A model generated the notes under the pieces. That model was not told the DNA's origin. It saw nothing but the letters and a program-made list of their open reading frames with translations, and made no database searches. Below are positions 1 to 32,000 of a stretch of DNA of 32,000 nucleotides, piece by piece. The stretch lies in the NCBI RefSeq assembly GCF_000012925.1, contig NC_007517.1, forward strand, positions 3,540,001 to 3,572,000, in the 5' to 3' direction. Source of the DNA: Geobacter metallireducens GS-15. Lineage in GTDB: Bacteria; Desulfobacterota; Desulfuromonadia; Geobacterales; Geobacteraceae. The position numbers and the translations under genes are program-made. Positions within the stretch are counted from its first letter, which is position 1. Every line of letters begins with the position of its first letter.

Positions 1-2105
1 AAAATAGTTAATTGCTATTTTTATTTTACGGATACAGTCAAAGGAAGTCTATGGTTAATTTGTTATATATTGCATACTAAAAACGTATGTTTTGCTAGAC
101 TCTTATTAATGGTAACTAGAGATGTCACTCTTACAATACCATTCATTATGTTTGGCGAGACTAATTTGAATCCAGTTCAAATTCGGTTTCGAATGGGTGT
201 AATTCTTCCTCTTCTCTAAATATTGGCGCCATTTCTTTATTCCCCATCCACCAATTCAATTTATCGTTAATTAATTCTGAAGTTACCCGGTACGCTTGTT
301 GTTTCTTGTCGTATTTAATAGTTCGGTAGTTACCGTTTTTGAACCTGACGACGAAGAATCTATCATCTTTTGTGTTTTGCTGTGACTGCCTCATTCCATC
401 CAAATCAATGGTTTTTTCATGCTTCAGAATGTGTTTTTCTGAATCAGATGCACTTTTTATTTTAATTTCGTAGTCTCTTTCTTTCTGTTCTATCTGTTCA
501 TCACTAAAGACGCTTCCTCTCGGGTATACTAATATTTGGCTTATTATTTGTCTTAACTCGTCACGCAATCTGATTCTAAACATTATTTTGTCATCTTCTT
601 TCACTGATTTATTCTGTGCCTTATCCAAAGTAAGCAAATTTTGCACTCTAACATCTATATTATTATTATCATATTCTGCGATGCATATTCCCTTACTCAA
701 TTTTTCTATCTCTTCAGATAGGTTTGTTTTTTCTTCTAACTTTTTCTTTATCTGTTCGTGGTAATGCTCTAATTCTGCTCTTTCAGTAATATCATCTAAA
801 AAAACATTCAACATATCAATTTGTTTTTGCACCTTCATTAGTTTGCCATTTCTTGCCGTTAAGCTTTTTCTCAGTTCATTTAATCTATTCTGGTCTGCCT
901 GTTGTTCTGCTCTAAGCACATATCTAATATCAATTTCTCTGCAATATTCAAAAAATGCTTTCTCGATCTCATTACATTTCATAGAAATGTAACTACACTT
1001 GACTCCGCGTCTTGCACTATCACATACCAGATACCTTACTTCACCTCCAACGTTATGCCTAGCAACAACATCCATACGTGAACCACAGTAACCACACCTT
1101 GTATATCCGCTAAACAAATTTTCTACTTTAGCAGTTCTACCAGGTCTATGTGCTCCGTTTTTCAATTTAGCTTGTACTGCATAGAATGTATCGGTGTCTA
1201 TAATAGGAGGAAAATAATCTTTGATTAGTTCACCGTCCGGAACCGGTTTTGAATGTTTTGAGCCAAACACATGTGGCTGAAACTCTCCAATCACAGCACT
1301 ATTGGAAAGGATTTTTCTGACGGTTGTCTGATACCAACCTATTTTTGACCTAAAAGGTTCTATTTTTTGTTTATTTAATATGGTTGATATTGCCTTTACA
1401 CCAAGACCAGATAAAGATAATTCAAATATTTGTTTTACAATTTCGACTCTGTCTTCTTTCAGTATAAAATCTTTCTTGTCAGGAGTTAGTTCAAGCCACC
1501 CTGGACAATTCGCTGTCAACTTTATATTGTGAAGATTTTTGCGCTTCAGACGCCACGCCGCACATATTCGTTCTGATTTCCGCAAGCTTTCTTCATTTGC
1601 ACGAGCCATAATACCCAAGGAAATGAATATGTTGCCGATATTCGCTTCAAATCCTTCTTTTGTGTACTCCATTTTGTCACTAAGAGTAACGATTTTGATG
1701 CCAGCGTCCAAAATCTCTTGAAATTGCTTGAAGGCTGTCAATACACTCTCTCGACTCAATCGGTCCAGCGATTCGACTAGAAGAACCGATCCTTTAGGCA
1801 CCCGTCCTTGCTTCACAAATTCGAGAAATACACCAAATTCACCTTCCTTGACATGTTCACTCGTGAAGGCGGACTTACCCAAATCTTGATAGGAATGTTT
1901 ATCATCTAGCACTAACCCGTGTTCTTCTGCGTACGTTCGGGAGAGTTGAAGCTGTCTTTCCAAGCTGCTTCCCTCTGCTTGTGTTGCTTTTGAAAACCGG
2001 ATATACGAAATACAAAGAGGTCGTTCCACGGAGAGCTTCCCTGTCTTTAATATTCAACTATGATTAATCTTTATACATTTTTCAGTAGTGCAAATCTATA
2101 CACTA
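1..2105. mobile_element. Right-hand end of an AT-rich integrated element (prophage, ICE or genomic island) that continues beyond the window start and is inserted in radC
   Basis: By eye, composition switches from roughly one-third G+C to roughly two-thirds G+C between ~2090 and ~2125. The terminal gene is a large serine recombinase whose 5' end lies ~80 bp from the junction. The host radC frame starts mid-domain at 2110, directly after an in-frame TAG (2107-2109). Confidence 0.7.
161..2029 (-). CDS. Large serine recombinase (resolvase catalytic domain, recombinase domain, zinc ribbon, coiled coil)
   Basis: 622-aa ORF with a GTG start. The N-terminus ISYIRFSKATQAEGSSLERQ fits the serine-recombinase catalytic motif (Y-x-R-x-S ... 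Q ... SL..Q). GWYQTTVRKILSNSAVIGEF fits the recombinase-domain motif. The Cys cluster CGYCGS...YLVCDSARRGVKC looks like a zinc ribbon and is followed by a K/E-rich coiled-coil stretch. Codon usage is AT-rich, unlike the rest of the window. Confidence 0.9.
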   Translation of the reverse strand: MERPLCISYIRFSKATQAEGSSLERQLQLSRTYAEEHGLVLDDKHSYQDLGKSAFTSEHVKEGEFGVFLEFVKQGRVPKGSVLLVESLDRLSRESVLTAFKQFQEILDAGIKIVTLSDKMEYTKEGFEANIGNIFISLGIMARANEESLRKSERICAAWRLKRKNLHNIKLTANCPGWLELTPDKKDFILKEDRVEIVKQIFELSLSGLGVKAISTILNKQKIEPFRSKIGWYQTTVRKILSNSAVIGEFQPHVFGSKHSKPVPDGELIKDYFPPIIDTDTFYAVQAKLKNGAHRPGRTAKVENLFSGYTRCGYCGSRMDVVARHNVGGEVRYLVCDSARRGVKCSYISMKCNEIEKAFFEYCREIDIRYVLRAEQQADQNRLNELRKSLTARNGKLMKVQKQIDMLNVFLDDITERAELEHYHEQIKKKLEEKTNLSEEIEKLSKGICIAEYDNNNIDVRVQNLLTLDKAQNKSVKEDDKIMFRIRLRDELRQIISQILVYPRGSVFSDEQIEQKERDYEIKIKSASDSEKHILKHEKTIDLDGMRQSQQNTKDDRFFVVRFKNGNYRTIKYDKKQQAYRVTSELINDKLNWWMGNKEMAPIFREEEELHPFETEFELDSN

Positions 2106-2109
2106 TTAG

Positions 2110-2337
2110 AGCATCGTTCATCCCAGGGAGGTCTTCAACCCGGCCGTGCGGGAATCGGCCGCCGCCGTGATCCTCGTCCACAACCACCCAACCGGCGACC
2201 CGGCCCCGAGCCGCGAGGACCAGGAAATCACCCGGCGTCTCCGGGAGGTGGGGGATCTCATGGGGATAAAAGTGCTCGATCACATCATCATCGGCGACGG
2301 CCGCTTCACGAGTTTCGTTTCAGCGGGCTTCATGTAG
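2110..2337 (+). pseudogene. radC: radC 3' fragment (JAB/MPN JAMM domain only); the N-terminal ~two-thirds is displaced by the insertion
   Basis: My in-frame translation is [44 protein letters not shown]...[20 protein letters not shown]. This matches the conserved RadC/YicR C-terminus, including the HNHPSG...S..D JAMM motif. The frame is closed by TAG at 2107-2109, and AT-rich foreign DNA lies upstream. Confidence 0.85.
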
Positions 2338-2347
2338 TAGCAGCGAG

Positions 2348-3232
2348 TCAGTGCCGAAGATACTTGGCAATCCCCAGCTCAAAGCACTCGGGATCGAAAC
2401 CGAAGACCTGGGGCCAGGGGCTCGCGCAGATATTCTCCTCCACGAGCATGGTGATCTGGTCCATGGTGATGGGAAAAAAGGAGAAGCCCTGCATGACTGG
2501 CACGACCAGCTTCATGATCCCCAGGGGGTTGGGGACCTTGGGCACATGCCCCTTGCCGACGATCCGGCCGATGGTATCGAGAAGGTCGTTGTAGGAGATG
2601 CGGTCGGGGCCACAGAGTTCATAGGCCTGCCCCACCGTCTCCGGCTTCTCCAGGGCCAGGACGAAACAGCGGGCCACGTCATCGGCCGCCACCGGCTGAA
2701 GCCGGTACTTGCCGTCGCCGATGACCGGCACTGCCGGGTACGACCTGATGTAACCGGCCAGCTTGTTGATGAAATCGTCCTTGGGACCGAAGACAATGGA
2801 AGGGCGGAAGATGGTCCACTCCAGCCCCGAGGCGCGCACCTCCTCCTCGGCCCGCCATTTGGTCTGATGGTACCGAGAGGTGGCGTTGGGCCGGGAGCCC
2901 AGGGCCGACATCTGGAGATGGCGCCGGATCCCCGCCCGCCGGGCCGCCTCCACGACATTTTGCGTCGCCTCCACGTGGAGTTTATCGAACGTCATTCCCC
3001 GCCCGGGAAACTCCCGGATGATCCCCACGAGATTGATGGTCGCGTCGCATCCCTCCACTGCCGTGGCAAAGGTGTCCAGCCGCGTCACGTCCCCCTCGGC
3101 CTGTTCAACCCCTGCCTCGACCCCCTCGTGCCGGCGGTGGACGAGGAGCCTGATGCGGTGCCCCGCCTCCAGCAACGCCTTCCTCACATGACCGCCGATG
3201 AAACCTGTTCCACCCGTCAGAAATATTTTCAT
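2348..3232 (-). CDS. NAD(P)-binding SDR-family epimerase/dehydratase-like protein (NDUFA9/NmrA-like)
   Basis: The internal start MKIFLTGGTGFIGGHV carries a Rossmann GxxGxxG motif and is preceded by AAGGAGGG. The 29 upstream codons of the track ORF lack support. Length is 294 aa. Confidence 0.8.
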   Translation of the reverse strand: MKIFLTGGTGFIGGHVRKALLEAGHRIRLLVHRRHEGVEAGVEQAEGDVTRLDTFATAVEGCDATINLVGIIREFPGRGMTFDKLHVEATQNVVEAARRAGIRRHLQMSALGSRPNATSRYHQTKWRAEEEVRASGLEWTIFRPSIVFGPKDDFINKLAGYIRSYPAVPVIGDGKYRLQPVAADDVARCFVLALEKPETVGQAYELCGPDRISYNDLLDTIGRIVGKGHVPKVPNPLGIMKLVVPVMQGFSFFPITMDQITMLVEENICASPWPQVFGFDPECFELGIAKYLRH

Positions 3233-3390
3233 GAAGCCCTCCTTCAGCCCAGGCGATGGTGGTGTGATGAGTGAAGTGTACCGTACTGCCGTCCATTTGC
3301 CAGCACCACGTGTATACAAGACCCTTGTGATTGACCGGCGGGTGTGTTAATAAAGAATCATTTATCGAGACATGGGGAGGATAGAAAACC

Positions 3391-3867
3391 ATGAGCGAAC
3401 AGGGTGCGGTCTGCTACACGTTCGAAGCCGCCGTTGAAATGGCGATACAAATGGAGGAAGAGGGTTTCCGGCATTATCTGGCCGCCATCAGGAAGGTGAA
3501 GCACAAGGGAGCCCGCGAGATTCTCAAGGAAGCGGCCCTTGACGAGCTTGAGCACAAGCACAGCCTGGAGCAGGCCCTCCTCGAAGGGGAGATGGAAGGG
3601 GCTGGCGCCCTTGACCGGCAGATTTCGACCATGAACCTCGGCTATGTCCTCGCCAAGAAGGAACTGAGCCCCAACTCGGACACTCGTGAGGCCCTGGCCT
3701 ACGCCATCCACCTGGAAAAGGGGTCCATGGATTTCTACAAACGGATGTCCCAGGGGTGCGCCGGTGCCCCCATGGCGGGCATCTTCGAGAAGATGCTGGC
3801 GGACGAGGCGAAACACCTGCAGCAACTGGAGGATCTGTACGAAGAGCACTTCATGACCGAAAACTGA
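3391..3867 (+). CDS. Ferritin-like diiron (rubrerythrin-family) domain protein
   Basis: 158 aa with the paired metal-ligand pattern E...ExxH twice (MEEEG ... DELEH ; HLEKG ... DEAKH). GGGGAGGA lies upstream of the ATG. Confidence 0.75.
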   Translation: MSEQGAVCYTFEAAVEMAIQMEEEGFRHYLAAIRKVKHKGAREILKEAALDELEHKHSLEQALLEGEMEGAGALDRQISTMNLGYVLAKKELSPNSDTREALAYAIHLEKGSMDFYKRMSQGCAGAPMAGIFEKMLADEAKHLQQLEDLYEEHFMTEN

Positions 3868-3997
3868 GCGGAACGCGGCTTTTGCGCCCTGGCGTTGTTG
3901 CCCTGCGCGAGCACTTGTGCGGCGTACCAAGGGGTACGCCTCCGCGTGCTTGCTCGGGCGCCTAGCCAGGACACAAAATCCACGTTCCGCAGCTCAG
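3864..3997 (+). other. About 134-nt extended imperfect hairpin immediately after (and overlapping) the stop codon of the ferritin-like gene
   Basis: Hand-paired helices: 3864-3875 with 3983-3997 (12 bp, 3-nt bulge); 3888-3893 with 3965-3970; 3905-3913 with 3951-3961 (bulged); apical 3921-3928 with 3933-3940 (8 bp, AAGG loop). Confidence 0.4.
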
Positions 3998-4012
3998 TGG
4001 TTTTTCATAAAC

Positions 4013-4050
4013 AAAAAGGGAAGAGGCTCACAGCCCCTTCCCTTTTTTCT
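4013..4050. terminator. Bidirectional intrinsic terminator between convergent genes
   Basis: AAAAAGGGAAGaGGCTcacAGCCcCTTCCCTTTTTT: a 12-bp interrupted stem flanked by an A-run and a T-run. Confidence 0.7.
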
Positions 4051-4070
4051 TGTGGCGCAGGTATTCGCGG

Positions 4071-4505
4071 TCAGGCGATTTCGACCAGCTTGATCTCGAA
4101 GACCAGGTCCCGGCCAGCCAATGGATGGTTGGCATCAAGGGTCACGGTGGTGTCGGTCATCTCCGTCACGGTCACGTTAAAGACCTGGCCGTCATCCTGG
4201 GTCACCTCGTACTGCTGCCCCAGCTTCGGCTCGGCATCCTGAGGGAGATACTCCCGCTCCACCGCGGCCACCAGCTCTTCCTGCCTGGGGCCATAGGCCT
4301 GGTCCACGGGGATCGTCACCGTCTTCGCATCGCCGGCATTCATGCCGATCACCGCCTCCTCGAAGCCGGGGATCACGTCGCCCTCGCCGATGGTGAACTC
4401 AAGGGGGCCGCTCCCGCTCTCTTCGGAAGAATCGAAGATCTCGCCGGTGGTGAGCTTGCCGGTATAGTGAACCTTGACGGTATCACCCTTTTTTGCCTGT
4501 GCCAT
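4071..4505 (-). CDS. FKBP-type peptidyl-prolyl cis-trans isomerase (SlyD/FkpB-like, no His-rich tail)
   Basis: 144 aa. KKGDTVKVHYTGKL..GEIFDSS...LEFTIGEGDVIPGFEEAVIGM..GD is the FKBP/SlyD signature with an insert-in-flap region. Confidence 0.85.
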   Translation of the reverse strand: MAQAKKGDTVKVHYTGKLTTGEIFDSSEESGSGPLEFTIGEGDVIPGFEEAVIGMNAGDAKTVTIPVDQAYGPRQEELVAAVEREYLPQDAEPKLGQQYEVTQDDGQVFNVTVTEMTDTTVTLDANHPLAGRDLVFEIKLVEIA

Positions 4506-4555
4506 GTTTGATTGTTCCTTTCACGAATTAATGAATTGTCTTCCCTGTCAGATGC

Positions 4556-4777
4556 TTACTCCTTGATCTCGAACGCCACCTTCAGCACCACCTGATATTC
4601 GGCGATCATGCCGTCGTCCCCGACATGGCCGCGGATATCCTGGACCTCGAACCAGGAGAGCTTGTCCAGCGACTTGTGAGCCTTGGCCACGGCCGCCTGG
4701 ATGGCCGCCTCCAACCCCCGCTTCGACACCCCGATAATCTCAACCTTTTTGTAAATCCTGTCGTCACCGTAGCTCAT
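4556..4777 (-). CDS. Dodecin (flavin-binding) family protein
   Basis: IYKKVEIIGVSKRGLEAAIQAAVAKAHKSLDKLSWFEVQDIRGHVGDDG.IAEYQVVLKVAFEI closely follows dodecin sequences I remember. The start is moved to the internal ATG preceded by GGAGGA. Confidence 0.8.
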   Translation of the reverse strand: MSYGDDRIYKKVEIIGVSKRGLEAAIQAAVAKAHKSLDKLSWFEVQDIRGHVGDDGMIAEYQVVLKVAFEIKE

Positions 4778-4861
4778 GGCATCCTCCGCAGCGTGAATTT
4801 TCCACAAGCTTACCACCGGGTAAAGAGGTGTAAAGGGTCGGAATCCGTCAGGAACGTCCCG

Positions 4862-5083
4862 TCACCGCGCCGGCATCGCGTTCAGCCGCTCCTTGGCCTT
4901 GGCGGCAAGCTCCGACTGGGGATGCTTTGCAATGATTTCCTCGTAGAGCTTGCGGGCATGCTCAAGATTGTGCTGCTTCTCCTCGAACTGAGCCGTCTCG
5001 AAGAGTTCCTGGGCACCTTTGCCGGAACATGCCGCCAGAGCGAGCATGCAGAAGAAAAAAGCGACAACGACACCTCGCCCCAT
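4862..5083 (-). CDS. Small lipoprotein with a TPR-like helical segment
   Basis: Signal peptide plus lipobox (FFFCMLALAAC). The internal ATG is preceded by GGGGGAGGG. The helical K/E-rich remainder (ARKLYEEIIAKHPQSELAAKAKERL) is TPR-like. Confidence 0.55.
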   Translation of the reverse strand: MGRGVVVAFFFCMLALAACSGKGAQELFETAQFEEKQHNLEHARKLYEEIIAKHPQSELAAKAKERLNAMPAR

Positions 5084-5208
5084 ATTCCCTCCCCCAATGC
5101 AACTGATCAATAGAATCAAAGCCCTCATTGCAGCGACATCTGCAGCAGGGCAAAAATTTGCAGCAGTATGAAAGAATTCTCAGCAAACGTCCAGTGAAAG
5201 TTTGGGAA

Positions 5209-5553
5209 TCAGAGTTTGACCACTCTCAGCAGATGCCCCTGCCGGGAAACCATGTGAACAGCCCGGCCCGCCACGGAGGAGCATCCGTCAAAAGGGGGTG
5301 AGGAGGTATCCTGCCCTCCCCCCTGGCTTGACCTGCGCCTCAGGTACCTGCGCCAGCAGAGGGAACAGGCCGCCGACACCGCAACCCAGATGGCAACGTG
5401 CACCAGCAGGCCGAAGCCACCCCAGAAAAGCGACCAGCCCCCAACCATAAGGGCACCGAGCCCGAACCAAACCATGGTGAACGAGGGGAAAAGAAGTTCA
5501 AAACCTATCAAGGCGAAGCCGAAGACTATCCAGTACCACCATTCGCACACCAC
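5209..5553 (-). CDS. Small membrane protein, NfeD-like N-terminal transmembrane region
   Basis: A GTG start 6 nt after GGAGGT gives VVCEWWYWIVFGFALIGFELLFPSF..WFGLGAL, which resembles the NfeD membrane segment. The C-terminal part does not clearly match the NfeD OB domain. Confidence 0.45.
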   Translation of the reverse strand: MVCEWWYWIVFGFALIGFELLFPSFTMVWFGLGALMVGGWSLFWGGFGLLVHVAIWVAVSAACSLCWRRYLRRRSSQGGGQDTSSPPFDGCSSVAGRAVHMVSRQGHLLRVVKL

Positions 5554-5634
5554 CTGTCGACCTCCACGCGCCAATATCCGTCACAACCTCCCCGAGGTGT
5601 TCTGGCGAATAATCAGCACGTTTCGTGCCGAGGG

Positions 5635-6486
5635 TCACAGTTGCCCGTCGTAACGGGCCGCGTGGTAGGAACTCCTCACGTAGGGGCCGCTCTCCACGTG
5701 GGCAAACCCCGTGGCCAGGGCCGCTGCCCGGTATCTTTCGAAACATTCGGGAGGAATGAATTCCCTGACGGGATGGTGGCTCTTGCTGGGGGCCAGGTAC
5801 TGGCCGATGCTGAGGTAGGAACACCCCACCGACCGCAGGTCGGCGAAAACCGCCAGCACCTCCTCCTCCGCCTCGCCGAGGCCGAGCATGATTCCCGACT
5901 TGCTTCGCACGACAGGGTCCAGTTCACGCAGGGTCCGGAGCACTCCAAGGGAGCGGCCGTAGTCGGCCCCGGCCCGGATTTGGTAGAGGCGCGGCACCGT
6001 CTCGACATTGTGGCCGATGATGGCCGGCGCCGAGGCGACGACCCGGGCGAGGCTCTCGCGGTTGCCGAGGTAATCAGGAATGAGGAGCTCCACCGTGGTG
6101 GCGGGAGACGCACTCCGGATGGCGGCGACGGTTTCGGCATAGTGGCCGGCACCGCCGTCGGGGAGGTCGTCCCGGGTGGGGCTCGTGATGACCACGTGGG
6201 AGAGACCAAGGCGGCGGATCGCCTCCGCAACCCGGTCCGGCTCGCCCGGGTCGGGAGGGATGGGTGTCTGTTTCGTCACGTTGCAGAAGGAGCAGAGGCG
6301 GGTGCATGCGGCCCCCAGGATGAGGAAGGTCGCCTGTCGCTCCCGGAAGCACTCGGTAATGTTGGGGCAGCGGGCCTCCTGACAGACCGTGTGAAGGCGC
6401 AGCTCCCCCAGAAGCCCCTCCATGCCGGCGTGGGCCGCGGGGTTGATCTTCTTTTGCAGCCACTGGGGCTTGCGGACGATGGTCAT
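5635..6486 (-). CDS. lipA: Lipoyl synthase
   Basis: 283 aa. It has CQEARCPNITECF and the radical-SAM motif CTRLCSFCNV. Its ATG overlaps the upstream stop (ATGA). Confidence 0.95.
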   Translation of the reverse strand: MTIVRKPQWLQKKINPAAHAGMEGLLGELRLHTVCQEARCPNITECFRERQATFLILGAACTRLCSFCNVTKQTPIPPDPGEPDRVAEAIRRLGLSHVVITSPTRDDLPDGGAGHYAETVAAIRSASPATTVELLIPDYLGNRESLARVVASAPAIIGHNVETVPRLYQIRAGADYGRSLGVLRTLRELDPVVRSKSGIMLGLGEAEEEVLAVFADLRSVGCSYLSIGQYLAPSKSHHPVREFIPPECFERYRAAALATGFAHVESGPYVRSSYHAARYDGQL

Positions 6487-7325
6487 GGCGTTTCTCCGTG
6501 CAGGTTCCAGGCAGCTTTCCCGTAACGCTCCGCGCCGAGGCGGGCCGCGGTCGCCTCTTCCTCGGCGGTGAGGACCGCAAGAACGAGGTCGACGCCGAGG
6601 CTTTCAGCAAAAGCGGCGACAAGCCGCTCCCGCAACCATGCCGAATCAGCCGTCACCCCCAGTTGGGCAAGGCTCGCGGCCCCCTCCAGGAGGCCGGCGG
6701 GAGGCTGGCGGAAAAAGGGAAGTGCCTCGGCCAGGGCGCAACGCAACGGCACCGAGCCATGTTGGAAGATCACATCCTTCAGCCGCCGCTGGGCGTTGCC
6801 GCCGATCTTTCTCCCGCCGGAAACGATATCGTATTCTTCCTGGCCGGCAAAACAAAGGGGAGTTCGCACGCCTAAGCGCTTCCCTGGCGGTTGGGAATCC
6901 ACGGCCCAGGATGCCTCGAACCCGAGAGTACCGTAAAAGCGAATGAGGAAGCCGGTGAGGGCCCGAAACGATTCCTTGACTCCCTGTGCGTCGGAAATAT
7001 GGCGCGGGGCGCAGACCACGGCATAGGTCAACTCTGCGGCGTGGTAGATAACCCCGCCGCCGGTGATCCGCCGCACCACGGGAATGCCGGCGGCCGCGCA
7101 CCGCTCCAGGTGAAGCGCATCCTCGGCCCGCTGGAACCGCCCTACGGAAAAAGCCGGTGGCTCCCACCCGTAGAGGCGGAGCACCGGCAGCGATGCAGCA
7201 GGGTCGAAATGGAGAAGAAGCGCCTCGTCCACCGCCATGTTGGCGGGGCCGTCCAGGGGGCCGGTGTCCACGAGGCGCCAGCGGGTCAGGTTGGGAGAAC
7301 CATCAGCAGCCAAAGTAGCAGACAT
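6483..7325 (-). CDS. Lipoate-protein ligase / octanoyltransferase family protein (BPL_LplA_LipB catalytic domain only)
   Basis: WRLVDTGPLDGPANMAVDEALL, RRITGGGVIYH and RKIGGNAQRR (catalytic-Lys region) are LplA/LipM-type motifs. I chose the start at ATG 7325, which overlaps the gcvPB end by 23 nt. The start is uncertain (TTG at 7313 is also possible). Confidence 0.8.
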   Translation of the reverse strand: MSATLAADGSPNLTRWRLVDTGPLDGPANMAVDEALLLHFDPAASLPVLRLYGWEPPAFSVGRFQRAEDALHLERCAAAGIPVVRRITGGGVIYHAAELTYAVVCAPRHISDAQGVKESFRALTGFLIRFYGTLGFEASWAVDSQPPGKRLGVRTPLCFAGQEEYDIVSGGRKIGGNAQRRLKDVIFQHGSVPLRCALAEALPFFRQPPAGLLEGAASLAQLGVTADSAWLRERLVAAFAESLGVDLVLAVLTAEEEATAARLGAERYGKAAWNLHGETP

Positions 7326-8748
7326 TCTGCTCCCGGGCCGCCTTGGTCTCGTCGAGGCGGGTGACCGGCATGGTCCGGGGCATCTCGGCAAAGGCGGCCG
7401 GATCGGACTCGGCCAGTTCCGCCGCCTCGCGCATGACGGCGATGAAGGCGTCCAGGGTCTCCTTGCTCTCGGTCTCGGTGGGCTCGATCATGATCGCCTC
7501 CTTGACGATGAGCGGGAAGTAGACCGTGGGAGGATGGTAGCCCCGGTCGATGAGGAACTTGGCGATGTCGATGGCATGGACGCCGCTCTTCACCTGCCGG
7601 GCCGCCGAGAAGACGCACTCGTGCATGCAGGTCTGGTCATAGGGGAGGTCGTACACGTCCTTCAGGCGGTGCATCACGTAGTTGGCGTTCAGGACCGCCT
7701 GCTCGCTCACCTGGATGAGCCCCTCGCGGCCCACCATGGTGATGTAGGCAAAGGCCTTGGCCATGACCCCGAAGTTGCCGAAGAAGCCAGAGGTACGGCC
7801 GATGCTCCCGTGGGCCGGGGCATCGACCCCGTAGCAACCGTCGTCGTATTTCACGATCCGGGGAGAGGGAAGGAAGGGGACCAGTTGCTTCTTCACCCCG
7901 ACCGGGCCGCTCCCGGGACCGCCCCCGCCGTGGGGGGTGCCGAAGGTCTTGTGAAGGTTCAGATGGATCACATCGAATCCCACGTCGCCGGGGCGGACCT
8001 TGCCGAGGATGGCGTTCAGGTTGGCGCCGTCGTAGTACATGAGGGCGTCGTGGTCGTGGGCGATGTCGCAGATCTCCTGTATGTGGGGGTTGAAGAGCCC
8101 CAGGGTGTTGGGGCAGGTCATCATGACTGCCGCCACCTCGTCGGTCATCACCTCCCGGAATCTGTCCAGGTCCATGTCGCCGTAGGGGGCCGTCGGGACG
8201 GTGATGATCTCGTATCCCACCATGGTGGCGGAGGCCGGGTTGGTGCCATGGGAGGAGTCGGGGACCACCACGTACTTCTTCTTGTTCCCCTTGGCCTCGT
8301 GGTAGGCGGCGATGAGCATGATGCCGGTCATCTCGCCGTGGGCGCCGGCCAGGGGTTGGGTGGTCACCTCGTCCATGCCGGTGATCTCGGCGAGGGCCGC
8401 CCCCAGTTCATAGGCGAGCCCCAGGCACCCCTGGCTGAAGGAAGAGCCATGGGGAAGGAGCGGCACCATGGGATGGTAGGGGGCGAAGAGCCGCGCCGCC
8501 TCCTCCAGGACCTTGGCGTTGTACTTCATGGTACAGGAGCCCAGGGGGTAAAAATTGGTGTCCACCGAGAAGTTGCGGCGGGAGAGCCCCGTGAAGTGGC
8601 GCACCACGTCCAACTCGCTCGCCTCGGGGAGTGCCGCCGGCTCCTTCCGGCGAAGCGCCGCCGGAAGCTCCGGGGCAGCGGGGACGTCACTGGCCGGGAG
8701 GCGCACTCCCCTTCGGCCCGGGACCGATTTCTCATAGATCAGCTGCAT
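7303..8748 (-). CDS. gcvPB: Glycine dehydrogenase (decarboxylating) subunit 2
   Basis: [14 protein letters not shown]... matches the typical GcvPB N-terminus, with GGAGGG 6 nt upstream. The PLP region is HLNLHKTF. It overlaps the gcvPA stop by 10 nt. Confidence 0.95.
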
Positions 8749-10085
8749 AGGATACCCTCCAGGTGCCGGGCCAGGGTGTCGATCTCCTCCCGGGTCCGCT
8801 TCTCGGTCACGGTCACCACCATGCACCGCTCCATCTCCGGATAGTAGGGGCTCAGGGGAACACCGGCGGCGACCCCTTTCCGCAGGAGCGCCGTGACCAC
8901 CTCCTCGGCGATCGTGGGGAGACAGACGGTGAACTCGTTGAAGGTGGCACCGCCGTTCATCACCTCGACCCCAGAGAGGGAGCCGAGGACCTTTTTCGCG
9001 TACTCGGCCTTATCGTAGTTGAGCCGCGCCAGCTCCGCAAACCCCTGGGCGCCGAGACTGGAGAGAAAGATGAGCCCCCGCAGGGCGCAGAGGCTCTGGT
9101 TGCTGCAGATGTTGGAGGTGGCCTTGTGGCGCTTGATGTGCTGTTCACGGGCCTGAAGGGTGAGGACGAAGCCCCGTTGTCCCTTTTTGTCCACGGTCTC
9201 GCCGATGATCCGGCCCGGCAAGTTGCGGATGTACTCCTTGCGGCTGGCGATGAAGCCGAAGGAGGGCCCCCCGAAGGAGAGGGGGTTGCCAAGGCTCTGG
9301 CCGTCCCCCACCACGACATCGGCCCCCATGGCGCCGGGGCTCTCGATGAGCCCCAGGGCCACCGGGTAGGCGGAGACCACCAGGAGCGCCCCGGCGGCAT
9401 GGGCGTCGGCAGCCAGCTTGCGGAAGTCGCTCACGCTCCCGAAGAAGTTGGGGTTCTGGACGAGGACCGCGGCAGTGGCGTCGTCGATGGCGGCCCGGAG
9501 CCGCAGGTCGTCCTCCATGCCGAGCTTGGGCCCGATCTCCACCAGCTCCACGTCCAGGTTGGCCAGGTAGGTCCTGACGACCTCCCGGTGAAAGGGGTTC
9601 ACGGCCCCGTCGATGACGAGGCGGTTTCGCCCCGTGATCCGCAGGGCCATCATGGCCGCCTCAGCCAGGGCCGTGCCGCCGTCGTAGAGGGAGGCGTTGG
9701 AGACCTCCATGCCGGTGAGGCGGCAGATGGCGGTCTGGTACTCGAAGAGGGCCTGGAGGGTCCCCTGGGAGCATTCGGGCTGGTACGGGGTGTAGGCGGT
9801 GTAGAATTCGGCCCGCCCCGAAAGGTGGTCCACCACGGCCGGGATCAGGTGGTCGTAGTAGCCGCCGCCGACAAAGTGTGCGAGGTGCTGGGCGTTCTTC
9901 CCGGCCAGGTGCTCGAACCGGCGGAGCATCTCGAACTCGGACATCCCCGCAGGGAGATCAAAGGAGCGGGCCCGCAACCCCGGCGGAATCGGCTGGAACA
10001 GGTCGTCGATGCTCGCCGCGCCCATGGCGGCCAGCATCTCCCGTACCTCCTCTGGCGTGTTGGGGCAGTAGCTGGCAGTGCTCAT
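8739..10085 (-). CDS. gcvPA: Glycine dehydrogenase (decarboxylating) subunit 1
   Basis: 448 aa. YTPYQPE.SQG.LQ..FE.Q is the P-protein subunit-1 signature. It has an ATGA overlap with the gcvH stop. Confidence 0.95.
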
Positions 10086-10456
10086 CCGAGGCTCCTCACG
10101 TACTCGTCATACTGGTCGCGGGTCATGAGCTTCTGGAGCTCGGCCGGATCCTCCATGTCCATAATTGCCATCCAGCCGGCGTCCTCGGCCGCCTCGTTGA
10201 CGATCTCGGGGCGCTCTTCAAGGGCCTCGTTCACCTGGGTCACCGTGCCGGAAACCGGGGCGTAGATGTCGCTGGCCGCCTTCACCGACTCGATGGCCGC
10301 CAGGACCTCGAACTGCTTCACGACCTTACCCACTTTCGGAAGCTCCACGAAAGTCACATCCCCCAACTGGTGGGCCGCATGCTCGGTGATCCCCACCAAC
10401 GCAACTCCTTCCTTGACCTTGACCCACTCGTGCTCCTTGGTGAAATAGATTTCCAT
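10082..10456 (-). CDS. gcvH: Glycine cleavage system H protein
   Basis: 124 aa starting [14 protein letters not shown], preceded by AAGGAGGG. The lipoyl-lysine motif ESVKAASD is present. Confidence 0.95.
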
Positions 10457-10506
10457 GTATCCCTCCTTGATTTTGATAACAGAATCCGTATCCGGCGAAA
10501 AATTTC

Positions 10507-11595
10507 TTATGAACGAAGCGACCCGCCCCGGTAGAAGGGAAGCTCCACCACCGTCGCCTCCATGCTCACCTTCTCGTGAGTTATGGTTAGGGGCGCGCCG
10601 AGGGTGGCCACCGAGGGATTCACGTATCCCATGCCGATGCCGCAACCGAGCATGGGGGAGAAGACGCCGCTGGTGACGGTGCCGACCCGCTCCCCCTCGA
10701 AGTGGATTTCATAGTCGTGGCGGGGGGAACGGCGGGAAGTGACGTCGAAGGCCACCTTGAGCCGCTTCACCCCTTCGGCCCGCTGCTTCAGGAGCGCCTC
10801 TTTGCCAACGAACGCCTTGTCGAAGTTGACGAAGGCCTCAAGCCCCGCCTCAAGGGGGGTGGTGGCCTCGTCGATGTCGCTCCCGTAGAGGCTGTACCCC
10901 ATCTCCAGCCGGAGCACATCCCGGGCGCCGAGGCCGGCGGGCTTCACCCGCTCGTCGGAGAGGAACCGGGTCCAGAGCTCCGCGCTCTTTTCCGCCGGAA
11001 GGAAGATCTCGTACCCCAACTCGCCGGTGTAGCCGGTGCGGCTCACGATGGCATCAACGCCGAGGACCTTCGTCCGGATGAACTTGAAGTAGGGGATGGC
11101 GGCAATCTCCGGGCCAACGACGCCGGAAAGGACCTCGCGGGAGAGGGGCCCCTGGAGGTCCAGCTTGCCAGTTTCAGCCGAAATATCCCGGAACTCCCCG
11201 CCGCAGAGCCGGGCAGAGATGGCGGCAAAGTCTTTCTCGATGGTGGCGGCGTTCACCACCACCATGGCCTCGTCATCGGCCAGGCGGAAGACGATGAGGT
11301 CGTCAATGACACCGCCGTTTTCGTTCAGGAGGAACCCGTAGCGGGAGCGCCCCACCGGGATCGACTTAACGGAGAAGGTAAAGACGTCTTCAAGCCCCGA
11401 GGCGACAATGTCCCCCTTGAAGTGAAACTCTCCCATGTGGCAGATGTCGAAGAGGGCCGCCTTCTCCCGGCACCAACGGTGCTCGGCAATGATCCCCTCG
11501 TACTGGATCGGCATGTTCCAGCCGCCGAAGGGGGCCATGAGGGCGTTCAGCTTCTCGTGTTCAGCGCAAAGGGGGGTGTTCTTGAGGGGTTCCAT
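10507..11595 (-). CDS. gcvT: Aminomethyltransferase (glycine cleavage T protein)
   Basis: 362 aa from the ATG preceded by GGAGGA. Typical GcvT blocks are present (FGGW.MP.QY, FD.SHMG, SRTGYTGE.G.E). Confidence 0.95.
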   Translation of the reverse strand: MEPLKNTPLCAEHEKLNALMAPFGGWNMPIQYEGIIAEHRWCREKAALFDICHMGEFHFKGDIVASGLEDVFTFSVKSIPVGRSRYGFLLNENGGVIDDLIVFRLADDEAMVVVNAATIEKDFAAISARLCGGEFRDISAETGKLDLQGPLSREVLSGVVGPEIAAIPYFKFIRTKVLGVDAIVSRTGYTGELGYEIFLPAEKSAELWTRFLSDERVKPAGLGARDVLRLEMGYSLYGSDIDEATTPLEAGLEAFVNFDKAFVGKEALLKQRAEGVKRLKVAFDVTSRRSPRHDYEIHFEGERVGTVTSGVFSPMLGCGIGMGYVNPSVATLGAPLTITHEKVSMEATVVELPFYRGGSLRS

Positions 11596-11731
11596 GACTG
11601 GTCCTCCGGCGGGGAAATTAAACAAGATACATAAAACTGGACTCTAATTGATTTGCCTGGCTTTGTAAAACACTATTGTACACCACAAAACCAGCGACGC
11701 CACCAGGTCAGGCAAGAGAAAATATCGGCGG

Positions 11732-12064
11732 TTACTCCACCTCCAACTCCTTCACCCGCAGCTCCTCCCCCGACACAACTCTCATGCCGTAGGCGCCACA
11801 GGCTGGACAGGGGTCGAAGTAGCCACGAACCGGAAATTCCTTTCCGCAGGAGGTGCATTCCCCACGACCCGGCACCCGCTCGATGACGAGCCGGGCACCC
11901 TCCAGGAGCGTATCCCGCGTGCAGGCCTCGAAGCAGAACTCGATCGCATCGGGGACCACGCCGGAGAGGTCGCCGATCTCCAGGGTCACCGCCAGGACCC
12001 GCCGCCCCCCGGCACTCTTCTCGCAGATCTCCACCACGCTCTGGGTTATGGACATCTCGTGCAT
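11732..12064 (-). CDS. hypA: Hydrogenase nickel-incorporation protein HypA
   Basis: 110 aa with the MHEMSI N-terminus (Ni site) and a CxxC...CxxC zinc site (CTSCG...CPACG). The ATG lies 6 nt after GGAAGGGGAG. The rest of track ORF 11732-12574 is unsupported. Confidence 0.9.
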   Translation of the reverse strand: MHEMSITQSVVEICEKSAGGRRVLAVTLEIGDLSGVVPDAIEFCFEACTRDTLLEGARLVIERVPGRGECTSCGKEFPVRGYFDPCPACGAYGMRVVSGEELRVKELEVE

Positions 12065-12236
12065 CTGCATCTCCCCTTCCGCAAAGCCCCGAGGGCCGTT
12101 TGTGCTTGAACGGGCATGATAGCAGAGCCGCCTCTCCGAGGAAAGAAAGGGATATACTTCCTTACTTCCTTGTCTCCACCGGCATGGGTAAGGTATACTT
12201 CCGCGGTATTTCACGCCGTTCTCCCCGAGGTTATCC

Positions 12237-13691
12237 ATGACCCTCAATACCAGGCTGGTTATGATCATGCTGACGCTCCTGGTCATCGCCATCCTCACGC
12301 TCTTCTTCCTGAACCAGTACAGCCAGAACGAGATGGTGCAGGAAATCCAGGAAAGCTCCACCATGGTGACCAAGGCCCTCCAGATGAGCATCGAGGACCT
12401 CACCTCCGAGTACGAGCCCGACCGGGGCCGCCTCACGGAGTACCTGAAGGAGGCGAAGGTCAAGGGGGTCAAGGAGATCAACATCTTCAGCAACGAGGGG
12501 GAGATTATCGACTCTTCGAACCCGGCGAAGATCGGGAAAAAGCGCGAGATCAAGAAGCTTGAGAAGGGTCTCAAGGTTTCCCCGGGGACGAAGACCGATG
12601 CCGGGTCGTCGCGGGCCTACGACCTGGTCGTTCCGGTCATCGTCGGCGACGAGCAGCTGGGCTATGTGCAGATTAACCTCCTCCTCGACAACATCCGCAC
12701 CATCCAGCACGAGAACTTCGTCAACCGGGTGGTGGCCACCTCCCTGGTCTTTCTCCTGGGCATATCCCTTACCATCTTCCTGGCAAAGCGCTACACCGCA
12801 CCCATCAACCACCTGGCGGACGGGGTGCGGCGGGTGGCCGTCGGGGACCTATCCGTCACGTTCCCGGTAACAACCGGTGATGAAATCGGTGAACTGGCCA
12901 AGAACTTCAACGAGATGGTGGAGAAGCTCCGGGAGAGGGAGATCCTCGAAAAGCGCCTCTACGAGGCCGAGCACCTCTCCCGGGTGGGGCAGCTCGCCTC
13001 GGGCATTGCCCACGAGATCCGAAACCCCCTCAACTACATCAGCCTCGCCATCGACCACCTGAAGAGCGAGTTTACGGCCGCCTGCCCGGACAAGACGGAG
13101 CGGGTCGTCCCCGTGGCCGACAAGATCAAGGAAGAGGTGCGGCGGGCCAACTACATGGTGGTCAACTTCATGAACTTCGGCCGCCCCCTGAAGTTGAGGA
13201 TAACGGAGATTTCCTACCGAGAGCTTATCGAAAAGGCGTTGCCGCTCCTTGAGGAAAAGCTCGCGGAACAGCGGGTAACGGTGCGCACCGCCATCCCCAC
13301 CGACCTTCCCGCCATGCGAGTCGACGGGGAGATGCTCCGCAACTGCCTCTTCAACTTCGTCACCAACGCCGCCCAGGCCATGCCCGACGGCGGCACCGTC
13401 ACCCTCGGCGCCACGTTCGACCGGGAGCAGAATCGCTTCCTCCTCACCTTCAGCGACGAGGGGTGCGGCATTCGGGAGGAGGACCTGGCGAAGGTATTCC
13501 AGCCCTGGTACACTACCCGCGAGGCCGGCATCGGCCTGGGCCTTGCCATCACCGAGCGGATCGTCCGGGAGCATGGGGGAGAAATCAGGGTGGCAAGCAG
13601 TGCCGGCAAGGGGACGACGTTTACGGTGCTTCTCCCCGGAGGGGAGAAGCCGGGACCGGGGACCAGGGACCGGGGACCAGGAAAAGACTAG
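12237..13691 (+). CDS. Sensor histidine kinase (2 TM segments + periplasmic domain, HAMP, HisKA, HATPase_c)
   Basis: Two hydrophobic segments flank a ~130-aa domain. It has a HAMP region (INHLADGVRRVAVGDL...ELAKNFNEM), an H-box (HEIRNPL), and N/G boxes (NAAQAM, DEGCGI, GIGLGL). The last ~11 residues are encoded by a heptamer repeat tract. Confidence 0.9.
   Translation: MTLNTRLVMIMLTLLVIAILTLFFLNQYSQNEMVQEIQESSTMVTKALQMSIEDLTSEYEPDRGRLTEYLKEAKVKGVKEINIFSNEGEIIDSSNPAKIGKKREIKKLEKGLKVSPGTKTDAGSSRAYDLVVPVIVGDEQLGYVQINLLLDNIRTIQHENFVNRVVATSLVFLLGISLTIFLAKRYTAPINHLADGVRRVAVGDLSVTFPVTTGDEIGELAKNFNEMVEKLREREILEKRLYEAEHLSRVGQLASGIAHEIRNPLNYISLAIDHLKSEFTAACPDKTERVVPVADKIKEEVRRANYMVVNFMNFGRPLKLRITEISYRELIEKALPLLEEKLAEQRVTVRTAIPTDLPAMRVDGEMLRNCLFNFVTNAAQAMPDGGTVTLGATFDREQNRFLLTFSDEGCGIREEDLAKVFQPWYTTREAGIGLGLAITERIVREHGGEIRVASSAGKGTTFTVLLPGGEKPGPGTRDRGPGKD
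13649..13681 (+). repeat. G-rich tandem heptamer tract A (GGGACCG GGGACCA x2) overlapping the kinase 3' end
   Basis: Read directly: GCCGGGACCGGGGACCAGGGACCGGGGACCAGG. Positions 13649-13666 are the exact reverse complement of 13754-13771. Confidence 0.85.
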
Positions 13692-13753
13692 AAACAAACG
13701 ACAGGGATCTAGCATGGGAAGAGGGATTGGGAGCAAAATCAGGTTTTACGTTA

Positions 13754-13786
13754 CTGGTCCCCGGTCCCGGCCTTTGCCGGTCCCTG
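13754..13786 (-). repeat. Inverted partner tract A' (CTGGTCCCCGGTCCCGGC ... CCGGTCCCTG) just upstream of the response-regulator RBS
   Basis: Read directly. It ends 5 nt before GAAGGAG (13792-13798), ahead of ATG 13803. Confidence 0.85.
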
Positions 13787-13802
13787 TCTCCGAAGGAGAC
13801 CA

Positions 13803-15191
13803 ATGACCGGAACCATTCTCATAGTTGACGACGAGCGGGCACAGCGGGAGATCATCCAGACGATCCTGGAGGGAGAAGGGTACCGCGTGGCAGCGGCTCC
13901 CGGAGGGCGCGAGGCCCTGGAGCAGCTCGAAACGAGCGAGTTCGACGTGATCCTCACGGACCTGAAGATGCAGGGGATGTCGGGGATGGAGCTCCTGGAG
14001 CGGGTCCTGGAGGCCGACCCCCTCCAGTGCGCCATCATGATGACCGCCCACGGCACCGTCGACTCGGCGGTGGAGGCCATGAAAAAGGGGGCCTTCGATT
14101 ATCTGGAGAAGCCCCTGGAGCGGGACAACCTCCTCCTCACCCTGCGCCGGGCCTTCGAGCGGGTGAATCTCCTGCGGGAGAACCGGGTCCTCCAGAAGCG
14201 GCTCAAGGAGACGAGCAGCATCCCCAACATCATCGGCGAACACCCGAAGATGCGGGAGGTCTTCCGGATCGTCACCAAGATCGCCCCCACCGCCTCAACA
14301 GTCCTCATCTACGGCGAGTCGGGGACCGGCAAGGAGCTGGTGGCCAAGGCGATCCACGACGGGAGCCCCCGGAAAGACAAGCCTTTCTTCGCCATAAACT
14401 GCGCCGCCATCCCCGAGAGCCTCATGGAGAGCGAGCTCTTCGGCCACGAGAAAGGGGCCTTCACCGGCGCCAGCTCCCGGGAGCTGGGAATTTTCGAGGC
14501 GGCCACCGGTGGGACGGTTTTCCTGGACGAAATCGGCGAGATGAGTGTGGCCATGCAGGCAAAGCTCCTGCGGGCCATCCAGTCGAAGGAGATCCGCCGG
14601 GTCGGGGGAAAGGTGAACATCCCCGTGGACGTGCGGATCATTTCCGCCACCAACCGGGACCTGGAGGCGGAGATCAAACGGGGGGGCTTCCGGGAGGACC
14701 TCTTCTACCGCCTGAACGTGATCCGGATCACTCTCCCCCCCCTGCGGGAGCGGGGGAGCGACATCGCGGCCCTGGCCGACTTCTTCGTGAAAAAGTGCAG
14801 CGCCCAGGCGGGAGTCACCGTCAGGGGGATCGCCAAACCGGCCCTGAAGCTCATCATGGACTACAGCTGGCCCGGCAACGTCCGGCAGTTGGAATCGGTC
14901 ATCGAGCGGGGGGCGCTCATGGCGGAAAGCGACCTGATCCAGCCCGAGGATCTGCCGGCCGAGATCACCGAAGGGCTCTCCCGGGCAGGATGGCTCCCCT
15001 TCGAGCTTCCCCCCGACGGAATCCAGTTCGATGAGCTGGAGCGCAACCTCATCATCAAGGCCATGGAACGGGCCGACTGGGTCATCGCCAAGGCGGCCCC
15101 GCTTCTGGGCATGAGCTACAAGACGCTTCAGTACCGGCTGGAGAAGTTCGAGATAGGCCGGGACCGGGGAACGGGGAACGGGGACCAGTAA
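13803..15191 (+). CDS. Sigma-54-dependent response regulator (REC + AAA+ + Fis-type HTH; NtrC family)
   Basis: REC domain (ILIVDDE ... TDLKM), Walker A (GESGTGKE), the GAFTGA sigma-54 contact loop (EKGAFTGA), and a C-terminal HTH (AAPLLGMSYKTLQYRL). The tail GRDRGTGNGDQ is encoded by heptamer tract B. Confidence 0.92.
   Translation: MTGTILIVDDERAQREIIQTILEGEGYRVAAAPGGREALEQLETSEFDVILTDLKMQGMSGMELLERVLEADPLQCAIMMTAHGTVDSAVEAMKKGAFDYLEKPLERDNLLLTLRRAFERVNLLRENRVLQKRLKETSSIPNIIGEHPKMREVFRIVTKIAPTASTVLIYGESGTGKELVAKAIHDGSPRKDKPFFAINCAAIPESLMESELFGHEKGAFTGASSRELGIFEAATGGTVFLDEIGEMSVAMQAKLLRAIQSKEIRRVGGKVNIPVDVRIISATNRDLEAEIKRGGFREDLFYRLNVIRITLPPLRERGSDIAALADFFVKKCSAQAGVTVRGIAKPALKLIMDYSWPGNVRQLESVIERGALMAESDLIQPEDLPAEITEGLSRAGWLPFELPPDGIQFDELERNLIIKAMERADWVIAKAAPLLGMSYKTLQYRLEKFEIGRDRGTGNGDQ
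15156..15188 (+). repeat. G-rich tandem heptamer tract B (GGGACCG GGGAACG GGGAACG GGGACCA) overlapping the regulator 3' end
   Basis: Read directly: GGCCGGGACCGGGGAACGGGGAACGGGGACCAG, followed by the TAA stop. Confidence 0.85.
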
Positions 15192-15280
15192 GAACCTTAC
15201 AATCTTTTCAGCACATACGAAAACGCCATCAACCAGTCAAATACGGAGGATGCAACGACCGACCGTGGATCAAGGGTTTT

Positions 15281-15305
15281 CCCGGTCCCCGGTCCCCGGT
15301 CCCGG
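15281..15305 (-). repeat. Inverted partner tract B' (CCCGGTCCCCGGTCCCCGGTCCCGG) overlapping the phosphorylase Shine-Dalgarno
   Basis: Read directly. Its last two G residues are the first two of GGAGG (15304-15308), ahead of ATG 15314. Positions 15293-15305 are the exact complement of 15158-15170. Confidence 0.85.
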
Positions 15306-15313
15306 AGGTTTCA

Positions 15314-17878
15314 ATGGACTTCACCAAGGGAATGCACCGTTTTACCGTTGTCCCGTCGCTGACCGGCGAACTGGCCAGACTCCAGACCATCGCCTACAAC
15401 CTCTGGTGGACTTGGGAGCCCGAGGCGGTGGAGCTCTTCAAGCGGCTCGACATCGACCTCTGGCAGCAGACCCGCCACAACCCGGTGGAGATGCTCGGTA
15501 TCCTCCAGCAGACCACCCTCGACAAGCTCACCACCGACGAGGGATTCATGTCCCAATTGAAACAGGTGGATGAGAAGTTCCGGGAATACCTCTCGGCCAG
15601 GACCTGGTTCGAGCGGACCTGCAACGGCGGCAGGCCCATGTCCGTCGCTTACTTCTCCATGGAGTTCGGTATCCACGAGTCGCTCCCCACCTATTCGGGG
15701 GGACTCGGAATCCTGGCCGGCGACCACCTGAAGTCGGCCAGCGACCTGGGGATTCCCCTGGTAGGAGTCGGACTCCTCTACCGGCAGGGCTACTTCCGCC
15801 AGTACCTGAACATTGAGGGGTGGCAGCAGGAACTCTACCCCGAAAACGACTTCTACAACCTCCCCCTCACCCTGGAGCGGGATGCTTCCGGCGCCCCCCT
15901 GGCCGTGGAACTCAACATGCCAAGCCGCAAGGTGACGGCCCACATCTGGCGGGTTCAGGTGGGGCGGGTCCCCCTCTACCTCCTGGACACGAACCTGGAG
16001 GAGAACGCCCCCGAGGACCGGGAGATCACGGCCCAGCTCTACGGCGGCGACCTGGAGATGCGGATCCGGCAGGAGATCCTCCTGGGGATCGGCGGCATCC
16101 GGGCCCTCCACCTCCTTGGGATCACCCCCAACGTCTGCCACATGAACGAGGGGCACGCGGCGTTTCTGGCCCTGGAGCGGACCCGCCTCCTCATGGAAGA
16201 GCACGGCATCCGGTTCGCCGAGGCCATGGAGGCGGTGCGGGCCGGCAACGTTTTCACCACCCACACCCCGGTGGATGCCGGCATCGACCACTTTCCCCCC
16301 GATCTCCTAGAGAAGTACCTGGGGCGCTACTACCGCTTCCTGGGCCTCTCCCGGGACGAGTTCCTGGCCTTGGGACGGATCAACCCCAAGAACTCCCACG
16401 AAGCGTTCTGCATGGCGGTCCTGGCCCTCAAGCTGGCCGACCATGCCAACGGCGTCTCCCAGCTCCATGGCGAGGTGTCGCGGCTCATGTGGAAGAACCT
16501 CTGGCCCGAGCTCCCCGACGAACATATCCCCATCACCTCGGTCACCAACGGAGTCCACACCAAGACCTGGCTCTCCAACGAGATGGCGGGGCTCCTCACC
16601 CGGTACCTCGGCAACCGCTGGCGCGAGGACGCCACCGATCCCCTGCTCTGGAAGCGGGTCGCCCACATCCCCGAATCGGAGCTCTGGCGGACCCACGAAC
16701 GGTGCCGCGAGCGGCTCGTCCTCTTCGCCCGCCGCCGCCTCAAGGACCACCTGAAGCAGGTGGGGGCCACGGCAAAAGAGATCGCCCAGGCCGACGAGGT
16801 TCTTGACCCGGAAGCCCTCACCATTGGCTTTGCCCGCCGCTTCGCCACCTACAAGCGAGGGACCCTTCTCTTCCGGGACCTGGCGCGGCTGGAAAAAATC
16901 CTGGGGAGCACCGACCGGCCGGTGCAGATCATCTTTGCCGGCAAGGCCCACCCCCACGACACCGAAGGGAAGGAGCTGATCCGGGAGATCTTCCAGCATT
17001 CCCTCGACAGTCGGTTCCGGGGACGGATCGTCTTCATCGAGGACTACGACATGGCCGTGGCCCGGCACCTGGTCCAGGGGGTCGACGTCTGGCTCAACAC
17101 CCCCCGCCGCCCCCTGGAGGCCAGCGGCACCAGCGGCATGAAGGTGGCCTTCAACGGCGGCCTCAACATGAGCATCCTCGACGGCTGGTGGCCCGAGGGG
17201 TACCAGGGGAACAATGGCTGGGCCATCGGCAAAGGAGAGGTCTACGACGACCTCGATTACCAGAACGAAGTAGAGGGACGGGCCATCTATGACCTGCTGG
17301 AGAAAGAAGTGGTCCCCCTCTTCTACGACCGGGGCCCCGACGGCATCCCCCGCGGCTGGCTCGCCTTCATGAAGGCAAGCCTCCAGACCCTCTGCCCCCT
17401 TTTCAGCACCGAGCGGATGGTTCAGGAGTACACCAGGACCATGTACCGTCCCTCCTTCGCCCACTGGGAGATGCTCTCGGCGGACGGCCTGGCCCTGGCA
17501 GTGGATCTCGCCGGCTGGAAGGGGGATATCCGCCGCACCTGGCACCAGGTAAGGATTGCGGGGATCGAAGCCAAGACCCCCACCGAGGTCCCGTTGGGGG
17601 CGGTAATTCCGGTGACGGTGAACATTATCCTCGGCGACATCCCCCCCGACCAGCTTTCCGCGGATCTCTACTGCGGGGTCCTGGACTCCCGAGGGAACAT
17701 CGTCGGAGGAGAACTGGTTCCCCTTGCCTGGGAAGAAGCGACAGGGGACGGTGCCCACCGCTTCTACGGCGAGATCGAGAGCCGCTTCTGCGGCAGGCAC
17801 GGCTTCATGGTGCGGGTCATGCCCCGCCACCCGAAGCTGGGGCCGGTCTACGAGCAGGGAAGTATTGCGTGGGGGTGA
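15314..17878 (+). CDS. glgP: Alpha-glucan (glycogen/maltodextrin) phosphorylase, GT35, long N-terminal-domain type
   Basis: 854 aa. AYFSMEFG...GGLG.LAGDHLKSASDLG, TNGVH...W and the PLP-Lys region EASGTSGMK are phosphorylase signatures. Confidence 0.9.
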   Translation: MDFTKGMHRFTVVPSLTGELARLQTIAYNLWWTWEPEAVELFKRLDIDLWQQTRHNPVEMLGILQQTTLDKLTTDEGFMSQLKQVDEKFREYLSARTWFERTCNGGRPMSVAYFSMEFGIHESLPTYSGGLGILAGDHLKSASDLGIPLVGVGLLYRQGYFRQYLNIEGWQQELYPENDFYNLPLTLERDASGAPLAVELNMPSRKVTAHIWRVQVGRVPLYLLDTNLEENAPEDREITAQLYGGDLEMRIRQEILLGIGGIRALHLLGITPNVCHMNEGHAAFLALERTRLLMEEHGIRFAEAMEAVRAGNVFTTHTPVDAGIDHFPPDLLEKYLGRYYRFLGLSRDEFLALGRINPKNSHEAFCMAVLALKLADHANGVSQLHGEVSRLMWKNLWPELPDEHIPITSVTNGVHTKTWLSNEMAGLLTRYLGNRWREDATDPLLWKRVAHIPESELWRTHERCRERLVLFARRRLKDHLKQVGATAKEIAQADEVLDPEALTIGFARRFATYKRGTLLFRDLARLEKILGSTDRPVQIIFAGKAHPHDTEGKELIREIFQHSLDSRFRGRIVFIEDYDMAVARHLVQGVDVWLNTPRRPLEASGTSGMKVAFNGGLNMSILDGWWPEGYQGNNGWAIGKGEVYDDLDYQNEVEGRAIYDLLEKEVVPLFYDRGPDGIPRGWLAFMKASLQTLCPLFSTERMVQEYTRTMYRPSFAHWEMLSADGLALAVDLAGWKGDIRRTWHQVRIAGIEAKTPTEVPLGAVIPVTVNIILGDIPPDQLSADLYCGVLDSRGNIVGGELVPLAWEEATGDGAHRFYGEIESRFCGRHGFMVRVMPRHPKLGPVYEQGSIAWG

Positions 17879-17879
17879 A

Positions 17880-17918
17880 GACCGGGACCGGGGATCGGGG
17901 ATCGGAAACATCCCGGTC
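17880..17918 (+). repeat. Heptamer tract C (GGGACCG GGGATCG GGGATCG G) plus a short inverted arm, directly after the phosphorylase stop
   Basis: Read directly. GACCGGGA (17880-17887) is complementary to TCCCGGTC (17911-17918). Confidence 0.8.
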
Positions 17919-17974
17919 GCGCAGCCTGGGGTCTCTCCCTTCAAGTTTCTGCCGTTTCGGCCGATACGTATGAC

Positions 17975-19693
17975 ATGATCATCACCCAGGACATAGCCCG
18001 GATCGCCCAGGCCCTCCTCAAAGACACCACCGGTTCCCTGGTGGAGGCCACCTGGCAGTCCCTTACCCCCCTTAACCTCACGCCGGGACAGATGGTCCAC
18101 GGCGAGGTCATGGCGAACTTCGCCAACAGCCGCTACCTGGTGAGAATCGCCAACGAGCTCCTCCACATGGAGCTTCCCCTCAACCTCCAGCCGGGCCAGG
18201 CAGTGGAGCTCACCTACGTCACCGACGAGCCCCGGCTGGTCTTTTCCCTGTCGAAGTCGGGCAATTCCGCGACGCCCGTCCAGATCAGCGACACAGGGCG
18301 CTGGCTCAACACCCTGGCCCAGGGGACCGGCGGCACACAGGCCGCGAGCTCTCTCCCCCGCCCTTCCCTCGTAATCTCGGGCCCTCCCCGGGACCCGGCC
18401 CTCCTGGCCGAGGGGTTGAAGAACGTCCTCAGCCGGAGCGGAGTCTTCTACGAATCCCACCTGGCCCAGTGGGTGCAGGGGGAATATCCCCTTACCGACC
18501 TCCTCCGGGAGCCCCAGGGGCAACTCTCCCCCCTTGCCGGCCGGCTCCCGGCCGAGGGAAACGGGGCAACCACGACACTTCATGGCGTCCGGGTTTCTCC
18601 TGGCGAGACGCCACCGGCGCCGGCGCCTCCAGCTGTGACGCCAGGACTACCTCTCGAGGAAGGCGTCACTCCACCCCCCCCACGAACCATCGCGGAGGGG
18701 AGTCCGTCCGCACCAGGGAACGCCGCCCCCGACGCGGCACCCCGGCAGGGGGAAACTCCGCCCTCTCCCGACACCCCGAAAGGGGGCCAGACGACCTCAG
18801 CAGCGCCCCGAGACCCCCTTCCCCAAACGGCTATTTCGCCCCAGAACCAGCCCCAGGCCCCGGGACGGCCAGGAGCGCCTGCACCTCTCCCTGCGGAGCC
18901 TCAGGGAGGCGTGGCCACGACCTCACCAGACCCCGAGACCGTCGACGCACCGCCGGCCGCCCCGCAAAACGCAGCGGCACCGACCGGAGCCCCCCTGCCA
19001 AAATCTGTTGGTGAGGTTCCCGGTCAACAGCTTGCAACGACGGTTCTCCAGGGGGGGCAGCCACCTCAACCGCGGGACACCGTTGTCCCGAACCCTACGG
19101 AATTCGGGCACCCCGCCCCGGCATCATCACCGGACGCACGCCCCCAGACAGAAGGCCACCCACAGTCCCTCCTTAGGGACGGAGCAGCAGCCACATCCCC
19201 CGGCAGGGCGTCCTCTCCTCCCCCCCTCCCCGGAACGCCGGAGGGAGGAGCACGAGTTGTAATTCCCGGAGAGACCGCGCCAACCAGCCGGGGCGCAATG
19301 GGCCGGCTGGGGGAGCCACCGCCTCCCGCAGGCATTGAGTCCCAGACCATCCCCATCATCAAGGAGCAGCTCACCACCCTCACCACCGGCGTCTTCACCT
19401 GGTTCGGCCAGGCCTGGCCCGGCCAGGACATGGAATGGAAGGTGGAGGAGCGGGAGGCGGAAGGGGGTAAGGGGGAGCGGTCGTGGCTGACCGAGGTGGC
19501 CGTGGAGTTGCCAAGCCTGGGGGCTGTCCGGGCAACCCTCCGTGCGGGAAAGGAGGGGATCGGTGTGACCCTGGTTGCGGAAGACGGACGGACGGCGGAG
19601 ATTCTTGCGGCAGGGCAGAATGGCCTTGATGAGCGGTTCGACGCCGCAGGGCTGCGGCTCGGCGGTTTTACGGTGAGAGATGGATCACAGTGA
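17975..19693 (+). CDS. FliK-like (hook-length-control-like) protein with a long Pro-rich central region
   Basis: The C-terminal block VAVELPSLGAVRATLRAGKEGIGVTLVAEDGRTAEILAAGQNGLDERFDAAGLRLGGFTV resembles the FliK C-terminal (Flg_hook) domain. The SGVFYESHLAQW motif recurs in FliK-like proteins as I recall. About 250 aa are P/A/G/T-rich. The start has no clear SD and is uncertain. Confidence 0.6.
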   Translation: MIITQDIARIAQALLKDTTGSLVEATWQSLTPLNLTPGQMVHGEVMANFANSRYLVRIANELLHMELPLNLQPGQAVELTYVTDEPRLVFSLSKSGNSATPVQISDTGRWLNTLAQGTGGTQAASSLPRPSLVISGPPRDPALLAEGLKNVLSRSGVFYESHLAQWVQGEYPLTDLLREPQGQLSPLAGRLPAEGNGATTTLHGVRVSPGETPPAPAPPAVTPGLPLEEGVTPPPPRTIAEGSPSAPGNAAPDAAPRQGETPPSPDTPKGGQTTSAAPRDPLPQTAISPQNQPQAPGRPGAPAPLPAEPQGGVATTSPDPETVDAPPAAPQNAAAPTGAPLPKSVGEVPGQQLATTVLQGGQPPQPRDTVVPNPTEFGHPAPASSPDARPQTEGHPQSLLRDGAAATSPGRASSPPPLPGTPEGGARVVIPGETAPTSRGAMGRLGEPPPPAGIESQTIPIIKEQLTTLTTGVFTWFGQAWPGQDMEWKVEEREAEGGKGERSWLTEVAVELPSLGAVRATLRAGKEGIGVTLVAEDGRTAEILAAGQNGLDERFDAAGLRLGGFTVRDGSQ

Positions 19694-19964
19694 GCGGGAA
19701 AAAAAGGCGGTGGCCCTCTCCTACCGGGAGGGGCAGTATGCGCCGCAGGTGGTGGCAAAGGGGCACGGTGTGACCGCCGAGGCGATCATCGCCTGCGCCC
19801 GGGAGGCCGGTGTGTTCGTCCATGAGTCGCCGGCCCTTGTGAGCCAGCTCATGCAGGTGGACATCGACCACTACATCCCCCCCGAACTCTACCGGGCGGT
19901 GGCGGAGCTGCTCGCCTGGCTCTACTGGCTGGAGCAGGAGGAGGGACGCGACGGGAAACCGTGA
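19680..19964 (+). CDS. Stand-alone FlhB/EscU/YscU C-terminal-domain protein (YlqH-like)
   Basis: KKAVALSYREGQYAPQVVAKGHGVTAEAIIACAREAGVFVHESPALVSQLMQVDIDHYIPPELYRAVAELLAWLY aligns by eye with the post-NPTH part of FlhB-C. There is no TM domain and no NPTH motif. It overlaps the FliK-like gene by 14 nt. Confidence 0.8.
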   Translation: MDHSEREKKAVALSYREGQYAPQVVAKGHGVTAEAIIACAREAGVFVHESPALVSQLMQVDIDHYIPPELYRAVAELLAWLYWLEQEEGRDGKP

Positions 19965-20058
19965 CCTGGCGTGAGGCGGTCTTTTGTGTTGCCCGCGAGG
20001 GAAAAACCCGTTATTCTTCGGGGTCGTCTCTCACGATTCCAGAAAGAAAGACCGCTCG

Positions 20059-21303
20059 ATGCAACGCATAGTCCTCCTGCTGTTCATACTCGGCACGTCC
20101 CTCCTGGCGGCCTGTACCACCATGGTCCCCCGGGAGAAGCTCCCCTACCCTATCACCGACGCCAGCTTCGGCGACCCGGTCAAGGTGGTGACCATTCCGC
20201 TGCCGGTCATCGCCACAAGCCCCAACGAGGGGGCCATCCTCGGCGGGCTGACTGCCTTCCTCCTCCATAACGCCCGGGACGAGGTGAACACCCTCATCGC
20301 CCCCCAGGTGAACTACAACGCGAACTTCGGCACCACCTTTTCCCTCTACGGCGCCTTCTTTCCGCTCCCCAACCGGAATTGGGAGTTCAACCTCTCCACG
20401 TCCACCAAAGTCAACGAGGACTACGAAGTCAGGCTCCGGGACAAGACCTTTCTTGACGGCAAGCTGGAGACCAACGCCTTCATCTACAACTTCACCGACG
20501 GCTCGGCCCGGTTCTTTGGCTTCCAGTCGGACAGCAGAAAAGAGGACGAGACCAACTACGCCGACAAGGAATACGGCTTCACCCTGGGGGTCGGCTACGA
20601 CATCATCGACCACCTCCAACTGGTCGTCGGCGAGCGTTTCCGTCAGGTCTCCATCAGACGCGGCGCCGTTTCAAAACTCCCCTCCATCCGCGACCGCTTC
20701 ACCGACAGCCAGGTGCCGGGAATCAACGGTTTCACCGCCCATGCCCAGAAGCTCTCCCTCATCTACAACACCCTCGATTCCCGCGACATGCCCACCCGAG
20801 GGCTCTACGCCAAGGCAGCCATCGAAGGAAGCGCGGAGTTCCTTGGAAGCGACGCCAGCTACCGCCACTACGAGGCAGAACTCAAAGGGTATTTCCCCCT
20901 GAAGGAAGCCCGTTACATCACTGTGGCGCGGGTTGCCTACAACCAGACCCTGGGGAGCGACGTCCCCTTCCTGGAGCGGAGTATCCTCGGCGGCGAGTCC
21001 ACCCTGCGGGGGTACGGCCGCAACCGCTTCATCGATTCCAGCTACTTCCTCTGCAACCTGGAGGAGCGGATCCGTCTCTTCCGCTGGAGCGTCTTCGACG
21101 TAAACACCGACTGGGAAGTGGCTCCCTTCATCGACCTGGGGGCGGTGATGGAGTCCCTGGACAAAACCAGAAGCAAAAACTTCGAGTTCAACCCCGGCAT
21201 CGGTTTCCGGGCAGTGGTCCGCCCCAACATCGTGGGACGGGTCGACATCGGCGTCGGCAACGACGGGCCAGCGGTCTTCGTGGGGCTGGGGTATCCGTTC
21301 TAG
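20059..21303 (+). CDS. Omp85/BamA-superfamily beta-barrel (surface antigen D15-type) lipoprotein without obvious POTRA domains
   Basis: Signal peptide plus lipobox (LLLFILGTSLLAAC). Alternating beta-strand pattern with G/Y/F-rich motifs (LRGYG.NRF, GVGNDGPAVFVGLGYPF). The terminal Phe is typical of an OMP beta-signal. Confidence 0.7.
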   Translation: MQRIVLLLFILGTSLLAACTTMVPREKLPYPITDASFGDPVKVVTIPLPVIATSPNEGAILGGLTAFLLHNARDEVNTLIAPQVNYNANFGTTFSLYGAFFPLPNRNWEFNLSTSTKVNEDYEVRLRDKTFLDGKLETNAFIYNFTDGSARFFGFQSDSRKEDETNYADKEYGFTLGVGYDIIDHLQLVVGERFRQVSIRRGAVSKLPSIRDRFTDSQVPGINGFTAHAQKLSLIYNTLDSRDMPTRGLYAKAAIEGSAEFLGSDASYRHYEAELKGYFPLKEARYITVARVAYNQTLGSDVPFLERSILGGESTLRGYGRNRFIDSSYFLCNLEERIRLFRWSVFDVNTDWEVAPFIDLGAVMESLDKTRSKNFEFNPGIGFRAVVRPNIVGRVDIGVGNDGPAVFVGLGYPF

Positions 21304-22232
21304 ACCATCCTCCCACGATCCCGCATAACCGATCCCTGCCGTGTCACCCGCCGCGTCAGCTCGGCATCGACGGCATCAAGCACCTCCCCCTTCCGCAAGG
21401 ACCAATCCGGCGCCACCAGGTGGTCAGCGGGGGCATCCCCCACAAGGCGATGGATGACGATGCGGGGATCGAGCCGTTCCAGGAAATCGCAGACGATATC
21501 CACGTAGGCGTCCCGCTCCAGGCACCGCACCTCTCCCCGCCGGTACATCTCCTCAAGCACTGTCCCCTTCATCACGTGGAGCTGGTGAAGCTTCACCCCC
21601 TCCACGCCGAGTCCGTTCAGTATTTCAGCAGTTGCCAGCATCTCCTCCCGCGACTCCCCCGGCAGCCCCAGGATCACATGGGCGCAGACCCGGATTCCCC
21701 GCTCCCGGCTCCAGACCACGGCATCGGCAAAGGCGGCGAAGTCATGGCCCCGGTTGATGAGCGCCAAGGTCCGATCCAGGGGGGATTGAAGACCCAACTC
21801 CAGCCAGAAGTAGGTGCGGCGGGCATACCCGGCCAGGAGATCGAGAACCTCGGAGGGGAGGCAGTCGGGGCGGGTGCCGACGATGAGGCCAGCCACGTCG
21901 GACACTGCCAAGGCCTCTTCGTAGAGGAGGCGGAGCCGCTCCACGGGGGCGTAGGTGTTGGAGTAGGCCTGGAAGTAGGCGAGAAACTTCGCGGCGCCGT
22001 AACGGCGGGCGAGGAATTCCTTCCCATGGAGGAGCTGGCGGGTGACGGAGAGCTCGGGCCTGATGCCGAAGGAGCCGGACCCCTTGCCGCCGCAGAAAAT
22101 GCACCCACCGGTACCGACTGCGCCGTCCCGGTTGGGACAGGTGAAACCGGCATCCACCGAGATCCGCTGGACCCGGCAACCGAATATGTGGCGCAGCTCG
22201 TCGGAGAAGGCGGTATAGCGCCGCTCGGTCAC
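21300..22232 (-). CDS. Radical SAM protein, TIGR01212 (YhcC/YtqA-like) family
   Basis: CPNRDGAVGTGGCIFCG is the family-specific cluster motif. The GTG start overlaps the upstream stop (GTGA). Confidence 0.85.
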   Translation of the reverse strand: MTERRYTAFSDELRHIFGCRVQRISVDAGFTCPNRDGAVGTGGCIFCGGKGSGSFGIRPELSVTRQLLHGKEFLARRYGAAKFLAYFQAYSNTYAPVERLRLLYEEALAVSDVAGLIVGTRPDCLPSEVLDLLAGYARRTYFWLELGLQSPLDRTLALINRGHDFAAFADAVVWSRERGIRVCAHVILGLPGESREEMLATAEILNGLGVEGVKLHQLHVMKGTVLEEMYRRGEVRCLERDAYVDIVCDFLERLDPRIVIHRLVGDAPADHLVAPDWSLRKGEVLDAVDAELTRRVTRQGSVMRDRGRMV

Positions 22233-23176
22233 TTGACCACCTCGAAAACCTTCAGCTTATCGTTCCACGTATACCCCGCGCCGCTCCAGATGGTCTCGAT
22301 GGTCTTCCAGTCGAGGCCGAGACCCCTCATCTCTTCGCACAGGTAGTAGGCGGGCATGATCTCGTTGTCGTCAATCCTGCCGTCGCCATTGGTGTCGGCC
22401 CAGTGGCGGCCATTGACGACAATCCGCGCCGGACCGCCGATGATCCCCCGGCGGGTTGCCTTCCCGTGGCTCAGGATGACCTCTCCGCCAAAGTCGGCCT
22501 GGCTCCCCAGGAGAAGCGTCCGGGGCGCCGTGAGGGTATACGAAATGGTGACAGGACCGGTACCGCCGGGGGGGATGAGCCATTTCACCTCCCGTTCCCC
22601 CGCCTCTCCTGCCACCGGGGGATTGGAGGCAACAAACCGCCAGCCGGCAGGAATCCGCTCCTTGACGATGAATCCGCTCTTCTCTCCGTCGCGCCGGTCC
22701 ACCTTCACCTGAACCGGAACGAGCTGTCCCGGTGCTCCAAAGGGGGGGAGAACCCTGGTCGCCACCAGCTCGGCGGCGCCACGGCGCGAGAGGACGGCCC
22801 CCACAATCAAGGCGACCAGGAGGGTGCCAAGGCCCACGGCGAGGACAAGGGGCGCTAGACGCTGTTTCCGCGGCGACAGGAGCACGGGAACGGCTTCCGG
22901 CTCCGGTTCCGGCTCGGAAACCGGCTCCGGCTTGAGAATTTCCTCAAGGGAAACCTCCAGGGCCGTTGCCACCTTCTCGGCGTTGTCACGCTTGATGGTG
23001 GGGTAGCGGTTGTTCTCCCACCGGGAAATAGTGTCGGTGGTGACTCCCACCACGCTCGCCACGTAGAGCTGGGTCAGTTTCTTGGCTTCGCGTATCCTTT
23101 TAATGGCCGTACCGTCGATGGCGACGATCGGGGGCACACTCCGTTCGCGTTCACTCTTTTCGTCCTGGGTTTCCAT
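22229..23176 (-). CDS. Membrane-anchored XRE-family HTH regulator with an extracytoplasmic domain
   Basis: N-terminal HTH (IKRIREAKKLTQLYVASVVGVTTDTISRWENN), an acidic PEPEPE linker, one TM segment (LAPLVLAVGLGTLLVALIVGAVL), a ~190-aa C-terminal beta-rich domain, and a dockerin/EF-hand-like loop (DTNGDGRIDDNE). Confidence 0.8.
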   Translation of the reverse strand: METQDEKSERERSVPPIVAIDGTAIKRIREAKKLTQLYVASVVGVTTDTISRWENNRYPTIKRDNAEKVATALEVSLEEILKPEPVSEPEPEPEAVPVLLSPRKQRLAPLVLAVGLGTLLVALIVGAVLSRRGAAELVATRVLPPFGAPGQLVPVQVKVDRRDGEKSGFIVKERIPAGWRFVASNPPVAGEAGEREVKWLIPPGGTGPVTISYTLTAPRTLLLGSQADFGGEVILSHGKATRRGIIGGPARIVVNGRHWADTNGDGRIDDNEIMPAYYLCEEMRGLGLDWKTIETIWSGAGYTWNDKLKVFEVVK

Positions 23177-23248
23177 GGGGTGGCATTGTAGCAGGTTTTC
23201 CGAAAGTCACGGAAGCATTTTGCGTTCAGACGCCAGGTGCTCAGCCAC

Positions 23249-23264
23249 GGGCAAGAAACTTGCA
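23249..23264 (+). promoter_or_regulatory. Candidate sigma-54 (-24/-12) promoter upstream of the ppcC-like gene
   Basis: GGGCAAGAAACTTGCA compared with the consensus TGGCACG-N4-TTGCA. GG and GC have the correct spacing and the TTGCA element is perfect. It lies 61 nt upstream of ATG 23325. Confidence 0.4.
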
Positions 23265-23324
23265 GTACTGGATTCCCGTCCCGGGGTAATGCCCTGGGCA
23301 AAGCCTTCCTAAGGAGCTGACGCG

Positions 23325-23612
23325 ATGGAACGTAAAATTCATGCCGCAGCTGTGGTGGCCATACTGATCCTCGGTGCCGGAGCCGCCAGCGCCATCGAGA
23401 CCATTACCTTTCCGAACCGGATCGGCCAGGTGAGCTTCCCCCACAAGAAGCACCAGGATGCCCTGGGCCAGTGCCGGGGATGTCACGAAAAGGGACCGGG
23501 AGAGATCGACGGCTTCGACAAGGTGCTGGCCCACGGCAAAGGGTGCAAAGGGTGCCACGAAGCCATGAAGAGGGGACCGGTCCTCTGCAAGGGATGTCAC
23601 GGAGGTGGCTAA
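23325..23612 (+). CDS. ppcC: Periplasmic triheme cytochrome c7, PpcC-like
   Basis: Signal peptide, then three CxxCH motifs (CRGCH, CKGCH, CKGCH). The mature sequence IETITFPNRIGQVSFPHKKHQDALGQCRGCHEKGPGEIDGFDKV.AHGKGCKGCHE closely follows G. sulfurreducens PpcC as I recall it. Confidence 0.85.
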   Translation: MERKIHAAAVVAILILGAGAASAIETITFPNRIGQVSFPHKKHQDALGQCRGCHEKGPGEIDGFDKVLAHGKGCKGCHEAMKRGPVLCKGCHGGG

Positions 23613-23743
23613 CTCGTTGATTTTTTGTCTATGACGACCCGACATCGGGTCACATTCCGGTCGATATCGATACCAGAGGCATGGGATATCCCATACAATG
23701 ACCCCATGCGGTTACACCACCACACACCGAAAGGAGATGTACC

Positions 23744-24016
23744 ATGAAGCAACTGATTGCAGCAGTAGCCCTCACCATCTTTGCCGCCGGGGCGGCCATG
23801 GCGGCCGACACCCTCACCTTCCCCGCCAAGAACGGCAACGTGAGCTTCGGCCACAAGAAGCACCAGCAAGTAGCGGGAAGCTGTAAGGCATGCCACGAAA
23901 AGGCCCCCGGCAAGATCGAAGGGTTCGGCAAGGACTGGGCCCACAAGACCTGCAAAGGGTGCCACGAGCAGAAGAAGGCCGGCCCCACCAAGTGCGGTGA
24001 GTGCCACAAGAAGTAA
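23744..24016 (+). CDS. ppcB: Periplasmic triheme cytochrome c7, PpcB-like (PpcA family)
   Basis: Signal peptide, then ADTLTFPAKNGNVSFGHKKHQ...CKACH...CKGCH...GPTKCGECHKK with three CxxCH motifs. AAAGGAG precedes the ATG. The symbol rests on similarity and on adjacency to the ppcC-like gene. Confidence 0.8.
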   Translation: MKQLIAAVALTIFAAGAAMAADTLTFPAKNGNVSFGHKKHQQVAGSCKACHEKAPGKIEGFGKDWAHKTCKGCHEQKKAGPTKCGECHKK

Positions 24017-24043
24017 TCTCTTCGGCCGAATCAGCCGGAACAG

Positions 24044-24069
24044 GGGGCGGAGCGATCCGCCCCTTTTTT
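24044..24069 (+). terminator. Intrinsic terminator after the ppcB-like gene
   Basis: GGGGCGGAgcgaTCCGCCCC followed by TTTTTT. Confidence 0.8.
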
Positions 24070-24107
24070 CATTGCCCCCTCCCCCCAAACCCGATATTCT
24101 CGACCGG

Positions 24108-26627
24108 ATGAAGCGGTACTTTTCAGAGCAGGCCATCCTCGACATGCGGGCCGCCATCGCGGCGGCGGGGGGAAACGAAGTCTTCTTCCTGGGGCGCACC
24201 GACGAAAACCGGATCGTGACCGAGGCGGAGCCCCTGGCCCGGGGGAACCGGGACGCGGTTGCCGCCATCATGATCGCCACCAGCTTCGGCGACGTGGTGA
24301 TCCACAACCACCCCTCAGGGAACCTTGACCCCTCCCAGGCCGACATCGAGATCGCATCCCTCCTGGGGAACCAGGGAGTCGGCTTTTCCATCGTGGACAA
24401 CGCCGTGGAGCGGTGCTATCAGGCGGTGGCCCCCTTTGCCCGGCGGGAGACAGAGCGGCTGTCATTCCCCGAGATCGAGCGGATTTTCGCGCCGGCCGGG
24501 GTCCTGGCAGCCAATCTCCCCGGTTACGAGCACCGGGAAGAGCAGCTCCGGATGGCCTTTGCCGTCACCGAGGCGTTCAATGACGACCGGGTGGCGGTCA
24601 TCGAGGCCGGCACCGGCACCGGCAAATCCCTCGCCTATCTCGTCCCGGCGGTGCTCTGGGCCATCCGCAACAAGGAGCGGATCGTCGTCTCCACCAACAC
24701 CATCAACCTCCAGGAACAGCTCATAAAAAAAGACATTCCCTTCCTCCAGCGCCACGCCGGGGTCCAGTTCCGGGCAGTCCTCGTGAAGGGTCGCTCCAAC
24801 TACCTCTGCCTCCGGAAACTGGCCGGAGTCAAAAGCGAACCATCCCTCTTCGCCGATGACCCGGCGGCCGGGGAACTGGAGGCGATCATCGCCTGGAGCG
24901 AAAAGACGGCCGAGGGATGCCGCAGCGATCTCTCCTTCATCCCCAAGCCGGAGACCTGGGAGGAGGTAGCCTGCGAGGCGGACCAGTGCGGCCGGATCAA
25001 GTGCCCCCTTTACGCCCGCTGCTTCTTCTACGGCGCCCGGCGCCAGGCGGCAAGCGCCGATGTCCTCGTGGTGAACCACGCGCTCCTCATGGCCGACGTG
25101 GCCCTGCGCCAGGAGACCGGCTACCGCTCCACCGCCATCCTCCCCCCCTTCGAACGGCTCATGGTGGACGAAGGGCACCACCTGGAGGACGTGGCCACCG
25201 GGCACCTCTCCTCTCAGGTCTCCCGCCAAGGGATCCTGAAGCTCCTGGGGCGCCTCCAGAATCCGCGCAAAGCCCAGCGGGGGCTCCTGCCCCAGCTCTC
25301 GGCCCAGCTCTCCCGGGAGGTGCCGGTGGAGCTGGACGACCTCTACCGGGACCTGGCCGAGCGGCTGGAGGAAAAGCTCATCTCCCGCACCCAGGAGCTG
25401 GCAGCCGGGGCGGTGCGGGCCATGGACGCCATCGGCCTCGCCCTCCTCTCCCACCTGAAGGGGAAGGGACCGGAGAACGGGGAAAAGAAGCTCCGGGTCA
25501 CCCCGTCCCTCTTCGGCTCAAAGCTCTGGCAGGAGACCGACGACGAGGCCCGGGAGCTGGCCGCGGACCTGAACACGTTCGTGCGGGAGCTGAAGGAATT
25601 CCTCACCGGGTGCGGACGGCTCCCGGAAGCGGTCCAGGAGAAGCTCTCGGGGCTCCTCGTGGACCTTCGGGGGGTGACGGGGCGCCTCGAAGCCTTGGCC
25701 GCGGACCTCCTCTTCTTCATCGGCCGGGACGGCGAAGTCTGCCGCTGGTTCGAGGTGAAAAAAGGGGCCAAGGGGATAGCGGTGAGGCTCTGCGCCTCCC
25801 CCCTGGAGGTGGCCGCCTCCCTCAAGCGAACTGTCTTCGACGCCTTCCGGACCGTGGTGGTCACCTCGGCCACCCTGGCGGTGGGGGAAACATTCGACTA
25901 CCTGGAAGGTCGGACCGGAATCGCCCTTCTGGACCGGGGACGAGTGACGGAGCTCCTCCTCGCATCCCCCTTCGACTACGAGCGCCAGGCCTTCGTCGGT
26001 ATCCCCGCCGACCTTCCCGAGCCCACGTCAAGGGGGTTCCAGGAGGCCCTGGAGGTGGCCCTCCACCGGGGGCTCGCCATCTCCAACGGCCACGCCTTCG
26101 TCCTTTTCACCTCCTACGACCTCCTCTCCCGCATCCACGGCAGGATGGCAGAGGCGCTGCGGCGCCGGGGGCTCACTCCCATGCGCCAGGGGGAGATCAA
26201 CCGGCACCACCTCCTGGCCCGGTTCCGGAAGGAGCCCAACGCGGTCCTTTTCGGCACCGACTCCTTCTGGGAAGGGGTCGACGTGCAGGGGAAGGCACTG
26301 GAGCTGGTGGTCATCACGCGACTCCCCTTCCGGGTACCGACGGAGCCGATTCTGGAGGCACGGGCCGACCACATCGCCCTCCGGGGAGGGGACCCCTTCA
26401 TGGAGTACACGGTCCCCCAGGCGGTCATCAAGTTCAAGCAGGGATTTGGGAGGCTGATCCGGAGCAGGGAGGACCGGGGAGCGGTCCTGATCCTCGACAG
26501 CCGGGTGCTTTCGAAAAACTACGGGCGGTTTTTCCTCCGGTCGCTGCCGCCGGTACGGCTTGCGGACGGCGGCAGCGGGGAGGTCTTCGGGGAGATGGAG
26601 CGGTTTTTCAGCTCTTCGCCTTCATGA
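24108..26627 (+). CDS. dinG: DinG/XPD-family Fe-S DNA helicase with an N-terminal JAB/MPN (JAMM) domain
   Basis: One continuous ORF. Residues ~1-110 carry E (NEVFFLG) and HNHPSGNLDPSQAD (JAMM H-x-H-x7-S-x2-D). Next come Walker A (AGTGTGKS), a 4-Cys cluster (CEADQCGRIKCPLYARC), a DEAH-type box (DEGHHLED) and C-terminal helicase motifs (TSATL, FGTDSFWEGVD, QG.GRLIR). I placed the start after the ppcB terminator. No clear SD precedes it. Confidence 0.85.
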   Translation: MKRYFSEQAILDMRAAIAAAGGNEVFFLGRTDENRIVTEAEPLARGNRDAVAAIMIATSFGDVVIHNHPSGNLDPSQADIEIASLLGNQGVGFSIVDNAVERCYQAVAPFARRETERLSFPEIERIFAPAGVLAANLPGYEHREEQLRMAFAVTEAFNDDRVAVIEAGTGTGKSLAYLVPAVLWAIRNKERIVVSTNTINLQEQLIKKDIPFLQRHAGVQFRAVLVKGRSNYLCLRKLAGVKSEPSLFADDPAAGELEAIIAWSEKTAEGCRSDLSFIPKPETWEEVACEADQCGRIKCPLYARCFFYGARRQAASADVLVVNHALLMADVALRQETGYRSTAILPPFERLMVDEGHHLEDVATGHLSSQVSRQGILKLLGRLQNPRKAQRGLLPQLSAQLSREVPVELDDLYRDLAERLEEKLISRTQELAAGAVRAMDAIGLALLSHLKGKGPENGEKKLRVTPSLFGSKLWQETDDEARELAADLNTFVRELKEFLTGCGRLPEAVQEKLSGLLVDLRGVTGRLEALAADLLFFIGRDGEVCRWFEVKKGAKGIAVRLCASPLEVAASLKRTVFDAFRTVVVTSATLAVGETFDYLEGRTGIALLDRGRVTELLLASPFDYERQAFVGIPADLPEPTSRGFQEALEVALHRGLAISNGHAFVLFTSYDLLSRIHGRMAEALRRRGLTPMRQGEINRHHLLARFRKEPNAVLFGTDSFWEGVDVQGKALELVVITRLPFRVPTEPILEARADHIALRGGDPFMEYTVPQAVIKFKQGFGRLIRSREDRGAVLILDSRVLSKNYGRFFLRSLPPVRLADGGSGEVFGEMERFFSSSPS

Positions 26628-27063
26628 GCTTCTTCGCGGCGTAGTTAAAGCACTGGAAGTAGGTGAGGTAGGAGAGGAGGAACACGGCCAGGATCATGAA
26701 CTGGATCTGGGGCGCACTGGGGGCCCTGAGGGTAAAGGTGAAGAAGAAGATGATCAGGGCGCCCTTCAGGATGTCGCTGAAGACCCGCTTGCGCCGCAAC
26801 GCCTGCTGCTCGTCGGCGGTGAGCCCCGCGGCTGCCGATGATACCTCCCGCCGGGCATCGCCGAGGGCGAACTTGTAAACGGGGTAGAAGAGAATCAGCT
26901 GGATCACCACCACCCGGATGATGCTGTTCATGAAGACCTGGGAAGGAACCTTCCCCAGGAGCACGAAGGACATGCCGGCAAGGAGGATCAGGAGAAAAAC
27001 CTGGACGAATCCGTGGATAACCGTAAGCTTGCGCAACCGGGTAAAATCAAACGTTTGTGCCAT
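26608..27063 (-). CDS. Integral membrane protein of unknown function (about 4 TM segments)
   Basis: 151 aa from the ATG preceded by GGGGAG. Hydrophobic segments alternate with K/R-rich loops. The upstream part of track ORF 26608-27405 overlaps the pckA 3' end and is unsupported. Confidence 0.6.
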   Translation of the reverse strand: MAQTFDFTRLRKLTVIHGFVQVFLLILLAGMSFVLLGKVPSQVFMNSIIRVVVIQLILFYPVYKFALGDARREVSSAAAGLTADEQQALRRKRVFSDILKGALIIFFFTFTLRAPSAPQIQFMILAVFLLSYLTYFQCFNYAAKKLMKAKS

Positions 27064-27111
27064 GGGAACTCCCCGCCGTAAGATGGATAACGCGTCAAAC
27101 CGTTGCCACGC

Positions 27112-27140
27112 ACTGTAGCAAATAAAATATCGTTTTACAA
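27112..27140 (-). promoter_or_regulatory. Candidate sigma-70 promoter for the membrane-protein gene
   Basis: On the minus strand, TTGTAA-N17-TACAGT lies about 50 nt upstream of ATG 27063. Confidence 0.4.
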
Positions 27141-27171
27141 TAGTGCAGTGCGTTTTGCATTTGTACTCAAG

Positions 27172-27202
27172 AAAAAAGGCCCCCTCCCCGGGAGCCTTTT
27201 TT
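27172..27202 (-). terminator. Intrinsic terminator after pckA
   Basis: The minus-strand RNA AAAAAAGGCUCCCggggaGGGGGCCUUUUUU forms a 7-bp stem (one G-U pair) followed by a U-run. Confidence 0.6.
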
Positions 27203-27232
27203 CGTTCACCGTTACCTCGCGCGCTAAAAAAC

Positions 27233-28840
27233 CTACATGACCTCTGCCACTCCGGCTGAAACATAGGAGCGATACTGCTCGAAGTTCTTGCGGAAACGCT
27301 CCACGAGCATAGTTGCGGTTTCGTCGTACTTCGTTTTGTCGACCCAGGTGTTCTTCGGATTGAGGACCTCGGCGGGGACACCGGAGCAGCCGGTGGGGAT
27401 GTCAAGGCCGAAGAACTGGTCCTTCACGAAGGAACCGGCATTGAGGGTCCCGTCGATGGCGGCGTTGACCAGGGCGCGGGAGTAGGCGATCTTCATGCGG
27501 GAGCCGACGCCGTAGGGGCCGCCACTCCAGCCGGTGTTCACGAGCCAGCAGCTGACCCCATGCCGGGCTATTTTCTCACCGAGAAGCTTGGCGTAGACCG
27601 ACGGGTGGAGCGCCATAAAGGGAGCGCCGAAGCAGGCGGAAAAGGCCGCCTGGGGCTCGGTGATCCCTGCCTCGGTACCGGCCACCTTGGCGGTGTAGCC
27701 GGAGAGGAAGTGGTACATGGCCTGGTCAGGGGTGAGCCGGGCAATGGGGGGAAGGACCCCGAAGGCGTCGCAGGTGAGCATGATGATATTGGTCGGATGT
27801 CCCCCCATCCCCGATTTCACGATGTTCGGGATGTGGGTGATGGGGTACGAGGCCCGGGTATTCTCGGTGAAGGAGTCGTCGTTCAGGTCGATGCGCCGGC
27901 TCACGGTGTCGATGGCCACGTTTTCCAGTATCGTTCCGAAGCGCCGCGTGGTCTGGTAGATCTCCGGCTCGGCCTCGGGAGAGAGGTTGATGATCTTGGC
28001 ATAGCACCCCCCCTCGAAGTTGAAGACGCCGCTGTTGTCCCAGCCGTGCTCGTCGTCACCGATGAGCCGGCGCCGCGGGTCGGCGGAGAGGGTGGTCTTG
28101 CCGGTGCCGGAAAGGCCGAAGAAGACTGCCACGTCGTCTTTCTCTCCCACGTTGGCGGAGCAATGCATGGAGAGGACATTCTTGTGCTGGGGAAGGAGGT
28201 AGTTGAGGATGGTGAAGATGGATTTTTTGATCTCGCCGGCATAGCTGGTGCCGCCGATGATGATGAGCCTCTTTTCGAAGTTGACGATGATGAAGGTCTC
28301 GGTGTTGGTGCCGTCCACGGAGGGGATTGCGTGGAAAGCGGGGAGGTCGATGACCGTGAAACCCGGCTTGAAGCCGACCAACTCCTCGGGGGTTGCCCGC
28401 ACGAACATGTTGCGGGCGAAGAGGGAGTGCCAGGCACGCTCAGTGATGACCCTGACCGGAAGCCGGTGGTCGGGGCTGCACCCCGCAAAGCACTCCTGAA
28501 CGAAAATGTCCTTGCCATGGAGATAGGCCAGCATCCGGCCGAAGAGGGCGTCGAATTTGGCGGAGTCGAAGGGCTGGTTCACTTTGCCCCAGGCGATGTG
28601 GTCGTTGCTGGAGGGCTCATCGACAATGAACTTCTCGTTGGCTGCCCGGCCGGTGTAATGGCCGGTCTTCACCGCAACGGCGCCCAGATGGGTCACGAGC
28701 CCCTCGCCCCGCTTCACGATCTGCTCGTAGAGCACGGCGGTCGGGGGGGTCCAGTAGATGAGGTTCGCGTTGGTAATCCCATGCTCCTCGAGCCCGGTGC
28801 CTCTGGTTATGTCGTTCAGTCTCACGGTCGTCACCTCCAT
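27233..28840 (-). CDS. pckA: Phosphoenolpyruvate carboxykinase (ATP)
   Basis: 535 aa. It has the kinase-1a motif GLSGTGKTTLS plus the IGDDEH and FNFEGGCYAK blocks. The start is ambiguous: ATG 28840 has no SD, while GTG 28825 lies 6 nt after GGAGGTG. Confidence 0.93.
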   Translation of the reverse strand: MEVTTVRLNDITRGTGLEEHGITNANLIYWTPPTAVLYEQIVKRGEGLVTHLGAVAVKTGHYTGRAANEKFIVDEPSSNDHIAWGKVNQPFDSAKFDALFGRMLAYLHGKDIFVQECFAGCSPDHRLPVRVITERAWHSLFARNMFVRATPEELVGFKPGFTVIDLPAFHAIPSVDGTNTETFIIVNFEKRLIIIGGTSYAGEIKKSIFTILNYLLPQHKNVLSMHCSANVGEKDDVAVFFGLSGTGKTTLSADPRRRLIGDDEHGWDNSGVFNFEGGCYAKIINLSPEAEPEIYQTTRRFGTILENVAIDTVSRRIDLNDDSFTENTRASYPITHIPNIVKSGMGGHPTNIIMLTCDAFGVLPPIARLTPDQAMYHFLSGYTAKVAGTEAGITEPQAAFSACFGAPFMALHPSVYAKLLGEKIARHGVSCWLVNTGWSGGPYGVGSRMKIAYSRALVNAAIDGTLNAGSFVKDQFFGLDIPTGCSGVPAEVLNPKNTWVDKTKYDETATMLVERFRKNFEQYRSYVSAGVAEVM

Positions 28841-28974
28841 GGGGGATTAGGTTTTGCCCAGATAGAGAAACTGACACCTTTACTAGCACAAGAAAATATC
28901 AAGCACCAGTAAAAACCAGAAAAACCGGCACGTTAGAAGGGGGAAAACGCTTCCCGGTGAACGTGCGCCTCGCA

Positions 28975-29002
28975 TTGACAGCAGTATCGGCGTTGCTACA
29001 AT
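28975..29002 (+). promoter_or_regulatory. Near-consensus sigma-70 promoter for the ferredoxin-rubredoxin pair
   Basis: TTGACA-N16-TACAAT lies about 30 nt upstream of the ferredoxin start. Confidence 0.55.
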
Positions 29003-29032
29003 TGGGGACATCGGGAATTTCAAAGGAGGGAA

Positions 29033-29230
29033 ATGTCAATGGCACGAAGACCATGGGTGGATCAGGAAGCGTGCATAAGCTGCGGACTCTGCGTGTCGGT
29101 CTGCCCCGGCGTATTCCGGTTCGCCGAGAACGGCAAATCGGAGGCCTACGATCCGGCAGGGGCCTCGGAGCAGGAAATCCAGCAGGCCATCGATGGCTGT
29201 CCGGTCCAGGCAATCAGTTGGAAGGAGTAG
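29033..29230 (+). CDS. Small monocluster ferredoxin
   Basis: CISCGLCVSVCP plus a distal CP (DGCPVQAI). AGGAGGG lies upstream. The second ATG (29039) has better SD spacing. Confidence 0.85.
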   Translation: MSMARRPWVDQEACISCGLCVSVCPGVFRFAENGKSEAYDPAGASEQEIQQAIDGCPVQAISWKE

Positions 29231-29266
29231 CCGCAGCAAAACAAAAAAGAGAGGAGACTGAACACC

Positions 29267-29425
29267 ATGCAATCATGGAGATGCACCATCTGCCAGTACA
29301 TTTACGACCCGGCAGCAGGGGACCCGGAAAACGGCATCGCCCCGGGAACTCCCTTTGAAGATCTGCCCGACAGCTGGGTCTGCCCCCTCTGCGGAGCGGG
29401 CAAGGAGATGTTCGAGGAAGTTTGA
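29267..29425 (+). CDS. Rubredoxin (52 aa; not in the supplied ORF track)
   Basis: My translation is [52 protein letters not shown], the classic rubredoxin pattern with CxxC ... CPxCG. GAGAGGAG precedes the ATG. Confidence 0.9.
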
Positions 29426-29454
29426 CGACGTACCGGCAATGCCGGTCCGCTCGG

Positions 29455-29486
29455 GAAGAAGCCTCTCCTCACGGGGAGGCTTCTTC
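29455..29486. terminator. Hairpin shared by the convergent rubredoxin and zinc-ribbon genes
   Basis: GAAGAAGCCTC (29455-29465) and GAGGCTTCTTC (29476-29486) form a perfect 11-bp stem. The + strand continues TATTTCCCCTTTTT. Confidence 0.6.
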
Positions 29487-29665
29487 TATTTCCCCTTTTT
29501 CCCGGCCTTGATGATATCGATCTCGGGTTCTCCCTTCACGATCCGAACACGCCAGACGAGACCGCACTCACCGCACTCCTTGACGGGAGACTCCTCTGCA
29601 GAGAACCCCTCGGAATGAATATCGATCTCCACCGAAGTTCTATTGCCGCAATTGGGGCATTTCAT
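29486..29665 (-). CDS. 59-aa zinc-ribbon protein (not in the supplied ORF track)
   Basis: My codon-by-codon translation is MKCPNCGNRTSVEIDIHSEGFSAEESPVKECGECGLVWRVRIVKGEPEIDIIKAGKKGK. It has two CxxC pairs, a strong SD (AAAGGAGAAAGAACG before the ATG), and GC-rich third positions. Confidence 0.6.
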   Translation of the reverse strand: MKCPNCGNRTSVEIDIHSEGFSAEESPVKECGECGLVWRVRIVKGEPEIDIIKAGKKGK

Positions 29666-29776
29666 CGTTCTTTCTCCTTTTTGCCGGATCTCCCCGCAGG
29701 CAGAGAGCGTGGCTCGTTCACCACAGCACAGTATAGCAGGAGGTGAGAAAAAGTCAGGGCGTCACACAAAATTTCA

Positions 29777-30850
29777 TTAACCGAGTACGGCGAGGCATTC
29801 ATCAATCACAGCAAGGAACTCCTCCAGGTCGGAACGCTGCATATCCCCCATATGGGGAATCCGGAAGGTCTTCCCCTTGATCTTGCCGTAGCCGTCGTCA
29901 AAGGCGAAGCCCCGCTCGCCAAGCATCTTTTTGAGGCTAGCAAGATCGGTGCCACGGGAGTTTACGGCACAGGTAAGGGTCATGGAACGGTAGGCCTCCT
30001 CGGCGAAGAAACCGTACCCGCGGTCCGACACCCAGCCCCGCACGAAGTCGGCCAGGGCCCGATGCCTGGCCCAGCGTTGTTCGAACCCCTCGGCGAACAT
30101 CCGCTCCAGCTGCTTGTCCATGGCGTAGATCAGCGAAATGCACGGGGTGGAGGGCGTATTGTTCTTGGCGTCGCTTGCCTCGAATTCGAGGAAATCGAAG
30201 TAGTAGCCGCGCCCCTCGACGGTGCGGGCCCGGGCCAGCGCTTTTTCGCTCGCCGTAAAAACGGCAAGGCCGGGAGGAAGCGCGAAGGCCTTCTGGACGC
30301 CGAAAATGCAGCAGTCGATGCCGAGTTCATCCACCGGAATCGGGAGGGCGCTCATGGAAGAGACGGTGTCGATGATGGAGACCACATCAGGGTACTTTCG
30401 AAGCACCGCGGCGATCTCCGGCAGGGGGGACATGACGCCGGTTGATGTTTCGTTGTGGATAAGGGTAAGGCTGTCGTATTTTCCCGTGGCCAGTGCCTCG
30501 TCAACCAGTTCCGCGGTAATCGGCTTTCCCCATTCCACCTTGACCGCATCGGCCTCTTTGCCGCAACGACGCGTCACATCGTGCCACTTGTCGGAAAAAG
30601 CGCCGTTGCAGAAATTGACGCAGCGCCCTGCCACCAGGTTGCGCACCGCCCCTTCCATGGCGCCGAAGGCGCTGGAAGTCGAGAGAAAAACCTTCGCCTC
30701 GGTTGCGAGGAGCTTTTTGAGCCCCGTCGTCACCCTGCCGTGGAGAGTTGCGTACTCCGCCATCCGGTGGCCGACCATGGGGGTCGCCATTGCCTGAAGG
30801 ATATCGGGATGGACCTCAACCGGTCCGGGGATAAAAAGCTTCTTTGCCAT
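29777..30850 (-). CDS. Class-V PLP aminotransferase (alanine/serine-glyoxylate aminotransferase family)
   Basis: 357 aa from the ATG preceded by GAGGAG. It has an FIPGPV N-terminus, an IHNETSTGV block, and a PLP-lysine context (FGVQKAF). Confidence 0.85.
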   Translation of the reverse strand: MAKKLFIPGPVEVHPDILQAMATPMVGHRMAEYATLHGRVTTGLKKLLATEAKVFLSTSSAFGAMEGAVRNLVAGRCVNFCNGAFSDKWHDVTRRCGKEADAVKVEWGKPITAELVDEALATGKYDSLTLIHNETSTGVMSPLPEIAAVLRKYPDVVSIIDTVSSMSALPIPVDELGIDCCIFGVQKAFALPPGLAVFTASEKALARARTVEGRGYYFDFLEFEASDAKNNTPSTPCISLIYAMDKQLERMFAEGFEQRWARHRALADFVRGWVSDRGYGFFAEEAYRSMTLTCAVNSRGTDLASLKKMLGERGFAFDDGYGKIKGKTFRIPHMGDMQRSDLEEFLAVIDECLAVLG

Positions 30851-30939
30851 AAAGTCTCCTCGGGAAGAAGGAATCGAAACTGATACGGGGGATACGGGCC
30901 TTGCAAAGCGCCCATTCACGGTGCTATCGAGAGCTTAAT

Positions 30940-30968
30940 AAATTAGCAAAATCCGCCCAAACTGTCAA
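30940..30968 (-). promoter_or_regulatory. Candidate sigma-70 promoter for the aminotransferase gene
   Basis: On the minus strand, TTGACA-N17-TAATTT lies about 90 nt upstream of ATG 30850. Confidence 0.5.
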
Positions 30969-31085
30969 GGGAGGCACCACACAGCAAACCACCATTTTAA
31001 GAATTCACTCATAAGCCAGACCCTCCATTCGATTTCATGCTTCCCCGGTCCGGCAAGGCTTTTATTCAAAACAATTTTTTTAGGT

Positions 31086-31115
31086 TTGACAAACTGCCAA
31101 GTCTGACGGTAAGTT
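31086..31115 (+). promoter_or_regulatory. Candidate sigma-70 promoter for the multihaem cytochrome gene
   Basis: TTGACA-N18-TAAGTT lies about 78 nt upstream of ATG 31193. Confidence 0.5.
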
Positions 31116-31192
31116 TAAGAGCTTTGGATTCGGTGGTGTCAATACGACAACCCATTCCACAACAAAAAAGTGTTTTATTTGGAGGAAAAGGT

Positions 31193-32000
31193 ATGGCTTT
31201 GCGCAAGACGGCAGGTTATCTCTGGAACCCGATCAGCCTCATCGGTCTGCTCCTGGCGTTCGTGGGAACCGGTCTCATCATCGCGTTCCTCGCGATGGAG
31301 ATGATCACCGGGGTCGAACACCCCTACATCGGACTTCTGACCTACTTTGCCTTCCCGGGGATGCTCATCTTCGGGCTCATCCTGGTCCCGGTCGGCGCGT
31401 GGATGGTCCGGAACCGTCGGCGCAAGGAGGAGGAAGATATCCCCCCCTACCCCCGGATGGATTTCAACGATCCCCACAAGCGCCGCCTCTTCATCTTCTT
31501 CGTCCTGGCAAGCGTCATCTTCGTCCTGATCGTTTCGGTGGCGTCGATCCTCGGCTTCGAGTTCACCGAGTCGACCACCTTCTGCGGCGAACTCTGCCAC
31601 ACGGTCATGACTCCCGAGCACACGGCCTGGAAGAACTCTCCCCATGCACGGGTGAAATGCGTCGAGTGTCACGTGGGCCCCGGCGCCGAATGGTACGTCA
31701 AAGCGAAGATCTCCGGCCTGCGCCAAGTATGGGCCGTTGCGACCCACAGCTATCCGACCCCCATCGAGACCCCCATCGAGAACCTCCGCCCGGCGCGGGA
31801 CACCTGTGAACACTGCCACTGGCCCGAGAAGTTCTATTCCGGTCGCCAGAAGATCTTCTATCACTATGCACCCAACAAGGAGAACACCCCCCGCGAGATC
31901 AACATGCTGATCAACATCGGTGGCGCTCCCAAATCGCCCCATGCCAAGGGTATCCACTGGCACATCGGCACCGAGGTCTACTACATCTCCCGGGACAAGA
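31193..32000 (+). CDS. Membrane-anchored multihaem c-type cytochrome (NapC/NirT-like), 5' part; it runs off the window end and is not in the ORF track
   Basis: My translation is MALRKTAGYLWNPISLIGLLLAFVGTGLIIAF ... FIFFVLASVIFVLIVSVASILGF (two TM segments), then CGELCH, CVECH and CEHCH haem motifs. GGAGGAAAAGGT precedes the ATG, and no stop occurs before position 32000. Confidence 0.85.
   Translation, partial: MALRKTAGYLWNPISLIGLLLAFVGTGLIIAFLAMEMITGVEHPYIGLLTYFAFPGMLIFGLILVPVGAWMVRNRRRKEEEDIPPYPRMDFNDPHKRRLFIFFVLASVIFVLIVSVASILGFEFTESTTFCGELCHTVMTPEHTAWKNSPHARVKCVECHVGPGAEWYVKAKISGLRQVWAVATHSYPTPIETPIENLRPARDTCEHCHWPEKFYSGRQKIFYHYAPNKENTPREINMLINIGGAPKSPHAKGIHWHIGTEVYYISRDK

Follow-up and report, generated by a model that had tools for sequence, protein, structure and literature searches.

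What is the AT-rich DNA at the left end of this locus, and what happened to the radC gene that begins in mid-domain beside it? The window is a 32,000-nucleotide stretch of the Geobacter metallireducens GS-15 genome (NC_007517.1, positions 3,540,001 to 3,572,000). The G+C content of window positions 1–2107 is 0.363 (36%) compared to 0.628 (63%) for 2108–32000, which puts figures on the sharp step near 2.1 kb that an earlier note had seen by eye. In the 60 bp on each side of the junction, the values are 0.217 (island) and 0.683 (host), and homology to the radC genes of relatives begins at position 2108. Positions 1–2107 are very probably the right-hand end of a low-G+C island that was inserted in radC by its own large serine recombinase (LSR). 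The features of this end of the window are listed below.

1–160, minus strand: island-interior spacer that separates the LSR stop codon from Gmet_3142.
161–2029, minus strand: LSR of 622 aa, identified by Pfam and PHROG (Gmet_3143, ABB33356.1, WP_004513858.1).
2030–2082, minus strand: AT-rich LSR leader and upstream region, within the island.
2083–2107, no strand: attP-derived half-site of attR, the irregular LSR-proximal arm cagtagtgcaaatctatacactatt, from the junction table and the reconstructed attP sites.
2108–2109, no strand: predicted crossover dinucleotide AG, nucleotides 2 and 3 of the radC Gln154 codon in attB.
2108–2117, no strand: 10-bp core AGAGCATCGT, also present in attL as AGAGTATCGT (L084 10461).
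2110–2337, plus strand: radC 3′ remnant, codons 155–229 and stop, including the JAB motif (Pfam RadC 3.7e-31).
2348–3319, minus strand: host flank, an NAD-dependent epimerase/dehydratase-family gene (Pfam Epimerase 3.1e-24).

The reading frame from 2110 (SIVHPREVF...) matches positions 48–119 of the 121 in the Pfam RadC profile, and an in-frame TAG at 2107–2109 directly precedes it. The mid-domain start described in the earlier note is thus borne out, and the motif and the in-frame GTG that it reported were both located (HxHx7Sx2D for its intact JAMM motif; GTG at 2146). Its estimate of about 150 lost N-terminal codons was close. The radC genes of about 75 of 80 relatives encode approximately 228–229 aa or longer, so 154 codons are absent from the remnant, and relatives checked for a natural start at this position have a full-length radC instead. 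The 5′ part of radC was found on contig AGJM01000041, at the other end of the AT-rich DNA. There, bacA is followed by a 157-aa ORF (P0195) that ends SLNQSIV*, and then by the AT-rich cargo with the AlwI-type GmeI restriction-modification genes. Joining the halves in silico yields a gapless 229-aa RadC with 96.5% identity to the intact P0207, and the remnant is a 100% match to residues 155–229 of the joined protein. The bacA-radC-epimerase order is uninterrupted in relatives L004 and L006, which identifies the epimerase gene as the ancestral downstream neighbor of radC. A second, weak RadC-like match in the window (24294–24407) proved to be the JAB domain of an unrelated 876-aa protein and was discarded.

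The window shows one side of the event only, and an unrelated deletion or rearrangement could in principle have cut radC next to an LSR that is there by coincidence. Nothing specific points to such an event. The 5′ part ends at the exact codon where the 3′ part starts, the two junctions have a 10-bp core in common, and the radC break falls at the same dinucleotide in eleven islands whose LSRs are related. The matching junctions effectively refute the deletion, which we give virtually no chance. The earlier note had itself raised an assembly chimera, with Geobacter DNA fused to low-GC contaminant DNA. The abrupt step in G+C from 0.22 to 0.68 across 120 bp would fit a chimera, as would the draft state of the source assembly and its nearby contig end. 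The same junction lies on RCH3 contig AGJM01000029, where window position 1 is contig position 809 and the remaining 808 bp to the left of the window run across a 203-aa small resolvase to the contig end. However, the attR junction is repeated identically in Logan assemblies L002, L003, and L097–L102, and the complementary radC 5′ junction is likewise recurrent. The index of the protein collection lists the LSR in 59 blocks and P0195 in 52. Dozens of assemblies built independently, from separate sequencing runs, have both junctions, which argues that the contig is not chimeric. The LSR is also annotated on the finished GS-15 chromosome, and ten sister islands have the same architecture. The chimera is effectively refuted and can be dismissed as next to impossible.

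The sequenced part of the island amounts to at least 9.6 kb in two contigs. It corresponds approximately to Gmet_3135–3143 in GS-15, with a total estimated at roughly 10 kb. The adjacency of AGJM01000029 and AGJM01000041 is probable from synteny in relatives and from the order of the GS-15 locus tags. The repeat between them is crossed by no assembly. All assemblies break off at an inverted repeat that has a 10-bp direct repeat on its flanks, and the inverted-repeat motif is confined to contig ends, being absent elsewhere in the window or in 110 loci. The interrupting repeat is presumably Gmet_3141, and we expect the gap to contain a transposase with ACTACTGTCCGGT... inverted repeats and a GATATCGAAA duplication at its borders. 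The gene order is bacA, radC 5′ part (154 codons), attL, a Rep-like ORF, small ORFs, GmeIP, a 331/333-aa ORF, M.GmeI, the unassembled repeat, a small resolvase, the LSR, attR, radC 3′ part (75 codons), and the epimerase gene.

The cargo is a restriction-modification system. The putative restriction endonuclease GmeIP matches RE_AlwI at 1.1e-187 over profile positions 1–441 of 441. M.GmeI (GGATC) is a fused double m6A methyltransferase with MethyltransfD12 matches in two stretches. PADLOC returned Type II restriction endonuclease and methyltransferase matches, the MTase_II match scoring 1410 bits over its full length. The 331/333-aa ORF (DUF7226) lies between the restriction and modification genes. 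Differences in gene length between GS-15 and RCH3 (623/638 aa and 333/331 aa) are gene-calling artefacts; the DNA is 100% identical. M.GmeI and GmeIP have been named, and GG(m6A)TC and G(m6A)TCC methylation has been observed (PMC3526280). A 2009 study had already marked the island genes as low in G+C and atypical (PMC2700814 Table S1). These data show that the GmeI system rides on a serine-integrase island and not on the core genome. The small island ORFs gave no Pfam, PADLOC, or PHROG match, and no relaxase, coupling protein, or type IV secretion gene was found among the screened island ORFs. A 179-aa ORF conserved across four islands has a sub-threshold REP_ORF2-G2P match (25.2 bits with a cut-off of 27.8).

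The recombinase at the island terminus was examined by homology searches. The earlier note had called it a 622-aa LSR about 80 bp from the boundary, and Pfam assigns the expected domains: Resolvase (residues 7–164, 1.6e-16), Recombinase (residues 192–290, 8.1e-20), and Zn_ribbon_recom (residues 305–364, 9.4e-11). The LSR gene starts with a GTG at 2029, at a distance of 78 bp from the junction. Residues Y9, R11, S13, Q17, and D89–R93 occupy invariant columns in an 18-sequence clade alignment, as do cysteines C312, C315, C336, and C345, and the protein is identical in GS-15 and RCH3. The closest homologue, P0242 (53% identity), has no adjoining radC gene as judged from gene calls only. The small serine resolvase/invertase Gmet_3142 (203 aa; L001 12055–12666) has its start codon 25 nt to the left of window position 1 and matches Pfam Resolvase at 2e-35, HTH_7, and the PHROG DNA invertase family at 4e-43. 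A promoter scan near the junction gave nothing above background, with no convincing sigma-70 match in 2030–2082.

A serine integrase is a usual feature of temperate phages, and the LSR has a PHROG match to the family 'integrase' (3.3e-80), which would suit a prophage or the remains of one. Against this, only the two recombinases match PHROGs, and the screened ORFs contain no structural, packaging, or lysis family match. The sequenced 9.6 kb is made up of restriction-modification genes, two recombinases, and small ORFs, and complete sister islands are just 9–11 kb long. No LSR in a phage record is more than 33% identical to the island LSR, and phage and plasmid LSRs in the collections reach at most 34%. 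A prophage origin is highly improbable, and the element is better described as a non-phage island.

Ten other Geobacterales islands, with LSRs 45–53% identical to that of the window, break radC at the same codon. The family thus comprises at least 11 radC-specific LSR islands, which carry varied restriction-modification/defence cargo. These related islands are likewise G+C-poor compared to their hosts, so the exotic low-GC donor suggested by the earlier note need not be assumed; all LSR relatives with usable context reside in Geobacterales radC. The order bacA-radC 5′-LSR is found in L093, L094/095, L096 (G. daltonii FRC-32), L103–L106, L109, and L110. The reverse arrangement is found in L108, a decayed relic that has lost its LSR. 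The polarity of the window copy and L108 is opposite to that of the other nine islands, and the backbone genes (LSR, small resolvase, and Rep-like ORF) are all inverted in the window copy. The orientation of serine integrase insertion is set solely by the asymmetric central dinucleotide (Bxb1, phiC31), and two polarities at one site fit this rule. Several sister islands have a 140-aa ORF after the LSR that is missing from the island of the window copy. The LSR fragment of L108 was considered as the closest relative (73% identity compared to up to 70% for the N termini of the forward clade), and this assignment was withdrawn.

The junction sequences were compared to locate the crossover. The two junctions of the window copy share AGAG(C/T)ATCGT, a core that includes the dinucleotide and does not pin it on its own. 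The crossover is placed to the left of the one position at which they differ (C/T), where the attB sites of relatives have C. In five islands AG is present at both junctions; in L103, where the host codon is CAA, it is AA at both. The two L094 junctions have nothing but AG in common. The attP sites reconstructed from five complete islands are palindromic, with the form GGGTTAAAT-nn-TACAC-N6-AG-N6-GTGTA-nn-ATTTAACCC. The distal arm of the window copy fits this pattern. The LSR-proximal arm is irregular, with 4 nt (N4) from TACAC to the crossover compared to 6 nt in all five other complete islands, and its outer motif is degenerate. The reconstructed sites are GGAAGCCTCAACCAGAGCATCGTTCATCCCAGG for attB and CTATACACTATTAGAGTATCGTGTAGAATTTAACC for attP; the attB for G. 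metallireducens was reconstructed from the joined radC halves, not observed. A near-isogenic empty site is available for a sister island. The flanks of L103 are 98.3% and 97.4% identical to the empty locus L023 with a 2-bp overlap, and the 10,335-bp island is missing from L023. At the family level, these sequences show a 2-bp crossover without target duplication.

These comparisons suggest how the island arose. It would have been integrated by its own LSR (161–2029) between radC codons 154 and 155. The LSR would bring together the quasi-palindromic attP of the circularised island and attB, which lies where radC encodes the conserved ...S-L-N-Q|S-I-V-H-P... sequence, and strand exchange would then take place at the 2-bp core AG (2108–2109) with no duplication of the target. 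The Gmet_3143 LSR probably catalyzed the insertion and may be able to do so at present. The earlier note's proposal of site-specific integration into radC by a terminal LSR, with the cargo to the left, is supported on all three points that the note had named as able to refute it: there is a radC 5′ part at the far end, the junctions are recurrent, and relatives have a full-length radC.

The earlier note also proposed that excision could restore radC. The in-silico join restores the frame, although no empty site for this species, recognisable directionality factor, or phage gene was found. An island that is still an active, reversible switch restoring radC, as in active lysogeny or in the skin and SPbeta elements, would agree with several features. 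The LSR ORF is full length and keeps all clade-invariant catalytic residues, both junctions have the same crossover dinucleotide, and the radC halves are without stops or frameshifts here and in L093, L094, L103, and L108. However, L108 also keeps intact halves and is a relic without an LSR. Since L108 cannot excise by its own enzyme, intact halves are not evidence of cycling. A protein collection with about 15 billion entries does not contain the exact rejoined RadC, although more than 50 assemblies represent this organism. Both sequenced strains carry the island, and neither an empty site nor an excised circle was found for G. metallireducens. No recombination directionality factor was recognised among the island ORFs, and the island lacks the 140-aa ORF that several of its sisters have after the LSR. 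The island contains an IS-like insertion, and the LSR-proximal arm has N4 rather than N6 with a degenerate outer motif. We consider a working switch unlikely, though it retains a real minority share of the probability. The IS-like interruption and the irregular att arm suggest that the island may be immobile, and we judge the window copy to be fixed by now and quite possibly unable to move.

Two unrelated recombinase systems, the Tn554 type in Firmicutes and the LSR clade in Geobacterales, converge on conserved parts of radC. The idea that radC is a preferred landing site, with its splitting of benefit to incoming defence islands or used by the host as a reversible switch, is improbable. All split radC halves examined are intact ORFs, even in the relic L108. 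Selection could keep the halves, either for reassembly or for separate functions of the N-terminal HhH and C-terminal JAB parts, and RadC might act on incoming or mobile DNA. We know of no conditional requirement for radC. These islands leave the understanding of how such elements work unchanged and are a fairly ordinary case of a known element type. Their relevance lies elsewhere. GS-15, a model metal reducer, is a natural radC-split strain, and the GmeI system, which is relevant to transformation efficiency, is located on a mobile-type island. With this family, radC is the target of two independent recombinase systems, a point of interest for work on what RadC does. The roughly ten related serine integrases, for which attP and attB sites are predicted and the crossover dinucleotide is known, are aimed at one conserved 40–50-bp coding target, and a set with both natural polarities is raw material for specificity and orientation work.

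The GmeI genes resemble the AlwI, EacI, and GmeI Type IIS systems in having an end-to-end RE_AlwI match (putative restriction endonuclease) and a fused double-D12 methyltransferase. They differ from that description by the extra 331/333-aa DUF7226 ORF between the two genes, and the published GmeI account does not assign the system to an LSR island integrated in radC. Our literature search returned no description of LSR islands in radC; papers on Tn554-type elements, Wolbachia phage WO, and ICEs concern radC in other roles.

The islands are like the Tn554 family in their radC target and in combining a conserved backbone with varied cargo. The Tn554 tnpABC transposases are described as tyrosine-type, whereas the island recombinases are serine-type, and no tnpABC-type family match was found among the screened island ORFs. 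Members of the Tn554 family (Tn554, Tn558, Tn559, Tn5406, and Tn6188; Firmicutes) insert site-specifically into a conserved stretch of radC to give insertion mutants, and carry variable cargo on a conserved recombination backbone (PMC3788773). In Listeria, the insertion is between bp 540 and 541 of radC, at about codon 180 (PMC3788773). The islands instead break the gene after codon 154 (bp 462), and the Listeria site appears to be about 25 codons downstream by codon numbers.

Precise excision of the island would restore an ORF, as it does for skin (sigK, SpoIVCA) and SPbeta (spsM, SprA) of B. subtilis and for the Listeria comK prophage. Skin and SPbeta are LSR-borne, and the comK prophage is a case of 'active lysogeny'. 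Unlike these elements, the island is not a phage and several of its features suggest decay; we found no sign that it excises or is regulated, and no directionality factor. The islands also resemble LSR elements such as phages Bxb1, phiC31, A118, and TP901-1 and non-phage islands such as SCCmec (Ccr). Shared features are the three-domain LSR, the integrase beside att, the quasi-palindromic attP of about 40–50 bp, the 2-bp crossover without target duplication, polarity set by the central dinucleotide (established for Bxb1 and phiC31), and a target in conserved coding sequence. The radC codon 154/155 target and the Geobacterales host differ from those of the LSR elements that we found described, and the cargo consists of restriction-modification/defence genes, unlike that of phages and resistance cassettes. 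Unlike other LSR elements, the radC island family uses both polarities at one natural site.

The left end of the window carries an abrupt composition step, a terminal large serine recombinase (LSR) near the boundary and a radC that starts mid-domain at 2110, and all three features of the earlier note were confirmed. The G+C content is 0.363 over 1–2107 versus 0.628 over the remainder of the window, and the 60-bp flanks of the junction have values of 0.217 on the island side and 0.683 on the host side. Two genes border the junction:

161–2029, minus strand: LSR, 622 aa, with Pfam Resolvase, Recombinase and Zn_ribbon_recom domains
From 2110, plus strand: radC 3′ remnant, encoding SIVHPREVF...GFM* (Pfam RadC JAB model 48–119/121, 3.7e-31)

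The LSR is the sole long ORF in the AT-rich part of the window and starts 78 bp from the junction. An in-frame TAG directly precedes the radC remnant frame, and nucleotide homology to intact radC begins at 2108 (AGAGCATCGT...), after codon 154. The radC 5′ part was not found elsewhere within the window. A separate 876-aa ORF (23997–26627, plus strand) combines a RadC-like JAB motif in its N-terminal part (VVIHNHPSGNLDPSQADIEIA) with a downstream region that by eye resembles a DinG/Rad3-type helicase; this second JAB-domain protein of the neighborhood is unrelated to the split radC.

The 154 N-terminal radC codons absent from the junction were located with a query made of the first 153 residues of RadC from a relative. 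The search returned P0195, a strain RCH3 'RadC' of 157 aa with the C-terminal sequence ...SLNQSIV*. Its gene lies on contig AGJM01000041.1 directly after bacA and is followed by AT-rich DNA, which places the predicted far junction of the AT-rich block. Within the Logan collection, this radC 5′ junction occurs in 52 indexed blocks. Joining P0195 residues 1–154 in silico to the 75 codons of the window gives a 229-aa RadC, whose full-length, ungapped alignment to P0207, an intact RadC of metagenomic origin, shows 96.5% identity. Across 80 radC loci (Geobacterales and other phyla), the gene product is almost always about 228–229 aa or longer. Two relatives (L004 and L006) have an uninterrupted bacA-radC-epimerase order, as would be predicted for a single insertion flanked by the two RCH3 contigs. 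These data show that radC is truly split and that its other half exists. The radC frame is unusually short in the relatives L004 (9538–10228, Geomobilimonas luticola) and L034 (2461–2907), at 203 and 148 codons, respectively, counted from the stop upstream. Two overlapping tblastn segments suggest a frameshift in L004, and no LSR was found near either gene.

The LSR sequence matches RCH3 draft contig AGJM01000029.1, where the window start corresponds to position 809; the leftmost 808 bp encode a 203-aa small serine resolvase/invertase, and there the contig ends. The type strain GS-15 encodes an identical LSR annotated ABB33356.1. The genome paper's supplement (PMC2700814) lists it as Gmet_3143 and Gmet_3142 as a 'resolvase-like protein', and had already marked genes of the island as atypical for their low G+C; the main text of Aklujkar et al. 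(PMC2700814) mentions neither radC nor a recombinase. Many sequencing runs assembled independently of one another (L002, L003, L097–L102) share exactly this radC-LSR junction, and the LSR is indexed in 59 Logan blocks. The assembly chimera proposed as the alternative explanation is therefore excluded.

The earlier note placed the cargo to the left of the window, and restriction-modification genes and small ORFs were found there. The sequenced parts of the island total 6,731 + 2,913 bp, and the order in the radC direction is as follows:

attL, the far junction with the radC 5′ part
179-aa ORF next to attL, matching a rolling-circle Rep family below threshold
Small ORFs of 59, 74 and 60 aa, without matches
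AlwI-family restriction endonuclease (REase), 572 aa (1.1e-187)
DUF7226 protein, 331/333 aa, between the REase and the methyltransferase (MTase)
Double D12 m6A MTase fusion, 638 aa, before the gap
Assembly gap
Small resolvase
LSR
attR, the junction with the radC 3′ part

This cargo is already characterized. Murray et al. 2012 (PMC3526280) named the restriction-modification system, with Gmet_3140 as M.GmeI, whose GG(m6A)TC and G(m6A)TCC methylation was seen by SMRT sequencing, Gmet_3138 as GmeIP, a putative REase, and a 333-aa ORF between the two. The island ORFs screened had no match to phage structural families or to conjugation/relaxase families.

All island assemblies break at the same point, which has the M.GmeI gene on one side and the small resolvase on the other. 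Both RCH3 contigs terminate in the same 10-mer, GATATCGAAA, and Logan contigs extend about 27 nt past each RCH3 end into mutually inverted repeats (ACTACTGTCCGGT...), a motif confined to the termini of ten independent contigs. The break point, with the GATATCGAAA direct repeat around the ACTACTGTCCGGT inverted repeats, maps to L085 16578–16614, L002 5212–5247 and the ends of L084, L001 and L097–L102. The 10-bp direct repeat around inverted repeats and the failure of the short-read assemblies at this point indicate that the island is probably interrupted by a multicopy insertion sequence, presumably Gmet_3141. L002 (Logan SRR29924352_316) is 100% identical to the window from the island through 3328, beyond which unrelated G+C-rich coding sequence (L002 1–1085) replaces the rubrerythrin gene. 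This divergence is either a rearrangement in the sample or an assembly-graph misjoin.

LSR homologues with 45–53% identity were traced to their contigs, and all relatives of the recombinase with usable context reside in radC-splitting Geobacterales islands. Nine independent islands (L093, L094/L095, L096, L103, L104, L105, L106, L109, L110), termed forward, have bacA, a radC 5′ fragment and then the LSR 60–120 bp downstream; where the contig is long enough, the radC 3′ fragment follows 9–11 kb further on. L096 is the complete genome of Geotalea daltonii FRC-32. Their cargo varies. Among it are a C5-MTase paired with a BsuBI/PstI REase, a C5-MTase together with GIY-YIG, CoiA-like and PLD nucleases, and ThiF, M78-HTH and SmaI genes. 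The LSR is present in 8/8 islands compared and a Rep-like ORF of about 180 aa in 4/8. Four islands (L094, L096, L103, L109) encode a small resolvase 70–74% identical to that of the window, and clustering that includes two distant L106 homologues places it in 5/8 (G. metallireducens, L094, L096, L103, L106). No LSR in phage and plasmid records is >34% identical to the LSR of the window, and searches of the open-access literature yielded no account of radC-borne LSR islands or of this Geobacterales family. These islands form a new, small family within a type of element that is well understood.

The small resolvase/invertase (L001 12055–12666, L094 14592–15203, L096 16881–17513, L103 10337–10927, L109 4903–5514) is much better conserved between islands (70–74%) than the LSR (45–51%), and its possible roles are multimer resolution, inversion or regulation. 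An ORF of 138–140 aa lies directly 3′ of the LSR in L109 (2106–2528), L094 (11931–12353), L096 (11927–12346) and L110 (2201–2617) with 51–89% identity. Neither Pfam nor PHROG gave a match for this ORF, a candidate for an accessory or directionality factor. The closest LSR homologue, P0242 (53% identity), was called as 822 aa on a 9,233-bp contig (ENA ERZ1426841) with a junk-like 200-aa N-terminal extension and AAA_25 and lepA as neighbors. The called genes of this contig include no radC; an uncalled radC fragment may underlie the extension, or another target may be used.

Islands with both ends available have the same dinucleotide at both junctions, nucleotides 2–3 of the Gln154 codon. The window's island, L108, L093, L094 and L109 have AG, and L103, whose host uses CAA, has AA. 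The sequence common to both junctions of L094 is AG alone. Reconstruction of the attP sites gave near-perfect palindromes, GGGTTAAAT-nn-TACAC-N6-[AG]-N6-GTGTA-nn-ATTTAACCC. The 10,335-bp island of L103 is absent from L023, a near-isogenic empty site, and the flanks are 98.3% and 97.4% identical with an overlap of exactly 2 bp. At the sequence level, this pair bears the signature of integration by a serine integrase, in which strands are exchanged with a 2-bp stagger and the target is not duplicated. The crossover dinucleotide of the window is at 2108–2109. Its attR and attL share a 10-bp core with one difference, C in attR and T in attL, and the attB of relatives has C at that position, so the crossover lies to its left, as expected. 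The matching dinucleotides and the clean insertion in L103 support the proposed site-specific integration into radC by the terminal LSR, and the whole family is specific for one radC codon. A second att-like palindrome (AAATGGTACAC...N...GTATACCATTT) lies between attL and the LSR start in several forward islands (L094 9885–10000, L104 9882–10000, L105 9877–9990, L109 30–154) and is absent from the window's island. Its function may be that of an autoregulatory operator or of an additional binding site.

All nine forward islands have the LSR-proximal arm next to the radC 5′ part, whereas in the window this arm abuts the 3′ part. In the window's island the LSR, small resolvase and Rep-like gene are each reversed with respect to radC, and thus the element in its entirety sits the other way round at the same dinucleotide. 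The reverse arrangement recurs in L108 (Ga0182021_10245213, 2,099 bp; about 895–2020), whose distal arm is almost identical to that of the window. L108 is a decayed relic, because only 438 bp separate its radC halves and the first 56 codons are all that survives of its LSR; both att arms are intact, and it has a terminator-like hairpin. Its rejoined RadC is 92.6% identical to the intact orthologue in L027. The central dinucleotide sets polarity for the Bxb1 and phiC31 integrases. Since the arms are palindromic, the central dinucleotide would only have to be the complementary one, relative to the body of the element, for polarity to reverse. Both polarities occur naturally at the radC site.

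The G. metallireducens copy is unlikely still to excise. In its LSR-proximal arm, TACAC is separated from the crossover by 4 nt instead of 6 nt and the outer motif is degenerate, whereas each of the five other complete islands has regular att arms. The island is interrupted by an IS-like element, and it lacks the 140-aa ORF found 3′ of the LSR in L109, L094, L096 and L110. Both sequenced strains (GS-15 and RCH3) carry the island, and the exact rejoined RadC does not occur in a collection of about 15 billion proteins despite >50 assemblies of the organism. Mobility is favored by the intact LSR ORF, which has all clade-invariant residues, by the matching crossover dinucleotides at both junctions and by the undamaged radC halves. 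However, the intact halves are not evidence of cycling, because L108 has lost its LSR, cannot self-excise and also keeps them.

The finding is real, and its earlier interpretation is correct in essentials. By sequence-level criteria, the window element works like a serine-integrase island. A prophage is ruled out by the gene content of the island ORFs screened, and the likeness to gene-restoring elements such as skin, SPbeta and the comK prophage is limited to the split geometry. Tn554-type elements of Firmicutes also target a conserved radC stretch (PMC3788773). They are ruled out as the identity of the island, since they use tnpABC transposase genes and in Listeria insert at bp 540/541 (PMC3788773). 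What goes beyond the routine is the one-codon radC specificity, the presence of both polarities in nature, and the convergence of this island family with Tn554 on the same gene, radC.

What the first reader, a model, noticed from the sequence alone, without database searches (positions are those of the whole stretch)
13649..13786. 18-bp perfect inverted G-rich heptamer tracts bracket the kinase-regulator spacer
GCCGGGACCGGGGACCAG (13649-13666) is the exact reverse complement of 13754-13771. The upstream tract is about four tandem 7-nt units (GGGACCG GGGACCA GGGACCG GGGACCA). That offers a second pairing register (13666-13680). A third arm, CCGGTCCCTG (13777-13786), complements CAGGGACCGG (13664-13673).

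The proximal tract covers the last codons and nearly reaches the stop of the kinase. The distal arms end 5 nt before the regulator's Shine-Dalgarno. In the mRNA this would loop out ~85 nt and bring the upstream stop codon next to the downstream start, with mutually exclusive registers.

Possible roles are translational coupling or attenuation, RNase processing or protection, or a REP/BIME-like selfish element. The looped-out spacer shows no similarity to the spacer of the second pair (15189-15280), so this is not a simple MITE copy.
Basis: seen in the sequence. Interest (0 to 1): 0.7.

Follow-up and report, generated by a model that had tools for sequence, protein, structure and literature searches.

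The report
Known paired G-rich heptamer repeat insertion
The inverted G-rich tracts between the kinase and regulator genes are real, but they are a copy of an already published, widespread class of four-unit heptamer repeats that sits as facing pairs at gene junctions; it is a lineage-specific insertion whose function is still unproven.

Summary
The 18-nt arms are exact reverse complements, the upstream arm is about four GGGACCN heptamers, and the RNA fold is far more stable than shuffles (z = -5.1).

The feature is not new. The window is Geobacter metallireducens GS-15 (window coordinate + 3,540,000). The upstream tract is annotated as Gmet_H444, one of 49 "four GGGACCG repeat" elements (Aklujkar 2009). 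The same layout was described for sister heptamers in Xanthomonas and Nostoc (Rehm 2015): four units, G4-capable, facing plus/minus pairs, just after stops and just before starts.

What I add:
- The whole arm-spacer-arm unit (~140 nt) is absent from close relatives, whose kinase-regulator gap is 16 nt. The kinase's 17-residue tail and the regulator's tail are tract-encoded.
- The "second register" and "third arm" are one decayed four-unit arm.
- GGGACCN pairs occur in several phyla, with the G-arm first in 50 of 53 opposite-strand pairs, no target-site duplication and unrelated spacers.
- The same gap holds other palindromic repeats in other Geobacteraceae.
- At one Xanthomonas junction, such pairs are absent, replaced or flipped between species.

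Best reading: a REP/BIME-like, tolerated palindromic insertion with incidental mRNA hairpin effects.

The parts
13644..13688 (+). Proximal module (G-arm), published as Gmet_H444. It has the outer flank GAGAAGCC, four heptamers GGGACCG GGGACCA GGGACCG GGGACCA (13652-13679) and the inner flank GGAAAAGAC. It also encodes most of the kinase's extra C-terminal tail.
   Evidence: The sequence is identical to Gmet_H444 (+) 3553644-3553688 in Fig S2 of PMC2700814. TRF gives 3.9 copies. It fits the canonical G4 motif at 13652-13675.
13638..13691 (+). Element-derived 3' extension of kinase gene Gmet_3157. It encodes the tail GGEKPGPGTRDRGPGKD plus the stop UAG (13689-13691).
   Evidence: Orthologues at 84-89% identity (P0004-P0022) are 468-470 aa, most ending ...TFTVVLPA. 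Only GS-15 and two sister sequences are 484 aa and carry this tail.
13684..13753 (+). Spacer (loop) of junction 1. It is purine-rich, lower in G+C, and unique in sequence.
   Evidence: It is absent from the empty site in L159 and homologous only to the sister lineage L161. It is unrelated to the junction-2 spacer or to flanking DNA.
13754..13786 (-). Distal module (C-arm), a decayed four-unit tract. The 2009 paper did not annotate it.
   Evidence: L161 has a contiguous tract here: CTGGTCC CCGATCC CTGGTCC CCGATCC. The best fold uses both parts as one interrupted stem.
13628..13650 (+). Small perfect hairpin at the left border, GCTTCTCCCC-GGA-GGGGAGAAGC. It is formed by native kinase codons and the element's outer flank.
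   Evidence: It is inverted repeat I6 and appears in every predicted fold. It is identical in L161.
13786..13800 (+). Small hairpin GUCUCC-GAA-GGAGAC at the right border that sequesters the regulator's Shine-Dalgarno (AAGGAG, 13793-13798).
   Evidence: It appears in the predicted folds. The SD has P(unpaired) 0.20, rising to 0.38 when the kinase 3' end is held single-stranded. L161 has GUUUCC-AAA-GGAGAC, where the C-to-U change keeps a G.U pair.
15156..15188 (+). Junction-2 G-arm: GGCC GGGACCG GGGAACG GGGAACG GGGACCAG. It encodes the regulator's replaced C-terminus (GRDRGTGNGDQ) and is followed by the stop UAA at 15189-15191. It was not annotated in 2009.
   Evidence: The empty-site relative ends ...KFGIEKPGLED* instead.
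15274..15318 (-). Junction-2 C-arm, published as Gmet_H445. The heptamers lie at 15281-15303, and the arm ends 10 nt before the AUG of the alpha-glucan phosphorylase gene (15314).
   Evidence: The sequence and coordinates match Gmet_H445 (-) 3555274-3555318. The fold of 15150-15320 is -71.6 kcal/mol, z = -4.1.
17884..17918 (+). Junction-3 compact or decayed copy: GGGACCG GGGATCG GGGATCG G, then a short loop and a short complementary ATCCCGGTC. It lies just after the phosphorylase stop.
   Evidence: It is an insertion of about 45 nt relative to L159. It has no significant structure, z about 0.

Best explanation
**What it is.** The feature is one copy (Gmet_H444 plus an unannotated, decayed partner) of a published multicopy family. 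Each module has four G-rich heptamers (GGGACCN), an outer flank GA(A/G)GCC and an inner flank GG-GAAAA(G/C)C. Modules usually occur as two facing copies with the G-rich strand running towards the centre on both strands. Together with a unique spacer of about 70 nt, the pair forms an insertion of about 140 nt. This insertion entered an ancestrally compact (16-nt) kinase-regulator junction in the G. metallireducens lineage. Sister insertions sit at the next two junctions of the same gene row.

**How it behaves (inferred).** I read it as a REP/BIME-like, non-autonomous palindromic repeat that persists through DNA-level processes, namely slippage within arms and recombination between arms. It is tolerated here for two reasons. 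The tract has no stop codon in any frame, so it merely adds or replaces a short flexible Gly/Pro/Thr/Asp/Arg tail. It also leaves a Shine-Dalgarno and start codon for the next gene.

**Likely effect on the mRNA (inferred, not demonstrated).** In the polycistronic mRNA the arms would form an interrupted G+C-rich stem of about 25-30 bp that loops out the spacer. The probable consequences are incidental and modest:
- loss of tight stop-start translational coupling;
- a barrier to 3'-to-5' exonucleases, or a target for double-strand-specific RNase;
- some masking of the regulator's ribosome-binding site.
For: **Identity.** The sequence and coordinates equal Gmet_H444 and Gmet_H445. The family has 49 copies, of which 22 form 11 plus-then-minus pairs less than 500 nt apart, with none in minus-then-plus order.

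**Class.** Rehm et al. 2015 describe the same architecture for GGGAATC and GGGGAYT repeats. They report a four-unit preference, 70-75 convergent pairs per genome, location between aligned ORFs within 50 bp after stops or before starts, transcription, and no association with IS elements.

**Insertion.** Relative L159 has the same gene order, a kinase 89% identical, and gaps of 16, 8 and 51 nt, against 111, 122 and 96 nt here. About 40 further relatives lack tracts at this junction. Only the sister lineage L161/L162 shares them.

**Tolerance.**
- The tract has no stop in any of the six frames.
- The C-terminal tails are tract-encoded.
- The 2009 table lists copies inside genes and in linkers of fused proteins.

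**Permissive site.** The same gap holds a GTAG...CTAC REP doublet in L166 and AATCCCCC/GGGGGATT palindromes in L177, L183, L186 and L195.

**Decay.**
- The distal arm is disrupted in GS-15.
- The junction-2 G-arm is nearly lost in L161.
- Junction 3 is unstructured.

**General behaviour of GGGACCN pairs in other phyla.**
- 50 pairs have the G-arm first, against 3 with the C-arm first.
- The shorter arm of a pair has four units in 35 of 44 pairs.
- The pairs lie mostly between co-directional genes and fill the gap.
- Spacers are unrelated between loci, apart from a few loci that appear to be orthologous.

**One Xanthomonas junction shows every state**: empty, occupied by different heptamer types with both arms matching, and a spacer flipped between species (0.88 identity inverted vs 0.60 direct).
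Against: - No mobilising enzyme or donor copy was identified.
- There is no target-site duplication, and spacers are unique, so simple copy-and-paste of a whole unit does not explain the origin.
- The strict four-unit length and the 50:3 polarity could instead reflect selection for a structure (G4 or hairpin) rather than neutrality.
- The junction-1 hairpin is retained in both filled lineages, z = -5.1 and -5.7.
- No expression data were available, so a real regulatory role at this locus cannot be excluded.
- Only one genome-wide list (the 2009 supplement) could be consulted for G. metallireducens. I could not scan the whole genome myself.
Confidence: 0.55

Rival explanations
1. The pair is a selected RNA-level device. 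The intercistronic stem-loop would be kept because it sets the relative expression of kinase and regulator. It could do this by stabilising the upstream cistron, by providing a double-strand RNase site, or by making regulator translation depend on ribosomes unwinding the G-arm.
For: - The predicted stem is very stable and is retained in both filled lineages at junction 1.
- The kinase ORF is translated through the entire G-arm, so ribosomes would open the stem. SD accessibility rises from 0.20 to 0.38 when the kinase 3' end is held open.
- Placement just after stops and just before starts is universal.
- The G-arm-first polarity (50:3) would keep a C-rich RNA segment from ever being exposed unpaired.
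- REP/BIME elements are known to affect mRNA stability (review PMC3184786).
Against: - Close relatives manage with a 16-nt gap and no element.
- The junction-2 G-arm has decayed in L161, and junction 3 is unstructured.
- The variable positions of paired arms are not specifically complementary.
- Mismatches show no bias towards G.U on the transcribed strand: 9 vs 6, p = 0.6, with low power.
- Unrelated palindromes occupy the same gap elsewhere.
- Rehm et al. could not identify a role in gene regulation.
Confidence: 0.2
2. The pair is a G-quadruplex element. The four-unit tract would be maintained because it folds into an intramolecular G4 in single-stranded DNA or in the nascent RNA. That G4 would compete with the hairpin or cruciform and affect replication, transcription or translation.
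For: - (GGGACCN)4 is a canonical G3+N3-4 x4 motif at 13652-13675, 15160-15183 and, on the minus strand, 15281-15303.
- Arms have exactly four units in most pairs and in all 49 published copies.
- Rehm et al. showed G4 formation in vitro for sister heptamers and noted that four is the minimum for a G4.
Against: - With the partner arm present, the predicted hairpin (-87 to -93 kcal/mol) dwarfs an isolated G4. The G4 is about -13.5 kcal/mol for the junction-2 tract, and for the junction-1 tract no G4 is preferred over simple pairing.
- GGGACCN itself has not been tested in vitro.
- Junction 3 has only three units, and the distal junction-1 arm has lost its G4 potential on the minus strand.
- A four-unit (28-bp) length could equally reflect a recombination or structural length optimum.
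Confidence: 0.15
3. The tandem heptamers are DNA binding sites for a nucleoid-associated or global regulatory protein, and facing pairs allow looping.
For: The 2009 paper labels the set 'putative global regulatory elements' and discusses IHF/HU diversity in this species. E. coli BIMEs bind IHF, gyrase and DNA polymerase I (review PMC3184786).
Against: - No binding protein is known.
- The same module occurs in several distant phyla, which argues against a species-specific regulator.
- Copies sit inside coding regions and at operon-internal junctions rather than at promoters.
- No promoter-like site lies nearby.
Confidence: 0.07

Closest known systems
[quoted passage not shown] 2009, BMC Microbiol 9:109, PMC2700814)
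   Same: This is the same thing. Window 13644-13688 is Gmet_H444 and 15274-15318 is Gmet_H445. The flanking genes match the published ones: Gmet_3157, Gmet_3158 and Gmet_3159.
   Different: The paper did not annotate the degenerate partner arms (13754-13786 and 15156-15188) or the junction-3 copy. It also did not describe the inverted pairing, the insertion status, or the occurrence of the family outside this species.
Quadruplex-forming heptameric repeats GGGAATC (Xanthomonas) and GGGGA(C/T)T (Nostoc) (Rehm et al. 2015, PLoS One, PMC4692102)
   Same: - Tandem G-rich heptamers with a strong preference for four units.
- Frequent convergent plus/minus pairs.
[quoted passage not shown] - Function unknown.
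   Different: The heptamer here is GGGACCN, and the host is a deltaproteobacterium. Mixed arrays of GGGAATC, GGGACTC and GGGACCC units in Xanthomonadales loci, and type replacement at one junction, suggest these are variants of one class. G4 formation has not been tested for GGGACCN.
REP / BIME elements and REPINs (E. coli, Pseudomonas)
   Same: They are high-copy, G+C-rich palindromic DNA in transcribed extragenic positions, often in inverted pairs. They have no target-site duplication, form mRNA stem-loops that can stabilise upstream cistrons, and act as recombination substrates.
   Different: - A single arm here is a tandem repeat, not a self-folding palindrome.
- There is no 5' GTAG motif.
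- No associated RAYT transposase was found.
- REPIN spacers are conserved between copies, whereas these are unique.
Bacterial MITEs inserted in operons, e.g. Chunjie in Geobacter uraniireducens (Chen et al. 2008, cited in PMC3184786)
   Same: Both are small non-coding insertions with inverted ends in a Geobacter operon that leave the operon intact. Their RNA can fold into very stable structures, and some copies overlap genes.
   Different: Chunjie has 21-bp terminal inverted repeats, 9-bp direct target duplications and a conserved A+T-rich interior. The heptamer pairs have no duplications and no conserved interior.
Repeats that extend or enter ORFs in frame (Rickettsia palindromic elements and others, reviewed in PMC3184786)
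   Same: The element is translated as part of host proteins. Here it supplies the kinase and regulator C-termini, and elsewhere it forms linkers of fused proteins.
   Different: Here tolerance comes from a stop-free low-complexity heptamer rather than a defined peptide-coding palindrome.
Cyanobacterial STRR heptamers and eukaryotic foldback elements (from my own knowledge, not checked here)
   Same: STRR sequences are dispersed tandem heptanucleotides in intergenic DNA. Foldback elements have inverted arms built of short tandem repeats around heterogeneous loops.
   Different: STRR sequences are not G4-type and are not typically paired. Foldback elements are eukaryotic, much larger, and linked to transposases.

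Membership tests
Gmet_H4## heptanucleotide-repeat family (Aklujkar 2009) | [quoted passage not shown] | tested here: met
   TRF gives 3.9 copies at 13652-13678. The sequence was read directly.
Gmet_H4## heptanucleotide-repeat family (Aklujkar 2009) | Listed member with matching sequence, coordinates and neighbouring genes | tested here: met
   Gmet_H444 (+) 3553644-3553688 equals window 13644-13688. Gmet_H445 (-) 3555274-3555318 equals window 15274-15318. The neighbours Gmet_3157, 3158 and 3159 (kinase, sigma-54 regulator, alpha-glucan phosphorylase) match my Pfam results.
G4-forming heptameric repeat class (Rehm 2015) | Tandem G-rich heptamers with a preference for four units | tested here: met
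   There are four units here. The shorter arm of a pair has four units in 35 of 44 pairs. The 49 G. metallireducens copies are described as four-repeat elements.
G4-forming heptameric repeat class (Rehm 2015) | Two repeat sites in convergent orientation, one on each strand | tested here: met
   Junctions 1 and 2 here are convergent pairs. In the 2009 list, 11 pairs are plus-then-minus and 0 are minus-then-plus. In 120 loci from other genomes the split is 50 vs 3.
G4-forming heptameric repeat class (Rehm 2015) | Between aligned ORFs: within 50 bp of the stop on the coding strand, or within 50 bp upstream of the start on the non-coding strand | tested here: met
   The G-arm ends 8 nt before the kinase stop, and the C-arm ends 16 nt before the regulator AUG. 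Junction 2 has the same layout. In other genomes, 21 pairs lie between co-directional genes and 3 between convergent or divergent genes.
G4-forming heptameric repeat class (Rehm 2015) | Consensus unit GGGAATC / (GGGANTN)n or GGGGA(C/T)T | tested here: not met
   The unit here is GGGACCN, with C rather than T at position 6. This makes it a sister variant. Mixed arrays with GGGAATC, GGGACTC and GGGACCC units do exist in Xanthomonadales loci.
G4-forming heptameric repeat class (Rehm 2015) | Forms a G-quadruplex in vitro (K+-dependent CD signature) | not testable with these tools
   Only the sequence motif and a nearest-neighbour G4 energy term could be evaluated.
REP / REPIN (RAYT-associated) | Each unit is a short imperfect palindrome with a conserved 5' GTAG | tested here: not met
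   The arm is a tandem repeat, has no GTAG, and folds only weakly on its own at -14.3 kcal/mol. By contrast, L166 carries a genuine GTAG...CTAC doublet in the same gap.
REP / REPIN (RAYT-associated) | REPIN doublets share a conserved spacer because the whole doublet replicates | tested here: not met
   The junction-1 and junction-2 spacers are unrelated. Spacers from 47 pairs are unrelated except for a few loci that appear to be orthologous.
REP / REPIN (RAYT-associated) | A cognate RAYT (Y1 transposase) gene flanked by the repeats in the same genome | not tested
   No Y1 transposase was found among the window ORFs scanned, but the rest of the genome could not be searched. A Y1_Tnp+DnaA_C gene lies near the kinase in L159, which lacks the heptamers.
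MITE | Direct target-site duplications flanking the terminal inverted repeats | tested here: not met
   The longest direct match between the two outer flanks of 44 pairs averages 4.02 nt, against a null of 4.13 +/- 0.13.
MITE | Conserved internal sequence and a related autonomous IS with the same ends | tested here: not met
   The interiors are unrelated. No distant arm pair among the 120 loci was seen to enclose a transposase, but the enclosed ORFs were not examined. Rehm et al. also found no IS association.
Intrinsic (Rho-independent) terminator | G+C-rich hairpin with a short loop, followed by a U run | tested here: not met
   No terminator-like site lies on the + strand in 13400-18100. The loop is about 70 nt, and no U run follows the distal arm.
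Any curated RNA family (Rfam 15) | Covariance-model match at or above the gathering score | tested here: not met
   Only sub-threshold chance hits were found in 13300-18300, for example a mir-H1 hit at 27.8 bits against a gathering score of 97.

The most novel reading that the evidence does not exclude
The facing four-unit heptamer modules could be products of one dedicated but undiscovered DNA-level process shared across bacterial phyla. That process would recognise or generate G4/hairpin-forming heptamer arms. Candidates are structure-specific recombination, trans-mobilisation of 'foldback' units, or repeat addition at both ends of a break followed by joining with filler DNA.

Such a process would account for several observations together:
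- the invariant polarity, with the G-rich strand running towards the centre on both strands;
- the fixed length of about 28 bp;
- the unique spacers;
- the absence of target duplications;
- replacement of one heptamer type by another at the same junction;
- flipping of the interior.

Under this reading, the elements would be a new kind of mobile or self-renewing genome component that rewrites gene termini and operon junctions.
Probability: 0.12. Interest if true: 0.7.

Novelty: already known. Interest (0 to 1): 0.3.

Why it matters
For this locus it matters little. The tract is an annotated member of a published repeat family, and the paired layout has been described for sister repeats.

The wider class is still unexplained after two descriptive papers, and the comparisons made here sharpen the question. 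The pairs behave as discrete insertions that can be gained, lost, replaced and internally flipped. They reshape protein C-termini and can fuse neighbouring genes. They share module structure and polarity across distant phyla without any known mobilising enzyme.

The three junctions in this window have a clean empty-site relative. That makes them convenient for experiments on whether such stems alter mRNA stability or translation inside operons.

Tried and rejected
- **Spacer as a degenerate duplicate of flanking DNA.** This was prompted by direct repeats D1 and D2. Local alignment against 400 nt on each side is not convincing: direct p = 0.06, and the inverted p = 0.02 rests on a 20-nt patch. 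Junction 2 and L161 give nothing.
- **Classical transposon or MITE.** There is no target-site duplication. Interiors are not conserved, and no arm pair was seen to enclose a transposase, although the ORFs between distant pairs were not examined.
- **Known structured RNA.** Rfam gives nothing at permissive thresholds.
- **Mobile promoter or terminator.** There is no sigma-70-like promoter and no intrinsic terminator on the + strand across 13400-18100.
- **G4 outcompeting the hairpin.** With ViennaRNA's G4 term, the long stem still dominates. An isolated arm gains little, or prefers ordinary pairing.
- **Selected complementarity.**
  - N positions match no better in register than out of register.
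  - The two arms of a pair are no more alike than arms from different loci.
  - G.U vs A.C mismatches show no strand bias (low power).
- **Literature searches.** Searches for the raw sequence strings returned only primer noise. No follow-up to the 2015 paper, and no Geobacter G4 work, was found.
- One call failed because the sequence exceeded the batch length limit. It was redone in Python.
Full report
**1.

- The arms are exact. 13649-13666 (GCCGGGACCGGGGACCAG) is the exact reverse complement of 13754-13771. CAGGGACCGG (13664-13673) is the exact reverse complement of 13777-13786.
- The upstream arm is a tandem heptamer array. It has 3.9 copies of GGGACCG, or 2.1 copies of a 14-mer. A second register, 13666-13683 / 13751-13768, is 94% complementary.
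- The flanking genes are a HAMP-HisKA-HATPase sensor kinase (12237-13691) and an NtrC-type sigma-54 response regulator (13803-15191).
- The kinase reads through the whole G-rich arm to UAG at 13689-13691. The distal arm ends at 13786, just before the Shine-Dalgarno AAGGAG (13793-13798).
- The pattern is far above chance. There are 9 matches to GGGACCNGGGACC against 0.75 expected. All lie at three successive junctions, near 13.65, 15.16-15.30 and 17.88 kb.
- RNA 13630-13810 folds at -87.5 kcal/mol, z = -5.1.

**2. It is a published element**

A full-text search led to Aklujkar et al. 2009 (PMC2700814). They describe a G+C-rich element with four tandem GGGACCG repeats at 49 intergenic and intragenic sites of Geobacter metallireducens, annotated Gmet_H401-H449.

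- Their Figure S2 lists Gmet_H444 (+) 3553644-3553688 with exactly the sequence of window 13644-13688. It lists Gmet_H445 (-) 3555274-3555318 with the sequence of window 15274-15318.
- The window is therefore GS-15 chromosome 3,540,001-3,572,000.
- Table S4 names the neighbours Gmet_3157 (kinase), Gmet_3158 (regulator) and Gmet_3159 (alpha-glucan phosphorylase). These agree with my Pfam results.
- The authors did not annotate the degenerate partner arms (13754-13786 and 15156-15188) or the junction-3 copy. They also did not discuss pairing.
- From their coordinates, 22 of the 49 elements form 11 close pairs. All 11 are plus-then-minus and none is minus-then-plus.
- Of the entries I could read, at least 25 lie between co-directional genes, about 15 lie inside genes (including linkers of fused proteins), 2 lie between convergent genes and 2 between divergent genes.

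**3. The architecture is also published, for sister heptamers**

Rehm et al. 2015 (PMC4692102) studied GGGAATC repeats in Xanthomonas and GGGGA(C/T)T repeats in Nostoc. They found:

- 70 and 75 cases per genome of two sites in convergent orientation on opposite strands;
- location mostly between aligned ORFs, within 50 bp after the stop on the coding strand or within 50 bp before the start on the non-coding strand;
- transcription of most copies;
- no association with insertion sequences;
- no identified function.

I found no later work on it, and no Rfam family covers the region.

**4. What the locus comparison adds**

- Kinase orthologues at 84-89% identity (P0004-P0022) are 468-470 aa, and most end ...TFTVVLPA. 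Only GS-15 and two sister sequences are 484 aa, with the tail GGEKPGPGT(R/G)D(R/Q)GPGKD.
- A Geobacter sp. contig (L159) has the same gene order (HypA, kinase, regulator, phosphorylase, FliK). Its gaps are 16, 8 and 51 nt where this window has 111, 122 and 96 nt.
- A metagenomic sister lineage (L161/L162, 87% identical) has all three elements.
- Of about 40 further relatives, none has tracts at this junction.
- The ancestral state is therefore a compact junction. The whole arm-spacer-arm unit, not only the arms, is new DNA.
- The insertion removed the native stop codon, so the kinase gained a 17-residue tract-encoded tail. The regulator's native ...EKPGLED end was replaced by GRDRGTGNGDQ.
- This is tolerated because the idealised tract has no stop codon in any of the six frames. 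It encodes Gly/Pro/Thr/Asp/Arg-rich peptides.

**5. The 'registers' and 'third arm'**

- In L161 the distal junction-1 arm is a contiguous four-unit tract (CTGGTCC CCGATCC CTGGTCC CCGATCC). GS-15 has a disrupted third unit.
- Folding 13625-13815 gives -93.2 kcal/mol. The full G-arm pairs with the distal arm plus the 'third arm' as one interrupted stem.
- Blocking either register costs 10-16 kcal/mol.
- The arms are therefore two four-unit modules, one of them decaying, and not a designed three-way switch.
- A small hairpin, GUCUCC-GAA-GGAGAC, masks the regulator's Shine-Dalgarno. P(unpaired) is 0.20, rising to 0.38 if the kinase 3' end is held open. This is suggestive but weak.

**6. The family is not Geobacter-specific**

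The hits span Xanthomonadales, Acidobacteriota, Gemmatimonadota, Planctomycetota, a Desulfuromonadales MAG and others.
- Among tracts less than 600 nt apart, 50 are plus-then-minus, 3 are minus-then-plus and 15 are same-strand.
- Both arms are usually four units long.
- The flanks are shared with the Geobacter copies: outer GA(A/G)GCC and inner CGG-GAAAAGC.
- Pairs lie mostly between co-directional genes (21 vs 3). They typically fill the whole gap, from 5-15 nt after the stop to 10-30 nt before the next start.
- Spacers are 23-479 nt (median 88). They are slightly less G+C-rich than their surroundings and unrelated between loci, except for a few loci that appear to be orthologous.
- There is no target-site duplication.
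- Variable positions of paired arms agree no more in register than out of register, and paired arms are no more alike than unpaired ones.
- The perfect 18-mer at this locus is therefore an expected by-product of two like modules facing each other.

**7. Evidence on selfish or neutral versus functional**

- In other Geobacteraceae the same kinase-regulator gap holds unrelated palindromic repeats. L166 has a GTAG...CTAC REP doublet. L177, L183, L186 and L195 have AATCCCCC/GGGGGATT palindromes. L165 has a 307-nt highly structured insert.
- The gap is therefore a permissive site that has been colonised repeatedly.
- Within the filled lineages the junction-1 stem is kept (z = -5.1 and -5.7). The junction-2 G-arm is nearly gone in L161 (z = -2.8), and junction 3 has no significant structure.
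- Mismatches between arms show no excess of G.U over A.C on the transcribed strand: 9 vs 6, p = 0.6, with low power.
- No promoter-like or terminator-like site accompanies the elements.

**8. An independent test in Xanthomonas**

I compared the junction between a CitMHS citrate transporter gene and a short-chain dehydrogenase gene across species. It shows every state:

- **Empty:** L219-L222 have a 46-47 nt gap with no tracts.
- **GGGACCN type, ~50-nt spacer:** Xanthomonas sp. AmX2, X. translucens pv. graminis and X. theicola.
- **GGGACTC-type distal arm:** X. translucens pv. poae (L215). The G-arm and most of the spacer are hidden by an assembly gap. The short inner flank that can be read (CGTTCTTC) matches pv. 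graminis.
- **GGGATTC type, unrelated ~28-nt spacer:** X. sacchari and X. hyacinthi.
- **GGGAATC type:** X. arboricola.
- **GGGGTCA type:** Pseudoxanthomonas.

Within most of these species the two arms carry the same heptamer variant. X. theicola is mixed, with GGGACCC units in one arm and GGGACTC-type units in the other.

The AmX2 spacer is the reverse complement of the X. translucens and X. theicola spacers (0.88 and 0.76 identity inverted, against 0.60 direct). The outer flanks remain co-linear.

Elements of this class therefore turn over, the two arms evolve in concert, and the interior can flip. This is what recombination between the inverted arms would produce.

**9. Interpretation**

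*Shown:*
- identity with a published family;
- insertion status at this locus;
- tract-encoded protein tails;
- decay of some arms;
- the general architecture and polarity across phyla;
- absence of transposon hallmarks;
- turnover and inversion at one other locus.

*Inferred:*
- The element is a REP/BIME-like palindromic repeat that persists by DNA-level processes.
- It is tolerated at operon junctions.
- Its mRNA stem has at most modest, incidental effects on stability, processing and translational coupling.

The rivals remain possible, because no expression or biochemical data exist for this organism. They are a selected RNA device, a G-quadruplex element, and a protein-binding site. The origin of the unique spacers and the cause of the strict polarity and four-unit length are unexplained.

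**10. Verdict**

It is of low to moderate interest.

Noticed in passing
L099:6005-6108 vs L212:3312-3480 and L218:2812-2950: At an orthologous Xanthomonas junction, the ~50-nt spacer between the heptamer arms is inverted in Xanthomonas sp. AmX2 relative to X. translucens pv. graminis and X. theicola (0.88 and 0.76 identity inverted, 0.60 direct). The outer flanks are co-linear. The interior of such pairs can therefore flip.
   Followed up: partly
L211, L212, L213, L214, L217, L218, L219-L222 (junction after the CitMHS transporter gene): The same junction carries GGGACCN, GGGACTC, GGGATTC, GGGAATC or GGGGTCA pairs in different species, usually with the same variant in both arms. One lineage has nothing there (46-nt gap). 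Spacers of different types are unrelated, which suggests replacement rather than gradual drift.
   Followed up: partly
L166, L165, L177, L183, L186, L195 (kinase-regulator gap of orthologous operons): Other Geobacteraceae carry unrelated palindromic repeats in the very same gap. L166 has a GTAGGGGCGCAGCATGCTGCGCCC...CTAC REP doublet (-78.7 kcal/mol). Several loci have AAATCCCCCC/GGGGGGATTT palindromes. L165 has a 307-nt highly structured insert.
   Followed up: partly
window 161-2029 (-), within 1-2000: The left edge of the window is A+T-rich (G+C 0.32-0.41, against about 0.6 elsewhere). It encodes a 622-aa large serine recombinase (Resolvase, Recombinase and zinc-ribbon domains), so it is probably the edge of an integrated element.
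   Followed up: partly
L159:576-5203: The relative with empty junctions has about 5 kb of extra genes between the glycine-cleavage T gene and hypA that GS-15 lacks. They include a Y1_Tnp + Bac_DnaA_C (IS200-like tyrosine transposase) gene at 4229-5203 (-) and a lipase-like protein.
   Followed up: no
L215:2838-3050 (approx.): The X. translucens pv. poae assembly has a run of N exactly inside the heptamer pair. These repeats break short-read assemblies, so their abundance in draft genomes is probably underestimated.
   Followed up: no
L042, L058, L072, L078 (Pseudoxanthomonas/Xanthomonas): In four Xanthomonadales the two facing arms lie about 385-480 nt apart. The stretch between them is homologous across these loci, and in L072 it overlaps a ~130-aa ORF. 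A stem there would loop out a whole cistron.
   Followed up: no
L041, L069, L146, L131 and other loci: Some actinobacterial, planctomycete and other loci carry long pure arrays of 9-15 or more GGGACCN units rather than four-unit modules. These may be a different phenomenon, such as ordinary microsatellite expansion or repeat-protein coding.
   Followed up: no
L001-L038 (viral contig collection): Thirty-eight viral-collection stretches contain three or more GGGACCN units, and some contigs hold several copies (L018 has seven matches). I did not check whether these are true phage DNA or host fragments.
   Followed up: no
G. metallireducens genome 2,909,777-2,911,465 (Gmet_2562-2564; from the 2009 supplement): A second histidine kinase / sigma-54 regulator pair in the same genome has the same layout. 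Facing pairs H425/H426 and H427/H428 sit at the two successive junctions. I could not fetch this locus to test whether the pairs are independent insertions.
   Followed up: no

What the first reader, a model, noticed from the sequence alone, without database searches (positions are those of the whole stretch)
15156..15308. Second inverted heptamer pair; its distal arm overlaps the phosphorylase Shine-Dalgarno
GGCCGGGACCGGGGAACGGGGAACGGGGACCAG (15156-15188) ends the response-regulator gene. Its inverted partner CCCGGTCCCCGGTCCCCGGTCCCGG (15281-15305) runs directly into GGAGG (15304-15308) of the alpha-glucan phosphorylase.

A perfect 13-bp helix (15158-15170 with 15293-15305) extends imperfectly to ~25 bp. 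Pairing would partly occlude the SD and loop out ~120 nt.

The same architecture at two consecutive gene junctions makes coincidence unlikely. It links kinase, sigma-54 regulator and glycogen phosphorylase into one structured transcript.
Basis: seen in the sequence. Interest (0 to 1): 0.7.

Follow-up and report, generated by a model that had tools for sequence, protein, structure and literature searches.

The report
Known dispersed heptamer repeat pair
The inverted GGGACC-heptamer pair between the regulator gene and the glycogen phosphorylase gene is real, but it is one copy of a dispersed repeat family already catalogued in Geobacter metallireducens and seen in many other bacteria, not a switch built for this operon.

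Summary
A G-rich array of four heptamers (15156-15188) forms the last codons of the sigma-54 response regulator. An inverted C-rich array (15281-15305) abuts the phosphorylase GGAGG/ATG. Together they give a 13-bp perfect helix that extends to 25 bp.

The window is G. metallireducens GS-15, at about 3,540,001-3,572,000. The distal arm is the annotated element Gmet_H445, and the proximal arm of pair A is Gmet_H444. Both belong to the published family of 49 elements with "four GGGACCG repeats" (Aklujkar 2009).

The layout matches the quadruplex-forming heptamer repeat class of Rehm et al. 2015:
- about four units per array;
- convergent G-then-C pairs;
- the G strand at or just after a stop codon;
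- the C strand just before the next start codon;
- placement between co-directional genes.

I found GGGACC arrays with this layout in Xanthomonadales, Acidobacteriota, Gemmatimonadota and other Geobacteraceae.

At this junction the arrays come and go among close relatives. They are identical in G. grbiciae, degenerate in G. sulfurreducens, one-armed or absent in 96% and 93% relatives, and absent in G. pickeringii.

The predicted mRNA helix (-81 kcal/mol) would bury the glgP SD and AUG, so a local effect on translation is plausible. It is untested and is not conserved.

The parts
15156..15188 (+). Proximal G-rich array. It has four heptamer units (GGGACC G / GGGAAC G / GGGAAC G / GGGACC, core 15160-15186) with a GGCC lead-in. 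It encodes the last 11 residues of the response regulator (GRDRGTGNGDQ) and is not in the published list of 49 elements.
   Evidence: The Pfam HTH_8 domain ends at residue 449 of 462, so the tail lies outside all domains. Orthologues without arrays end ..EKFGIEKP(G)*.
15189..15191 (+). TAA stop codon of the response-regulator gene (Gmet_3158), 2 nt after the array.
15192..15280 (+). Spacer between the arms. It has no homology to spacers of other pairs and holds no promoter-like, sigma-54 or terminator-like motif.
15274..15318 (-). Annotated element Gmet_H445 (genome 3555274-3555318, minus strand). Its core is the C-rich array CCCGGTCCCCGGTCCCCGGTCCCGG at 15281-15305. On the template strand it reads as four G-tracts.
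   Evidence: Fig S2 and Table S4 of PMC2700814. The sequence matches the reverse complement of the window.
15304..15316 (+). glgP translation initiation region: GGAGG at 15304-15308 and ATG at 15314-15316. In the MFE structure G15304-G15305 close the 13-bp helix. A15306-G15307 and 15313-15315 lie in small internal loops between helices.
15143..15154 (+). Outward extension of the predicted helix, inside RR coding sequence (..EKFEI). It pairs with 15308-15312 and 15316-15322. The pairing probably reflects codon content (AAG TTC against GAC TTC) and is not shown to be selected.
   Evidence: Orthologue sequences were inspected.
13650..13683 (+). Pair A proximal G-array. It is the core of annotated Gmet_H444 (13644-13688), four units at 13652-13678, and encodes part of the histidine-kinase tail (..GEKPGPGTRDRGPGKD*).
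13756..13784 (-). Pair A distal C-array remnant: GGTCCCCGGTCCCGGCC at 13756-13772 plus GGTCCC at 13779-13784, upstream of the RR SD and ATG (13803). It is also 16/16 complementary to 15155-15170, so the RR gene itself is bracketed by a C-arm and a G-arm.
   Evidence: (I5, I7, I10).
17884..17918 (+). Third junction element. A G-array GGGACCGGGGATCGGGGATCGG (17884-17905) starts 5 nt after the glgP TGA (17876-17878). A 9-nt C-remnant ATCCCGGTC follows at 17910-17918. GS-15 has 3 units and G. grbiciae has 4.
12237..19693 (+). Co-directional gene run that carries the three junction elements: HK 12237-13691 (HAMP/HisKA/HATPase_c), sigma-54 RR 13803-15191, alpha-glucan phosphorylase 15314-17878 and FliK-like 17975-19693.
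   Evidence: Named Gmet_3157, Gmet_3158 and Gmet_3159 in Table S4.

Best explanation
What it is (about 0.97 sure). This is one convergent pair of a dispersed family of G-rich heptamer micro-arrays, (GGGACCR) in about four units. In G. metallireducens the family is catalogued as Gmet_H401-H449; the distal arm is Gmet_H445 and the proximal arm is an uncatalogued degenerate copy. The family is the GGGACC-type counterpart of the quadruplex-forming heptamer repeats of Xanthomonas and Nostoc.

These arrays settle at cistron boundaries. A G-rich array lies on the sense strand at, or 5-8 nt after, a stop codon. An inverted C-rich array lies just before the next start codon. They turn over quickly: they extend reading frames, change unit number, and are gained and lost between close relatives.

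How it most likely works here (inferred, about 0.4). The HK-RR-glgP genes are read as one mRNA. As soon as the C-arm is transcribed it pairs with the G-arm about 100 nt upstream. The result is an interrupted GC-rich helix of 25 to 37 bp that encloses the spacer and buries the glgP SD and AUG.

The whole G-arm lies inside the last RR codons, so a ribosome finishing RR must melt the helix. glgP initiation would then be coupled to RR translation. Alternatively, a helix this long is a plausible substrate for a double-strand RNase such as RNase III, which would separate the cistrons and free the SD.

Any such effect is a by-product of where a spreading repeat landed. It is not a conserved, purpose-built riboregulator.

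The confidence given for this entry (0.45) is for the whole statement, mechanism included. The identity part alone stands at about 0.97.
For: Identity:
- The coordinates and sequences of Gmet_H444 and Gmet_H445 match the window at an offset of 3,540,000.
- Table S4 places them 3' of Gmet_3157/5' of Gmet_3158 and 3' of Gmet_3158/5' of Gmet_3159.

Family behaviour:
- Almost all H4 elements lie between co-directional genes or in gene ends or fusions.
- From the Fig S2 coordinates I count 11 (+)(-) pairs within 500 nt and no (-)(+) pairs.
- In 120 loci from other genomes, neighbouring arrays are +- in 46 cases and -+ in 8.
- The modal size is 4 units, in 94 of 199 arrays.
- 53% of arrays have a long ORF ending within 60 nt in the G orientation, against 17% at random positions. 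The stops peak 5-8 nt upstream of the array.

Turnover:
- RR tails are ..EIGRDRGTGNGDQ* (Gmet, G. grbiciae)..ITRDQGP* (G. sulfurreducens)..ISRDRQ* (L124)..IEKPG* (G. pickeringii) and ..ILKPD* (L125).
- The third array has 3 units in GS-15 and 4 in G. grbiciae.

Helix:
- MFE is -81.2 kcal/mol, z = -4.8.
- The arm duplex is -54.7 kcal/mol. The hairpin wins over a G4 once the C-arm exists.
- There is no promoter, terminator or sigma-54 motif in the junction.
- G. sulfurreducens keeps a paired, degenerate version with a GGGGCC/GGCCCC double change.
Against: - There are no transcript, structure-probing or expression data for this locus. Co-transcription rests only on the absence of motifs.
- The two GGGGAAC units create A.G mismatches yet preserve all four G-tracts, which fits G4 selection better than helix selection.
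- A 96%-identical relative keeps a four-unit C-arm but only one G unit. 93% and 84% relatives have no arrays at all. Any regulatory effect is therefore dispensable.
- Partner arms are only marginally more alike than non-partner arms, and that comparison is confounded by lineage.
- Transition mismatches are not biased toward G.U in the sense strand. In the bottom-sense pairs there were 6 A.C and 0 G.U, a small sample with a heuristic strand call.
- Many family members are singletons without a partner.
- A hairpin alone does not explain why the G-arm always comes first, or why A4 of the unit is so conserved.
Confidence: 0.45

Rival explanations
1. G-quadruplex element. The functional form is a four-tract G4, not the hairpin. 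It would form on the sense RNA or non-template DNA at the RR 3' end, and on the template DNA strand just upstream of glgP. There it would pause or block RNA polymerase or ribosomes, or recruit G4-binding proteins, and so insulate neighbouring cistrons.
For: - The mode of four units equals the minimum for an intramolecular G4 (Rehm et al.).
- Both arms here keep four G-tracts of at least 3 G although the proximal arm has mutated loops.
- The isolated G-arm RNA prefers a G4 in G4-aware folding, -13.3 against -9.1 kcal/mol. The template-strand DNA of the C-arm does too, -9.6 against -7.1.
- Relative L124 retains a four-unit array upstream of glgP without a full partner.
- Related heptamer repeats form G4s in vitro by CD.
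- Singleton arrays exist.
Against: - Once both arms are in one RNA the hairpin is far more stable, -81 against about -29 kcal/mol.
- The C-rich RNA cannot form a G4.
- The strong excess of convergent pairs (46 to 8) is not needed for G4s.
- Conservation of the loop base A4 is not explained.
- Many copies have only 3 units or broken tracts, including the 3-unit third array here.
Confidence: 0.25
2. Neutral or selfish simple-sequence repeat. The arrays arise and spread by slippage, template switching or gene conversion. They persist only where they do least harm, at cistron boundaries and in disordered protein tails. They have no selected function at this locus.
For: - Presence and absence vary among 93-99% relatives, and unit number is polymorphic.
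- There is no association with particular gene functions (Rehm et al.).
- Arrays can be read through in all frames as Gly/Pro/Asp/Arg/Thr tails, as in HK, RR and Xanthomonadaceae carA.
- Copies cluster at neighbouring junctions, which suggests local spread.
Against: - Slippage alone does not explain the same heptamer at about 50 to 190 sites per genome.
- It does not explain the sharp preference for four units.
- It does not explain the fixed G-then-C polarity or the 5-8 nt spacing from stop codons across phyla.
- Rehm et al. report increased, not decreased, local genomic stability.
Confidence: 0.2
3. Dedicated operon riboregulator. The pair would have evolved specifically to occlude the glgP SD and to tie kinase, regulator and phosphorylase into one structured, regulated transcript.
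For: - The helix overlaps the SD and AUG.
- There are no internal promoter or terminator motifs.
- A similar long-range pairing is predicted in G. sulfurreducens, with z = -2.0.
Against: - The element is a generic family copy.
- It is absent or one-armed in close relatives with the same gene order.
- No Rfam family matches.
- Covariation gives no support.
Confidence: 0.08
4. DNA-binding sites or a mobile element. Either the heptamer arrays are arrays of sites for an unidentified global regulator or nucleoid protein (as Aklujkar et al. suggested), or they are the terminal inverted repeats of a MITE- or REPIN-like mobile unit.
For: - The conserved GGGA core and unit A4 suggest sequence-specific recognition.
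- Xanthomonadales and Geobacter-like arrays share flanks..GCC on the outer side and GGAAAAGC on the inner side.
- Paired inverted arms resemble TIRs.
- In two Xanthomonadaceae a 23S_rRNA_IVP gene sits between the arms, between carA and carB.
Against: - Spacers range from 18 to 460 nt and are not homologous. There is no fixed element length and no target-site duplication.
- A single array is not palindromic, unlike REP.
- No transposase or RAYT link is known (Rehm et al.).
- A 7-bp period does not fit helical phasing for typical dimeric regulators.
- No candidate protein has been identified.
Confidence: 0.07

Closest known systems
[quoted passage not shown] 2009, PMC2700814)
   Same: The distal arm is Gmet_H445 itself and pair A's proximal arm is Gmet_H444. 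Heptamer, four units, flanks (..GGCC | units | GGGAAAACC) and junction location all agree.
   Different: The proximal arm of this pair (GGGGAAC variant), pair A's distal remnant and the third array after glgP are not in the published list. H444 and H445 were listed as singletons, but each has a degenerate inverted partner. The paper treated the family as specific to G. metallireducens, whereas remnants exist in G. sulfurreducens and full arrays in other genera and phyla.
Quadruplex-forming heptamer repeats of Xanthomonas (GGGAATC/GGGNATC) and Nostoc (GGGGA(C/T)T), Rehm et al. 2015 (PMC4692102)
   Same: G-rich heptamers with a GGGA core and a preference for four units. Frequent convergent plus/minus pairs. 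Intergenic between co-directional ORFs. [quoted passage not shown] High turnover between related species. Function unknown. The third array in this window even contains GGGGATC units.
   Different: The unit here is GGGACCR, with loop ACC(R) instead of AATC. The host is a Desulfuromonadota species not covered by that study. G4 formation has not been measured for this unit. There are about 50 listed copies per genome against about 185.
REP / BIME / REPIN elements of enterobacteria and pseudomonads (from my own knowledge: Newbury et al. 1987; Bertels and Rainey 2011; Liang, Rudd and Deutscher 2015)
   Same: Short GC-rich dispersed repeats at 3' ends and intercistronic junctions. They are often inverted doublets that fold into hairpins in operon mRNAs, protect upstream RNA from 3' exonucleases, and affect the upstream gene when they lie within about 15 nt of its stop codon.
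   Different: A REP unit is itself an imperfect palindrome with a GTAG-type head and is mobilised by a RAYT transposase. Here a single arm is a non-palindromic tandem heptamer array, the spacer is variable, and no RAYT link is known or tested.
Correia/NEMIS and ERIC-type MITEs whose terminal repeats form RNase III-cleaved hairpins in co-transcribed mRNAs (from my own knowledge: De Gregorio et al. 2002-2006); also Chunjie, a MITE in a G. uraniireducens operon
   Same: Inverted arms enclose a short insert within operons. They form a long dsRNA stem that could be processed, uncoupling or coupling the neighbouring cistrons.
   Different: MITEs have a conserved internal sequence, a fixed length and target-site duplications. 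None of these is seen here.
Translational coupling through long-range mRNA pairing, as in RNA phage MS2 coat-replicase and several ribosomal-protein operons (from my own knowledge)
   Same: The upstream ORF's 3' codons pair with the downstream initiation region, so translation of the first ORF opens the second.
   Different: Those structures are conserved and locus-specific. This one is built from a generic repeat and is not conserved in relatives.

Membership tests
Gmet_H4xx four-heptamer elements (Aklujkar 2009) | Listed copy at defined GS-15 coordinates and strand | tested here: met
   Gmet_H445 (-) 3555274-3555318 is the reverse complement of window 15274-15318. Gmet_H444 (+) 3553644-3553688 is window 13644-13688.
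Gmet_H4xx four-heptamer elements (Aklujkar 2009) | Four tandem GGGACCG-type heptamers with family flanks | tested here: met
   The distal arm has 3 full units plus flanking GGG tracts, with CCTCC|..|GGGAAAACCC flanks. The proximal arm has 4 units, 2 of them GGGGAAC, with GGCC|..|AG flanks. It is a degenerate copy and is not in the list.
G4-forming heptamer SSR class (Rehm 2015) | G-rich heptamer unit with a G tract of at least 3; arrays prefer four units | tested here: met
   Units are GGGACCR. The window arrays have 4, 3(+), 4, 2 and 3 units. The mode is 4 in 199 arrays from 121 sequences, with the caveat that the scan required 3 perfect units.
G4-forming heptamer SSR class (Rehm 2015) | Convergent plus/minus pairs in close proximity | tested here: met
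   All three junctions in the window follow this layout. Neighbouring arrays are 46 +- against 8 -+ in other genomes. Fig S2 gives 11 +- pairs and 0 -+.
G4-forming heptamer SSR class (Rehm 2015) | [quoted passage not shown] | tested here: met
   The proximal arm overlaps the RR 3' end, with the stop 2 nt after it. The distal arm ends 8 nt before the ATG. Family-wide, stops peak 5-8 nt upstream of the array.
G4-forming heptamer SSR class (Rehm 2015) | Oligonucleotides fold into K+-dependent G-quadruplexes in vitro; repeats are transcribed | not testable with these tools
   Only an energy-model prediction is available: G4 -13.3 against hairpin -9.1 kcal/mol for the isolated G-arm. No CD or RNA-seq data for G. 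metallireducens were available.
REP / REPIN | Each unit is an imperfect palindrome (its own hairpin) with a conserved GTAG-type head | tested here: not met
   A single arm is a direct tandem array without self-complementarity or a GTAG head.
REP / REPIN | Cognate RAYT (IS200/IS605-like) transposase gene in the genome | not tested
Rehm et al. found no association with mobile elements.
MITE (Correia/ERIC/Chunjie type) | Conserved internal sequence, fixed length, target-site duplication | tested here: not met
   Spacers range from 18 to 460 nt and are non-homologous, both between pairs A and B in the window and across 46 pairs. No direct repeats flank the arms.
Curated cis-regulatory RNA families (Rfam 15) | Covariance-model match at or above the gathering score | tested here: not met
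   Only a spurious mir-H1 hit (27.8 bits against a gathering score of 97) on both strands of 15157-15306.
Intrinsic terminator | Short GC stem-loop followed by a T-run | tested here: not met
   No terminator-like site lies in 13600-13810, 15150-15320 or 17870-17975. There is no T-run after the C-arm.

The most novel reading that the evidence does not exclude
The paired heptamer arrays are a cross-phylum cistron-boundary module. The G-arm sits at the stop codon and the C-arm at the next start, and together they form a structural switch between a G4 (before the C-arm is made) and a helix of at least 25 bp. That helix would be read by terminating ribosomes or cut by RNase III, like an rRNA intervening sequence. 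Two observations are in line with this: a 23S_rRNA_IVP gene sits inside such a pair between carA and carB, and transcript ends occur at repeats of at least 4 units on either strand in Xanthomonas. The module would set relative expression of neighbouring genes in operons, and would be spread or recognised by a still-unknown protein that reads the conserved GGGA core.
Probability: 0.12. Interest if true: 0.65.

Novelty: already known. Interest (0 to 1): 0.3.

Why it matters
For this locus it matters little. The distal arm has been an annotated repeat since 2009, and relatives with the same genes do without it.

The wider question is still open. G-rich heptamer arrays of about four units sit at stop and start codons of operon genes in Geobacter, Xanthomonadales, cyanobacteria (Rehm et al.) and, as found here, Acidobacteriota and Gemmatimonadota. 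It is not known why, or whether the active form is a hairpin, a quadruplex or nothing at all.

This junction would make a clean test case:
- the G-arm lies wholly inside an ORF;
- the C-arm touches the next SD;
- natural variants exist with both arms, one arm, degenerate arms and no arms.

I found no paper in the searchable library that links the Geobacter H4 elements to the G4-repeat class.

Tried and rejected
- Rfam scan of 13000-18500 at E <= 1 found nothing meaningful.
- The sigma-70 promoter and intrinsic terminator scan of 12000-18200 found nothing in the junctions. The only promoter-like site lies upstream of HK.
- A sigma-54 -24/-12 search found no site in the junctions, so a bEBP-driven glgP promoter inside the spacer is not supported.
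- An exact-protein look-up of the RR to identify the source was not on record. The source was identified from the published coordinates instead.
- A full-text search for the repeat sequence strings gave 0 papers. Searches for Gmet_3157-3159 gave 0 papers. A search for G. metallireducens with G-quadruplex gave nothing relevant.
- Partner-arm complementarity test on 36 pairs: only a marginal excess over non-partners (0.92 against 0.90 identity; N7 agreement 61% against 50%), confounded by lineage. It is not usable as covariation evidence.
- Sense-strand wobble test: no excess of G.U over A.C. The bottom-sense class gave 0 against 6. The sample is small and the strand assignment heuristic, so I treat it as inconclusive and leaning against helix selection.
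- The outer-helix 'covariation' (AAG TTC / GAC TTC against AAA TTC / GAT TTT in relatives) was considered and dismissed as a by-product of Lys-Phe and Asp-Phe codons.
- KOPS- or Chi-like replication polarity was rejected because the (+) and (-) copies in Fig S2 show no replichore polarity.
- DUS/USS-like uptake sequences and integron attC sites were considered from memory and rejected on copy number and sequence form.
Full report
OBSERVATION

- GGCCGGGACCGGGGAACGGGGAACGGGGACCAG occupies 15156-15188 and is followed by TAA at 15189-15191, the stop of ORF 13803..15191.
- CCCGGTCCCCGGTCCCCGGTCCCGG occupies 15281-15305 and runs into GGAGG (15304-15308). The ATG of ORF 15314..17878 lies 5 nt further on.
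- The repeat finder reports 25-nt arms with 92% complementarity (I4).
- RNAfold of 15140-15330 gives -81.2 kcal/mol, z = -4.8, with 0 of 200 shuffles as stable. It contains the stated perfect 13-bp helix (15158-15170 with 15293-15305), extended by two 6-bp segments.
- The fold also pairs 15143-15154 with 15308-15312 and 15316-15322. In the MFE the SD and the AUG therefore sit in 2-3-nt internal loops of an interrupted helix of about 37 bp.
- The heptamer-dimer pattern occurs 12 times in the window against 1.8 expected.
- All copies lie at three consecutive junctions. HK|RR has 13652-13678 (+) and 13756-13772 (-). RR|glgP is the pair under review. glgP|fliK has 17884-17905 (+), starting 5 nt after the stop, with a 9-nt C-remnant at 17910-17918.

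IDENTITY OF THE WINDOW AND OF THE ELEMENT

A full-text search led to the G. metallireducens genome paper (PMC2700814). [quoted passage not shown]
- In its Figure S2, Gmet_H444 (+, 3553644-3553688) is identical to window 13644-13688.
- Gmet_H445 (-, 3555274-3555318) is the reverse complement of window 15274-15318.
- Table S4 places them between Gmet_3157 (sensor kinase), Gmet_3158 (sigma-54 response regulator) and Gmet_3159 (alpha-glucan phosphorylase).
- The window is therefore GS-15, about 3,540,001-3,572,000. G. grbiciae is 99% identical here but differs at diagnostic bases.
- Pfam confirms the gene identities. The HTH_8 domain of the regulator ends at residue 449 of 462, so the array-encoded tail lies outside all domains.

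The distal arm of this finding is thus a catalogued element. The proximal arm, the distal remnant of pair A and the third array are degenerate copies that the catalogue missed.

WHAT THE FAMILY LOOKS LIKE

In GS-15:
- Nearly all H4 elements are '3' of gene X, 5' of gene X+1', meaning co-directional junctions, or they lie within gene ends or fused genes.
- From the Fig S2 coordinates I count 11 (+)(-) pairs within 500 nt and no (-)(+) pair.
- Another kinase/sigma-54-regulator locus, Gmet_2562-2564, carries pairs at both of its junctions.

The 'same architecture at two consecutive junctions' is therefore a family habit, not a property of this operon.

It returned 120 loci from Xanthomonadales, Wenzhouxiangella, Acidobacteriota, Gemmatimonadota, Planctomycetota, actinomycetes and several Geobacteraceae. 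In these loci:
- The modal array has four units, 94 of 199. Arrays of 5 or more units are easier to detect yet rarer. The 3-versus-4 comparison is biased by the scan pattern.
- Neighbouring arrays within 500 nt are +- in 46 cases and -+ in 8.
- In the G orientation, 53% of arrays have an ORF of at least 150 codons ending within 60 nt, against 17% at random positions. The stops pile up 5-8 nt before the array or just after it.
- Spacers range from 18 to 460 nt and are unrelated to one another.
- Xanthomonadales and Geobacter-like arrays share flanks..GCC on the outer side and GGAAAAGC on the inner side.

Exactly these rules were published for GGGAATC repeats in Xanthomonas and GGGGA(C/T)T repeats in Nostoc (Rehm et al. 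2015, PMC4692102):
- four units preferred;
- 70-75 convergent pairs per genome;
- 89-93% intergenic, mostly between aligned ORFs;
- G4 formation in vitro;
- most copies transcribed;
- transcripts starting or stopping at G4-capable repeats on either strand;
- function unknown.

That paper mentions neither Geobacter nor GGGACC. The third array in this window mixes GGGACC and GGGGATC units, as do several other loci, which links the unit types.

COMPARATIVE EVIDENCE AT THIS JUNCTION

The gene order hypA(-)|HK|RR|glgP|fliK is conserved in G. grbiciae, G. pickeringii and G. sulfurreducens. The arrays vary:
- G. grbiciae has the same arrays. Pair A carries one C-to-T change, and the third array has 4 units instead of 3.
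- G. sulfurreducens has two-unit degenerate arms at RR|glgP: CCCGGGACCAGGGGCCGTGA ... CGGCCCCTTCCCCGGTCCCGGAGG. It has none at HK|RR. Its arms still pair in the MFE, with a GGGGCC/GGCCCC double change (z = -2.0).
- A metagenomic relative with 96% identity in the first 300 residues of GlgP keeps a four-unit C-arm abutting GGAGG but only one G unit.
- A 93% relative has a 20-nt junction with no arrays.
- G. pickeringii and more distant Geobacteraceae have none.

Regulator C-termini track this pattern:
- ..EKFEIGRDRGTGNGDQ* in G. metallireducens and G. grbiciae
- ..GITRDQGP* in G. sulfurreducens
- ..GISRDRQ* in L124
- ..GIEKPG* in G. pickeringii
- ..GILKPD* in L125

The arrays have been gained, lost and resized within this clade, and they have overwritten the native gene ends.

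MECHANISM

Shown:
- The arms can pair very stably, -54.7 kcal/mol for the arm duplex.
- Any G-arm can pair with any C-arm in the operon, -48 to -60 kcal/mol.
- The isolated G-arm prefers a three-layer G4 in a G4-aware energy model, -13.3 against -9.1 kcal/mol.
- The hairpin dominates once both arms are present.
- No promoter-like, sigma-54 or terminator-like motif lies in the junctions.
- No Rfam family matches.

Inferred:
- The three genes are co-transcribed.
- The C-arm pairs with the G-arm as it emerges and buries the glgP SD and AUG.
- Because the entire G-arm lies within the last RR codons, a terminating ribosome must open the helix. This would couple glgP initiation to RR translation.
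- A helix of at least 25 bp is also a plausible RNase III substrate. That would fit the transcript ends seen at repeats of at least 4 units on both strands in Xanthomonas.
- It would also fit the 23S_rRNA_IVP gene found inside such a pair between carA and carB in two Xanthomonadaceae.

I put about 0.4 on a hairpin-mediated effect of this kind, 0.25 on a G4 being the relevant form, 0.2 on no selected function, and under 0.1 each on a dedicated riboregulator or on a protein-site/mobile-element explanation.

Evidence against helix selection:
- The two GGGGAAC units break pairs but keep the G-tracts.
- The partner-arm excess is marginal and confounded by lineage.
- Transition mismatches are not biased to G.U in the sense strand.
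- One-armed and armless relatives exist.

VERDICT

Novelty: already known, as Gmet_H445 and as the G4-type heptamer repeat class.

- The listed 'singletons' H444 and H445 each have a degenerate inverted partner.
- The GGGACC type is widespread across phyla and follows the same positional rules.
- The Geobacter catalogue and the Xanthomonas/Nostoc G4-repeat literature describe the same kind of element.

Function remains untested.

Noticed in passing
L001-L120 (genome-contig scan), e.g. L011 313-446, L065 7239-7328, L078 6005-6108, L079 1288-1391, L099 6639-6781: GGGACCR heptamer arrays are not specific to G. metallireducens. They occur, often several per genome, in Xanthomonas translucens, X. 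populi, X. codiaei, Pseudoxanthomonas, Stenotrophomonas, Rhodanobacteraceae, Wenzhouxiangella, Vicinamibacterales, Thermoanaerobaculia, Gemmatimonadota, Planctomycetota and other Geobacteraceae. They show the same four-unit mode, G-then-C pairing and stop-codon adjacency.
   Followed up: partly
L040 6427-6866 and L024 5209-5645: In Pseudoxanthomonas wuyuanensis and Xanthomonas codiaei a 134-136-aa gene of the 23S_rRNA_IVP / four-helix-bundle family (PF05635, E about 1e-36) sits between carA and carB, exactly bracketed by a four-unit G-arm and a four-unit C-arm. The tails of carA and of the small gene read through the arrays. The layout resembles an rRNA intervening sequence, a long stem with an ORF in the loop.
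   Followed up: partly
window 17884-17905 vs L121 about 8570-8615: The array after the glgP stop has 3 units in GS-15 (GGGACCGGGGATCGGGGATCGG) and 4 in G. grbiciae (an extra GGGGACCA unit), although the genomes are about 99% identical here. This is unit-number polymorphism typical of a simple-sequence repeat. The stop codon also differs, TGA against TAA.
   Followed up: no
window 13644-13691 and 15153-15191; L040 5079..6470: Arrays are translated into short Gly/Pro/Asp/Arg/Thr tails outside the Pfam domains: HK ..GEKPGPGTRDRGPGKD*, RR ..GRDRGTGNGDQ*, and Xanthomonadaceae CarA ..RDRGPGTGDRGKVP*. The heptamer array has no stop codon in any of the six frames, so it can be absorbed into ORF ends or fuse genes. 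Table S4 lists a ddl-ftsQ fusion linker and a cobQ fusion.
   Followed up: partly
window 13756-13773 with 15155-15170; 15279-15305 with 17880-17905: Each of the RR and glgP genes is itself bracketed by a C-arm upstream and a G-arm downstream. The 13758-13773 / 15155-15170 match is 16/16 complementary, and duplex energies are -48 and -60 kcal/mol. Alternative long-range pairings that circularise a whole cistron are therefore thermodynamically possible in a polycistronic RNA.
   Followed up: partly
Xanthomonadales vs Geobacter-like arrays: The two groups share flank consensus beyond the heptamers, with outer ..GCC and inner (C/G)GGAAAAGC, whereas Acidobacteriota arrays do not. The flanks could be decayed units, or they could hint at a common origin or a common recognising factor.
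   Followed up: no
L037 3450-3721, L053 7094-7183, L101 1205-1385, L001 1932-2021: Very long arrays of 13-26 units of GGGACCA or GGGACCG occur in a Planctomycetota MAG and a Kitasatospora genome. They are unlike the four-unit junction elements and may be ordinary minisatellites or coding repeats.
   Followed up: no
window 29939-29954 (-): There is a perfect match to the sigma-54 promoter consensus, TGGCACCGATCTTGCT (0 mismatches). It is the only one in the window and is unrelated to the finding.
   Followed up: no
L010 7407-7492, L030 3276-3360, L081 3478-3543: In some pairs the spacer between the arms contains what looks like an intrinsic terminator, a GC hairpin followed by a T-rich stretch. 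In those cases the arrays bracket a terminator rather than an open intercistronic spacer.
   Followed up: no
L122 (G. pickeringii) 8565-10400: G. pickeringii lacks all three junction arrays. HK and RR overlap (ATGA), and three small minus-strand ORFs lie between glgP and a truncated Flg_hook gene. A PhdYeFM/ParE toxin-antitoxin pair sits upstream of hypA.
   Followed up: no
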